Shown piece after piece: positions 1 through 64,000 of a stretch of 64,000 bases of DNA; within the stretch, counting starts at the first letter, position 1, and each line of letters begins with the position of its first letter. Source of the stretch: an uncultured Planctomycetaceae bacterium (lineage in GTDB: Bacteria > Planctomycetota > Planctomycetia > Planctomycetales > Planctomycetaceae); contig CAWFGE010000013.1 of NCBI GenBank assembly GCA_963815195.1, forward strand, positions 896,001 through 960,000, given 5' to 3'. Both the position numbers and the translations under genes were made by a program. The notes under the pieces were generated by a model. That model was not told the DNA's origin, did not search any database, and saw only the letters and a program-made list of their open reading frames with translations.

Positions 1-2064
1 GGCCGATGGCTTAAAAACCAGTCCATCCGCTTTTTGAAGCCGGGCAAGCGCTCGATGATGTCGTTCTCCAGAACTTCCGCCGCGAACAAAGGCACGAGCC
101 CCACGAGCGACCGCGTGCGGAGCGGGATCGAATGCCCATCCACCAACAGCCGATCGTAATAGAAGCCGTCTTCCTCGTCCCACAGCCCGGTGCCGCCCAC
201 GCTGTTCATGGCGTCGGCGATGGCGATGTAATGCTCAAAGAACTTGGAGGCGACGTCCTCATACACCGGATCTTCGGCGGCCAGTTCGAGGGCCATCGAT
301 AACATCGTGCCGCAGTAAAACGCCATCCACGCCGTGCCGTCGGCTTGCTCCAAATGCCCGCCGGTGGGCAGCGGCTTCGAGCGATCGAACACGCCGATGT
401 TGTCCAGCCCCAAAAAACCGCCCGCGAACAGATTCCGCCCGTTGGGATCCTTGCGATTGACCCACCACGTGAAGTTGAGCATCAGCTTGTGAAACGCCCG
501 CTCCAGAAACGCCCGGTCGCGGTGGCCGCGTTCGTCGGCGATTTTATAGACCCGCCAGCAGCCCCAGGCATGCACCGGCGGGTTCACGTCGGAGAACGCA
601 AACTCATACGCCGGGATCTGCCCGTTGGGATGCATGTACCATTCTCGCAAGAACAGAATCAACTGCCGCTTCGCGAACTCCGCATCAATCTCCGCAAACG
701 GCACCATGTGAAACGCCAAATCCCACGCGGCGTACCAGGGGTACTCCCACTTGTCGGGCATCGAGATCACGTCGCGGTTGAACAAATGCGGCCAATCGTG
801 GTTCCGGCCGAACATCCGCTCGAACGGCGGGGCGGGCTGGCTGGGGTCGCCCTTGAGCCACTCCCGCACCGCATAATGATAAAACTGCTTCGTCCACAAC
901 AGCCCCGCATACGCTTGCCGGGCGACTTCGAGCCCTTGCGGATCACATTGCCGAGCGGTGGGATTTCGCGACGCAAAAAACGCATCCGCCTCGGCCAACC
1001 GCCCGAGAAAAGTTTCATCAAACGCAGCACCGAACGGCTCCTTGGTCTCGCTCGCGGTTTCCATCAATCGAAACCGCAGCACCGCCGACTCGCCCGGAGC
1101 GAGGTTCAACCGATACCACGCCGCCGCTTTCGTGCCCCGCTCGGCCGGGTTCACTGCGGCCAGATCGCCTTCAATCACCCGGCGGTGAAAGCCGTCCTTC
1201 ACATAAGGCGAACCGCTGGCAATTCCGAAAATTCGCTCAAAATGCGTTTCGTTTTCGGTGAATAACCACGCCGGCGGCGAAGCAGCGTTTTCCGGATCAA
1301 TCGAAAACGTGAAGGCCCCCAAGGTGGGATGATAGTTGCGAACCGTCGTTTCATCCGCCAACTTGAGGGCGGGCTTCGTCGTGCAATCGTCGTAATGGCA
1401 GCCCCAGGACCAGGTGTTCCGAAACCACACCGTCGGCAACACATGAAGCGCCGCCGCCTCGGGGCCGCGATTGGTCACCGTCAGCCGGATCAAAAGATCA
1501 TTCGGACCGGCCTTGGCATATTCCGCCTGCACATCGAAGTAGCGGTTCTCTTCAAAAATGCCCGTGTCGGCCAACTCGTATTCGCGGTCGTGGCAACCCC
1601 GCCGGCGATTCTCCGCGACCAAATCATCATAAGGAAAAGCCGCCTGCGGGTGCCGATACAAGGCCTTCATGTAAGAGTGCGTGGGCGTGGAATCCAAGTA
1701 GAAGTATTCCTCCTTGACATCCTCGCCGTGATTGCCTTCCGGCCCCGTCAAGCCGAACAGCCGCTCTTTGAGAATCGTGTCCTTCTCGTTCCACAGGGCC
1801 CACGCAAAACACAACCGGCACTCGCGGTCGGTGATGCCCAACAGGCCGTCCTCGCCCCAGCGGTAAGCCCGGCTGCGGGCGTGATCGTGGGGAAACGCGC
1901 ATCCACACCGCGCCGTGCTCCGAATAATCCTCCCGCACCGTGCCCCACTGCCGTTCGGAAAGATAAGGCCCCCAGCGCTTCCAGTTCGCCGTCCGCGCCT
2001 GGGATTGCCGGAGCCGATCGTCTTCCGCCGTCCGGCCGTAATTTGCAGGATGAGACATCCGCAC
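1..2064 (-). CDS. MGH1-like glycoside hydrolase (GH63-like glucosidase); runs off the left edge; frameshift near 1900
   Basis: N-terminus [21 protein letters not shown]. After a frame change near 1900 I read [51 protein letters not shown] and [12 protein letters not shown], all typical of this family. Confidence 0.9.
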
Positions 2065-2134
2065 CTCGGGGTGAGTCTAAGGGAGTCAAAGCACGCTTAA
2101 GCACAACGAACCGTGCATTGTAAGACCCCTGGCG

Positions 2135-3554
2135 TTAGGAATCCACGGAGTCCTGTTCGTCGGGGATCGCGCGGCCGTGCGGGTCTTCGCTGGGGCTTTC
2201 GAGTTCCGCGGCCAAATCCTGACGGAGCGACGGGTCGAGATAATGCTCGATCCGGTGGGCCGACTGGTGAAGTCGCTCGTCGGACAGATTGAAGTGCTGG
2301 GCCATGTAACTTTCCCAAAGCCGGTGAGCGCGAACGAGTCCCTGCGCCCGCTGCCGGCCTTGGTCTGTTAAATGATATTCCCGATCGAGCTTCTCAATGT
2401 TCCCCTGCCAAATCAGCCGCCAAAGCGCAAAGCGGGGAATCGGCATCTGGTAGCCCAGTTGCTGCGTCAACATAGACGGCGCGAACTCGGTTTGCTGATC
2501 GAGATCGAGTTCTTCCATGCGGTACAGCAGTCCCAGCAAATCGTCCCCGGCCACTTTCAAGCTGAGCAGCGTCTGATGCAGAAACCGGCTGAGAATCCCT
2601 TGCCGGGGTGCAAAGACCAGCGCCAGGAAAAACAGGCCCCCGGACGTCGCCGCCATCATCCCGGCCGTGCTCGCTTCTCCGATATGCTCGAACCCCATCG
2701 CCGGGAACAATAGGCCAGGCAAGGTCCGCGCCAACACATGCCCCAACAGAGCCGCTCAAGGCGGCGATGAACAGGCTCAAAGGAATCATCCGCTCGAGCC
2801 GCGAGGTCAGCAAAAACGCCGTCGCCGCGGGCACGATGAGCATCGCGATCACGATAATGCTGCCCACGCTTTCAAACACCGCCACAATCGTCGACGCCGT
2901 GACGCCCATCAACACATAGTTGATCATCGCCGAGTTGATGCCTAGGGCCGTCGCCAACTCCGCATCAAACGTGCTGATCCTCAATTCCTTGAAAAACAGC
3001 GCGACGAGACAAAGGTTAATGGTTAGCATCACGCCGTTAAACAAGATCGCGCGGGGAAGCTGCGTGCCGCTGATGGTGACCGTGTCCATAATCATCGTGG
3101 CGACGGAACCATAGAGCACGCACTGCACATCGATATGCGCGGTATCCACGATCCGCATCAAAAGGAGGCCGAGCGCAAACATGGTCGTAAATACCACGCC
3201 GAGAGCGGCCGTGGACTCCACCCGCCCGAGCTTGTGGATCGCCTCGGTCAACACGGCCGCCAGGATTCCGATCGCAATCGCCCCCAAGAACATCAGCCAA
3301 CTCACCGCCGACGCGAAGCTGTCGGCATCGGCGTGGTCCCCACCCGCGGGAATCAGCCAACGCGACAAAAGAAACGCGAGCACAATCCCCAACAGCGACG
3401 TGTGGCTGAGCGCATCGCCCATCAAACTCTGCCGGCGGAGCAACAGATAGTTCCCCGGAATCGCGCAAGCCATTCCCGCGAGCGCCGCAATGAGCACCAT
3501 CCAAGTATCAATCAGGCTCCAGGCCTCGAGTTGGATTAACATCTCAGCAAACAT
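2135..3554 (-). CDS. Mn/Zn/Fe ABC transporter permease (TroD-like) with a C-terminal DtxR/MntR-type domain; frameshift near 2745
   Basis: ABC-3 motifs LLRRQSLMGDALSHTSLLG and FFKELRISTFDAELA (ORF 2394-3554) join ORF 2135-2746, which ends LTDQGRQRAQGLVRAHRLWESYM...AHRIEH...DPHGRAIP. Confidence 0.88.
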
Positions 3555-3580
3555 GAAAGGTTGCGCCGCTATAAAAAATC

Positions 3581-3640
3581 AGCCGCAGGGCGCTAGCCCC
3601 GGTTCATAAAAACATTGGCCGCAGGGCGCTAACCCCGGCT
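3581..3640. repeat. Two direct copies of a REP-like palindrome (GCCGCAGGGCGCTA[G/A]CCCCGG)
   Basis: Copies at 3581-3604 and 3618-3640 in the gap between the two permeases; related to the units at 51118 and 55842-55900. Confidence 0.75.
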
Positions 3641-3662
3641 CTGTATCCGCGTCATTCGCGGT

Positions 3663-5166
3663 TTAAATCGATTCTCGGCTTACAGTTTGAGTTCTATCTC
3701 TATCTACGGAATTCGCCGACAATACGTGCGGGCTTTGGGGCATGCCCGGTTGATCCTGCTCCATCAGCGATTCCAGCTCGGCAATCATGGCGGGTTCCAA
3801 AATATGCTCAATGCGGTCGGCGTCGCGGTCGACTTGAGCCGGGGCGATGTCGGCATAGTGAATCAAAAACAATTCCCACATCCGATGATTCCGCACCGCG
3901 CGGCGGGCGAGTTCCAGGCCTTTGGGAGTCAAGCGATAACGTTCCTGCGCATCCCGCCACATCATTCCCTGCGTTTGCGCATCCCGCAAGACCCGCCGCA
4001 CGCGAACCGCCGTCCAGGTTCGCCTTAGCAGAAGGTCTTCCATCGTGACAGATTGGGCAAGAACATCGTCTTGAACCATCATGGGCATTTTCGATTCGAT
4101 GACTTCAAACGTAGCCCGCAGCAAATCGTGCTGGCCCACGCGTCGGCGGAGTCGGTGATGATTCCACAACCGATAAACGACACCGCGCTTCGCCCCGAAA
4201 AACAGGCTCACGAGAAAGAACACCGATTCGACCACGACAATCACGGCCCCGGTCGCCAGTTTGGGAATCAGCGAACTCGCCAAAACGCCCGCAAACGCGC
4301 TTCCGCCGCCGATGCCCGCCGACACGAGCGTCATCGTCACAAGATGATCAGACCAGAACCGAGCGGCCGCGGCGGGGATAATCAAAATCGCGACAACCAG
4401 GATTAAGCCCACGCTCTGGAGTCCAATCACCGTCACCGAAACCACAATGCCCATCAACAATAAATCGAGCACCGTCACCGGCCAGCCGACAGCCTTCGCG
4501 AATTCCTCGTCAAAACATAGCAGCGAAAACTCCTTAAAGAGGAGCCCGCAGAGAACCAACACCACAAGCGAGGCCTGGGCGATCAACACCACATCGGCAA
4601 GAATCATGCGGGCGGCCTGGCCGAAGATAAAATCCCTGAGTCCCGCCGAACTCCCTCCCGGCAGACTTTGAATCACCGTAAACAGCGAGATGCCGAGACC
4701 GTAAAAGATGCTGAGCACAATCGCAAGCGCTGCATCTTCTTTGACGCGGGACGACTTGACGATCAACAACGTGCACAACACGCCCGAGAGCGAGGAAATC
4801 GCCGCACCGATTAAAAGCCCCGACAAGTTCTTTCCCGTGCCTGGTTGCATGGCTTCCATAATCAGAAACGCCATGCCAATTCCCGGCAGCGAGGCATGTC
4901 CGACCACATCGCCCACCAGCGAGCGCTTTCGCAACAACATAAACACCCCCACGACTCCGCCGGAGATTCCCAGGAGCGTCGTGCCGAGCAGCACAATGCG
5001 GGTGTTATAGTCCTTGAGACTTAATGTCCGAAACAGACTCGCTTGTCAACGCGGAGTTGTTGGTTGCGTTCTGCTGCGCAAAAGCGTGGCTCGTCCAGAT
5101 CACAAGAACTAGGAAACCCAGGAGAATTGCACTCGATCTTTTCGTCCAAGGGAGGGGGATGCTCAT
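3663..5166 (-). CDS. Mn/Zn/Fe ABC transporter permease (TroC-like) with a C-terminal DtxR-type domain; frameshift near 5030
   Basis: [19 protein letters not shown] and [14 protein letters not shown] motifs; C-terminal [25 protein letters not shown]...ADRIEH. ATG at 5166 overlaps the ATPase stop codon; the frame shifts before [13 protein letters not shown]. Confidence 0.88.
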
Positions 5167-5966
5167 AGCGAATCCCCCATTTCCATGCGGTGGCCGACCT
5201 GGTCCAAGAGCGCGAGCTTTCCGCCATAGGTCTTTTTGAGGTTATCGGACGTAAAGGTTTTCGATGTCGGGCCGGCGGCGACGACTCTCATGTTAAGTAA
5301 TAACACATGGTCGAAGTATTCTTTCACGGTTTGCAGATCGTGATGCACGACGAGCGCGGTTTTTTGCGATTTCCGCAGTTCGCGGAGCAATTCCACGATG
5401 GCCCGTTCGGTCGCGGCATCCACGCCGGCGAACGGTTCATCCATCAGGTAGAGGTCGGCATCTTGAACCAAGGCTCTCGCTAAAAACACCCGCTGCTGCT
5501 GCCCGCCGGAGAGTTGGCTGATTTGCCGATGGGCATAAGGCCCCATGCCGACGCGCTCCAGGGCCTCCTGGGCGATCAGGCGGTACTTTCGCGTGACGGG
5601 TCTAAACCAGCCGATCTTGCGGTACAGGCCCATCGTCACGACCTGCAAGGCGTTGATCGGAAAATCCCAATCGACGGAGCCTCGCTGCGGGACATACGCC
5701 ACGCGGTCGCGGGATTTGCGATAGGGTTTTCCAAACACCTGCACGACGCCCGACGCGCGGGGCACGAGATCGAGAGCCGCCTTGATCAACGTCGATTTGC
5801 CCGCGCCGTTCGGCCCGATAATCGCGATCAACTTTCCCGCCGGGGCGACAAAATCAATATCCCAGAGCACCGGCTTGCGGTGATAAGCCACCGTCATATC
5901 TTGAATGGCGAGCGGCGATGTGCTAGGAGCCTCTTGAGGTGAAGTTGTGAAGGTGTTATCCAGCAT
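5163..5966 (-). CDS. Metal ABC transporter ATP-binding protein (TroB/MntB-like)
   Basis: Walker [46 protein letters not shown] and H-loop HHDL. Confidence 0.95.
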
Positions 5967-5990
5967 AGGGTGTCAACGATTCATAGTCTG

Positions 5991-6017
5991 TCTTAATCTT
6001 AATCTTAATCTTAATCT
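5991..6017. repeat. Hexamer tandem repeat (TCTTAA)x4.5
   Basis: Directly visible in the gap between the binding-protein and ATPase genes. Confidence 0.85.
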
Positions 6018-6127
6018 GCCTTTCACATTCATCCTTCAACGACCAATGATGATGGAAACGACAACATCATAGAGCACAAAATCATGCTTCCTTTGTCAGC
6101 GGCGAGGATAGACTGTTATAGGGCGAC

Positions 6128-7208
6128 CTAATTCGCGGACAGTTTCCCATTGAGCCCCTGTTTTGGGGCTCGGCCGCCGAGGGCGAGGGTGATGGCCGTG
6201 ACGTTGTGGTCCATCATGCCGATGTATGTGCCTTCGTAGGTTCCAGTCCGGCCCATCGCATCGGAGTAGAGATTGCCGCCGATGGCCACGTCCTGGCCGC
6301 GCTTCTCGCGCCTTCGCGGATGGCTTGCATGTTTTTGGGGTTCACGCTGCTTTCAACGAAGATGGCTTTGATCTTTCGCGGCGATGAGATCCACCAGCCG
6401 GTTGACATCGTTCACGCCCGCTTCGGATTCCGTGGTAATTCCCTGGGCGGATTTGACGGGGATGTTATAGGCGCAGGAAAAATACCCGAAGGCATCATGC
6501 GCCGTGATCAGCACGCGGTTTTCTTCGGGAATGCTGGCGATGGCTTTCCGCGCATAGTCCGCGAGCCCCGCGAGTTGTTTTCGATAAGCCTCGGCGTTTT
6601 GGGCATAGGTTTCTTTGCCTTTGGGGTCGTACGCCGAGAGCGCATTGGCGACGTGCAGCGTGCACAAGCTCCAGGCGTCGATATTTCCCCAGACGTGCGG
6701 GTCGTAGTAGCCTTCAAACTCCGGTGGCGAATGCAAGAAGCCGCGGGAGAGGCCGTCGGTCACGGCGAACACGGGCTTGCCGGTCTTCGCCTGGCGGGCG
6801 AAGACGTCCTGCATGCGGTGCTCGAGATTGAGGCCGGAGTAAAACACGACGTCGGCTTCCATCAGCTTTTGCACATCGTCGCGCGTGGGCTGATACAAAT
6901 GCGGATCGACGCCTTCGCTCATCAGTCCGGTGACATGCGCGGCCGCCGGCGACGTGCCGGACAATATCGGTCACCATGCCCACGGTGGTCACGATCTCAA
7001 ACGGGCCATCGCCCGTGCGGGTTTCGGAAATGGGAAAGGCCACGTCTTTGCGGGCGGTGGGCCGAAGTTCGTCGCCGCACCTGAGGGACACATCGCTGCT
7101 GGTCCGGCCGGTCTCCGTGTCCCCGGAACTGGAGGGAGCACAGCCCGCCAACAGGAACAGCACCGTCCCACCGAGGAGCAGCCCGGCTCGCGATAAAGCT
7201 TGATTCAT
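6128..7208 (-). CDS. Metal ABC transporter substrate-binding lipoprotein (TroA/MntA-like); two frameshifts (near 6950 and 6380-6300)
   Basis: Lipobox LLAGC after MNQALS; GVDPHLYQPT, DPHVW, TAHDAFGYF, FVESSV and LYSDAMG motifs spread over several frames; TAG stop at 6128-6130. Confidence 0.88.
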
Positions 7209-7260
7209 CAAACGCCCTCGATGGATGATATTGTTGGATTTGAACATCCAGAAAAAAAGT

Positions 7261-7274
7261 TTTGATGAATCAAA
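7261..7274. promoter_or_regulatory. Candidate DtxR/TroR-family operator, TTTGAT-GA-ATCAAA
   Basis: Perfect 6-2-6 dyad in an AT-rich stretch about 55 bp upstream of the tro-like operon. Confidence 0.55.
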
Positions 7275-7366
7275 TTTAACCGCCGTGCGCAAAAAGAGCA
7301 AGGTTGTTCAGGAAGAAATTCCATTCCCAACCTTCGCCAGGGGAAGGTTGGGAGTTTGCGGAGATT

Positions 7367-7836
7367 CTACTTGGTTTGGGGAGCGTGCCGGAGCATGGGG
7401 CCGAGTTCTTCCACGAAGTCGTTCACATCCTGGAACTCGCGGTAGACGGAGGCGAACCGCACGAACGCGACCTCGTCAACTTCCCGTAGGGCCTCGAAGA
7501 TCCGCTCGCCCATGTAGCGAGAGGGGACTTCGATTTCAAAATGCTCGTACACGTCCGCTTCGACGGCGGAGATGATCGCCTCGATTTGCTCCGTCGTCAC
7601 AGGCCGTTTCCAGCAGGCTTTTTCGAGGCCCACGCGTATCTTTTGCGAGTCGAACGGCACGCGGGAGCCGTCCTTCTTGATGACCTTCAGGGGCGATTCT
7701 TCGATTTTTTCGTAGGTGGTAAACCGCCGCTGGCAGTCGGGGTTCAGGCATCGTCGTCTTCGGCGGATCACAAAATCCTGGCTCTGCGCGAGTCGATGAC
7801 CTTCGTTTCACCCTCTCGGCAAAACGGGCAAATCAT
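7367..7836 (-). CDS. nrdR: Transcriptional repressor NrdR; frameshift near 7785
   Basis: MICPFC...TKVIDSR, then IRRRRRC...C..RFTTYE, ATP-cone [12 protein letters not shown] and [13 protein letters not shown]. Confidence 0.95.
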
Positions 7837-7916
7837 GACGACCCTTCCTCAATACCACACGGCAGTTACATGGAAGTATCCTTTCAGACAACTCACTCTT
7901 AACCCCGCCTTAAAAT

Positions 7917-7996
7917 ACCCAATTTCAAGCGCAGTGGCTAGTCAATCGCCACAAATGGTTGTGGGACAACAACTTGACAAACACTACCTATGGGTC
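7917..7996. promoter_or_regulatory. Two, probably three, NrdR boxes at a 32-bp period
   Basis: ACCCAATTTCAAGCGC (7917, weak), CCACAAATGGTTGTGG (7949) and ACACTACCTATGGGTC (7981) compared with the consensus acaCwAtATaTwGtgt. Confidence 0.7.
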
Positions 7997-8010
7997 GCGT
8001 TTGGGCGGAT

Positions 8011-10998
8011 TCACTTTTCGGGCGAGGCGGCGATTTGGCCGATGAATGAGGCGTGGCGGCGGGTGAGGAAGCGGAGCTTTTCGAGGAGCCGCTCGCGGAG
8101 GTCGGGGCGGGACTCGGCGAGGTTCACGGTTTCGCCGGGATCGTGTTTCAGATCGAAGACGAAACACGTGCCGGTGGGCCGGTCGAAGATCAGCTTGTGC
8201 TCGAACCGGGACACGACGCCCAAGGTGTCGTAATGCGTGCAGAGCAGCATGTCGCGGTTGCGGTAGCGTCCGGGATCGACCCGGCAGCCGTCCTTCAACA
8301 GCGGCACCAGGCTTCGGCACGTCAGCGGATGATCGGGCACCGGATTCGCATATTTGATGCCGGCTACCTCGGCGATCGTTGGGACGATGTCCATCTGCAA
8401 GACCGGCTCGCCGGAGACCCGGTTCCCCGCCAGGCCGGGGACTTTGAGAATCATCGGCATCCGCAGGCATTGCTCGTAGAGGTGCGAGACGTAATACATG
8501 TGCTCGTGTTCGAACCATTGGCAGCCGTGGTCGCCGACGATCACAATCAGCGTGTTGTCGTACAGGTTCTTTTCTTTGAGCTTATCAAGAATCCTGCCGA
8601 TCTGGGCGTCCATGCGGGTGATGGTTTGCAGGTAGCATTTGTATTTTTCGTGGGTGCCTCCGCTGGGCAGCGTGGCGTCGGATTCATAAATGCGAAGCCC
8701 GTTGGGAAAGCCCAGCTCGGCGGCGCGTTCGTCGGATGTGCGTTTCCAGGGGAAATGCGTGTCGGACATGTGCTCGCAGAAGAAGAACCGTTCGCCGGGC
8801 TTCAGGCTGTCGAGGAATTCCACGATCCGGTCGGCTCGTTTGTCACCCCGCCAGATGCCCCGGCCTTCTTCGGTGCTGGTGACTTCGGAACTGTAGTCCT
8901 CGCCGGATTTCCAGGCGGTGGCTTCGCGGCCCTTGAGTTCCTCCGGGACGAACAGATCGAAAAACGGGGCGGTATCCGCGTGGCACCAGCGGTTGACGCC
9001 CGCGAGCTTCAGCACTTTGTAAAGATTGTTGTAGCGGCTGTAGCGGTCGCCGAAGGATTGGCCGGCGTGCATCTCGGCGATTCGCAGAATGCGGCCGCTG
9101 TTGACGGCGAACCAGCCGTCCCAGGTGCTCGGATAATAACAACGGGCCTGGGTAAACCGCGTGCCTTCGCGAGCGACGGCATCGATGTTCGGCGTGGCGA
9201 CAAGACCGTCGGGCAACCGCCGCTGTCCATACGCCGAGATCGCCCGGCAGGTGACGCCTTCGAGAAAAAAGACCGCCACGTTCGGGAAGTTTTTGGCCTT
9301 TTGGGCGTCGGCGATTTCGAAGCGGTCGATGGGCACGGGCACGACTTCCGGGGCGGCAATCCCGCCGGCTTGGACCGCGGGGTCGGCGTCGTCCGGGTCG
9401 GCACCGTGGAGGACGGCGGCGTAACCGTCGCGGTCGGCATCGAACACCCAGTGCAGAAATCGCAGTTCAAACTCGTGGCGATTGTGAAACTCCACCGCCC
9501 GCGCGAATACGTTTTCGGAAATCTGCCGCCAACCCCAAAACGGCCAACTGGCAATGCCGAGCGTGGCGAACGCCGCCGCCACGACCGCGATCCGCGCGAG
9601 CATGCCGCAGAGATTGAAAACTCGATCAGGCGTAGGCGCAGCCGGCCGCCCGAACCGTCCGATCAATCGGGAACCGGCGAGATACACCCAGCCCGCCGCC
9701 AAGAGAGACATCAGCACCTGGAGGCACGGGAACAGGCCGGCTTTGAGCATGCCCCGCCAGTCGTCGAATTCAAAAAGCTGATCGATTTTTTGAAAGAACC
9801 AGGTCAGACCTGCGATGCCGAGGGCGGTGAAAACGATCAAACCACTCATCCGCACGCCCGCGGACGTCCGCCGGGGAACCGCAAGCCGCAGGAGCGGATA
9901 CAGCGGAAACAAGAGCAGGTTCCAGAACGCGATTTCCGACCGTTTCGGGAGCCGGACACTGCGATTCGCCGCGAGCGCCCGCCGGGCGGAGTCTTCAAAA
10001 TCCCCGCGGAGCAAAAGCCCGCCCGCCATCAGCAGCGGCATCAATCCCGCGACCAAAAGCCCCAGCGAAACCGCGGGCAGGATCCAGCCATCGTTGGCGA
10101 CGATTTCCGGCAGGACTTTGATCTGCCAGGGCACCAACAGGGCGACGGCCCAAAACCCCGCGATCGCCAGCGCCTGTCGGCGGCAGTCGGTCGGCGTGAA
10201 GAACAAGCCCTTCGCCCGTTCGCTTCGCGAAAGCCGGCCAAGCACCAGAGAGGCCGCACACCCCCAAACCGCCGCAATCGTGGCAAACAACAGCGACGTG
10301 GAATAAAGCAGCCAATTCGCCATTTCCACTTCGCCCGGTTGGAAGAAGGGCCGGAAATCATAGCCGTTGTTGAGCTTGGGGTCCCAGAACTTCACGTGTT
10401 CGTAAAACGCATACGCCGCGACCGACGCGCAGCCCAGGAGGTAAATTACGCTCAGCCGCACGGCCCGGTTTTGCGGGGGGGCCTTGAAGTCCAGCGGCGA
10501 AGTGCCGGGGCGCTCGGTCATCCGGGCCATTGGACCCAACAGCCGCCACGCCGCGGAAATTCCCAACAGCAGGATCAGCCAATCCGCAATGCCCACGGGT
10601 TCGATTTCGGTGCCGGCGGCCGAGTCCATCTCCACAAATCGGCAGGCAAACAGACCCAGTCCCCACATCAGTCCGCATTGCCAAAGCAGCGAGACGGGAA
10701 ACGGGCGGTTTTCTTGGCGTGGATACCACCAGCCGGCGGCGAGGAACACTCCCAGAAACGCCGCTGTCACCGCAAACGCCAGCATGAACCACGGAAAATG
10801 GAGGTCCGCGAATTCCAGGAGCGGGACATCCTGAATTTCAAAGGTTTGGGCAATCCCGGAGGTTTTCACCGCCCGAAACCCGATCATCCCGGCCAAAAGC
10901 AGCAAATTGGCCAGCCAGATCCAGCCGAACACCACCCAGGCGGGCAGCCGCTCGGAAAGCCGTCCTAAGAATTTCCAAAAACCGCGGTGCATGCTCAA
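8011..10998 (-). CDS. Polytopic membrane protein with a C-terminal sulfatase/alkaline-phosphatase-superfamily domain (LtaS/YejM-like architecture)
   Basis: About 500 aa of hydrophobic helices, then PNVAVFFLEG, TPNIDAVAREG, DTHFPW, NTLIVIVGDHG, LYEQCLRMPMI and FDLKHDPGETVNL. Confidence 0.8.
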   Translation of the reverse strand: MSMHRGFWKFLGRLSERLPAWVVFGWIWLANLLLLAGMIGFRAVKTSGIAQTFEIQDVPLLEFADLHFPWFMLAFAVTAAFLGVFLAAGWWYPRQENRPFPVSLLWQCGLMWGLGLFACRFVEMDSAAGTEIEPVGIADWLILLLGISAAWRLLGPMARMTERPGTSPLDFKAPPQNRAVRLSVIYLLGCASVAAYAFYEHVKFWDPKLNNGYDFRPFFQPGEVEMANWLLYSTSLLFATIAAVWGCAASLVLGRLSRSERAKGLFFTPTDCRRQALAIAGFWAVALLVPWQIKVLPEIVANDGWILPAVSLGLLVAGLMPLLMAGGLLLRGDFEDSARRALAANRSVRLPKRSEIAFWNLLLFPLYPLLRLAVPRRTSAGVRMSGLIVFTALGIAGLTWFFQKIDQLFEFDDWRGMLKAGLFPCLQVLMSLLAAGWVYLAGSRLIGRFGRPAAPTPDRVFNLCGMLARIAVVAAAFATLGIASWPFWGWRQISENVFARAVEFHNRHEFELRFLHWVFDADRDGYAAVLHGADPDDADPAVQAGGIAAPEVVPVPIDRFEIADAQKAKNFPNVAVFFLEGVTCRAISAYGQRRLPDGLVATPNIDAVAREGTRFTQARCYYPSTWDGWFAVNSGRILRIAEMHAGQSFGDRYSRYNNLYKVLKLAGVNRWCHADTAPFFDLFVPEELKGREATAWKSGEDYSSEVTSTEEGRGIWRGDKRADRIVEFLDSLKPGERFFFCEHMSDTHFPWKRTSDERAAELGFPNGLRIYESDATLPSGGTHEKYKCYLQTITRMDAQIGRILDKLKEKNLYDNTLIVIVGDHGCQWFEHEHMYYVSHLYEQCLRMPMILKVPGLAGNRVSGEPVLQMDIVPTIAEVAGIKYANPVPDHPLTCRSLVPLLKDGCRVDPGRYRNRDMLLCTHYDTLGVVSRFEHKLIFDRPTGTCFVFDLKHDPGETVNLAESRPDLRERLLEKLRFLTRRHASFIGQIAASPEK

Positions 10999-11275
10999 AC
11001 GTTATCCCACTCGATGCCAGCCTGTCCATTTGGGACCAAAAAACCCGAAAATTCAGCGAATTTTTGTTTAAGGATACGTGAAGACTGTGTGAGTGGGAAT
11101 CACCGGGCTTTAAAAAATTCTCGCAAAAATCCAAAAAATTATTTTCGGTTGGGGAATAAACTCCGCCGGGAGCGCATCTCAGGTGTGATGACCGCCTCGA
11201 GGTCGGGGCGGACCCGGAATGCGTTGTCCGGGAACAATGGAATCTTGAGTTCATTACATCGAGAGGAACTCCCCC

Positions 11276-11512
11276 ATGAAGAAGTTGGCCATGTTTCTGA
11301 TGATCCTGTCCGTCAGCGTGTTCTCCATCGGCTGCGGCGGAAAAACCAAGACTGACAAAACTGAATCCGCCCCCGCTGAAGGAACCGAAGGCGGCCACGA
11401 ACCCGCCGCAGGCACCGGAACTGAAGGCGGAACCGAAGGCGGAACCGGAACCGAAGGCAAGGGAACCGAAGGCAAGGGAACCGAAGGCGGAACCGGAACC
11501 GAAATGCCGTAA
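11276..11512 (+). CDS. Small lipoprotein with a low-complexity GTEG repeat tail
   Basis: RBS GAGGA; signal peptide MKKLAMFLMILSVSVFSIG-C; repeated GGAACCGAAGGC units encoding GTEG. Confidence 0.8.
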   Translation: MKKLAMFLMILSVSVFSIGCGGKTKTDKTESAPAEGTEGGHEPAAGTGTEGGTEGGTGTEGKGTEGKGTEGGTGTEMP

Positions 11513-11590
11513 TTCCCGTCAAGGAATCCAGAACGGGGTCGCCTTTTGCAACAAAGTTCCGGCGGCCCGGTCGATTCTGCGCAAATCCCC

Positions 11591-11627
11591 CAAAGAGCCT
11601 TTCCGACTCGTGCGGAAAGGCTCTTTG
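11591..11627. terminator. Bidirectional intrinsic terminator-like hairpin
   Basis: Perfect 15-bp stem CAAAGAGCCTTTCCG / CGGAAAGGCTCTTTG between the convergent lipoprotein gene and atpG. Confidence 0.75.
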
Positions 11628-11641
11628 ATTTTCCGGACGCG

Positions 11642-12529
11642 TCAATCTTCGCGGAGCGTCTCGAAGCCGGTGATCACGTCGAGCAGTTCCTCCGTAATCG
11701 CCGTTTGACGGGTTCGCCGCCATTCATCGCGAAATTCCTCCAGCCGCTGGGCGATGTTTCGCTCGGCCGCCTGCATCGATGTGATCCGGCTCGCGTTTTC
11801 GCCCGCCAGGGAATGTGCGCACGCCCGGAACAAGCTCACGAACATGTGCTGGCGGATCAGCATCATATACACATCGCCCGGCGGCATCGTGACCGACGGC
11901 AGCGACCGCGAAGCCCATTTCCGAGTCCGCGGCTCCATGAGGCGGTCCGGATCCAACGGCAAAAGTTGGACGTGCATCGGTCCGTAAGTGGTCTCCGTTT
12001 GCCGGGTGTTGTGGAACACGAAGACCCGCTCGAGTTTTTGTTCCGCCTGCCACGCGGTCACCGCCGGCAATAGTTCGAGCACGAGTTGCGTGATCCCCGC
12101 CACCGAACCGGGCACCTCGAACACCCGCGAAATGGCGAGTCCGCGGTCCTCCAACCGCCCCGCGACGCGCAAGCCGATTACGAGATGGCTCCGCCGCGTT
12201 CGGTCGGGCTGTAAGGTTTCGGAGGTTTCTTCCACGAACTCGGCGATTTGCTCGTTGAACGAACCGCACATGCCCTGGTCGGACCCAAACACAATCAAGC
12301 CCAGTTTTCCATTTTCGGCCAACACGCTCTGGGGGATCTCCTGCCGCGGATGCAGCCAGCGAAGCATGCGAAACCCCAAGGCCAACGTGCGCGTGTAATC
12401 CCCCAGCGCGGCGACGGCCGCTTCGTATTGGCGAATGCTCACCGCCGCCAGCGTTTTCATCGTGCGGACGACGGACTCTAAATCCTCAGCCGAGCGAATC
12501 CGGCGTTCCAGGGCTTCCATCGTGGGCAT
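11642..12529 (-). CDS. atpG: N-ATPase gamma subunit
   Basis: [34 protein letters not shown] and [15 protein letters not shown]. Confidence 0.95.
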
Positions 12530-14063
12530 GATTGTCCTCCAACATCGGCATCACCGCGTTCCGGGTGGCGTTCACCAGAGTTTGAACATCCTCATCCGTC
12601 AGCTTCTCTCCCGCCAGGATTTGCTCGCACAGTTCGGGGCATTCCTCGAGCACGGCTTTGCGGACGCGGGCTTCCGCGCGGGAGATCTGCTCAATGTCGA
12701 TCGCATCAAACACTCCCACCGTCACCGACACGAGCACCGCGATTTGCTCGGGCACGGATAGCGGCTCGCCCTCGGATTGTTTGAGGACTTCCCGCACCCG
12801 CCGGCCGCGCTCCAAGGTGTGGCGGGTCTCTTCATCCAACCGGCTGCTGAACCGCGAGAAGGCTTCGAGTTCTTCAAACTGCGAATACGACAGCCTTAAA
12901 TCCCCGGCCACTCGGCGGTACGCGGGAAGCTGCGTCTTGCCGCCGACTCGCGACACGGACCGCCCCACATCCACGGCGGGCAAGAGCCCTTTGCGGAACA
13001 GATCGGGCGAGAGATAGATCTGCCCGTCGGTGATCGAAATCAGGTTCGTGGGAATATAGGCCGCGACGTTCTGGGCTTCGGTCTCGGCGATGGGCAACGC
13101 CGTCAGCGAGCCGCCGCCGAGGTCGTCCCGCAAATGCGTCGAGCGTTCGAGCAGCCGCGAATGCACATAAAAGATGTCGCCCGGAAACGCCTCCCGGCCC
13201 GGCGGTCTTCGCAGCAGGAGCGACAACTCCCGGTAAGCCCGCGCATGCGCGGTGAGGTCGTCATACACCACCAGCACGTCCCGCCCCTGTTCCATAAAGA
13301 ACTCGCCGATCGTGGTCGCCGCGTAAGGCGCCACGAACTGAAGCCCCGGCGGCGTATTACCCTCCGCGACCACGACCACGGAATATTCGAGGGCCGACGC
13401 GTCCCTTAGCTTCGCGATCACCCGCGCGACGGCGGAGGTTCGCTGGGCGATGGCGCAATAAATACAGACCACATCCCGGCCGCGCTGGTTCAGAATCGTA
13501 TCCACAGCGATGGCCGACTTGCCGGTTTGCCGGTCGCCTAAGATCAATTCCCGCTGCCCGCGGCCGACGGGAATCAGAGCGTCGACGACTTTCATGCCGG
13601 TCTGGAGGGGAACCGTCACGGGAGCGCGGTCCATGATCCGCGGCGCATCGCGCTCCACGGGCCGGCGGATCGCGGCGTCCAGACTGGGCAACCGATCCAG
13701 CGGCCGGCCCACCGGATCGATCACGCGCCCCAAAAGCTCTTCGCCGACTGGGACATCCAAGAGCCGCCCGGTCCGCCGGGCCTGGCTGCCGGCTTGGAGT
13801 TGCTCGCTTTCATCGAGCAGAATCACGCCCACCTCGTTGGCGTCGAGATTGAACGCCATCCCCAACACGCCTTTGCGAAACTCCAACAGCTCGTCGGCTT
13901 GGGCGCTGGGCAGTCCCTTGACCCGGGCGGTGCCGCGATCGACGGAAATCACCGTGCCGACTTCGACCGCGTGCAAGCGGGCTTGATGCCCGGCCCGCTC
14001 GGAATCAAACGGCTGAAACACCAGCTCCGCCAAGTCCGGCGGATCGGGAAGCATGTCGTTCAT
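12486..14063 (-). CDS. atpA: N-ATPase alpha subunit
   Basis: [35 protein letters not shown] and [12 protein letters not shown]. Confidence 0.97.
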
Positions 14064-14854
14064 GAAGGGGTCTCCCGGGCCAGGCTGCCGGCGTGGTCCT
14101 GATCGAACGCCGCCGCGAAGTGCCGTTCCAAGGTCTCGATGGTGTCCGCGACGTTCCAGGAGAGCCTTTCATCGCCGATGCGAAGCTCGATTCCGCAAAT
14201 CAAATCCGCGTCCACCTCGAACTGCACGGGTTCCACATCGCCGAATTCCGCCCGGAGCGTTTGCCGAAGCTCCGCTGGCAGCTTCTCAGACAGCTCGAGC
14301 GCGCTGGTGATCGTGGTGATCGATCCTTCCGAAGTTCCAGCCGACGCCAAACGTTCCCGCGTGGCGTGATCCAACGTCTTGAGCCGCTCCGTAAACACGA
14401 GGGCCATTTGCTGCTCCAAATCCGCGTCCGCGAGTTCGCTCAAAACGTGCCGAACGATTTGATGCACCTGCCGGCCCGCGCGTTCGCGCAGGCTCCTTCA
14501 AAAACCGGCCGCGGTCGCGCTCGAGGGCCTCCCACCAGCGGGCCTGGACTTCATCGACTTCAGCCCGGGCGTGTTCGAGAGCCGTTTGCTTCCAGTCGGC
14601 GACCTCTTGCCGGGCCTCGTCGAACATCATCTCGCGGGCGGCTTTGAGTTCCTGCTCGCGCTCCCGGAAACTCGCGGCGAGCGATTCGGCTTCGGACCGC
14701 GTGTGTTCCGCCTCCGCCACGCGGCAGAGATGTCCTCTTGCCGGCGCTTGATGGCCTCGAGCACAGGTCGGTACAGAAATTTTCGCAGGAGCGCGACCAG
14801 AATCAAAAAATTGACAATCTGAGCCGCCCACACGAACCAGGCATCATTGGGCAT
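14060..14854 (-). CDS. atpF: N-ATPase b subunit (long, with a delta-like C-terminus); two frameshifts (near 14720 and 14490)
   Basis: [22 protein letters not shown], a coiled coil, then [11 protein letters not shown]...[13 protein letters not shown]...LSWNVAD, across three frames. Confidence 0.88.
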
Positions 14855-14886
14855 GATGGTAACCGAATGTTGATCGATCAGGTCAA

Positions 14887-14970
14887 GGCGAGCGGGAGGT
14901 GTAAGCCTCCTGCTAATTCTGATAAACCCAAAACTCGACGAAACCAGGAGGCTCACGCCTCCCGCTCGCC
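14887..14970. repeat. REPIN-like inverted pair (GGCGAGCGGGAGG[T/C]GT[A/G]AGCCTCCTG) between atpE and atpF
   Basis: Inverted copies at about 14887-14912 and 14945-14970; a third copy at 43622-43647. Confidence 0.85.
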
Positions 14971-14994
14971 ATTTCTTTCAAAACGCGATCAGAG

Positions 14995-15261
14995 CTACGG
15001 CGCCGGTCCGCCGGCGAAGGGGTTGGCGAACAGCAGGATGATCGAAATCACGAAGCAATAGATCGCCGTCGATTCGACCATTGCCATGCCCACGAACAGC
15101 GTGCGCGTAATGGTGTTGGCTTCGTCCGGCTGCTGGGCGATGGCGCTCAAGGCTTGCGAAAGGGCCCGGCCTTCGCCCAAAGCCGGGGCGATCGACCCAA
15201 TCGCCATCGTGATGCCCGCCGTGAAAATCGACACCACCGAAATCCAAGTTTCGTCACTCAT
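14995..15261 (-). CDS. atpE: N-ATPase c subunit with the Na+-binding signature
   Basis: MSDETW...PALGEGRA...AQQP...MVESTAIY. Confidence 0.95.
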   Translation of the reverse strand: MSDETWISVVSIFTAGITMAIGSIAPALGEGRALSQALSAIAQQPDEANTITRTLFVGMAMVESTAIYCFVISIILLFANPFAGGPAP

Positions 15262-15967
15262 GCGGAACGTCCTCCCTCGAGTCGGGTTCGTCTGCGGTTT
15301 TCCGATGCGCTGCCGTGGCAGAGGCGATATACACCATCGCCAAGATCGCAAAGATATATGCTTGAATCAGCCCCGTCAGCAAGCCGAACAGATTCATTAA
15401 GAGCGGCACAAACAGCGGCATGAAGCCCACGAGGATCGCCCCCATCACGCTGCCGCTCATCATGTTCCCATACAGCCGCACGGCGAGGGCGAGCGTGCGG
15501 GACAACTCGCCAATGATATTGAACGGCAGCATCAAAGGCGACGGTTTGATGTATTGCTTCAAATACCGGCCCAGGCCTTGCTGGGCAATCCCGAAGACCG
15601 GCACCGCGAAAAACACGCAGGTCGCAAGCGCCGCGGTGGTGATGAGCGAAGCCGTCGGCGGCTCGTAGCCCGGCACCACCGTCAGCAGACTGCACGAAGC
15701 GACAAACAAAAACAGCGTGCCCACGAACGGCAGATAAACGCCCGGCTCTTGCAGGCTCACTTCGCGGATTTGGTTTTGGATCGTGACGATCACCACTTCC
15801 AACAGATGCTGCCAGCGCGGGATTTGAGGCGAAATGGATAGCCGGCGCGTCATCCACCACGAACCCCCGACCAAGAGCGCCATCGTGATCCACGTGAACA
15901 CGAGCGTGGCGGTGATCGGCAGCGGGCCGAGCCGATAGAAAATCCAATTGTCCGGCGAGAATTTCAC
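15254..15967 (-). CDS. atpB: N-ATPase a subunit
   Basis: PFVGTLFLFV, PPTASL, ELSRTLALAVRLYGNMMSG and GLIQAYIFAILA. Confidence 0.95.
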   Translation of the reverse strand: MKFSPDNWIFYRLGPLPITATLVFTWITMALLVGGSWWMTRRLSISPQIPRWQHLLEVVIVTIQNQIREVSLQEPGVYLPFVGTLFLFVASCSLLTVVPGYEPPTASLITTAALATCVFFAVPVFGIAQQGLGRYLKQYIKPSPLMLPFNIIGELSRTLALAVRLYGNMMSGSVMGAILVGFMPLFVPLLMNLFGLLTGLIQAYIFAILAMVYIASATAAHRKTADEPDSREDVPHE

Positions 15968-15973
15968 GCGGGA

Positions 15974-16258
15974 TTAGCTCCGATGCTCGGGAACGCCGAC
16001 TTGCCGAAACACGAGAGACCGTCCGATGAGAAACCCGAGCATCACGGCCGCCAGGCGTTCCCAACGGTGGTCGATCAACAGGAACATCGCCCCCAACACG
16101 ACGGCCATTCGCAGGAGCGCGCTCACAGGAAACCAAACGCCCGGCCGCGACATCCCCGGCAAGCGGCGGACCACCCACCACAGGCTGACGAAATAAAATA
16201 TCCCCAGCAGCACGCCGGCGAGGGTGCAAAACAGGATGGGCGGCCACGAGATTTCCAT
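15974..16258 (-). CDS. atpR: N-ATPase AtpR subunit
   Basis: Hydrophobic 94-aa protein (GIFYFVSLWWVVRR, SALLRM) in the atpR position of the N-ATPase gene order. Confidence 0.85.
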   Translation of the reverse strand: MEISWPPILFCTLAGVLLGIFYFVSLWWVVRRLPGMSRPGVWFPVSALLRMAVVLGAMFLLIDHRWERLAAVMLGFLIGRSLVFRQVGVPEHRS

Positions 16259-16259
16259 G

Positions 16260-16591
16260 TCAAGATTTCCTCCCGGATTGCGTTTCGTCGCCTTGGCTTT
16301 CGCGTTGGATCCACTGCCATGCGAGCAGACATCCCACGGCCAACCCGATCACGAGGCCCATCAGCGTGCTGGAATATCGGCTGGGATAATGCCGATCGAT
16401 CCACCAGCCGACGCCGACGCCGATCAACGTGGGCACGGAGACCGACCAGCCAATCATCCCGAACATCCCCAGCCCGAACCAGATCGAATGCTGCGTCTCG
16501 CGGCGGGCTTGCAATTTGCGCAGCCCGGGCTTCGACTTCGCGGCGGAGTTCCTCGCCGGTGGGATCGCTGCGGCCGGGATCGCGGTCGGCA

Positions 16592-16592
<1 letters not shown>
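16260..16592 (-). CDS. atpQ: N-ATPase AtpQ (AtpZ/AtpI-like) subunit
   Basis: WFGLGMFGMIGWSVSVPTLIG...GWWID...GCLLAWQWI. Confidence 0.9.
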
Positions 16593-18490
<1,898 letters not shown>

Positions 18491-18531
18491 TTTTCTCTTG
18501 TTAAGCGGCGTCTTGGCGTTTCTTCTATTCG

Positions 18532-19543
18532 TCAATGCATCACGAGCACTTTGGCTCCCTTGACGGGGCCGTGTTTAAGTTCGAGGAGCGCGCGGTTCGC
18601 TTCTTCCAAGGGATAGGTTTGCACTTCCGGCTCAAGCGGGATTTCCCCGGCGAGCGGCAGAAACTCCGCGATGTCGAAGTGTGTGACGTTCGCCACGGTC
18701 TTGATTTCCCGCTCCATCCAGAGGTGCTCGTGATAGCTGAGCTTCAAAAGCTCGTTCTGATCTCGGTCTTCCTTGCGGATGGCGTTGATTACCAATCGGC
18801 CTCCGGGCCGGAGATTTCGCAGGGCTTCCACGACGGGTTTCCAAGCGGGCGTGGTGTCGATGATCGCATGTAGCGACTCGGGGGCCTGGTCCGCCGTGTC
18901 CCCCGCCCAGACCGCTCCCAAGGATTTGGCGAACTCTCTCGCCGCGGGATCGCGCGAAGACGTAGATTTCGGTCCGGGGATATTGATGCTTCACCGTCTG
19001 TAGCACAAGATGGGCCGAGCCGCCGAAGCCCGTCAACCCCAGAGGGTCCCCGTCACGGAGGTTCGTCAATTTGAGTGCCCGATACCCGACCGCCCCCGCG
19101 CACAACAGCGGGGCCGCCGACGCGTCCGAAAACACTTCGGGAATCGGATAGGCGTAGTCTTCCGGCACGGTGAGAAACTCCGCATACCCGCCGTTCGCAT
19201 CCCGGCCGGTCGCTCGGAATTGCGGGCTGAGGTTTTCATCCGCCTGGCCGGTGGAAGAATGAATCCAACCCACGCCCACGCGTTCGCCGAGCTTGCGGCG
19301 TTTAACGCCCGCTCCCAACGCCTCCACCCGGCCGACGATTTCGTGTCCCAAAATCACCGGCAGCTTGGGCGGCGCGGTGCGGCCTTCGATCTCGTCGAGT
19401 TCCGTATGACACACCCCGCACGCCGAGACCCGAATCAGCAACTCGCCCGCCCCCGGTTCGGGCCGGGGCACGTCGGCCAATTCCAAAGGCGAATCGTCCT
19501 CATCCAGCGAAACCAGGCGCGGCAGAATCATCGTGCGCATCAT
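18532..19543 (-). CDS. Zinc-dependent alcohol dehydrogenase family protein; frameshift near 18935
   Basis: CGVCHTE, ILGHEIVG, APLLCAGAVGYR and GFGGSAH, then LRPGGRLVINAI...GAKVL in a second frame. Confidence 0.88.
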
Positions 19544-19567
19544 ATCTCCTTGCGGACCGCGGCCCGG

Positions 19568-20047
19568 CTACTTGTCGCCTTCCGCGAGCAACTCGTTGCG
19601 AACCCAGCGGTGGCATTCGATGCAGCTCAGCGTGGCCTTCGTCCAAGCCAAGGCAGCCGAGTCGAGGTTCTTCTTTTCTTTCGAGGCCTTGAGGATGCTG
19701 TCCACCGCATCGCGAAACTCCGCGCTGTGCTGCCGGTAGATGGCATCGTTCGACACCCGCCAGCGCTCGGCTTCGCTCATGGATTTCAGCGTCTCGGCCC
19801 CCTTGTGGATCGTGTCGAAATCCTCCGTGCACAGGCCTTCCAGAATCTGGCTGGAGGCTTTCAGCTTGGCCTGCATAAACTTCGCCAACGCGGGCTCTTT
19901 CTCCTTGGCTTTCTGGGCCGTCGATTTTTGAGCGGCCTTGGGCTTGGCCTGTTGGGGATTTTCCGCCCGGCTGTCGGTCAAAAGGTAGCCGCCGAACGCG
20001 GCCAAAACAAACGCCGACACCAAACCGATGCAAGTTGAGCGAATCAT
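19568..20047 (-). CDS. Secreted cytochrome c'-like four-helix protein (C-terminal CxxCH)
   Basis: Signal peptide; FMQAKLKASSQILEGLCTEDF; CIECH near the C-terminus. Confidence 0.75.
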   Translation of the reverse strand: MIRSTCIGLVSAFVLAAFGGYLLTDSRAENPQQAKPKAAQKSTAQKAKEKEPALAKFMQAKLKASSQILEGLCTEDFDTIHKGAETLKSMSEAERWRVSNDAIYRQHSAEFRDAVDSILKASKEKKNLDSAALAWTKATLSCIECHRWVRNELLAEGDK

Positions 20048-20099
20048 CGAGATCTCCAATGGAAGATGGGTGAGAGTCATGGAAACAGATCGCGGGCGT

Positions 20100-20564
20100 C
20101 TACCTGGCGGTGTTCAAGGCCGTCTGAAAATCGGCATCCGCGGGAATCTCCGCGACCTTGGCATTGCGGACGTGCTTGTGGCAACTCAGGCAGGTCATCG
20201 TCACGCGAATCCAAGCCAGCGAAGCCCTGTCGATGTTCTTTTCCTTGGCGGCCGTTTCCAGTTGGTCGCAGCCCTTTTCAAATTCCCGGCTGTATAAATC
20301 GTAAGTCGGCGTGTTAAACACCTGCCATTGCTCCGCCTGGCTGAGCGTGTGCATCTCCGCGGCGGCCTTTTGGATTTGCGCGAAATCCTCGGTGACGAGG
20401 CCTTCCAGCACCTTCTCCGAATCCGTCAGCTTTTGCCGCATGAACTGGTCGATGGGCTTGTCGGCCGGTTTCGCGACCTTCCCGGCCGCTTCGCTCCGAA
20501 GAAGAAAAACCGCGGAAAGGGCAAGAACCACGCAGGCACCGGCGAGGGACAATGTTCGTTTCAT
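20100..20564 (-). CDS. Secreted cytochrome c'-like protein, paralog of the adjacent gene
   Basis: Signal peptide; FMRQKLTDSEKVLEGLVTEDF; CLSCH. Confidence 0.75.
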   Translation of the reverse strand: MKRTLSLAGACVVLALSAVFLLRSEAAGKVAKPADKPIDQFMRQKLTDSEKVLEGLVTEDFAQIQKAAAEMHTLSQAEQWQVFNTPTYDLYSREFEKGCDQLETAAKEKNIDRASLAWIRVTMTCLSCHKHVRNAKVAEIPADADFQTALNTAR

Positions 20565-20894
20565 GGGAAGGTCCTTTTCACAAAGACTGGCTTTACCAAC
20601 AAAAAAACCTCTCTCGCAAATCTCATGCGAAAGAGGCGGCCATAGCTTGCTCCGGCGTCCCCGTCGCGAGACACCTTTTGATTTCATCTACCTGATATTA
20701 GTCTTCCCAGAGGGCAAGTCAAGAGTCAGTCGAGCAATTTGGGGAATTCATGGGCCGATCTCCGTATCGCCGTGGTCAATCTTCGCGTCGCCTTGGTAAG
20801 CTATGATAAGGAAAGCCAAATAAATTGTTGTGTTATGCTCTCGTCCGATCAACGGGAACGTCCGACCCCTTCCCATCCCTTAAATCCTCCGCTT

Positions 20895-21080
20895 ATGTCG
20901 AACGCCCCCGAACCCCGCTCGCAGACATCTGTCTCGTCCGCCCATCCCGGCCCGAAGCAAAACCAGAGCCGGCCGGCTTGCCCGGCGTGCGGCGGATCGC
21001 TCGTGGAGTTTCGGCAGAAGTTGCAATGCTCCCGCTGCCATACGATTTGTGAAACCTGTTGCGAAGGCGGCCGGGGTTGA
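20895..21080 (+). CDS. Small Cys-rich (zinc-ribbon-like) protein
   Basis: CPACGG...CSRCHTICETCCEGG; ends 21 bp before the next gene. Confidence 0.6.
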   Translation: MSNAPEPRSQTSVSSAHPGPKQNQSRPACPACGGSLVEFRQKLQCSRCHTICETCCEGGRG

Positions 21081-21101
21081 TCCCCCCGCGGAACAAGGCC
21101 G

Positions 21102-21899
21102 ATGGAAATACGAGCGTTTGCCGAACGGATTCTGTTGGCGGAATCCCTGGACGAAAAGCTCCGCCGGGCGGAAACGGAATGGACGGATGAAAACCCGGGC
21201 GAGCCCTGGCGGCCGGAGATTCCCGCGCGGCCGGCGAATTTGCAGTTTGCCCCGCGACGGCACGCCCCGGCGATGCCCAAGCCCGGGGCCTTTGCCGACC
21301 CGCACAAGCGCGCGGTGGCCCACCACATCATGGCGAATCACGAACTCCAGGCCTGCGAGGTGATGGCGTTTGTGCTCGCGGCCTTCCCGGAGGCTCACGC
21401 CGAGTTTCGCCGGGGTTTGGCCCGCATCATCGACGATGAGCAGCGCCACACGCGAATGCACATGCAGCGGGCGTCGGCGCTCGGAATCGAGTTCGGCGAT
21501 CTGCCGGTGAACTGCTACATCTGGAAAAAAGCCCTCGATTACGAGTGCGTCCTGGATTATCTCGCGGGACTGCCCTTGACCTTCGAGGGCCGGAACCTCG
21601 ACCACACCGTGGAGTTTGCGGAGCTTTTTCAAAACGCCGGCGACGACCGCGGGGCCGCCGTGATGCGCGCCATTCATCAGGACGAGATCGAGCACGTCCG
21701 CTTCGGTTGGGAATGGCTCCGCCGCTTGAAATCCCCCGAGGAAACCGAATGGCAAGCCTACTGCAAGCACCTGCACTGGCCGATGCGTCCGGCCAAAGCC
21801 AAAGGCGAAGTCTTCCAGCGCGCCGCCCGCCAGGCCGCGGGGCTGACGGAGGATTTTCTCGAACACCTCGAACAAGCCGAAGCGGATAATGGCCGGTGA
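21102..21899 (+). CDS. Ferritin-like di-iron protein (DUF455 family)
   Basis: HIMANHELQA, DEQRH, FEGRNLD and IHQDEIEHVRFG. Confidence 0.85.
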   Translation: MEIRAFAERILLAESLDEKLRRAETEWTDENPGEPWRPEIPARPANLQFAPRRHAPAMPKPGAFADPHKRAVAHHIMANHELQACEVMAFVLAAFPEAHAEFRRGLARIIDDEQRHTRMHMQRASALGIEFGDLPVNCYIWKKALDYECVLDYLAGLPLTFEGRNLDHTVEFAELFQNAGDDRGAAVMRAIHQDEIEHVRFGWEWLRRLKSPEETEWQAYCKHLHWPMRPAKAKGEVFQRAARQAAGLTEDFLEHLEQAEADNGR

Positions 21900-22060
21900 C
21901 TAATGTTCAATTTGAACAAGTTCAAAATGTTCGAGACTCCGATTGCCGGGTTTTGAAAATTCTGCTATCAAGCGGTCTCTAATTGCCATTCTATCTATCG
22001 CCGATCCAGCTTGGCCATCGGTTGGCACGGACGCCAAACGACGAACAGGGAGTGTGATTC

Positions 22061-23458
22061 TTGAGCAATTCGACTCAACACAAGTTGCGGGTTCTGTTTG
22101 TGGATGATGAAGCCGCAATTCGCGAGGTAATGCGGATCGAACTGCCCCGCATGGGTCACGATGTCACCCTCTGCGAAAACGGGGAAGCTGCGCTCGCCGC
22201 CCTGGAAACCCACACGTTCGACGCGGCGATTGTCGACCTCAGGATGCCGGGCCTCAGCGGCTGGGACGTGGTGGATCATCTGAAAAAAGTCTCACCCGAC
22301 ACCGAGTTCATCATCAGCACCGGCCACGGCAACATGGACGAAGCCATCCAAGCCGTCCGCCGCGGGGCTTACGACTTCCTGCCCAAACCTTGCAAACTGT
22401 TTGAAATCGCCAATGTTCTCCAGCGCGTGGGCGACAAGCAGGCCCTCGCCAACAAAGCGATTGCCCTCGAAAACCGCCTGCGGGCCGTGGAAGGTTCGGC
22501 GGATTTGATCGGCAACAGCTCGTCGATGCAGCGGGTCAAAAATCTGATCGAAAAAATCGCCCCCACCGATTCCACGGTGCTGATCTTGGGCGAAACCGGC
22601 ACCGGGAAGGAAATGGTCGCCCGGCGGATTCACGAATCGAGCAACCGCCGCGATGCCCCGTTCGTCGCCGTCAACTGCGGGGCGCTCCCGGAGAACCTCG
22701 TCGAAAGCGAATTCTTCGGCCACCGCAAAGGGGCCTTCACCGGAGCCGACACCCCCCGCAAAGGCCTGTTCGAGGTCGCCAACAGCGGCACGCTGTTCCT
22801 CGACGAATTGGGCGAACTCGATAAATCCATGCAGGTGAAGCTGTTACGGTTTTTGGAATCCGGCGAAATCCGCCGCGTGGGCGAGAACGACGCGTTCCAT
22901 GTCGATGTCCGCATCGTGTGCGCGACGAACCGCGACCTCCAGGACATGGCCGCCGAGGGTCACTTCCGCGAGGACTTAATCTTCCGCGTGAATACCTTTG
23001 AAATTCATCTGCCGCCGCTCAGGGAGCGCAAGGAAGACATTCCGCAGCTCGCCAAGTTCCTGATTGCCCGCTATCTGAAGAAACGGGAAATCCCCGCGGA
23101 TATTCTCAGCCCCGCCGCGATCAATGTGCTCATGAACCACGAATGGACCGGCAACGTGCGGGAATTGGCGAACGCCCTCGAGCATGCGGTGATTCTCTCC
23201 GAGGGCGAAGCGATCCAGCCGGAAGATTTCCCCCGCAGCATCACCCGCCCCGGCGTGAAACCGGGCGGAGGGTTTTCGGTGGTCACCGGATCGCAACCGC
23301 GATCGCTCCGCGAAATCGAGATGGAGGTGATTTTCCAGGTCCTGGAAAAACACGACGGCGACAAACCCAAAGCGGCCGAGGAACTGGGCATCGCGCTCAA
23401 AACGCTCTATAACAAGCTCAACCAATACCAGGCCCGCACCCAATCCAAAGCCGGCTAA
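22061..23458 (+). CDS. Sigma54-dependent NtrC-family response regulator
   Basis: Receiver domain (VDDE, DLRMPG), AAA+ GETGTGKE and GAFTGA, Fis-type HTH AAEELGIALKTLYNKL. Confidence 0.95.
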   Translation: MSNSTQHKLRVLFVDDEAAIREVMRIELPRMGHDVTLCENGEAALAALETHTFDAAIVDLRMPGLSGWDVVDHLKKVSPDTEFIISTGHGNMDEAIQAVRRGAYDFLPKPCKLFEIANVLQRVGDKQALANKAIALENRLRAVEGSADLIGNSSSMQRVKNLIEKIAPTDSTVLILGETGTGKEMVARRIHESSNRRDAPFVAVNCGALPENLVESEFFGHRKGAFTGADTPRKGLFEVANSGTLFLDELGELDKSMQVKLLRFLESGEIRRVGENDAFHVDVRIVCATNRDLQDMAAEGHFREDLIFRVNTFEIHLPPLRERKEDIPQLAKFLIARYLKKREIPADILSPAAINVLMNHEWTGNVRELANALEHAVILSEGEAIQPEDFPRSITRPGVKPGGGFSVVTGSQPRSLREIEMEVIFQVLEKHDGDKPKAAEELGIALKTLYNKLNQYQARTQSKAG

Positions 23459-23478
23459 ACCGCGGTGTTAAAGAATTT

Positions 23479-23610
23479 GTGCTCTTTCACCTTCACGATT
23501 GGCTGAACCGGCAGTTCGACGAAAAACGCGTCGAACCGAACTCGGCCTTCGGCACCGCGATCAACTATCTCCTCCGGCACTGGGAAAAGCTGACGCGGTT
23601 CTTGCGAAGT
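23479..23610 (+). mobile_element. IS66-family transposase remnant
   Basis: About 40 codons reading LHDWLNRQFDEKRVEPNSAFGTAINYLLRHWEKLTRFL, resembling the IS66 TnpC segment EPNSxLGxAIxYxLxHW. Confidence 0.65.
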
Positions 23611-23633
23611 CAGATCAGGCTTTTGGGCTGCTT

Positions 23634-26205
23634 TTACTTCGCTTCGCGCAGTGTTGGCTCACCCCTCGTGCGGTAGAGAAACGCATCCGAGGTAAGCAGT
23701 GACACGAGCAGGGCTTTCATGCTGCCGCCGCTGTCTTTGTAAGCCCGATACGCTTCCTGGAGAACGGGCCCGTCGTTGAGGGTTTCATTGCGGCCCATCC
23801 AAAAACGGAAGGCGTGGCGGACGAAGACCTGCTCGGCGCGTTCGCTCTCCGCGAGTTTCTGAATCATCTCAATGGCGTTCGCGACCTTGCCGTCGAGTTC
23901 GGGAACGCCGGAAGCGATGATCTCACCCGTGGCGTCGACGGGTTTGTCGAGTTCTGTCTCTCGATACAGGCCCGCGTGGTTGTACATTTCGAACGGCAGC
24001 CCCAGGGGATCCATCTTCTTGTGACACGTCCAGCAATAGGTTTCTCGGGTGACCCGCATGCGTTCGCGCAGCGTGTTCTCAGGCTCGTCGGGCAGCATCG
24101 CATCCACGGTGATCGGCACATCGGGAATGCCGCCGCCCAGCAGCCGTTCGCGAATCCACCGGCCGCGCCGGATGGCGTGGTTGTCCATCGCATCCGAATG
24201 GGAAACGAGCCAGCTCGGATGCGTGAGAATGCCCAGCCGTTGACCTTGGGGCGCTGTGGCCAGAATACGTTCTGGTGTCATCGACCCGTTGCCGAAGCTC
24301 CGCCGACTCACGCGGGCGTAGATCCTCGGCCCCGAAAGATCAGCCCCGGCCACGCTGTCGTTTTCGTTCGTTCGCCGCCCCTGCTTCTTTGCTGCTGCTA
24401 GCTGTTTCTTTTTTTGCTGCGAGCGCCCGCTGCGTCGCCCTTTGTTCCGGGTTCGCCTTCAACCTGGCCTCGAGTTCTGCAATCTCTTTCTCCGCCGCCT
24501 CGAGTTCGGCGGCTTCTTTCTTCGCCGCCGCTTCCGCAGCCTTCTTTGCCTCAGCCACAGCCGCCTGTCTCTCTTCCCTGGTGCGTTTTTTACCGAAATA
24601 GACAGTGTCCGTCTTGGTGGCCACGATCTTGTCGGTCGTCAGCAATTGCTTGAAGACATCCTTGTCTTCCTGCAGGATGAGTTCAATCAGACGATCGGTG
24701 CTTGCGGTGGCATCGAACATGGCGCGATAGTGTGATGTGCCCCTTGTGCTTACGCCCGTTTCCGCCAGGGCTTTTGAGTCCTTGCAGATAGAACCGCCCC
24801 GGTCGTAATCGAAGTAATCGCGGAAGAACTGGAGCACCCGCGGCTTGCGGATGCTTTCCTCATGGAGCATGCGTTCGACTTCGCGCTTCACGTCCTCCCG
24901 AGTCCGCATCCGCCCTTGGGCGATTGCCTTTCGCAGCTCTTCGTCCGGCTTGATGTATCCGAGCGCGTGGTTGACCGCCAGGCCCAGTTCCCAGTCCTGG
25001 AGCATGACGCGTCCATAGCGATCCGGCTCGCCGTTCTCGGCCAGTTCCGGTCTGAAGAGTGCGTCGCGATCGAGAAAGACGGCGGACAGGCCGAGAACGG
25101 CGCCGTCTTCCTTGCCGAGCTTCTCGATGGACTGTTTGACGATCGCCAGGTAGGCGTCCGATTCCGTTTTGCTCGGAGGGCGGAAAGTCAGGGCTTCAAA
25201 GAGGTGGTCGACCGCAGCGCGTAAACGCTCATCGGTGACACCGTCTTCTTTCATCAGGTCATAGACCGGCGTCAGCGGACGCATGACCTTCGTGCTGTAG
25301 ACGAGACTCGTGGGCAGACCGCGAATATCCCCTTCCATCTTGTAGGAATTGGGATCGTCGGTGATCTGTTCCGGGTCGGCGATACTCAGCGGGCCGTAGG
25401 CCATGTAGCGAATGATGTCCTGAGCAATGCTCATGATCTGCGTCGCTTCCGCGCTGTTAACCGTGTAGAAGTCGGGGTAGTTCTCCAGCCCATGATCGCG
25501 CGCCGACGACAGGACCGCGGGGACGCTCTTGACTGCCGTGGCATAGGCCACGGTCCCGCCCTGCCATTTGATGATGCGATCCGTACCGAAGTAGAGCTTG
25601 AGTTCCCCGCCGTGGTTAGTGGGAACCGCATCGCCATGCGTGCGCAGCCCCGGCTTTTGCGGATCGAATGCTGGTTCCTTATTGATCAATTCGTTGAGGC
25701 GCGTGATGTGTTCCTGGGGAGTCACCCGCCAAATGCGGGCTGGCGAAGACGGGGGCACGAGTTTGATGCCATCCGGCAGCGGGCCGAAGAGCAGGTGATG
25801 ATCCACGAAATTGCCCTTGTTCGGATCGAGATGGGCCGTGAAGCCGCCCTTGTCACGCATGACACGCGAGAGTTCACCGACAATCCAGTCGGAAAACTGC
25901 AACCGCTCGACAACCGCTGGCTGCGGCATGTCCTCGGGCGGCATCTCCTTCAAGGTGACTTGAGCCCAGACCGCCTTCCAGGTGGCGGCGTTGATTTCAT
26001 CCACCGGTCCCAGCTCATTCAGCGAGAGATCGCCCTCGGGATCTGTCTTGCCATGACAGTCCACGCAATATTTCGCAAAAAACGGCCCGGCCAGGCTCTT
26101 GAAGTCTTTGTTGATCTTCTGCCCGGGGGTATAAGTCTCGGCGTTTGCCATGGACAGCAAGCCCGCCAAGATCATCATTCCCAATAAAAATCGGACCATG
26201 CTCAT
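23634..26205 (-). CDS. Planctomycete cytochrome-c / DUF1592-DUF1588-type protein; frameshift near 24350
   Basis: N-terminal CVDCH and EMPP; later [39 protein letters not shown] and [10 protein letters not shown]. Confidence 0.85.
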
Positions 26206-27521
26206 ACCAGCAGTTCCTTGAGGGGGCCGGTGCTGTCATCGAACTTGCCGGCCATTTTGTCGTCCATGTTGAATCGGTCGCAGCGAACGCCGGCGGCACG
26301 CAAGAGCGTCGTGTATAGCGCATTGACGGGCCGCCTGCCGTCCAGTTGCGTGAAACAACCGGTTTTGAATGTCCCGTCGAAGTTGCCCAGCAGCATGACC
26401 GGCCAATTGGCACCGTTGGTGTGTTGCTTGTCCGCGTTGTTGCTGGTGTAGACGATCAGCGTGTGGTCCATCATCGTGCCGCTGCCTTCGGGCACGCTTT
26501 CCAGAGCCTCCATAATCCGCACCAGCATGCGGCTGTTGTACTGACGGATTTTGATCCAGATCGGGTTGCCGGGCTGCTTCATGTGCCCGAGATTGTGGCC
26601 CTGTTGTTCAACGCCCAGTCCCTTCCAGGCACCGAAGATCTCGCCACGCCCCGAACCGATGGTCAGCGTGTTCGTAACCCCCGACGTGATCGCCGAGATG
26701 CCGAGATCCAGCAGCACATCGTGCCAGTCGGTTTCGAATTCCGGTTTGGTGTATCGCTCATCCACCTTGGGCGCGAACTTCCGCAAATGATCGGCCACTG
26801 TGTCGAGGCGATCGCGCAGGCCGTTGACCTCCTTGAAGCCCTCGACGTATTGACCATAGCGCTTTTGGTCCACGGTCGGAAGCGATCGGCCTTTTGCGGC
26901 AGCCAGTGTTTCGATCTGATTCAACACGTTCGATTGGGCTTCGTGTTGGCGCCTGATATCGCCTGTGGAAATGCCGCCGTAGAGCATCTGATAGAGATGA
27001 TTCGGATTCGAATGCATGAAGATCGGCTGCCCGGCGCCGCTGGCCGACAGCGTCGCAATCGTGGGCTTGGTCGTCATGTTCTCAATCGAGTCCATGCCGA
27101 TGCACAAATGAGGCAGAAGCGTCTGCGGCAGGACTTGGCTCAGTTCATAGTCGATCGTCGATGCACTCGGAGGCACGCCGTCCCCGCCGCGATAGCCGCC
27201 GAGCGCCCCGAAGAAGGCGCTGTGCGACGGGCTTGTGTGCATGCCATGCAGGCCGTTGATGATGTGCAGCCGTTCCTTGAAAGGTTCGAGAGCACTGATC
27301 GGCTCGGGAAGTTTGGCTTTCGCCAGCGAGCCGCTGCTGTGCATCCCTTCTGGAATACACGTCTGCGGATCGAAGCCCTGGTTCTGCATGAAGAAAACAA
27401 CCCGCTTCGGGGTCGTGTTGCTGGTGGGCGAGGCCAAGAGACGCTCGGGAAAAAGCGAGACGCCAAGCGCGGCACCGGCACCGGCTGCCATTCCTTGGAG
27501 CATCTTTCTGCGGTTGAGCAT
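26202..27521 (-). CDS. DUF1552 family protein (Tat-like N-terminus)
   Basis: NRRKMLQG leader, [23 protein letters not shown] and [13 protein letters not shown]. Confidence 0.85.
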
Positions 27522-28045
27522 GATCGATCTTTCGATAAGGTTAAAGGTCAATGGGCGCTTATCTGTGTCCGATAGGACCGGTTGAGATCCCGACAGCATT
27601 CGCTGCATTCCGCAACGCGTTTTGTATTTGGGGGCGATAAAAGCGGCCGGCAAGGGTGGGTCGAAATCGGGGGTTTCGTTTGACTATAAAGATAGATGCT
27701 TGATGCATGGCATTTATTTTATGGGAATCGGGAATTCCGATTCAACCCGCCCCAGAAAATCGACGCAACCAAATGCGTGTAACTGGGTTATGGCCGATGG
27801 TTCATCTCGCGAATTTCCGAGAATGTCAGAATGTCGAACATTCGTTGACCTTCCGAGGCGTTCTGCTGCGAGCACCAATTCTCGCCATGCCGGCACATTG
27901 TCTTGGAAATACTCATCGTGACTGCTTCTGCGTCAATTAAAGCCGATGCCTCTTTCAACGAATTCGAAGCAGTCGGGGCGAGTGTGCCGGCCGGTTGTTT
28001 TGGGGAGAGCATCCTCCCGGTCCCAATCGATCGGCCGAGCCGGGC

Positions 28046-28548
28046 CTATTGAGACTTCGCCTTGATCTTGTCAAGCTCTCGCAAGTCGGCATTCGCGGCT
28101 TCGTGGTTGCCGCTTTTTTCATTCGCGAGCAAGCGGATTCTCAAGCCATCCTCGTCGCCCGGCGCATGCGTAAGAAGGTGGTTGCATCCGAGATTGCCGC
28201 GTCATAGTTCGCCTGGGCTAAATACACGCTTCCTCGCTCGCGGTAGGCGGGGGCGTAGTCCGCATCGAGCTTGATCGCCTGGGTCAAATCCTCCTCGGCT
28301 TTTTGGTAATCCTTCGTGTTCAACCGCGCCAAGCCCCTCAGCCACAACGCGTCCACGTTTTTCGGCTCCAGTTCGAGGGCCTGGCTGGAGAGATCGATGG
28401 CGGCTTCGAAGTCTTTCTTGCCGACTGCCTCGTTGGCCTTCAGCCGCAGGTCGGAGGCAGTTTTCGCGGTGTCGGCCTGTTTTGTCGAGCAGCCGGGCAG
28501 ACAGAGGGCGAGGACCAGCCAACAGAACGACGGGGATGGATGCGTCAC
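28046..28548 (-). CDS. TPR-repeat lipoprotein; frameshift near 28165
   Basis: Lipobox LPGC; TPR motifs ALELEPKNVDALWLRG and AIKLDADYAPAYRERG; the shifted frame continues PGDEDGLRIR...KAKSQ to a stop at 28046. Confidence 0.75.
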
Positions 28549-28755
28549 TTCTTCAGCCTCCTGTAGGAAGAGTAGGAAGATTCTGCCGATCGTGCGAGCC
28601 GCCCGTAGGCGAGCCGATGCATGGATTGGAAGGTGTTGAATTGTAGCTCAAGCGCAAATCCTCTTCAAACAAGGGCGACGCCCCGTCGTTTTCCGAGGAA
28701 GCTTGAGGCGATCGCGGTCTTGAAATTTCCGCCGACCTTCGAATGGCGCGCTCAA

Positions 28756-29667
28756 TCAGGAGCCTTCCGCGCGTTTGCCTTTTTGGTAGAGTTCTTCCAT
28801 TTCGATGAGCGTCACGTCCGCGAGTTGTTTGCCCCGGGCGGCGACTTGTTGCTCGATGAACCGAAACCGCGCGGCGAATTTTTCGTTGCTGCTTCGCAGA
28901 GCCTCTTCCGGATTCACGCCCCAGCGGCGGGCGATATTTGCGATCACGAACAGCACATCGCCGATCTCGCTTTCGACGCGGGCCAGCCGCTCGGCGTCGG
29001 CGACCGGCTCGTCCGGAGTGACCTCCGCATCCACCCGGGCGGGCATCTCGGGAATCTCGCCGTTCTCGAAGAGTTCCTCGGCCAGCTCTTCGATTTCCTC
29101 GCGGAGCTTGTCGAACAGCATCGCCCGGTGCGGAAAGTCGTAGCCCGCGCGGGCCGCCTTTTTGGTGATCCGGGCCGCACGGGCCAACTGCGGCAGCGCC
29201 CGGGGAACGCCCTCCAAAATGGATTCGCGGGATTTCTCCTCCTGCTTGATGCGGTCCCAGTTTCGCGAGACATCCTCCTTGGATTGGACCGGCGTTTCCG
29301 CAAACACGTGCGGGTGCCGGCGAATCATTTTTTCGGAAATGACGCCGATCACATCGATCAAATCGAACCGGCCCTCGTCCGCCGCGATTTGCGCGTCCAG
29401 CACGATTTGCAGCAGCAGATCCCCGAGTTCTTCGACGATGGCCTTATCGTCGCCGGCGTCGATCGCTTCCAGAAGCTCGTAAGTTTCTTCGAGCGTGTAA
29501 GGTTTGATGGTCTCCAAAGTTTGCTCGCGGTCCCAGGGGCAGCCTTCGGGAGAGCGAAGCTTCGCAATGATTTCGCAAAACCGGCCAAACGCGGGCAGCA
29601 ACCGCTCCGCATCCGGCGGCCGGCCCATGTTGTTCTCGGGGGAAAGAGGATCGCGGTCGTCAGTCAT
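28756..29667 (-). CDS. mazG: Nucleoside triphosphate pyrophosphohydrolase MazG
   Basis: [42 protein letters not shown] and KFAARF. Confidence 0.95.
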
Positions 29668-29824
29668 CGGGGCACGCCTTGCCATCTGGCAGTGAAAAAA
29701 GTGAAACTGTCTCCAGCCGCCTCCCGGTCGGCGAAAGTGCATCGAACGCCGCAAACGATCCGCGCCGAGGCATCACTCCCGGCCGCGTTATGGGGCTCAA
29801 CGTTGGCGACTTGATCGAAGATCC

Positions 29825-31894
29825 TTAGCGGCCGCCGAAGACGGGGATTCGCCCGTCAATGCCGACGCCCCAGGGCTCGGCGCCTGCGGGAATCGCTCCG
29901 ATGTCCGGTTTGCCTTGGTCCGCCTTGCGGAGCGGGTCGGGCCATTGTTCCGGGAGGACGAGCCCCGCATCGATCGCCGAGCTACCTGCGGACAGCCGCA
30001 GATCCGCGGGCTGGTTTGGGTCGTCCGTCAATCGGACGAATTTCGGGTCGGCGACGAGGTCGGTCATGGTCCAGCCGGGCTCATAGAACCGCCGGCTGTC
30101 GTTGAACAACGGCGACTTGCGGAGCCGGGCGAACGGGTCCGCTTTGCCCGCCGGTCCTTCTTTCAGTCCCCACAGCAGATTGCCGCCCTCGCGGAGCGGA
30201 AACGCCTGTTTGCCGAGGATCACCGCGCCGGGAACGCCCTCGGCTTGGGCGAACAGGTTGTTGAACGCGTCCCGCTCCGTCTGGCGGAGGCCCACGGCTC
30301 CCAGGCCGAACAAGAAGTAATTGCGGAACACCGGCTCCCGGCGGAGGAACGTGTTGTGATACACCCGCATCACCGGAAAAATCGGGCCGCCGTGATCGCT
30401 GATGAGATGCCCCTCGTGATGCAGAAACGCCCCGCTGGGATCCGCCTCTCTCGGCAAGCCGTAATACACGCCCGCCCGCTGGTCGAATATGTTGCGATAG
30501 ACGGTGACGCCCGTGTCGGGATCGTGCCCGGCCGGCGATTCGTCCGGGGCGATTTCGTGCTGCTGGAACACGCCCAGGCACGCCCCGATGCGGTTATGAT
30601 GAACATAGATCGAATGCCAGCGGAGCTTCGCCCCGCACTCCAGGCCGTCGTCGTTGAAATTGTCCACGAAATTATGATGGAACCTTAAATTCTTAACGTA
30701 GCGGAAGAACGCGAAATCGTGGTCGTCGGTGAACTCGCTGTGGTCGAACTCGATGTCCTCGTTCACCGGCTGCCCGTTTTGAAGCACGATCTGATACGTC
30801 GGCGTGCCGCGGTATTTCATGTGGGCCCGCCCCGACCAGGGCGCTGCGAGTCCGCGAAAGGCCGAGTTCGTCACGCGGAGATGCTGCGAGGCGTTGACCA
30901 GAAGGCCCGGGAATCCGCCAAACACCGTGAGGCGGTCGAGATCGATATTCTCGGAGCCGTAGATTTCGATCATCGGACTACCCGTCGCCCCGCGAAACAC
31001 CAGTCCCTGGATGCGGACGTGCCCGATGCCGTTGATCCGCAGCACATCGTCGCCGAATCCAACGGCCACAATCAACGGCAGCTTCCGCGGATCGGTCTCG
31101 CCGCGATAAGCCCGTTCGCCCAACCCCGGCAACGTGTGATGGGCCAGGCGGATGTGAATGCGGTTCGTTTCGCGGTTGAACCACAACCCCGGCCCGCAAT
31201 AAACCGCGCCTTCCTGTTTGCTCTGCGGCGAAAACTCGTTGGCGGAGCGGAGATCCTCGATCGTGCGGTAGCCATGCAAGGGAACCATGGAGTCGGCGAA
31301 GTGCCCGAGCGCGATCGGCCGCTGATCTTCGATGCCCCACAACGGCTCCCACGAGCCGGGCAGAAACTGGTGCGGCGTGCGCCGGTCCGCGGCGCCGGGA
31401 TACGTTTTTGTGGAAACATATTCGCCCGGGGCCCCGTCTTTTGCGGGCTGCCAGCTCTCGGCGGGCGATTCGAAAAACTCCCGCAGCCCGCCGTCTAGTA
31501 CCGGCTGCTCTCCCGGATAGGCGGAGATGATGATCGGCGAGTCTTCCGTGCCGGAGCGGGTCAAATAGACTTTTTCGTAATAGGTTCCGCCGCGAAGGTA
31601 AAGCGTCTCGCCGGGCTTGAGCTGGCGAACGCTATGTTGCAGGGTTTTCCAGGGCTTTTCGCGGGAGCCGTCGTTGGCATCGTCGCCCATCGTCGGATCG
31701 ACGAAATACGCGGGCACGGAAATCGCTTCGCTTTTCGCCGCTCGAGGCAAAGGCCGCTGGGGCGGATGGGACAACCCCTTCGCATCCGCGGCCCAAGCCT
31801 TCGCCGCCCCGAACATCACCAAGGCGATTCCCAATGGGAGAAGATAATAGCCACGCGAAGCGTTTCTCAGGCCGATCCAGCGAAACATACCCAT
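29825..31894 (-). CDS. Secreted DUF1565 / right-handed beta-helix (pectin-lyase-like) protein
   Basis: Signal peptide; YFVDPTMGDDANDGSREKPWKT...LYLRGGTY; C-terminal choice-of-anchor-like DLRLSAGSSAIDAG...PDIGA. Confidence 0.75.
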   Translation of the reverse strand: MGMFRWIGLRNASRGYYLLPLGIALVMFGAAKAWAADAKGLSHPPQRPLPRAAKSEAISVPAYFVDPTMGDDANDGSREKPWKTLQHSVRQLKPGETLYLRGGTYYEKVYLTRSGTEDSPIIISAYPGEQPVLDGGLREFFESPAESWQPAKDGAPGEYVSTKTYPGAADRRTPHQFLPGSWEPLWGIEDQRPIALGHFADSMVPLHGYRTIEDLRSANEFSPQSKQEGAVYCGPGLWFNRETNRIHIRLAHHTLPGLGERAYRGETDPRKLPLIVAVGFGDDVLRINGIGHVRIQGLVFRGATGSPMIEIYGSENIDLDRLTVFGGFPGLLVNASQHLRVTNSAFRGLAAPWSGRAHMKYRGTPTYQIVLQNGQPVNEDIEFDHSEFTDDHDFAFFRYVKNLRFHHNFVDNFNDDGLECGAKLRWHSIYVHHNRIGACLGVFQQHEIAPDESPAGHDPDTGVTVYRNIFDQRAGVYYGLPREADPSGAFLHHEGHLISDHGGPIFPVMRVYHNTFLRREPVFRNYFLFGLGAVGLRQTERDAFNNLFAQAEGVPGAVILGKQAFPLREGGNLLWGLKEGPAGKADPFARLRKSPLFNDSRRFYEPGWTMTDLVADPKFVRLTDDPNQPADLRLSAGSSAIDAGLVLPEQWPDPLRKADQGKPDIGAIPAGAEPWGVGIDGRIPVFGGR

Positions 31895-31993
31895 AACAAC
31901 TCCCCTGCGGTTGTGCGAGATCAAAGAGGCGCGGTGAAAAATGGACCAACGGATTGAGGGGCTTTATGATACCCTGCGTCCCAACCGATCGCG

Positions 31994-33032
31994 ATGCTGA
32001 TTCAAAACCGTCTCGAAGCCGAGCGGCCCAATCACGTCTGGACGGTCGATTTCAAAGGCTGGTGGCGCACCGGGGATCGGATGCGCTTCGAGCCCTTGAC
32101 GGTGCGCGACGCTTACAGCCGCTTCATTCTTTGTGCGCAGGCTTTGGAGAACAGCCGCACTCAGACCGTTCAGAGCGCGTTCGAGCGATTGTTCCTCCAG
32201 CAGGGCTTGCCGGAAGTCATTCGCAGCGACAACGGCTCGCCGTTTGCTTGCACGCGGGCTCCATTGGGTCTGAGCCGTCTGTCGGCCTGGTGGCTGGCAT
32301 TGGGCGTGGACCTGGATCGGATTCCGCCCGCGCGGCCGGATCAGAATCGCGCACGAGCGAATGCATCGGGACATTGCTTGGGAGTTGGAATGCGACGCCG
32401 AGGCCACGCTCCCCTCCCAACAGGCGGCCTTGGACGTATGGCGCGCCACCTACAACACCGAGCGTCCGCACGAGGCTCTGGGGATGCAGGTTCCCGCCGA
32501 TTTGTACGTTCCCTCGCCGCGCCGCTTCGAGGCGGACGAGTTGGTGTTGGAGTACCCGGCGGAGTATTCTGCGCCGCCATGTGGGCCCCAGCGGGGCGAT
32601 CAAGGTTCACAACATCCGCATCCCCGTTTCGGAAGCCTTGGCCGGCTGGGACGTGGGCTTGAAGTACGAAGCGGCGAAGCGTTACGGCTTGTGGTTTTGC
32701 CGGCTGCGGTTGGGCGAAGTGGACCTGGAAACCCAGAAGTTTACAGCCGTCAAGTCGTAAGACTGTTGGGGGCTTTGCCCCCAAACCCCCAGGATTTTTC
32801 GCCTGGGGTCCAAAGCAGGTTGGGGAAGACAAGAAGGGAAGCGAACCCTGTGGCGCGCTCCCCTCCTGCTTCGGACCCCACGCCGGGCGCTCGGGTTGCT
32901 TCCCAGCAGAGCCCTATCCTCCTCGTGGGTAAGGCAGTCTTCGGCGCTTTAACCGGAAGGTCTTTAAGAGTTCTCATCATCGTGTTGAGTTCCAACCGAA
33001 ACTGAAGTCCGCAACTTTTCTCGTGCCCCGCA
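31994..33032 (+). mobile_element. 5'-truncated, frameshifted IS481/IS3-type DDE (rve) transposase with a 3' non-coding tail and probable right terminal IR
   Basis: PNHVWTVDFKG, DAYSRF, IRSDNGSPF and YNTERPHEALGM; the coding part ends at about 32759; the element ends ...GTCCGCAACTTTTCTCGTGCCCCGCA (5'-TG on the minus strand). No left end was found. Confidence 0.8.
32766..32925 (+). other. Structured non-coding element inside the IS 3' end (candidate ncRNA or ssDNA signal)
   Basis: Helices 32766-32784, 32787-32808, 32804-32819 with 32865-32880 (15/16 bp), and 32836-32848 with 32893-32904. Confidence 0.55.
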
Positions 33033-33054
33033 CTCCGTCCTCGGCTCTCCGCGG

Positions 33055-35744
33055 TCATGTCATCTCTTCTTTGTTGACCAGGATCTCGTCGCCGTCGGGT
33101 TCGGCGAACGTGAAATTGTGGCGTTTGAAGATCGAGATCATCCGGCGGTTGTGCGTGGTGGTTTCCGCCCACACGCGGTGAACGCCCCATTTTTGCGCGA
33201 TTTCCATGCAATAGTCGGTGAGCAGCGAACCCAGGCCCAAATCCTGCCAGGCGTCCGCGATGAGCACGGCGTATTCCGCGTCCTGGCGGTCGGCATCGGC
33301 GACGAGCCGGCCGACGCCGAGCAGCTTCCGCTCGCTTTCCTCCTCGATTTCCGCCACGATGGCAATCTCGCGGTCGTAATCGATAAAGCAAAACCGCGCG
33401 GCCATCTCGTGCGTGGTTTCTTTGAAGATGTAGCGGAAGCGAAACCACAAAGACTCGCGAGAGCACGCGGCCAGCAGTGCGTGCCACATCGGCTCGTCTT
33501 CGGGTTTGATCGGCCGCAACAGCACAGCCCGGCCGTCTTTGAGCTTCGCCTTCCGGATAAACTCCTCCGGGTAGGGTCGAATCGCCAGATGAGAATACGG
33601 CTCGACGGGCTGAAGCAGAACCTCGTGATCGAGCACGATCCGGGCATCGAGGGCCACGACTTCCTCGGGCGTGACCAACAGCGGGTTGACGTCGAGTTCC
33701 TTGATCTCCGGATAGTCCGCCACGAGATACGACAACCGCATGAGCACTTCGACGAGGCGGTCGATGTTCATCGCCGGCCGGCCGCGAAAGTTTTTGAGCA
33801 AAGGCCACGAGCGCAGCGATTCGAGCATCCGCCGCGCGAGCCGCTCCGTAAGCGGGGGAAGTTCTAAGGCCCGGTCTCGGAACAGCTCGGCCTGAATCCC
33901 GCCGGCTCCCGCCATGAGGACCATTCCAAACACCGGATCGCGTTTGGCGCCCACGATCATTTCGCAGCCCCGCGGAACGGAGATCATCCGCTGAATCGTC
34001 ACGCCTTCGATTCGCGCCTCGCCGTTGTGCGCTTTCGCCGAGCGGACCATGCGGTCGTAGGCGGCGGTGACTTCTTCGTCATTGGGAAGATTCGAGCGCC
34101 ACGCCCCCCGCGTCGGTTTTGTGCGTGATGTCAGGCGACAGAATCTTCATCGCCACGGGATAACCGATCCGCCGGGCGAGCCGGACGGCGTCTTCCGGCG
34201 AATGGGCGGCGTAGGGCTTGGTGACGGGAATCTCGTAGGCTTCCAAGAGGGCTTTGGAGAGGCCTTCGCTCAAGATGTCGTGCCCTTCGCTTAAGACCGT
34301 ATCGAACACGGCCCGCAACTTGCCCCGGTCCAAGGGGAACTCGAGCGGCACGTCCCGCGGGGTTTCGTAAAGCACTTGCCGATTCCGGGTGTAAGACACC
34401 AGATACATAAAGGCCCGCACCGCCTGTTCGGGCGAGGAATAGGTCGGAATGCCCGCCGCGTTGAGCGTCTCGATGCCCTCGGCCACGCGGCTTGCCCCCA
34501 TCCAGGCCGTCAGCACCGTCTTGCGGGACGGCTTGGCCGATTGCACCACGGCTTCCGCCGCTTGGGTCGGTTCGGTCATCGCCTGAGGCGAGAGAATCAC
34601 GATCGCCGCGTCGACGCCCTCATCGGCCAGAACAATTCGCAGCGTCTCGCCGAACCGCTCGGGCGGGGCATCGCCGAGGATGTCGATCGGATTCCCATGC
34701 GACCACGCGGCCGGGAGCAGGTTGTCGAGTTCTTGCCTCGTCTTCTCGGACAACTCCGCGAGAACGCCCTGCCGTTCGATCAAAGCATCGGTGGCCATGA
34801 CCCCCGGTCCGCCGGCGTTGGTGATGATCGCGAGCCTCGCCCCCTTGGGCAGCGGATGCCTCGCCAGCAATTCGGCACAATCAAACATGTCGTCGAGTTC
34901 GAACACGCGAACCACACCCGCGCGGTTGAACGCGGCTTGATAAACATCGTCCACGCCGGCCATCGCCCCGGTATGCGAAGCCGCGGCCTTGGCGGATTGC
35001 TCGAAGCGGCCCGCCTTGTAGGCGACGATCGGCTTCTCGCGGGCAAAGGCCCGCGCCGCGGACATAAACTGCCGGGCCCCGTGAATCGATTCCACATAAA
35101 GAATGATGGCGTCCGTCCTGTGATCCGCCGCGAAAAAATCGATCAGGTCGCCGACCGAAATGTCGAGCATATTGCCGATGGAAACGAAATACGAAAACCC
35201 CACATTTTCCCCAGCCGCCCAATCCAAGACCGACGTGCACAGCGCGCCGGATTGGGAAATAAATGCAATCCCGCCGGGCCTCGGCGTTCCGGCGGCGAAG
35301 CTGGCGTTCAACTTGGCGTGCGGAGCCATCAGGCCCAGGCAGTTAGGCCCCAGGATTCGCATCCCGTCGAATTCCCGCTGGGCTTCGCGGATTTGCGATT
35401 CCAACTCTTTGCCAGCGTCGCCCGCTTCCGAAAAACCCGCCGAGATGATGACCAGCCCCAAAATCCCCGCCTGCCCGCATTCGCGGATTATCTCCGGAAC
35501 GGTCGCGGCGGGCGTGCAGATCACGGCGAGATCGACGGGCTTGGGAAGTTGGCTCACATCGGCGAACGCCGGCTTGCCGAGCACCGTCTCGTACTTCGGA
35601 TGAATCGGAAACAGCGCCGCCCTCAAAGCCGGCGTCGATCAGGTTCTGAAACACCGTCGTGCCGACGCTCGCAGGTTTCTCGCTGGCCCCGATCACGGCG
35701 ATCGCGTGCGGCCGAAAGATCTTTTCCAAATTGCGGATGGCCAA
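33055..35744 (-). CDS. Bifunctional acyl-CoA synthetase (NDP-forming)-like / GNAT acetyltransferase (Pat/YfiQ family); frameshifts near 35625 and 34090
   Basis: AVIGAS, GPNCLG, SQSGA, SHTGAMAG, TNAGGPG, HKTDAGGV, ELDVNPL and C-terminal GNAT CFIDYDREIA; TTG start after GAAGGAG. Confidence 0.9.
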
Positions 35745-36069
35745 GGCGTATCTCCTTCCAGCTTTCGCCAGCCGGGCCAGGGGCACGGTCTGGACAAATG
35801 GCGCATTGATGGCGTTGCCGTGTCGCCGACTTCGATGGCCCCTTCCGTCTGGCTGCCATATTAGACGTTTTCAACCGGCTCCCTCAAGAAGGTCCGACCC
35901 GATTTCACCGCGTTGGCGTGATTCATGAACGAAAGTTGATGGAAAGGTTTGTTGCCTTTTTTCGAGTGGTACAAGACCGGCGAGAAAGAAGCCCCCCGCC
36001 CCAAGATTTCCTCCATCCGGGCAAACGGTTATTGGGAATTCCGGCGAAGGGGGCTATACTGAGCGCATT

Positions 36070-38106
36070 ATGCGGCAAGAATCCCACTGCCTCCGCCCGC
36101 GTCGGTGCGGAGGTCTCATGGACGGAGATCGAAGACCTGCTCGATCATCTCGCGCAGCGGGCCGGGGAACCGATTGCCCCCGCGGAGTTTTTCGCCGAAC
36201 TCCTGATCCAGGCGGTGCCCGCGCTCGCGGCGGTCGCGGGAGCCGTGTGGACGATCCACCCGCAAGGCCAGATCGAATTGGCCCACCAGGTGAACCTGGC
36301 CGCGACCGAAGTGGGAGCCAGCGACGATGCGATGGAGTCTCACACCCGCCTCTTGCAAAAGGCCTTGGGCGAAGCCGGGGCCGTTGCGGTCCCGCCGATT
36401 TCCGCGTCCGACGCCGGCCCCCGCAACGGGCGGCCGGAGAACCCCACCGAATATCTGATTCTGTTCTCCCCCATTCGGGCCGAGAACAAGGTCGTCGGGC
36501 TCTTGGAGATTTTTCAGCGACCGCACACCACGCACGCGGCCCAGCAGGGGTTTTTGCGGTTTCTGGAAACCTTGAGCGAAATCGCCGCGGATTTCACCCG
36601 CCGGCAGGAGCTGCGGGATCTCCGCGATCGGGCCGCGCTGTGGGGCCAATATGAAGCCTTCGCGGAACGGGTCCACGCCAGCTTGGACCTGGACCGCACC
36701 GCGTTCGTGTTGGCCAACGACGGGCGGGGTTTGATCGGCTGCGACCGCGTGAGCGTGCTTCTGGTCAAAGGCCGGCATTGCCGACTGAAGGCCGTCAGCG
36801 GGCAGGACACCATCGATCGCCGGGCCAATGCGGTGCGGTTTCTGGAGCAACTCTGCAAAGCGGTCGTGCGGACGAACGAACCCTTGTGGTATGCCGACGA
36901 TCCCGCGAACCTCCCGCCGCAACTCGAAGCGCCGCTAGAACGTTACGTCGATGAATCCCACGCGCGGATGCTCGCGGTCGTGCCGCTCCACGATCCCATC
37001 GACGAGGAGGAGCCGTTCGGCGCGTCCGCACGTTCGGGGCGTTGGTGGCGGAAAGGTTCGATGCCGACCCGGATCCCGAAACCACCCGCCATCGCGCCCT
37101 AGCCGTGTGCGGCCACGGGGCGGCAGCGCTTCGCAACTCCTTGGCCTATCAGAGTTTGCCGTTCTTCAAACTGCTTAAAGCCCTCCAAGGGGCGGCTTGG
37201 TACATCCGCCTCAAAAACCTGCCGAAAACGCTGCTGGTTTTGGGCCTGATCGCGGCGGTCGTCGCGGCGCTAATCTTTGTGCCGGCAGACTTTACGGTCT
37301 CCGGCGAAGGCGAGCTTCAGCCGGAAATCCGCCGGGATGTGTTCGCCTGGGCCGACGGCGTGGTCGAAAAAGTCCGGGTCGAGCACGGCCAAAACGTCGA
37401 GAAAGGTCAACTCCTTGCCGAGATGCGGCAGACGGAACTCCAATACGAAATCAGCCGCGTCCTGGGCGAAAAACAAACCGCGACGGCCCGTCTCGCCTCG
37501 GCGCGGGCTTCCAAATTCAGCAAACCCTCCGACATTTCCCTTCAGGAAAACCGCCTGCGAATCGCCCAACTCACCGCCGAGGAAAGCGAAATCGAAGAGC
37601 TCCTAAAGAGCCTCGACGAGCAACTCAAAATCCTCGATCAGAAGCAAGCGGAACTGAAAATCAAAAGCCCCATCGCCGGGCAGGTGCTAACGTGGGATGT
37701 CAGCCCGCTTCTGGACAAACGCCCGGTCGCCCGCGGACAGGTGCTGCTGACGGTGGCCGACCTCCAAGGCCCGTGGGTCGTGGAAATTCGCGTGCCGGAC
37801 GATCAGATCGGCCACGTGTTCGAGGCCCGCCGGCGAACGGGCGAGGATTTGCCGGTGGAATTTCTGCTCGCGACCGATCCCGAGACGACCTACGCGGGCA
37901 AAATCTCCCGCATCAGCATGCGCACGGAAACCGACAAGGAGCACGGGGCGAGCGTGCTGGTGACCGTCGCCATCAACAAGGGCGACATCCCGGATTTGAG
38001 GCCCGGCGCGACCGTGATCCCCAAAATCCACTGCGGCCGAAAACCCGTGGGCTACGTCTGGTTCCACGACCTCTACGACGCGGTGGAGACGTATATCCTC
38101 TTCTAA
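36070..38106 (+). CDS. GAF-domain HlyD-family periplasmic adaptor; start uncertain; frameshift near 37040
   Basis: GAF-like region VHASLDLDRTAFVLANDGRGLIGCDRVS, a TM helix, biotinyl-like VEHGQNVEKGQLL, IKSPIAGQV and GYVWFHDL. Confidence 0.8.
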
Positions 38107-38269
38107 TCCGCGCCATCGGCGGGCGTTTGCGTAAAATCGTTAAACCCGGCCGATTCGGCTGCGGCCTCTCGGCAAGCGGATTCGATTTCGATATTGTTGA
38201 CTCCAGGGCACCGCCTCCTACGATTCTGAAGTCAACACGAAATCCACCCTTTCCCGCAAGGTCAGGAGC

Positions 38270-39241
38270 TTGACCGACATGACCACCCGATCCCATCGAA
38301 ATCGTCTGTTGTTCGTTTTCGCCGGCTGTCTGGCGTCCGCGGCCGCGTCTTGGGGTGCCTGGGCGTTCGCGGATGACCAAAACCCAGACTACGAGCCGAA
38401 CCCGCTGCCGGCGGGAATCGAAGTCAAGGACGCCCAAGTCACGCTGATTCAGCAGGTCGTCGTGCCCGCCGAAGATGCAGGCGTCATCGACACCACGCTC
38501 GTCAAGGAAGGCGACCTCGTCGAGAAAGGCGATCTTCTGGGCCGGATCAGCGATGCCGAGGCCCAACTCCAGCGCCGCAAGGCCCAGTTGGAAATGGAGA
38601 TCGCGGCTCTCAAGGCGAAGAACGACGTCAGCATCCGCTACGCCCGCAAGTCGTCCGAAGTGCTCGGGGCGGAACTCAAGCGGTCGGAAGAAGCGGTCGA
38701 GCGGGTGAAGTCGGCCGTCTCTCAAACCGAGCTCGACCGCCTTCGCCTGTCGGTGCAAAAGGCGAATCTCGAAATCGAGCAGGCCCAGCGGGATCTCGAC
38801 GAGCAGGGACTCAACCATCAGCTCAAAGTCAACGAATACGCCCTCGCCACACGGGCCGTCGAACGCCGGCAAATCCGCTCGCCCATCGCGGGCAAAGTCG
38901 TGGAAGTCTCGAAGCAGGGCGGCGAATGGGTCGAACCCGGCAACCAGGTGTTCCGCATCGTCCGCATCGACCGCCTGCGGGTCAAAGGCTTTGTGAACCT
39001 CAATCAACTCGTCGGCGACTTCGAAGGCCGGCCCGCGACGCTCGTCATCGAATTCCCCAATCGCCCCCGCGCCAACTTAAAATTCCCCGGCAAGCTGGTG
39101 TTCGTCAGCCCCGAAGTCAACGAAGTCAACGGCGAACAGGTCGAAGTCTGGGCCGAGGTGGAGAACAAAGGCATGCAACTCCGCCCCGGCATGCACGGCA
39201 CCCTCGTCATCCACAACCCAACGACAACCGCGGCGAAATAA
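38270..39241 (+). CDS. HlyD/RND-family periplasmic adaptor subunit
   Basis: Signal peptide, VKEGDLVEKGDLL, coiled coil, IRSPIAGKV, GEWVEPG and LRPGM. Confidence 0.88.
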   Translation: MTDMTTRSHRNRLLFVFAGCLASAAASWGAWAFADDQNPDYEPNPLPAGIEVKDAQVTLIQQVVVPAEDAGVIDTTLVKEGDLVEKGDLLGRISDAEAQLQRRKAQLEMEIAALKAKNDVSIRYARKSSEVLGAELKRSEEAVERVKSAVSQTELDRLRLSVQKANLEIEQAQRDLDEQGLNHQLKVNEYALATRAVERRQIRSPIAGKVVEVSKQGGEWVEPGNQVFRIVRIDRLRVKGFVNLNQLVGDFEGRPATLVIEFPNRPRANLKFPGKLVFVSPEVNEVNGEQVEVWAEVENKGMQLRPGMHGTLVIHNPTTTAAK

Positions 39242-39270
39242 AGGCGAGCGTGGGGCGTCAGCCCCATGAT
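39242..39270. repeat. REP-like palindrome AGGCGAGCGTGGGGCGTCAGCCCCATG
   Basis: Internal hairpin GGGGC-GTCA-GCCCC; a related inverted copy at about 61421-61446; shares the GGCGAGCG head with the 14887 family. Confidence 0.65.
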
Positions 39271-39348
39271 GTCGCAGCATTTCGAGACGCACCCACTCGC
39301 GACGCGACACCGCCAAGAATTCAGGCATCCCAACAGAGAGCATCGATC

Positions 39349-40588
39349 ATGATTACTATCTCCCCCGTCAAGCGCACCCTCGTCCCGATCGATAGTTTGG
39401 CGGCCCATCGGATTATGGGGCCGAACTATGATGAGTTCCAGAACGATGAGGAAATCTGGACCATCCTCCAGGAGAAGCCGGATTGCATTTTGCGCGTGAC
39501 GATGGCCCATTGCGATCAAATGCACAAAGAGGAGATCCTCAAAGACGGCTCGCCCGAAGCCTTGGACCAAGCCGCCTTGAACATGCGGCAGCTGATCGAT
39601 AGCCCCATGACCCGCGTGGTCGAAAACATGCTCTGGGTCTATGAGATCCGCGACCGCCGCCGGCCGGAACTTCGGCAGATTGGCCTGGGCGGAGCCGCGA
39701 AAACGAAGGAAATCCGCACCGAGCACACGCCCGAGGGTTCGGTGATCCGCAACGAAGGCATCCGCGAGGAAAAAGCCCGCGGCCGGGCGATGCTCATCGA
39801 GCGGACGCATTCTTACATCGGCACCGTCAACAACACCGTGGAAGATCAAACCGGCCAAATCACCGCCGCCCTCGAAAGCTACGCCGACGCCCGCAGCGAC
39901 GATTACGAAGCGACCGACGAGTTCGGCAACAAGCACCGCGTCTGGCTCGTCACGGAACGCGAGGCAATCGACAGCTTCATCCGCCTGTTCGCCGCCGAGC
40001 CTTGCGCTTTCGTCGCGGACGGCAACCACAGAAGCGCCGCCGCCGCGCTCTTGGGCCACGCAGAATATCTTGCGGTGTTCTTCACCACCAACCGCATGTG
40101 GCTCGCTCCCTACAACCGCCTGGTCAAACCGAAAAAACACATCGAGAACTGGCCCGAAGCCTTGGCCCAATCCTTCGAGGTGGAACCCCTGGGCGACCGG
40201 CCGGAGTTCCAGCCGGCGGCAACCCACGAAATCGGTTTCTATCTGCCGGGGAACTGGTATCGATTGCGGCCGAAAGCGGGCACCTTCGATCCACAAAACG
40301 CGGCCCAGTCGATCGATTCCGACATCGTGCAGAACCGCATCTTCAAAGATCTCTTAGATATCGAAGACCCCCGCGACGAGCAGTCTGACTTTCGTCGGCG
40401 GCAACAAAAGCTCCGCCTGGCTCAAAGCCCAAGTCGACCAAGGCGATCACGAGTTCGCCGTCACCCTGCCGCCCGTGACCATGCAGCAGTTCGTCGAAGT
40501 CTGCAAACAAAACCGCTTCATGCCCCCCAAGTCCACCTGGTTCGAACCCAAAATCCGCAGCGGTTTGGTGACGGCCCTGTTGGATTGA
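39349..40588 (+). CDS. DUF1015 family protein; frameshift near 40385
   Basis: PNYD, FVADGNHRSAAA and PYNRLV; the shifted frame ends FVGGNK...MPPKSTWFEPKIRSGL. Confidence 0.85.
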
Positions 40589-40599
40589 GTGATGCGCTC

Positions 40600-40753
40600 C
40601 GCCGGGTGCCACTGCTGGCTTGCCCAGCCGTGCTTTGAGAGTAGGAGTTCGGTCCGAAATGTTGGCATAGGTTTCCGGCGAATTGCATCCGGGGAAAGAT
40701 CAAAAACTCTTGCAGTTCGGCACTGCTGGGCAAGCCAGCAGCGGCACCCGGCG
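40600..40753. repeat. REPIN: inverted 34-bp REP pair (CGCCGGGTGCCACTGCTGGCTTGCCCAGCCGTGC)
   Basis: 40600-40633 versus 40720-40753, two mismatches; each arm is internally palindromic. Confidence 0.9.
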
Positions 40754-41197
40754 TTCCGTTTGGTAGCTTTTGTATTCATGCCGGAGCATCTGCATCTTTT
40801 GGTTTATCCCGTGGGAGAGTCGGAGGTCAGCGATTTGCTCAAGGCCATCAAGAAACCGTTTTCGTTTCGGATCAAAGGGCTTCTCAAAGAACAAAACAGT
40901 CCGTTGCTGAACCGCCTTACGATTCGAGAACGCCCCGGCAAGATGTCTTTCCGATACTGGCAAGAAGGAGGAGGCTATGACCGCAACCTCTATTCGGAAG
41001 AAGCCGTGATGGCCGCCATCGATTACATCCACGCCAACCCGGTCCGCCGGGGACTCGTCGAACAGACCCGGCAATGGAAATGGTCCAGTGCCCGCTGGTA
41101 CGAATCCGAGGGCCAAGAGGTCGATCCTGACCTTTCCCAAATCCACGGTCTCCCTTCCGAGTTCTTTACGAACACGGATAAAACAAGAGGAGGTTGA
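40754..41197 (+). mobile_element. REP-associated tyrosine transposase (RAYT, Y1 HUH family), 3' portion only
   Basis: FRLVAFVFMPEHLHLL (HUH), YWQEGGGYDRN, catalytic YIHANPVRRGLV and WKWSSA. The coding sequence begins abruptly at the REP arm and lacks the RAYT N-terminus. Confidence 0.9.
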
Positions 41198-41207
41198 ACA
41201 AGGATTC

Positions 41208-41286
41208 GCACTGGCAACAAGTTGCCAGTGGCACCCGAAAAGTCCTATATAAATGACACCACCAACTGACAGTGCCACCCCGCCGA
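41208..41286. repeat. Bipartite right end of the RAYT element (REP + spacer + ACTGACAGTGCCACCCCGCCG)
   Basis: Direct-orientation homolog at 43424-43497; inverted homolog at 43122-43199. Confidence 0.85.
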
Positions 41287-41338
41287 AATCGAGCAAAGTC
41301 GAACAATTAAACAGTTAACGTTGACTATAGGAGGCACG

Positions 41339-41638
41339 ATGTCCAACGAATGGCCCTTTGCTGATCAGAAGAACGTAGCTGTAATTACAGTGCGGCAAAT
41401 CGTTCATGATGGTCGCCCGATTTTACGCGTATCGCACGATATCGAGGATGGATGTTGGCAATTTCTCGAATGGGACTCACCTAAAGAAGAGCATGCAATG
41501 GTGGTTGCCCTCGAAAGAATTGTTGCCCTCGACCCATCCGTTAAAGAGTTAGCAGATTTGCCGCTTGGATGGAGAGCTATCCGGCGACAATTTGGCGATC
41601 CGTGGCATCGTGAGATTAATCCACATGTTCAAACCTGA
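41339..41638 (+). CDS. Small DUF2185/Imm33-like protein
   Basis: RBS AGGAGG; WPFADQKNVAVIT...VSHDIEDGCWQF...LDPSVKELADLPLGWRA; lower GC than host genes. Confidence 0.7.
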   Translation: MSNEWPFADQKNVAVITVRQIVHDGRPILRVSHDIEDGCWQFLEWDSPKEEHAMVVALERIVALDPSVKELADLPLGWRAIRRQFGDPWHREINPHVQT

Positions 41639-41649
41639 AATCGAGTGAC

Positions 41650-41782
41650 GTAGGGCCGGCTGTGCCGGCCTTTTCGACGAAGGGAATCATACTTATGCCC
41701 AATTGGCGGCTGGGTATGCCGGCCATTTGGTGCGAGAAAAATCGTTGTGTCAAAAACAAAAGGCCGGCACAGCCGGCCCTAC
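41650..41782. repeat. GTAG-type REPIN with a perfect 25-bp inverted repeat
   Basis: GTAGGGCCGGCTGTGCCGGCCTTTT (41650-41674) and its exact reverse complement (41758-41782). Confidence 0.9.
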
Positions 41783-41796
41783 TCGGCTTTGAAAAT

Positions 41797-42069
41797 TTAT
41801 TTTCCACAACATGCACATCGAGTTGTTGTTACTTCATAGTAAGGTGATGCGTTGGCTTGCCTCCTTTTGTATCGGAAGTTGTCAATTATTTCTTTTGGAG
41901 TTGTTGGCTCACCTCCACCTTCGCAGCCTTGGAGTAGGCACGCTGCTCGGCAATCCTCACGGCAACGATTGTTATAGTATTCCAGAATCACCATAAGTCT
42001 ATTGACTTCATCCTTAGTCAGATTGTCTAGCACGTCATACGCTAATTTGCCAATACTATCAGGTGTCAT
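41797..42069 (-). CDS. Small Cys-rich hypothetical protein ending CACCGK
   Basis: 90 aa; the start overlaps the stop of the upstream gene, suggesting translational coupling; low GC. Confidence 0.7.
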   Translation of the reverse strand: MTPDSIGKLAYDVLDNLTKDEVNRLMVILEYYNNRCREDCRAACLLQGCEGGGEPTTPKEIIDNFRYKRRQANASPYYEVTTTRCACCGK

Positions 42070-42691
42070 ATATCACCCCGCAGTTAGAACAGGTTCGCCT
42101 GAAACTAAATCGCTGACGGTCGTATTCTGGCTTCCAATGTCTGTCACACGCCGAACATTTGAGTCCGAGGTTTGGATACTTTTTCGCAACGTGACGATAA
42201 CCTTCTCGTTTATATTTCTGCTTTAGCCTTGCGAGTTCATGTTTCCATTCTCCTTCGAGTTCTACCCACGCATTCTTTAACCGTGCAAATTTTGCGGAGG
42301 ACACATCTCCGTCAAAAAGCACTTGCTGAATGTCGGCAACTAAGCGATGTAGTTTTTTTGCGACATTGGATTGGTATTCGAGTTTGCCTCGTCTGCGGTC
42401 AACCAAGTTCCATAAGCTCAATGTGAGAAGCAGGAGGGAAATAGCACCAGCAATAATTGCTACCCACAGGTCAATTGTTTTGGACTTGTTTTCTATGGAA
42501 TACAGAATTGATTGTGTGAACAGGACATATATGGATAAAACCACAGAACACCAATCCAGCAACTTCATCTGGGTTTCCATGCAATGGACACTCTGGTCGT
42601 ATGCAAACTCCATCATTTCAAGACCAGCCACCCTTCTGCGTAGCTCATCTAACTGCCGTGATGTTTGGTCCGCTCCGCTATCATTGGCCAT
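42059..42691 (-). CDS. Two-TM (SLATT-like) protein with C-terminal twin CxxC, resembling the mobilome CxxCx(11)CxxC family
   Basis: Two hydrophobic helices (WCSVVLSIYVLF; LWVAIIAGAISLLLLTLSLW), a helical region, then CSAC-x18-CSNCG; about 43% GC in a sampled line. Confidence 0.7.
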   Translation of the reverse strand: MANDSGADQTSRQLDELRRRVAGLEMMEFAYDQSVHCMETQMKLLDWCSVVLSIYVLFTQSILYSIENKSKTIDLWVAIIAGAISLLLLTLSLWNLVDRRRGKLEYQSNVAKKLHRLVADIQQVLFDGDVSSAKFARLKNAWVELEGEWKHELARLKQKYKREGYRHVAKKYPNLGLKCSACDRHWKPEYDRQRFSFRRTCSNCGVIYDT

Positions 42692-42924
42692 GAGAGATGT
42701 CCTTTTCGTAACTCGTTGTTTGAGATTTTTCTTAACATTTGTACTCAAGTCAATGTTTATGCCATCAAAACCGCTATATTTGGTAAAATCATGCGATTTT
42801 TCCCCATCATCTTGTATTTTTACCGCCGTGGGGCCGCAGGATTCCTCGCTAAACTGCCTAGTCAACGCAAATTGCTACTGAAAACCAAGTGTCTACTGGG
42901 TGTTTATCCTAATGTAAACGTGGC

Positions 42925-42960
42925 AAGCCTTGTCAATCGTGATGACTGACAAGGCTTTTT
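42925..42960 (+). terminator. Intrinsic terminator-like hairpin
   Basis: 11-bp stem AAGCCTTGTCA / TGACAAGGCTT running into a T tract. Confidence 0.55.
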
Positions 42961-43121
42961 AGTCCCATGACTCATACTTATGCCCAATTGGCGGCGGGGT
43001 GGCATGCTCATGGCTTTGCATGAGCATGTCTTCGGGACGCTTGATGAAGCTGGAGACATTGCATTTTGCCCTGGTTCCGTTAATCATGTCGTCGGATTTT
43101 CAGAATCCACGTTTCCTCAAA

Positions 43122-43497
43122 TCGGCGGGGTGGCACTGTCGGTTTGGGTTGTTTTTTATGAGGATCTTTCGGGTGCCACTGGCAGCTTGCCTGCCAGTGT
43201 TTTCTAAGACGATCTTCCGAACGACATGAATCCCTCAATCCGAAGAACGGACCCCAGAGTGGCAGACCATCGAAAAACCGTGAAACACTACCATGAACCG
43301 GGGGATTGTCACGAGCTGACGTTTTCCTGTTATCGCCGGGTGCCACTGGCAGCTTGCCTGCCAGTGTGAATCGGATGCACCAATCGAGTTTTGAAACGTC
43401 CCCCGATTCCATGTTGCTGGAAAGCACTGGCAACAAGTTGCCAGTGGCGCCCGAAAGACTCTTAACAATAACCCGGACTGACAGTGCCACCCCGCCG
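43122..43497 (+). mobile_element. Internally deleted RAYT element: left end + RAYT 5' fragment (43226-43369) + REP + right end
   Basis: The 47-codon ORF MNPSIRRTDPRVADHRKTVKHYHEPGDCHELTFSCYRRVPL... (below the ORF-track cutoff) looks like a RAYT N-terminus. It has identical 30-bp REPs at 43170-43199 and 43337-43366, and inverted bipartite ends at 43122 and 43497. Confidence 0.75.
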
Positions 43498-43650
43498 CCG
43501 GACTGCTAGAATTCTCCCACGCTTGGCTCGAAAACTTCTCAGGACCTTGATCGGCGCGTGATGCGCGTGTTTTGTCGCGCGGCTGGCCCGGATTGGCGGA
43601 TGCTGCATTACTCGGAATAACCAGGAGGCTTACGCCTCCCGCTCGCCTGT

Positions 43651-45054
43651 TTATGCTAGCTGTGGGATCGGCGCGGTCCCCGTTAACGCTCGGCTGATGT
43701 CGGTCGGGATGCCGGGGTGGAGGCGGAGTTGGCCGATGTCTAAGACGGTGCCCATGATGGTGGCGAGGACCTGGCCGCTGGTGACCGGTTCGCTGGCGGG
43801 GACCGAGGCGGTGCGGTCGGATTGGCCGATGACCTGGCCCATCGGCAGGCCCCCGCCGCTGAAGGCCAGCGTGCACAGGTTGCCCCAATGGTCGCGGCCG
43901 GCTTTTTTGTTGATGCGGGGCGTGCGGCCGAACTCGCCGGTGATCACGAGCAGCACATCGTTCGTCATCCCGCGCTCGGCGAGATCTTCGATAAAGGCGC
44001 TCGCGGCCTGATCGACGGCGGCGCCCAAGACCGGCATGCCGTCGTCGATCCCGAAGGCGTTGCCGTGCATGTCCCAGCCGGCACTCGTCACGGTCACAAA
44101 CCCGCAGCCGGCTTCCACGAGCCGACGGGCCAAGAGCATCTGCTTGCCCAGTGTCACCGGAGATTGCTTCTCCAGGACCTTGGCTTTGGACTGTAGCAGC
44201 GCCGGGGAAATATCGATGTGGCTCGTGTCGTATCGGCGGAGGGTTTCGGGGGATTCTTTGGAGAGATCGAACGCTTCCCCGATGCCGCCTAGGATCACAT
44301 CGAACGCCTGCTGCTGGAAGGCGTCGCTTCCGCCCAGGCCTTCCGAAGCCTCGGCATAGCGTTTGAGGCGGTCCAGGCGGGTCAACAGACTCCGGCGGTC
44401 GTCCAGGCGGGTTTGGGGGATGCTGAGTTCCATGTTCCGCACGATCTGGCTGCCGGCACTGGGATCGAACGGGGCGTATGACTTGGGCAGCGTGCCGGTG
44501 TCGCTGACGCGCTCGATTTGGGCGCCGAGTTTTTTATAGTCATCACCCACGGCACCGGGCGGGAGGACGGCGTTCATCGGAATGCCGGTGCGGGGATTGG
44601 TGACGCCGGCGATGCGGGCGAAAAGCGCCCCCATCATCGCTCCGGTCGAATTGCCGCCGGCCATGACGTGCTTGGCGGCGGTGGCGTGGCTGCCGATGCC
44701 ATGCCGATAGCTCCGCACGATCGCCAGGCGGTCGGCGAGCCGGGCGAGCTTGGCGAAGTGATAACCGAAGGTCAGGCCGGGAAGGTTTGTTTTGGCCTCG
44801 CCGAACATGGCCCGGTATTCGCGGGGCGCGGTCATTTTGGGATCGAAGGTTTCGATGTGGGTGGGTCCGCCTTGCAGGTTCAAGACGACGACGGCTTTGT
44901 CCTTCACAACCCGTCCCATCGCCGCTTGGGACTTGGCGGCCATCAAACCGGAAAGCGTCAACCCGCCCAGGCCCAAGGTGCCGATTTGCAGAAGCTCCCG
45001 CCGATTGAGGCCTTCCCAGTTCCCTGTGTAGCCGTCGGAGAAGATCGTGAGCAT
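43651..45054 (-). CDS. DUF1501 family protein
   Basis: NRRELLQIG, GGPTHIETFDPK, LARRLVEAG, WDMH and GEFGRTP...GRDHW. Confidence 0.92.
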   Translation of the reverse strand: MLTIFSDGYTGNWEGLNRRELLQIGTLGLGGLTLSGLMAAKSQAAMGRVVKDKAVVVLNLQGGPTHIETFDPKMTAPREYRAMFGEAKTNLPGLTFGYHFAKLARLADRLAIVRSYRHGIGSHATAAKHVMAGGNSTGAMMGALFARIAGVTNPRTGIPMNAVLPPGAVGDDYKKLGAQIERVSDTGTLPKSYAPFDPSAGSQIVRNMELSIPQTRLDDRRSLLTRLDRLKRYAEASEGLGGSDAFQQQAFDVILGGIGEAFDLSKESPETLRRYDTSHIDISPALLQSKAKVLEKQSPVTLGKQMLLARRLVEAGCGFVTVTSAGWDMHGNAFGIDDGMPVLGAAVDQAASAFIEDLAERGMTNDVLLVITGEFGRTPRINKKAGRDHWGNLCTLAFSGGGLPMGQVIGQSDRTASVPASEPVTSGQVLATIMGTVLDIGQLRLHPGIPTDISRALTGTAPIPQLA

Positions 45055-45181
45055 CGTGATTTTCCTTTCCGCAATTCGAAAATCCGGGCGGACCTCGACA
45101 AATCAACGCTTCCTGATGTTAAATCGATTCCCGCGCAGGCAACCTCGCCGTGGGTTTTGGTTGGCGCCTGTTTTCGTCCAG

Positions 45182-46105
45182 TCAAGATTTTACCCCTCGT
45201 TTCCACGCGCGCTTGGGAACGAGGGGTTGAAGGAAATCGACCACATCGCAGCCGGCGTTACCGCGCTGATCCGGAACGGCCAACTGGAGGTTTTTCCGCA
45301 GAAAGGCGGGGCGGTTGGTTGTGATGGAATCCACACCCAGTTCCAGAAATCGGCGGGCCAGCGGGACGTCGTCGATGGTCCACGCGTGAAATTCCCGCCC
45401 GGCCTCCCGCAATTGTTTCACAAAATCGGCACCGACGACCCGCGGCTCGGCTTTCGTCCCCAACCCGTCCGCCGCGATCTCTTGGAGCGTCTCCCGCACG
45501 CTTTCAGCCGTGGGTTTCCAGGTTTTGGCCGGCGGATCCTGTTTGTAGCTCGTGAGCCAATACGCCTTGATGCCCGGCAACTGCTTTTTGACCGCCGCGA
45601 TCACGTTTTTATCGAAGGCGATCACGCGGATCTGCTCGTTGGCGAGGCCGCTGGCGGCGAAGACGGGCTTCAAGGCGGGCACGATTTCGGGACCGCATTT
45701 GATCTCGACGTAAATCAATTTCCCTTGGGGCACCGCGGCCAGGACCTCGGACAGCGTGGGGATCCGCTCGCCGGCGTACTTGGGCGATTTCCAGGAGCCC
45801 ACATCCAATTTCCGCAGGTCGGCGAAGGTGGAATCGGCCACGCGGACGTTCTTCCCCGCCGTCCGCTTCGTGTCTTTGTCGTGAATGCACACGATCCGGC
45901 CATCTTTGGAAAGATAGAAGTCGCCTTCAATCCCGTCCGCCCCCTCTTCCCAGGCGAGGCGGAACGCGGCCAGCGTGTTTTCGGGGGCCTCGTGCGAAGC
46001 CCCGCGATGGGCGATCAACAGCGGCGGCCCCGCAAACAGAAACCCGCCGCCGAACAAAACGAACCAGCAAACAAGAATCAAACCACGAGGGCGACATCGC
46101 ATCAT
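45182..46105 (-). CDS. Glycerophosphodiester phosphodiesterase
   Basis: IAHRGASHEAPENTLAAF, GIEGD, HD, EIK, WTID and GVDSITTNRP. Confidence 0.92.
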   Translation of the reverse strand: MMRCRPRGLILVCWFVLFGGGFLFAGPPLLIAHRGASHEAPENTLAAFRLAWEEGADGIEGDFYLSKDGRIVCIHDKDTKRTAGKNVRVADSTFADLRKLDVGSWKSPKYAGERIPTLSEVLAAVPQGKLIYVEIKCGPEIVPALKPVFAASGLANEQIRVIAFDKNVIAAVKKQLPGIKAYWLTSYKQDPPAKTWKPTAESVRETLQEIAADGLGTKAEPRVVGADFVKQLREAGREFHAWTIDDVPLARRFLELGVDSITTNRPAFLRKNLQLAVPDQRGNAGCDVVDFLQPLVPKRAWKRGVKS

Positions 46106-46501
46106 TCGGCTCCGATCATGGGGTGATCCCAAGCGAATCCAGCTTGGAAACGCACACTTGCAAAGCTCCGCTTCACAACGCATCGATAAAAGACAATCCA
46201 TTCCGTGATGTTAAAACGATCCCCCCGCGCGGGCAAGCAAAACACCGGTCCAATCAGCCGGAACGCGACAGGGATTTCCAAGGGTGCATTTTGACCTGAC
46301 ATCGGAATTGAGGAAACGCTTGAAAATAAGGGGTTTGAGGTTCAATCTTGTCAGATTGATTAAAAACTGATAAACCGATCTCCGCTGCGTTCTCCGAGTC
46401 GTCCAATGGGGTCTGTGAATCTGCCTGGAAAAACCGCGAATCGATTTGTGGTTCGCGCCGAAGACTCTCGATCCGCAAGTCTCCGAAGGGTAGCCCATCT
46501 T

Positions 46502-47268
46502 ATGGACAAACCGCAAAAGCCGGCGGAAACGCCCGAATTTGAATTTCTGGACCGCTCCGCGCAAAAGACAGCGTTCTTGCGGGAAGATTCCTGCGCGTGT
46601 TCCGCATCCAAAGCGATCTTGTCCAAAGCATGGAAACGATGGCCCGCGCCCTCGAAGGCTCGCGGAAAGTCGTGACCGTCTTCGGCAGCACGCGGACCGC
46701 CGAGTCGAGCGAGATTTATGAAAACGCCCGCCGGACGTGCAAGCTTCTCGCTCAAAACGGCTTCGCCGTGGTCAACGGCGGCGGTCCGGGAATCATGGAA
46801 GCCGCGAGCCGGGGTGCCCAGGAAGGCGGTGGGCTGTCGGTGGGCCTCAACATTAATCTGCCCCACGAGCAAAAGCCGAACGCCTTTCTGGACGTCGCTT
46901 ACGAGTGCAAATATTTCTTCGTGCGGAAGATGATGTTCGTCAAATACGCCCACGGGTTCGTCATTTTTCCGGGCGGGTTCGGCACGCTGGACGAACTGTT
47001 CGAGTCGCTCACGCTCATCCAAACTGGCCGCGTCTCCGACTTTCCCGTGATCCTGTTTGGCTGCGAGTATTGGTCGCCGCTGCTAAATTGGCTCAAGAAT
47101 TCCACTCTGCAGAGCGGCTACATCGATTCGCTCGATCTCAGCCGCATCGGCCTGACGGACGACCCTGCCGCGGTCGCCCGCTGGCTGGATGAGTCGTACC
47201 TGGGCAAATGCGATTTCAATGGAGGAGCCGAAGCCGCGCTCGCCGCGCATTATCCTTGCGAAGAGTAG
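46502..47268 (+). CDS. LOG family (TIGR00730) nucleotide phosphoribohydrolase; frameshift near 46597
   Basis: VFGSTR, GGGPGIMEA, EQKPN, YFFVRKMMF and PGGFGTLDELFE. Confidence 0.9.
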
Positions 47269-47275
47269 CAAGGCG

Positions 47276-48700
47276 TCAGAGGATTTCTCGAATGACGTCG
47301 CCTTCCAAAAATGTGAGGCGTTCGTTGCGGCCTAGATGCGGGTAGGTCAGGCGGTTCTGGTCGAGCCCCATCTGGTGAAGAATCGTCGCGTGAATGTCGC
47401 GGAAGTGGTGCGGGTTCTCGATCGCTTTGAGGCCGATGTCGTCCGTGGCTCCTTCGATGCGTCCGCCCTGGACGCCGCCGCCGGCCATCCACATCGTGAA
47501 TCCCAGGTTGTGATGATCGCGGCCCTCTCCCCCTTGGGCTTCGGGAGAACGGCCAAACTCTCCGCCCCACAGAACCAGCGTGCTGTCCAAGAGACCCCGG
47601 CGTTTCAGATCGTGAAGCAGGCCCGCGACCGGCTTGTCGGTCTCGGCGGCTTTGCGGAGATGATTTTCTTCGATGTCCTTGTGGGCGTCCCATTGCATGT
47701 TCCCCGGCCCGCCGCCGGAAACCGCGCACACAAACCGCACGCCCTTCTCGACGAGCCTGCGGGCCAGCAAACACCGCCGGCCGTAATCGTGCGTGGGCTC
47801 GGTGCCGATGCCGTAGAGGTCGAGCGTTTCCCGCGTCTCCCGGTTCAAGTCCAAAACGTCCGGGGCTTCGGTCTGCATGCGGAACGCCAGGTCGTACGCC
47901 TGGATCCGCGCTTCGAGTTCCTGATCGCCCGGTTCGAGCGCTCGCGGTTGAGATCGCGGATGAGTTCGAGCGTCCGCCGGCGCTCTGCGGACTCGACGCC
48001 TTGGGGGAGTTCCAGATTTAAGACGGGCCGGTCTCCCGGGCGGAACATCGTCGGCTGATACACCGCGGGCAAGAAGCCGTGCATATACATCGGCTGGCCG
48101 GCTTCCAAAGCCCCTTTTGGATCGGGCATCACCACATACGACGGGAGCGAATCGGTCTCGGCCCCGAGTCCATACACCATCCACGATCCCATGCTGGGAA
48201 AGCCCGGCACCGTCCTTCCGGAGAACAATTCGTACTGCGCCGCCGAGTGCACGACCTTGTCGCCGACGCACGAGCGAATCACCGCCAGGTCATCCACGCA
48301 GCCGGCCAGATGCGGGAACAGATCGGACACCTCGACCCCGCTTTCCCCGTACTTTTTGAAGCGGCGCTTCGTGCCCATGAGCTTCGCATCGGGGCTGATG
48401 AATTGATACTTCGCCTCGCCGAACTCCGCGGGGCGGCGCTTTCCGTCGAGTTTGTTCAGAAGCGGCTTGGGATCGAAAGTCTCGATCTGGCTCGGCCCGC
48501 CCGCCATGAACAGAAAAATCACCGCCTTGGCTTTCGGCGAATGATGCGAGGCTTTCGTAGCCAACGGATTCGCCGATTCGGCCGGGGCCTCTTTTTGAAG
48601 CAGTGAAGCCAGCGCCAATCCGCCAAACCCGCAGCACGCCTCGCGGAGCACGTCCCGGCGGCTGGAAACCAACCCGTTTGTAGAAGAAAAGAACGGGGAA

Positions 48701-48711
<11 letters not shown>
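47276..48711 (-). CDS. DUF1501 family protein; frameshift near 47940
   Basis: SRRDVL, MAGGPSQIETFDPKP, then CLLARRLVEKGVRF, WDAH and GEFGRSP...GRDHH. Confidence 0.9.
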
Positions 48712-51028
<2,317 letters not shown>

Positions 51029-51160
51029 AGTCCCTGAAACCCTGCATCACGTTTCGTTGAAGGAGACCGCTCCATTATGCGGAAACCCTTCGCAGCCTGC
51101 CAGGGATGGCTCCCTTGAGCGGCTGGCGCTAACCGCCGGTCGTATGTGAGGCTGAGCAAA

Positions 51161-51296
51161 TTCAGTACTTCCAAAAATGCCTGAGCCGCGCACGAAGTAA
51201 GCGGTCTTGCGCCGTCTGAGTCCCTGAAAACCGCTTACTTCGTGCGCGGCTCTTGAAAACCAAACCAATTCCCTGAGCTTTTTTGGAAGTACTGAA
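51161..51296. repeat. Nested inverted repeats: an outer 17-bp IR enclosing a REPIN
   Basis: TTCAGTACTTCCAAAAA (51161-51177) and its reverse complement (51280-51296) surround a GAGCCGCGCACGAAGTAAGCGG pair (about 51183-51252). Confidence 0.85.
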
Positions 51297-51411
51297 ATTA
51301 GATTAGCCAGCCCCGGTTTTTTGTTAAACGCCCGATTGGTTTTCCGGTTGTTTCACAGGCGGGCTGGGCAAGGCGCGGCGGCGCGCCTACAACAGAGTCC
51401 GGAGGGAGAGC

Positions 51412-52788
51412 ATGTCCATCGAAACCTTTATCTATCGCAGCAAAATCCCGGCACCGGCGGAATTTGTTTTCGACTGGCACATGCGGCCCCGCGCGCTTGA
51501 ACGCCTCACGCCGCCTTGGGAGAACGTGGAGGTCGGCCGGATGTCCGACGGCATGTCGCCGGGCTCGCGGGGCGAGATCGTCGTCCGCGCGGGCCCGCTC
51601 AAAACGAAATGGATCGCCGAGATTCGCGATGTCCAAGCCGGCCGGCAGTTTCAGGATGTGCAGATGACAGGCCCCTTCGCCTCGTGGGTGCATACGCACA
51701 CAATGATCCCCGACGGCGACGGCGGTTCCATCTTGGAGGATCATGTGGAATACGAGCTTCCCGGAGGCGCTCTGGGAAAATGGGCCGGCGGGAAATTCGC
51801 CCGCCGCAAGCTCGAGCGGATGTTTGCCTATCGGCACCGCGTCACGCATGATGATGTTCTGGTGCTCTATCGACAACACTTAACCACGGAGCCAGAGGCG
51901 ATGAAGATTCTCGTGAGTGGATTGGGCGGTTTGATCGGTTCGGCCCTGGCGCCGCTGTTGTCGACGGCAGGGCACGAGGTCGTCGGGCTCTCGCGGTCGC
52001 CGGGCGAAAACGAAATCGGCTGGAACCCGCGGGGCGGGGAAATCGATCGGGCGGGCCTCGCAGGCGTGGACGCGGTCGTGCACCTCGCCGGCGAGAATAT
52101 CTCCAAGCGCTGGAGCCAGGAGCAAAAACGCCGCATCCGCGAAAGCCGGGTCCAGGGGACGAAGCTCCTATGCGAAACGCTCGCCGGGATGGACTCGCCG
52201 CCGAAGGTGTTGGTGTGCGCCTCGGCGATCGGTTACTACGGCGACCGCGGCGATGAGATTTTGACCGAAAGCAGCCCGGCGGGCGGCATGTTTCTGTCCG
52301 ACGTCTGCCGGGAATGGGAAGCCGCCTGCGAGCCGGCCCGCGAAAAAGGCATTCGCGTGGTCAACACGCGGTTCGGCGTGGTGCTCAGCCCCAAAGGCGG
52401 GGCGCTCGCGAAGATGCTCACGCCCTTCAAGATGGGAGCCGGCGGAAAAGTCGGCAGCGGCAAACAGTACATGAGCTGGATCGCGCTCGACGATGTCGCG
52501 GGGGCGATCCAGCATGGCTTGATGACGGGAGAACTTAACGGCCCCGTCAACGTCATGTCGCCGAACCCGTGCACCAATTCCGAGTTCACCAAAACGCTGG
52601 GCAAAGTGCTCTCGCGGCCCACGATCTTTCCCATGCCCGCGGTCGCCGCCCGGCTGGCCTTCGGCGAAATGGCGGACGAACTCCTGCTGGCGAGCGCCCG
52701 CGCGCTGCCGGAGCGCCTCCAACAAACCGGCTACGAATTCCGCTTTCCCCACTTGGAACCGGCCTTGAGGCATCTCCTGGGAAAGTGA
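51412..52788 (+). CDS. SRPBCC domain fused to a TIGR01777 NAD-dependent epimerase (YfcH-like)
   Basis: N-terminal RLTPPW...GPFASWVHTH; then GLGGLIG, HLAGENI, ASAIGYYG and WIALDD. Confidence 0.92.
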   Translation: MSIETFIYRSKIPAPAEFVFDWHMRPRALERLTPPWENVEVGRMSDGMSPGSRGEIVVRAGPLKTKWIAEIRDVQAGRQFQDVQMTGPFASWVHTHTMIPDGDGGSILEDHVEYELPGGALGKWAGGKFARRKLERMFAYRHRVTHDDVLVLYRQHLTTEPEAMKILVSGLGGLIGSALAPLLSTAGHEVVGLSRSPGENEIGWNPRGGEIDRAGLAGVDAVVHLAGENISKRWSQEQKRRIRESRVQGTKLLCETLAGMDSPPKVLVCASAIGYYGDRGDEILTESSPAGGMFLSDVCREWEAACEPAREKGIRVVNTRFGVVLSPKGGALAKMLTPFKMGAGGKVGSGKQYMSWIALDDVAGAIQHGLMTGELNGPVNVMSPNPCTNSEFTKTLGKVLSRPTIFPMPAVAARLAFGEMADELLLASARALPERLQQTGYEFRFPHLEPALRHLLGK

Positions 52789-52889
52789 CGAGGGTGGACG
52801 GCCAAAATTGATTGTCGTCACTCTTTGCCCGGGTGACGCCGTGTCCCCGCGAATTTTTCACGAACGACAAACAACGGACAAGAAACGCC

Positions 52890-53722
52890 ATGATCGAATC
52901 GCTGCTGGTGAATCAAACGCGGGCCGAGTTTTTCGAGAACTATTTTCTGCGTCTGCCGTTTTCTCAGCCGCAGGGCTGCCGAGATCTAATGCAGCGAAGC
53001 GCGTGGGAGTTGATAGAGGCGATTCTGTCCTCACCGGAGGCGGATGTGATGGTCGTCAAGTCCGGGCAGCGATGGCCCGAAGCCCGCACGCCGAGTTTGG
53101 ACGAAGCCCGAAAACTTTTTGAGGAGGGTTATACGCTCCTGGTCCGGCACGCCGAGCGGCAGGATGCGGAACTCGCCGGCTTCGCGCAGGAGTTCGCGGC
53201 GGATTTTGCGCGGCGGTGGATGTGCATCTTTATTCGACGCCGGGCGAGTCCTTCGGCTTTGGCTGGCATTATGATGTGGAGGATGTGTTCATTCTGCAAC
53301 TCGAAGGGACGAAGCAGTATTCCCTGCGGAAGAACACCGTCAACCCCTGGCCGGTGCTGGAGAACATGCCCCAAGATTTGCGGTACGAGCGCGAACTCAT
53401 GCCGATGCTGCAATGCGAACTCGCGGCGGGCGATTGGCTTTATATCCCGCACGGCTACTGGCACAAGGCCGACGCCCGGAGCGATTCGCTGTCGCTCGCC
53501 GTGGGCGTGATGATGCCGACCGCGCTCGATTTCCTCGACTTTGCCCGCCGGCGGCTGGTCGAGTCCATTCGCTGGCGGCAACGGTTGCCGATGCTCGCGG
53601 AAGACGATCCCCAATCGCAAGCCGAATTCTTCGCCGAGCTGGGACAGGAACTCGCGGCGCTATTTTCCGACCCGGCCTTCGCACGGCAATTTTGGGAGCA
53701 CCAAAAAGACCTCGCCACGTAG
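52890..53722 (+). CDS. JmjC/cupin-4 domain 2-oxoglutarate-Fe(II) oxygenase; frameshift near 53210
   Basis: GYTLLVRHAE, FGWHYD..DVFILQLEGTK and GDWLYIPHGYWH (HxD...H triad). Confidence 0.85.
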
Positions 53723-53725
53723 CAA

Positions 53726-53774
53726 GTGGGTGGGCAATGCCCACCAAATCTTGTGGTGTTGGGCAATACCCACC
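53726..53774. repeat. REP-like pair (GTGGGTGGGCAATGCCCACC)
   Basis: Two palindromic units between convergent genes. Confidence 0.75.
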
Positions 53775-53843
53775 ATTCCGCTGTGCGGACCATTTCTTGT
53801 TCGTTCCGATGCCACCCCGCCGCATCGTTCATGCTGTCGCCCT

Positions 53844-54874
53844 TTACCGCTGATAGATCGGCAAAAAGCCGTTGTCGAGTTGCAGGATCGTGGCGTTGAT
53901 GGCGGTGGTGTAAACGGCCCCGACGCTGCCTTCGTTCCATTCGCCGCTGTTGGACTGTTTGCGGAGGATGTCCTGGCAGATGTCGTCCCAGTATTTCTGC
54001 CACTTCTCGTCGCCCAGGCGGTACATGACTTGGGCGTAATAGTAGTGCATGTAATGCCAGTGCCCCGTGTAAACGTTTCGGCCGCTGCCGGGCCAGACGT
54101 TTTTCTCGCAGTATTTGAGCATCTTTTTGACGGATTCGGCTTCGTATTCCCCGGCGTTGAACATCGCGGCGACCGCGGCGGCGGTGATCGGCGGGCGGGC
54201 TCCGCCTCCGCGGGTGGAGTAACTATACCGGACCCCGCCGTCGGAGGTCGTGCAGTCGGAGATGTACTTTTTCGCGCGGCCGATGATCTCGGCCGAGACG
54301 GGAATCCCGGCATTCCGGCAGGCCCGGAGACCCTGGACCTGCGTAATGCAGGTCGAGCCTTCGTCAAAATCGTTCCCGTCCTTGGCGGAAACATAGCCCC
54401 AGCCGCCCCGCGAGGTCTGAGCCTCGGCACTGAACCTCACCGCGTTCGTCAACACGCGCTTCAGGTCGGTCCGGCGTTCGGCGTCTTCTTCTTCGCCATA
54501 GACTTGCGACAGGAACAGCATCGAGAAGCCGTGCCCGTAGGTGTAGCGGTAATCGCCTTCGTAGCCGATGAGTCCGTTGGGCCGGGCGACCCGGACGAGA
54601 AAATCCACCGCAGACCGGATGTTCTTGGCGTATTTGCCGGTGGTCGTCGTGGACCCGTCGCAGAGCAGGGCCGTCCCCGCGAGCGCGGTCATCGCCACGC
54701 GATACTGGGACGAGTTGGCTTCCCAATACCCCTGCCGGCGCTGGGTGCGGGCCAAGTAATCGAGAGCTTTGTCGATCGCCTGCTGGGTTTTGGGATCTGG
54801 CGCTTTTGCGCGGCGAGCGGCGATGCGGTGCTGAGCAAAACTCCACAAGCGAGGGTCAGCAACATGGTGCGCAT
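53844..54874 (-). CDS. Prenyltransferase/squalene-oxidase repeat protein (secreted); frameshift near 54815
   Basis: Signal peptide MRTMLLTL..., ALDYLARTQ, YGHGFS, GGWGY, QGLRACRNAGI and LPIYQR. Confidence 0.85.
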
Positions 54875-55317
54875 GGGACAACCCTTCCATTTGGCAACAA
54901 TTGATAGAGAGCGAAAACAGAATCCCCAAAATCCCCCTGGGGAGCGGGGCTATGGTGAGGGACGCGCGTGATTCAATCCGCGTCCCCTTTTTTATCGATC
55001 CGGGCCGCGGACTCCATCCCATGCGGAAAGAACGATCCAACGCCCGATCTCTAACCGAACACAACTCGGTTTTTGTGTGTCTTTTGGATTGTACAGGAAT
55101 AAATCGCGGAAAACGACCAGGAAACCGGGACTTTTGCGAATCGCGTCCCAAGTGTCTCGATGGCGGGCGTTCGCAGCGTGATTCTTTCAACTGCCGATGG
55201 AATAACAAGATACAGCAAGGGACTCCGGCGATTTCCTGAGAATTTGCCATCCGGGGAATGCCCCGTACAATCCTGGTAGAGTTTCCAAACACGTTTCAGT
55301 TTTAGGGACATGCCCTC

Positions 55318-55797
55318 ATGTTTCCGGAAAGTCGTATCATGAGCACTTATGGAAAGGTCTCGCCGCGCGTGGCCCGGCGGATTTCCGCGGCCGAAGGCTA
55401 TTTGGATCTGGACATGCCCGTTCGTGCCATGCGGGAGTTGGAAGCCATCACCGAACCCGGGCCTTACGAGCCGACGGTCGAATACATGAAAGGCGAGGCC
55501 CTGATCGCGCAACGGCGGTTCAGCGAAGCGATCGGGCCGCTCAAACGGGCGGTGCAGCTGATCCCGCCGCCCCACAACCGGGAAGCCTGGAAATCCCTGG
55601 GCGAATGCTACCGCTTGCGAGGCGATGAAGAACTGGCCGACGTGATCGAGCTCTTCGCCGATCAGGAAGCCCCCGAAGAGGTGCCCAACATCCTGCAGAT
55701 TCTGAATATCACCTTGATGCTGGAGCAAGCCGTCGAAGACCATCAAGCCGACGATTTCGAGTGGGACGAAATCGAAGACGACGAAGAGGAAGGATAA
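55318..55797 (+). CDS. TPR-like protein with an acidic tail (alternative start 55339)
   Basis: AEGYLDL, KGEALIAQRRFSEAI and AWKSLGECYR. Confidence 0.75.
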   Translation: MFPESRIMSTYGKVSPRVARRISAAEGYLDLDMPVRAMRELEAITEPGPYEPTVEYMKGEALIAQRRFSEAIGPLKRAVQLIPPPHNREAWKSLGECYRLRGDEELADVIELFADQEAPEEVPNILQILNITLMLEQAVEDHQADDFEWDEIEDDEEEG

Positions 55798-55841
55798 GAG
55801 GAGAGATTCTCCCCATGGTCCAACTTCGTTATTCGTAAATG

Positions 55842-55900
55842 AGCGGCACGGCGTAGCCGCCGGTTTTGTGCGAGGAACCGGCGGCTAGCGCCGTGCCGCT
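55842..55900. repeat. REPIN-like inverted pair (AGCGGCACGGCG[C]TAGCCGCCGGTT)
   Basis: About 24-bp inverted arms around a 10-bp loop between convergent genes. Confidence 0.8.
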
Positions 55901-55927
55901 CACAAAGAGACGGCTCTTCCAGTGCTG

Positions 55928-56734
55928 TTATCCGCCGAAGGCTCCATACCGGCGGACGCCCCGGGCGAACGCGACCCGGCCCAGCACCAACAACACGGCG
56001 ATCCACACCAGTTCCAGGCCGATTTCTCTCATCAGCTCGGCATGATCGAACCGGCCCAGCATCACGGCGGCGGGAAAATACGCCAAATACTTAAACGGCA
56101 GAAACTGCACCCATTCGCCGAACGTTCCCAGCCAATCCAGCGGAATCATATGGCCGGAGAGGAAGTAGTTGATCATCATGTAGATGAACACCAGCGAGCT
56201 GACTTCCAAAAACCAGAACGCAATCAGCCCGATCAGCGATTCCAACAGAAACCCGATCAGAAACGCCATCACCAGCGACAGGGCCCATGCCGCGGTCGTC
56301 CAGGCGTCGGGCCAGCCGTCGAAGTAATCCCGGCACAGATAAAACACCAACGCGAACGGCAAAGCGGCCATGATGTAATACACCAGCTTGTGCGCCACGC
56401 GGTGCCAAAACAAATAACCGAGCATGTCGATCGGCTGCGTGAGATATTTCTTGACCGTGCCATCCCGCACGTCCCGCGCGATGCCCGTCGCCAGTCCCGG
56501 CATGCTGGAAAACGCCCGCCCCACCATCGCCAAGAGATAATACGCGACCATGTTGCGATAGGTGTAGCCGTTGAGGGAATCCTGCCCGCGGTAAATCGCC
56601 CCCCACAGAAAAATCTGCGTGACGATCGGCAAAAACCGCACCAGCGTGGCGAACACAAAATCGCCCCGATAAACGAGCCGCTCCTCGAGGCACGTCCGCA
56701 AAATAATCCAATTCACCCGCAACCGAGCCAGCAT
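55928..56734 (-). CDS. ABC-2 family transporter permease (DUF990 type)
   Basis: [40 protein letters not shown] and [10 protein letters not shown]. Confidence 0.9.
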
Positions 56735-56858
56735 TTGCTTTGCAGTTTTCCCAAAGAGAGATTTCGCCTCACGCCTGGATCGCCGCGCTCGCCGAATCCA
56801 TAGAGTCGATCGCTGTATCGTAGCAACTCGCCAGCGGTTTCCGAATCCCAGGCGCGAG

Positions 56859-58220
56859 TCATTCGCCGATCGTCGCGGGAGCGACCGCGTGCAGGGTTTG
56901 CCCTTCGGCGGCGACGAGTTTTGAGCGAGGCGGCTTTTCGGCCAAGGCGGGCAGCGGGCCGATCAGGTCTTCCACGGCAAGCAGGCTTTGGAGGGCGGCG
57001 GTCGCCATTTCATCTTCGAAGCCGGCGACTTCATCGGCCCGGGGCAGCTTCGCTTCCTTCCGCCACCGCGCGAGTCGCTCGGCGGTCCGTTGAATGATCT
57101 GGTCCTCGGCTTTCAACGTCTGCGACCAGATGCGGCTCAGCCAGCGGGTGCTCAAGAGGTTTGGCGATTCGTAATTGAGCTCCCGCACCTTCCACGCCGC
57201 GGCACACAGCGAACTCCGCCGGGTTCCGCAGAGCATGGGACTGGTTTGGCTATTCGTGATCCAACAGGGCACGGCCACGGAGAACGCGGGCTGTCCCAAA
57301 AGCGTCCACATCGTCGTCCACTGCGGAGCACTCTCGGCTTTGACGCCGTGAAACACCACTGCCGAGACCGTGTTCCGCCGGTTGATCGTCGATTGCGTGT
57401 TGATCAAAGCGGGCAGCAAAAGCGGATTCTGATGGTTTGGGGCCGGTTGAGACTGAACCCCCCAAGCCGCGGCGGGGCCGTCCAAACCCTCTGAGACATC
57501 CCGGCTGAGGGTTTGCAGGAAAAAGCGATAATCCAGCTTGCCGTGCTGAGCGACGTATTTCCCGATCAACCCGTCCGCCCGGAGATACCGCCGGCCGGAA
57601 TACACTTTCAGAAACTCCTGCGGGCGGGCCAAATGCTGCGAACCGGTCGCGGTCATGGAAAAGTTGGACCGCACGATAAAGCCTTGGGGAGCGGCCTCGG
57701 GGTCGCAGGCATCGAACTTGACGAACGAGCGATGCCCCGCTTCGAACATGGCCGCCGCCCCGTGGGCGTCGATCGCGCCGAAGTTGGCCCGCGTTCGCCG
57801 GCCGGTTTGGTTGGTTTCCAAAAGGAGCTTTTCAAAGTCAGCGACGCTCGCGCAGTTCTGGAGCGCGAGCTTCATAAACCGCCCGTTGCCTCGGCCCGTC
57901 TTGTGCCCGCCGGGCAAATCGAGCGACAGCGAATTGGCCAGGCACAGCCCGGCTTCGTTCATACCCATCCAGATCGTTTCCGAATGCCCGGCATCGGTCA
58001 CCGCCAGCAAGCGATATTTGCCGTCGGCGAACACCTGCACGATGTTCTGCCGGGATTCGGTGTCGCGGTTCTTCCACAACAGCGGCCGGCCGTCCTGGGT
58101 GGCTTTCCCCGACACAACCGCAATCGTGCAGCCCCGGGCGCCGGTCCCCGGAAACATCACGGGGAGGGCCAGCACACAAGCTGTCAGGATCGCGCCCAGT
58201 TTGGAGAGGGAAAAACTCAT
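56859..58220 (-). CDS. Ntn-hydrolase, peptidase C45 / isopenicillin-N acyltransferase-like
   Basis: Signal peptide followed by the N-terminal nucleophile [35 protein letters not shown]. Confidence 0.85.
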
Positions 58221-58674
58221 GGGGTTTCCTCTTTGCGAATCCGCACGGTTGATAAACATGCTGTCATCAACACGTCCGAATCTTGGTATATCCTGTTGCA
58301 TTTCACGCTGCAATAGAAGCATAGGGGATAATGTAGATCTTGCAAAACGTCCTTTTTCCCAGGTTTCCGCTAAACTTTTCCCTATCAAGCACTTAGAAAT
58401 TCTCCGCATCCAATCGGAACTGAGGCATTTCGGAATCACACTTCGCTAAAGCATGACGGTCGAAGCACCTGTGCGTTTTGTGCCGCCGGTCGGCGCCCGC
58501 GGCTCTTTTTTGCTTCAGACTTTCGGACGAACCCAAGCGGTCCATCGACGCGGCGATGGGAAACGCCAACCATCACTGGCTTGGATTGCACCGGGATGTT
58601 GTATTATGCTAGCATATAGATAAATTGATTCGATGCGGCGCTGAGATTGCATCCAAACCCTTGGAAAGTGCGAC

Positions 58675-60012
58675 ATGTTGGAGATTCTGGGAACACGGTC
58701 CCGGTTGTGCGATGGATTCACCCGGCGGGACGTGCTGAAGATCGGAGCTTTGGGATTGGGCGGCTTGTCGTTGCCGGCTTTGTTGCGGGCGGAGCAACAG
58801 GCGGACGTTAAGCGATCCCACAAATCCATCATCATGATTTACATGGTGGGGGCGCCGCCGCACCAGGACATGTACGATTTGAAGATGGAAGCGCCCGCGG
58901 AGATTCGGGGCGAGTTTCTGCCGATCGAGACCAGCGTGCCCGGCATTCAAATCTGCGAGCACATGCCGGGCCTGGCGAAGATTATGGACAAATGCGTGCC
59001 GTTGCGGTCGGTACATGGCTCGCCCAACGGGGCGCACGATTCATTCATTTGTTACACCGGCCGCACGACGCAAAACCAGCCGCCCGGCGGTTGGCCCGCC
59101 ATTGGGCCGGTGGTGTCGAAGGTGTTGGGGCCGGTGAATCGCTCGGTGCCGCCGTTTGTGGGGCTCGCGCCCGATGCGGGGCATCCGCCTTATGGCTCGC
59201 CGGGACTGCCGGGCTTTTTGGGCGTCGGGCATGCGGCGTTTCGGCCGTCGGGACCGGCGCGGGACGACATGGTGCTCAATGGCATTTCCGAAGATCGGCT
59301 CAAAAGCCGGAAGGCCCTGCGGTCGGCCTTGGACAACCTTCGCCGGGATGTCGATGCGGGCGGCATGATGGACGGCGTGGATGCGATCAACCAGCAGGCG
59401 CTCGACATCCTCACGTCCAGCCGACTGGCCGACGCCCTCGATTTGTCCCAGGAAGATCCCGCCGTTCGCGAGCGCTACGGCAAAGGCGATCCCAAGAACT
59501 TCGGCGACGGGGCTCCGCGAAACCTCGAGCATTTTCTGCTCGCCCGCCGATTGGTCGAAGCCGGGGCGCGGGTGGTGACACTCAACTTCGGCCGCTGGGA
59601 TTTTCACAGCAACAACTTCGGCGGGGCGAAAGACACGCATCTGCCGCTCTTTGACCGCGGCCTTTCCACATTGATCGCAGACCTGCACGAACGCGGCCTG
59701 GCGGACGATGTGGCCGTGGTCGCCTGGGGCGAATTTGGCCGGACGCCCAAGATCAATAAAGACGCCGGCCGCGACCACTGGCCGCAAGTCGGCGGCGGCC
59801 TGATCGCAGGCGGGGGTTTCAAAACGGGCCAGGTCATCGGGGCCACCGACCGCATCGGCGGCGAGATCGCCGACCGCCCCGTGCACTTCGGCGAAGTCCA
59901 CGCCACGCTGCACCGCTTTTTGGGCCTCGGCCTCGAAACCAAACTCCCCGACCTCGCCGGCCGCCCGCAATACGTCATCGACGGCCACGAACCGCTACGG
60001 GAGATTCTGTGA
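58675..60012 (+). CDS. DUF1501 family protein
   Basis: TRRDVLKIG, LARRLVEAGAR, WDFH and GEFGRTPKIN..AGRDHW. Confidence 0.92.
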   Translation: MLEILGTRSRLCDGFTRRDVLKIGALGLGGLSLPALLRAEQQADVKRSHKSIIMIYMVGAPPHQDMYDLKMEAPAEIRGEFLPIETSVPGIQICEHMPGLAKIMDKCVPLRSVHGSPNGAHDSFICYTGRTTQNQPPGGWPAIGPVVSKVLGPVNRSVPPFVGLAPDAGHPPYGSPGLPGFLGVGHAAFRPSGPARDDMVLNGISEDRLKSRKALRSALDNLRRDVDAGGMMDGVDAINQQALDILTSSRLADALDLSQEDPAVRERYGKGDPKNFGDGAPRNLEHFLLARRLVEAGARVVTLNFGRWDFHSNNFGGAKDTHLPLFDRGLSTLIADLHERGLADDVAVVAWGEFGRTPKINKDAGRDHWPQVGGGLIAGGGFKTGQVIGATDRIGGEIADRPVHFGEVHATLHRFLGLGLETKLPDLAGRPQYVIDGHEPLREIL

Positions 60013-60263
60013 GGGCCGAAGGCCTGGCTCTATGTCAGCCCAGGGCCAGCGCAGCGCCGCCCTGGGTTACGGATGATGAACGAACGCAAGCCCCAGCGGG
60101 GCGGCTCTATACGGCAACTCTCGCCGCAGACCGAGCCATGGCTTAGTTCTGTAGTTCTAGTTTAGGACCGCCCCCTTTGGGGCTTTGGCATCTTGTTTGG
60201 TCCCGTTCCCCAGGGCTGTGCCGGCTGCGCCCCGGGGCTGACATAGTGCCGGACCTTTGGTCC
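60013..60263. repeat. Long (about 250 bp) REPIN/MITE-like fold-back element
   Basis: The left arm GGGCCGAAGGCCTGGCTCTATGTCAGCCCAGGGC pairs with the right arm GCCCCGGGGCTGACATAGTGCCGGACCTTTGGTCC; internal GCCCC-N3-GGGGC hairpins. Confidence 0.75.
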
Positions 60264-60281
60264 TTTTTCCATCATCTGAAA

Positions 60282-61378
60282 CTACGGAATTGTTGTTTCA
60301 GCCCGTTTCGATGCGCGAAGGGCTTCGAGCGTCTTTTGAAAATCCTCCGGCAGCGGGGCTTCGAAGGTGAGGGGTTTGCCGGTTTCGGGGTGATTGAACT
60401 CTAAGCGGTACGCGTGCAGGGCCTGGCGGTGGATGAGGATGTCGTCGTTTTCTTCCGTGATGTTGGGATCAATGTCCGAGCGGGTGAGCGTGGATCGGCC
60501 GCCATACATTCTGTCGGCCACGATGGGATGCCCGATGTGCTGCATGTGCACGCGGATTTGGTGGGTGCGGCCGGTCTTGGGGAACAGCTTGACGTAAGTG
60601 AATTTGTTGGACGCCGTGGGGGAGAAGCGCTCGATGACTTCGTAAAACGTGCTCGCGTGCCGGGCGTTGCCGCCGGGTTCGCAGATCAACATTTTTTCGC
60701 GGTGCTTGGGATGCACGCGGACGTAGGTTTCGATGTAGTCGCTCTCGAAAGCGATGTGCTTCCAGACCAGGGCGCGGTATTCTTTCTTCACGTCCCGGCG
60801 TTCGAATTGGTGCTCAGGCGGTGATGGACCTGGTTGTTCTTGGCGACGACCAACACGCCGCTGGTGTCGCGGTCCAGGCGGTGGACGATGCCGGGCCGCA
60901 GGCTGCCCGCGATGTCGCTCAGCTCATCGAAATGAAACTGCAGCGCCCCCGCGAGAGTGCCGCGGTAATTCCCCTTGCCCGGATGCACGATCATGTCCGG
61001 CGATTTATTGAGCACGATGATCCAATCATCCTCGAAGATGACATCGAGCGGGATGTCTTCGGGAGGAAGATTGTTGTCGGGCTGCTCGGGGAGTTTGACC
61101 GAGACGCGGTCGTTGACCCGCAGTCGGCGGGAGGGTTTCACCGGCAATCCGTTGACGAGCACCGCCTGCTGGTTGATGGCGGACTGAAACAAAGCCCGGC
61201 TGTAATTGGAGAACAGCCGGCTCAGGTAATGATCGAGCCGCCAGCCGTGGGCGCGGGCTTCGACGGTGACCTCCACCGGTTCCGAGGAGAGTGCCGGGAC
61301 CAGAGCGGCCAAAGATTCTTCATCCTCATCGCTCAGGTCGTCAGTGAGTTCCGGGCGGTCCTCCGCGGCATCGGTCAT
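60282..61378 (-). CDS. rluD: RluA-family pseudouridine synthase with an S4 domain (RluD-like); frameshift near 60815
   Basis: RLDHYL, VLNKSPDMIVHP, GIVHRLDRDTSG, TGRTHQIRVH and RQALHA. Confidence 0.9.
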
Positions 61379-61476
61379 GGGTTTTCAAAGCAAAGATGTT
61401 GAATTCTGAAGCTACGAAGTCATTGGGCTGACGCCCAACGCTCGCCGATCCCCGTCTCTCGTTCTCCCCCCTGTTC

Positions 61477-62359
61477 TTATTCGGGAGGAGTGAGAGCCGG
61501 TCCCGGGCCGGGTTTCTCGGCGCTCGCGGGGCCGTTGGCCTTTTCCTGGCCTTGTTTCACGAGCGAATCCAATTCCTGCATCATGGATTCTTCGGTGACG
61601 GGGGCGGGCGGGAACATCGGGGCCCCCGGCGAAATCGGCGGGTGATTGGGCGGCAGCCGCGTGGAGCCGGGAAGCGATTTCCCGTCATCGGGCAGCTCGA
61701 AATCTTTGGGGTTCGGGTTTTGCTCGCGGAACCAGGCGTAGAATTCCTGCGCCCGCTTGGTTTTCAGATCTTTGATCCGCTCGTCCGCAAAGGGGCGGTA
61801 AATGGAATCGGGAAACTGATCGACAAACCGCTGGTAGGCTTCGACCGCTTTGTCCACGCCCTTCACGTTTTGGCCCGACTCGCCCACGTCCACGCCCGCG
61901 AGCGTTTCCAGGCAGCGGGCGAGGCCGAACAGCCGGCGTTCCTCGATCAGATCGGACTTTGTGTCCGCGAGCTTGGTGAAGGCTTCGTGGGCTTTGACCA
62001 GTTCGGAGACGCTGCCCCGCCGATCGATGGGCGACATTTCGATGCCCGAGTTCAATGCCCGCTCGGCCTCTTTGAGCAACGCCCAGTGGCCGACGGGATC
62101 GTTGGGGTACTGTGAGGCGACTTCCGCGAAATCTTCGGCGGAATCGGCGGCCAGCATGGAAGTCCACCGCTCCTCCTTGGCCGCGGTGGCGCTCATCGTC
62201 CACCAGATCACAACGACGGCGACGATCGAGGCCAAGCCCACGCCGATGAATACCGTCTTGCCGTAGGACTCCATAAAGGATTCCCACGCACCGCGAGCAT
62301 GGCGGCCCCATTTTTCGAGGCTCGGTTTCCTGCAGTCGATGTCGTTCTTCACTTTTCAT
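61477..62359 (-). CDS. Single-TM TPR-like (YfgM-like) protein; frameshift near 62320
   Basis: MKSEERHRLQ start, a TM helix, helical repeats (FGLARCLE, AVEAYQRFVDQFPDSIY) and a Pro-rich tail. Confidence 0.7.
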
Positions 62360-62625
62360 GGCCACGCTCCGCGGCAATCCTGACGCAAACGGGAGAAAAT
62401 CCTCCGAAGAGCGCAAGTATAGGCGGGATAAAAAACGCGGTCAAGCGGGCCGTCCGTTTGCCGGTGCGGCTGTTTTCCGCCGGCTGAAAAAACCGCCCGA
62501 AACGCACGCGAGGGAAATGCGGAATTCCTCGATTGCGGTTCGGGCGGTCTGAAGAGCCAGAAACGCGCCAGCGTCCGGTTCTCTTCATGAACCGGGGCGA
62601 GCGCTACGGCTAGGGAATGAACGGT

Positions 62626-63000
62626 TTAACCCTGCTGGCGGACGCGTTTGCGGACGTCGGTTTCGAGGACGCCGAAGGCTTGCTCGTGACGCTGGAGGGC
62701 CATCGACAGGGCGCTCAACAGGCGTTTGGCGGTGTAGTGGTTGAGAATGATCCGCTGCGAAACGTTCACGGTCTGCGGACCGGTGGCATAGGGCTGCGGA
62801 TTGAGGCCCAAATCGAGCACCAACTCTTCGGGGGTGCTCATCACGCGGCAAAAATTCGCATAATGGGCTTCCACGTTGTCATCGCTCACCGTGATCGCCT
62901 GTTGGCCGGCGGCGGCCGGTTGCTGTTGCTGGGGAGCCGCGGCTTGGGGCGCGTCCGTCTCGGCGGTTTCTTCTTGGGGCGTGTCTTTGTCTTTGGCCAT
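62626..63000 (-). CDS. DUF3467 family protein
   Basis: [19 protein letters not shown]...[12 protein letters not shown]...HEQAFG. Confidence 0.85.
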
Positions 63001-63218
63001 GCAATCATTCTCCTTAATCAGGGTTCAAAGGGATGCGGGGATCAGGCCCTTATAACAGTGCAAAAGCGGAGTTGCAACGAGCCTCACTGGTCAAACTCCC
63101 AGGAATCCGAAGAACAGAAGACACGCTCCTTCCCAGCTTTCCTGGATTAACATTTCGAAGCGAGATTTTGAGATGCAATTGATTGTCGTTTGCGAGTGTC
63201 CGGAAAGGTCGATAATGG

Positions 63219-64000
63219 TCACAGCCGGAAGTGGAAGGTTTTGCGGAAGTAACGCCAAAGATGCTCGCCGGTGGTGCGGCGGTCCACCACGAACCGGGCC
63301 CAGCCTTTCAGTCCCGGCCGCATGAGGTCGGCGTCTTCGCGGATCAAAACCGTGGCCTGATAGGCGATGCTCGTCAGGCGTTCCCGGCCCTGTTTGTCGG
63401 TAACCGTGGGCAGTTCGCCGTCGGCTTTGTTGGAGAGCGCCTGCGGCGCGAACTCCAGATGCCGGTCCGAAATGGTGTCCAACGTCGCGGAATAGGTTCG
63501 GCTCGGCAGATGGTCGAACTTGAGCTCCACCGGATCGCCGACCGCCACGTCGTCGCGGTGGCTTTGGTCGATGACCAGCACGGCTTCCAGGTTCTCGGAC
63601 GGGGCAATGCTCAAAACTTGCGTGCGCTCCTCGAGGAGCGCATGGTCGTTTCGCGGATCGAGCGGCGTTCCGTACCACCCGCCCAACTCATCCCGGGTCC
63701 GGTCGTGAACGGGACGTTCGGTTCGCGGCGGCTCGACGACGACGCCGTCCACGGGGGCCACCAGCGTCAATTGCCGGATCTGGTCTTCAAAGTCGGCGAT
63801 TTTTTCCGTGAGGGAGCGGACCCGTTCGCGGGCCAGTTGCTCCTGGCCGTAGTCTTTCATGTGGAAGAATTTCCTGACTTCTTCCTCCTGGACGCCCTGT
63901 TCCATCTTGAGTTCGCGGAGCTTGTCTTCCACTTCCGGGTTTTCCAAAACGACGAGCACGTCGCCCTTTTTGACTTTCTGGCCGGGGAGGACTTTGAGTT
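63219..64000 (-). CDS. HlyD-family adaptor protein, C-terminal part (5' end outside the window)
   Basis: PGQKVKKGDVLVVLENP, coiled coil, LVAPVDGVV, MRPGLKGWA and LWRYFRKTFHFRL. Confidence 0.8.
   Translation of the reverse strand, partial: LKVLPGQKVKKGDVLVVLENPEVEDKLRELKMEQGVQEEEVRKFFHMKDYGQEQLARERVRSLTEKIADFEDQIRQLTLVAPVDGVVVEPPRTERPVHDRTRDELGGWYGTPLDPRNDHALLEERTQVLSIAPSENLEAVLVIDQSHRDDVAVGDPVELKFDHLPSRTYSATLDTISDRHLEFAPQALSNKADGELPTVTDKQGRERLTSIAYQATVLIREDADLMRPGLKGWARFVVDRRTTGEHLWRYFRKTFHFRL

What the first reader, a model, noticed from the sequence alone, without database searches (positions are those of the whole stretch)
40600..43650. Permuted RAYT transposase enclosing REP-delimited cargo cassettes: candidate REP/RAYT gene-capture platform
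Seen: between the convergent DUF1015 and DUF1501 genes the order is REPIN (40600-40753), RAYT 3' part (40754-41197), bipartite end (41208-41286), DUF2185-like gene, GTAG REPIN (41650-41782), low-GC two-gene cassette, another REP (about 42996-43028), inverted bipartite end (43122-43199), RAYT 5' part (43226-43348), REP, second right end (43424-43497), REP (43622). The two RAYT pieces are on the same strand, do not overlap, and are in reverse order. Each is cut at a REP, and the 15-mer CGCCGGGTGCCACTG occurs at both outer junctions (40600-40614 and 43334-43348). Established: RAYTs are Y1/HUH enzymes that cleave REP hairpins on ssDNA and are usually described as domesticated single genes flanked by REPs. 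Inference: either a circle carrying rayt plus cargo integrated through a site inside rayt, or two tandem elements decayed. In both cases cargo genes have accumulated in an integron-like way between REP hairpins. An estimated 20-odd codons between the two pieces are missing, so simple recircularisation would not rebuild the gene.
Basis: partly seen in the sequence, partly recalled or inferred. Interest (0 to 1): 0.82.

Follow-up and report, generated by a model that had tools for sequence, protein, structure and literature searches.

The report
Scrambled remains of twin REP transposons
Two non-overlapping halves of one hairpin-repeat transposase gene sit in reverse order around foreign-looking genes, and are likely what is left of two tandem copies of the element whose outer halves were cut away at repeat ends; the site is one of many repeat-bounded gene islets in this bacterium rather than a dedicated gene-capture machine.

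Summary
The anatomy is real. The two RAYT pieces are 98-99% identical to one in-order paralog on contig C15; 73 bp are missing, and both cuts fall on a CG shared by gene and REP end. The shared 15-mer is only the end of a REP family (26 copies), not an attachment site. The order is RAYT-3' + right end, 1.84 kb cargo, left end + RAYT-5'. A sister species has two intact REPtron-cargo-REPtron direct repeats with about 1.8 kb of cargo, so tandem copies later trimmed at REP ends (about 55%) is preferred to circle integration (about 25%). The permuted order was not seen in 159 homologous loci. The genome has 30 such low-GC REP islets; REP ends join other DNA at a fixed dinucleotide (AG for GTAG REPs, CG for GTGG/GTGC REPs), often with long duplications, consistent with RAYT strand transfer. 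This scan had already noted that signature elsewhere in this genome. Integron features (attC, co-oriented cassettes, cargo reuse) were not met. Read support for the rayt junctions is lacking. Most interesting by-product: signs that whole REPtrons are copied, against the published view that RAYTs do not move.

The parts
40600..40753 (.). REPIN of the GTGC-CACTGCTGG subtype, CG at both ends; interior unique in the genome; its right end is joined to rayt at a shared GCG
40751..41197 (+). 3' part of rayt (147 codons; keeps HLH, WQ and YIHANP motifs); 2 differences in 223 bp from paralog G000:C15
41208..41286 (-). bipartite right end of the REPtron (inner GTGC hairpin, outer GTGG-CACTGT motif, terminal CG); the same rayt tail plus end occurs in G003
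41339..41638 (+). cargo gene 1, 99 aa, weakly Imm33/DUF2185-like; homologs in 13 of 150 family genomes
41644..41788 (.). 145-bp GTAG REPIN, ends AG...CT; 14 other near-identical copies; interior resembles the start of the C12 rayt
41797..42069 (-). 90-aa ORF with no family match; unverified as a gene
42059..42691 (-). cargo gene 2, 210 aa, like mobilome CxxCx(11)CxxC (SLATT-like membrane part plus Cys pairs); not found in 300 other genomes of the class
42969..42991 (+). stub of the GTAG REPIN interior (ATG CCC AAT TGG), cut at CG by the next element
42992..43124 (+). first 133 bp of a GTGG-CATGCTC REPIN, identical at C15:547384 and C20:287712, cut at CG by the left end
43123..43200 (+). bipartite left end of the REPtron; a related left end precedes the C15 paralog
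43201..43338 (+). rayt leader and 5' part (likely start GTG 43259, 26 codons); 3 differences in 138 bp from C15; cut at a shared CGCCG
43334..43497 (.).
43622..43650 (-). common GCGAG-footed hairpin downstream of DUF1501; not shown to belong to the event

Best explanation
The block is likely the remnant of two direct copies of one 0.8-kb REP-flanked RAYT element that enclosed 1.8 kb of foreign-looking DNA, each copy likely having lost its outer half when the end of a small REP doublet was joined to a CG inside the gene. Shown: the two pieces are complementary parts of one gene lineage, each still attached to its own element end; all eight element boundaries in the block lie at the terminal dinucleotide of a REP family; intact twin elements around cargo exist in a sister species. 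Inferred: a RAYT supplied in trans binds a REP on single-stranded DNA, nicks at C|G (GTGC/GTGG REPs) or C|T (GTAG REPs) and transfers the strand to another such dinucleotide, one end at a time; staggered joints duplicate or delete the DNA next to the REP, so REPINs, rayt fragments and incoming genes pile up in islets. On this reading the permutation is a scar and the element here is dead; gene capture would be a by-product of REP-end joining, not an ordered cassette system.
For: One lineage: 3 of 138 and 2 of 223 differences from C15, rates not distinguishable (p 0.37). Intact intermediates: G001:C9 (838-bp copies, 97%, cargo 1786 bp) and G001:C38 (675-bp copies, 98%, cargo 1762 bp), both starting at a REP end; window cargo 1836 bp; G000 C13:58.9-63.8 kb has a full rayt, cargo and a second 5' half. 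rayt cut at a REP end recurs: C15 is cut at AG by the GTAG REPIN; complete chromosome G022 has three stacked rayt fragments, one starting at a REP end. Junction rule: of 280 REP ends, 50 have a flank with another copy; 41 of 50 share the terminal dinucleotide with the native continuation (AG 13 of 13, CG 28 of 37); sharing of exactly 2 nt in 20 of 48 against 68 of 664 at ordinary repeat borders (p 9e-8). None of the 41 was a precise insertion; 19 of the 20 with the continuation within 20 kb show the target duplicated. The two outer REPINs differ, unlike a one-step cointegrate, and back-to-back REP ends around a CG were found once in the genome. E. coli TnpA-REP cleaves at C|T, recombines REP and linker sites in vitro, and was proposed to sequester flanking genes (PMC3333891, passages and section 25).
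Against: The two cuts lie only 73 bp apart; two independent cuts at CG sites would fall that close in 25% of pairs, and leave a gap that small in 11%, which mildly favours a coupled event. The twin elements in G001 belong to other rayt families. CG is frequent (11% of dinucleotides; 30 in 375 bp of rayt), and ordinary repeat borders share 2 or more letters in 329 of 664 cases, so one junction proves little. C|G cleavage is not tested. No intact rayt of this exact family was found in the 94.6% complete assembly; the nearest intact paralog (C11, 57%) has its own REP variant. No empty site exists in three same-genus genomes. No independent contig bridges either rayt junction.
Confidence: 0.55

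Rival explanations
1. A circle bearing one REPtron plus cargo (for example looped out of a twin composite) was opened inside rayt at two CGs 73 bp apart and joined to two REPIN ends in one integration.
For: Perfectly permuted, non-overlapping pieces with a small gap; both outer ends are GTGC-family REP ends at CG; staggered joints of 19-525 bp are common in this genome; circles reopened at alternative sites are part of the model in PMC3333891 section 25.
Against: The outer REPINs are different elements; a back-to-back acceptor site occurs once in the genome; no circle or empty site seen; one E. coli study found no REP or RAYT circles (10.1101/2024.07.17.603846, passages).
Confidence: 0.25
2. 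A dedicated integron-like platform in which RAYT adds ordered cassettes between REP hairpins at this site.
For: G001 has different REP-bounded cargo right after DUF1015 and at a second colinear site; 52 REP-to-REP gaps of 250-2500 bp against 7.2 expected, with GC 0.53 against 0.60; a co-oriented array exists at C12:907.7-911.2 kb.
Against: rayt here is destroyed; cargo blocks converge; no attC-like site in the block; neither cargo gene recurs in the genome or in G001-G003; 0 of 13 homolog loci of cargo gene 1 hold a rayt and 4 of 13 have a weak hairpin, against 23 of 150 background windows; 10 of the 28 annotated islet ORFs are ordinary IS transposases.
Confidence: 0.07
3. Passive pile-up: foreign genes arrived by other routes, REPINs collected where insertion is tolerated, and host recombination between short repeats made the scrambles.
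For: Synteny with G001 breaks often and mostly away from these REPs (24 of 151 breaks against 3 of 46 colinear gaps, p 0.14); the 5' junction has 11 of 15 letters of likeness to the REP end; the clustering null ignores that REPs avoid core genes.
Against: Junctions sit at a family-specific dinucleotide at a fixed distance from the REP foot, which homologous recombination would not produce.
Confidence: 0.08
4. Assembly error at the repeats.
For: The assembly has apparent frameshifts (DUF1015 end, C13 rayt); no independent contig spans the rayt junctions.
Against: The longest repeat shared with another locus is about 230 bp in a 1.2-Mb contig; both pieces differ from C15; contigs of other runs match 40975-41125, 42207-42589 and 43424-43668 with no difference; similar fragment stacks occur in a complete chromosome.
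Confidence: 0.05

Closest known systems
REPtron / RAYT (TnpA-REP) with REP, BIME and REPIN (Ton-Hoang 2012 PMC3333891, passages and section 25; Corneloup 2021 PMC8266576, abstract and part 1 of the discussion; Bertels and Rainey 2011 PMC3116915, passages)
   Same: HUH/Y1 gene flanked by inverted footed hairpins; dispersed REP doublets; ends at a fixed dinucleotide (CT for GTAG REPs); REPINs inserted into or beside REPINs; tandem REPIN-plus-flank repeats; gene sequestration already proposed.
   Different: Foot is GTGC (or GTGG) with CG ends; bipartite 80-bp ends; rayt in near-identical duplicates and fragments; twin REPtrons around cargo. [quoted passage not shown]
TnpA-Y1 subclass 2.6 and the marginal GTGG-rich arcs of subclass 2.2 (Quentin 2018 PMC6006769, Table 1, section 13 and passages)
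   Same: WQ, YIHxNP and SS motifs, length about 190 aa, atypical flanking hairpins with copies elsewhere.
   Different: EHLH rather than NH[LIV]H; planctomycete rather than Bacteroidetes; no tree against the published subclasses was built.
TIRtron / TIRYT (Di Nocera 2013 PMC3733652, passages)
   Same: Tyrosine transposase gene flanked by long inverted ends that also form dispersed families.
   Different: The ends here contain a REP-type footed hairpin and lack the GGGGWSAS consensus; the protein has no long C-terminal tail.
Integron gene cassettes (own knowledge)
   Same: Small, low-GC accessory genes separated by hairpin sites acted on as single strands.
   Different: No linked tyrosine integrase, no attC-like site, no common orientation, imprecise joints with duplication or loss.
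tnpA-REP fragments among prochlorosin genes (Laurenceau, 10.1101/2020.03.09.984088, part 1 of 2 read)
   Same: Full and truncated tnpA-REP copies interspersed with variable accessory genes; diversifying recombination proposed.
   Different: Subclass 2.1 enzymes; the authors later found no strong evidence either way for a causal link; no junction rule in the part read.

Membership tests
RAYT / REPtron | Y1 HUH transposase of the RAYT family | tested here: met
   3' piece NF047646 73.9 bits; intact paralog C11 99.8 bits, over cut-off, and hits the TnpA-REP structure 4er8 at E 3e-7
RAYT / REPtron | Gene flanked by inverted footed hairpins | tested here: met
   left end before the 5' piece, right end after the 3' piece; 62 of 80 homologous loci have a GTGCCAC hairpin and 76 of 80 some footed hairpin within 300 bp
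RAYT / REPtron | Canonical GT[AG]G foot | tested here: not met
   the cognate hairpins start GTGC; GTGG and GTAG occur in the outer motif and in other families
RAYT / REPtron | Cognate REPs dispersed in the genome | tested here: met
   85 inner and 31 outer motifs
RAYT / REPtron | Single-copy, non-jumping gene | tested here: not met
   98-99% copies at C13 and C15, 86% at C20; 97-98% twin REPtrons in G001; REPtrons with flanking direct repeats
RAYT / REPtron | Intact gene able to cleave its REPs on ssDNA | not testable with these tools
   gene split with 73 bp missing; no biochemistry
Quentin subclass 2.6 | Motifs NH[LIV]H, WQ, YIH[QN]NP, SS and placement in the clade | tested here: inconclusive
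   EHLH, WQ, YIHANP, WSS; no tree built
Integron / CALIN | Linked integron integrase | tested here: not met
   the only match over cut-off is on contig C25
Integron / CALIN | attC sites after each gene | tested here: not met
   simple pattern scan found none in 40500-43700; no covariance model was used
Integron / CALIN | Co-oriented cassettes | tested here: not met
   cargo gene 1 is on +, cargo gene 2 on -
Integrated circle (Campbell type) | Same attachment sequence duplicated at both ends, empty site in relatives | tested here: inconclusive
   the 15-mer is a generic REP end (26 copies); outer REPINs differ; flanking genes are not adjacent in G001-G003
Composite transposon | Whole unit found at more than one site | tested here: not met
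   cargo has no second copy in G000 or G001-G003

The most novel reading that the evidence does not exclude
In planctomycetes RAYTs are not domesticated: they copy whole REPtrons, build REPtron-cargo-REPtron composites and loop out REPtron-plus-cargo circles that re-enter at REP ends by C|G strand transfer, which makes REP islets an integrase-free, genome-wide gene-capture system; this locus would be such a circle integrated through its own rayt.
Probability: 0.2. Interest if true: 0.8.

Novelty: new variant of a known kind. Interest (0 to 1): 0.45.

Why it matters
What RAYTs do in cells is an open question, and the papers read here describe them as non-jumping. The permuted gene itself is probably a scar. 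But the junction rule (AG for GTAG REPs, CG for GTGC/GTGG REPs), the long duplications and the twin REPtrons around cargo give a direct prediction for a simple cleavage assay, and suggest that in this lineage RAYT activity duplicates its own gene and brings accessory genes together. If so, REP islets would be a route of gene acquisition that needs no integrase.

Tried and rejected
Different RAYT clades for the two pieces: rejected. The 15-mer as attachment site or target duplication: rejected. A fixed 73-bp stagger: considered because two duplications measure 74-76 bp, rejected because lengths run from 19 to 525 bp. REP islets as main rearrangement breakpoints: not supported. Empty site: not obtainable; DUF1015 and this DUF1501 are not adjacent in G001-G003, and G002 and G003 have no islet after DUF1015. 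Read check: only short-read contigs were listed, none across a rayt junction; no RNA holder listed. Protein search for cargo gene 2 gave no hit among 152 candidates; PADLOC hits were weak. The fold of the 201-aa REPIN-rayt fusion ORF without an alignment was uninformative (pLDDT 32). Promoter scan at chance level. Literature: eight searches found no paper on a permuted rayt, on twin REPtrons around cargo, or on CG-ended GTGC REPs; the library lacks most subscription papers, I read passages or sections only, and no supplements (Figure S7 of PMC3333891 and of PMC3116915 may bear on precedent). A note in my notebook says 78 of 80 in-order loci; the correct count is 79.
Full report
1. Observation. 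The window is G000:C13:896001-960000 of an 8.87-Mb, 25-contig genome; the closest RAYT homologs are in records titled as Planctomycetota, so the host is inferred to be a planctomycete. The 3' piece matches the RAYT model NF047646 at 73.9 bits. A paralog at C15:625583-626097 has the left end, the 5' part, the missing stretch and part of the 3' part in normal order. Against it the window's 5' piece differs at 3 of 138 bases and the 3' piece at 2 of 223; 73 bp are absent; the cuts share CGCCG and GCG with the abutting REP ends. The intact element would be about 0.8 kb, left end-rayt-right end. In the window it reads 3' half + right end, 1836 bp of cargo (GC 0.458), left end + 5' half.

2. The repeats are mobile units of their own. 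The 15-mer at both outer junctions has 26 copies. 41644-41788 is a 145-bp unit with 14 other near-identical copies, 43334-43497 a 164-bp unit with 10 other full-length copies, and 42992-43124 the start of a third unit, identical at two other places. The 145-bp unit's interior resembles the start of the intact rayt on C12, so it looks like an internally deleted REPtron. REP families end at a fixed dinucleotide 4-5 nt outside the foot: AG for the main GTAG family (94% and 91% at the two positions), CG for GTGG families (83-93%).

3. Junction rule. Of 280 REP ends, 50 have an outside flank that occurs elsewhere, which shows the sequence before the joint. In 41 of 50 the native continuation begins with the element's terminal dinucleotide (AG 13 of 13, CG 28 of 37; background 0.046 and 0.11). 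A stricter control tempers this: ordinary repeat borders share 2 or more letters in 329 of 664 cases, but REP ends peak at exactly 2 (20 of 48 against 68 of 664, p 9e-8) and rarely share fewer (9 of 48 against 335 of 664). None of the 41 is a precise insertion; in 20 the continuation lies within 20 kb, and in 19 of these the target is duplicated across the REPIN or the REPIN-cargo block (lengths 19-525 bp, some being tandem repeats). E. coli TnpA-REP cuts at C|T near and far from its REP and recombines such sites in vitro, and the authors propose circles and sequestration of flanking genes (PMC3333891, passages and section 25). C|G cleavage for GTGC/GTGG REPs is my inference. I reached this pattern before consulting the scan's notes, which record the same signature elsewhere in this genome.

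4. The site is one of many. 313 REP motifs form 112 clusters, 30 longer than 600 bp; there are 52 REP-to-REP gaps of 250-2500 bp against 7.2 (maximum 15) under uniform placement, with mean GC 0.53 against 0.60 (the null ignores avoidance of core genes). Of 95 mechanically chosen ORFs in such gaps (93 from G000, 2 from G001), 28 have a Pfam family: 10 IS transposases, 2 Y1 transposases, 6 toxin- or immunity-type, 10 others. In G001 the spot after DUF1015 holds another REP array with other genes and no rayt match; G002 and G003 have no such array. A second colinear site also carries different REP-bounded cargo in G000 and G001. However, most synteny breaks between the two genomes are not at these REPs (24 of 151), and homologs of cargo gene 1 in 13 other genomes are not beside rayt (0 of 13) or enriched for hairpins (4 of 13 against 23 of 150). 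Cargo gene 2 was not found in 300 other genomes of the class.

5. The permutation. In 80 best GTDB loci, 79 have the N and C parts in order and one is cut by its contig end; in 79 of 80 metagenome loci with hits none is permuted. Both sets are biased to intact genes. The family is widespread (49 of 61 family genomes have a match) and normally a plain REPtron with GTGC hairpins. Intermediates for the tandem route exist: G001 has two direct REPtron-cargo-REPtron composites (838 bp, 97%; 675 bp, 98%; cargo 1786 and 1762 bp), and G000 C13:58.9-63.8 kb has a full rayt, cargo and a second 5' half. Truncation of rayt at REP ends also recurs (C15; complete chromosome G022). For circle integration the evidence is the small gap (25% of random CG pairs lie this close, 11% with a gap); against it, the outer REPINs differ and back-to-back REP ends occur once. 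I put the tandem route at 0.55, the circle at 0.25, passive pile-up at 0.08, a dedicated platform at 0.07 and mis-assembly at 0.05. Contigs of other runs match parts of the block and the right flank exactly but cross neither rayt junction.

6. Comparison with what is known. It works like a REP/RAYT system; the gene family and the flanking hairpins meet the REPtron definition, while the GTGC foot and the multi-copy, fragmenting gene depart from it. Protein motifs are nearest to subclass 2.6 or the GTGG-rich marginal arcs of Quentin 2018 (PMC6006769, Table 1 and section 13), untested by a tree. It fails the integron tests: the integrase is on another contig, no attC-like site, convergent cargo. 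REPIN-in-REPIN clusters and REPIN-plus-flank tandems are described (PMC3116915, passages). RAYTs are described as non-jumping (10.1101/2021.07.10.451892, passages). Against that, besides the twin composites, REPtrons in L067 and L069 are flanked by 76-bp and 37-38-bp direct repeats that end at REP ends, and 5 of 62 REPtron rows (4 distinct) have a flanking direct repeat of 27 bp or more, against 2 of 298 control pairs at 14 bp or more.

7. Verdict. Real anatomy; most likely a dead, scrambled twin REPtron inside one of many REP islets. A new variant of a known kind. Interest 0.45: the permutation is probably a scar and the junction signature was already noted by this scan, but the evidence that REPtrons duplicate and enclose cargo makes an open question testable.

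Noticed in passing
window 40589-41197 (+): The left REPIN reads in frame into the rayt 3' piece as a 202-codon ORF whose start overlaps the TGA at 40587-40589; it keeps HUH and the catalytic Tyr but lacks the N-terminal 50 codons. Fold uninformative.
   Followed up: partly
L067 about 4700-5560; L069 about 4600-5520: Whole REP-rayt-REP elements flanked by 76-bp and 37-38-bp direct repeats ending at the REP ends; suggests REPtrons insert as units.
   Followed up: partly
L034:9332-12792 (G001:C9); L306:2896-6007 (G001:C38): Direct twin REPtrons (97-98%) enclosing about 1.8 kb of cargo.
   Followed up: yes
L117 (G000:C12:907.7-911.2 kb): Three co-oriented 164-bp-type units and an intact rayt separate three genes, all on one strand: the most cassette-like array in the genome.
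   Followed up: partly
L147 (G022:C1:2593-2599.4 kb): Three rayt fragments (5', 5', 3') stacked with other genes in a complete chromosome; the 3' piece begins at a REP end.
   Followed up: partly
L210:2008-5126 versus G000:C23:197065-200019: Same colinear site carries different REP-bounded low-GC genes and IS remnants in the two species.
   Followed up: partly
L013:6418-7913 versus G000:C15:182320-183820: The gene right of the G001 array has its G000 ortholog beside another REP islet (C15:178.7-182.3 kb), hinting at a rearrangement between islets.
   Followed up: partly
window 40380-40420: Apparent frameshift near the end of the DUF1015 gene; G001-G003 orthologs are also split or have stops, so the assemblies look indel-prone.
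   Followed up: no
G000:C25:20804-21541 and C21:244862-246791: Integron integrase over the cut-off at a contig end, and an integrase C-terminal piece with one attC-like site on C21.
   Followed up: no
window 42925-42957: 14-bp-arm hairpin followed by a T run upstream of cargo gene 2; possible terminator.
   Followed up: no
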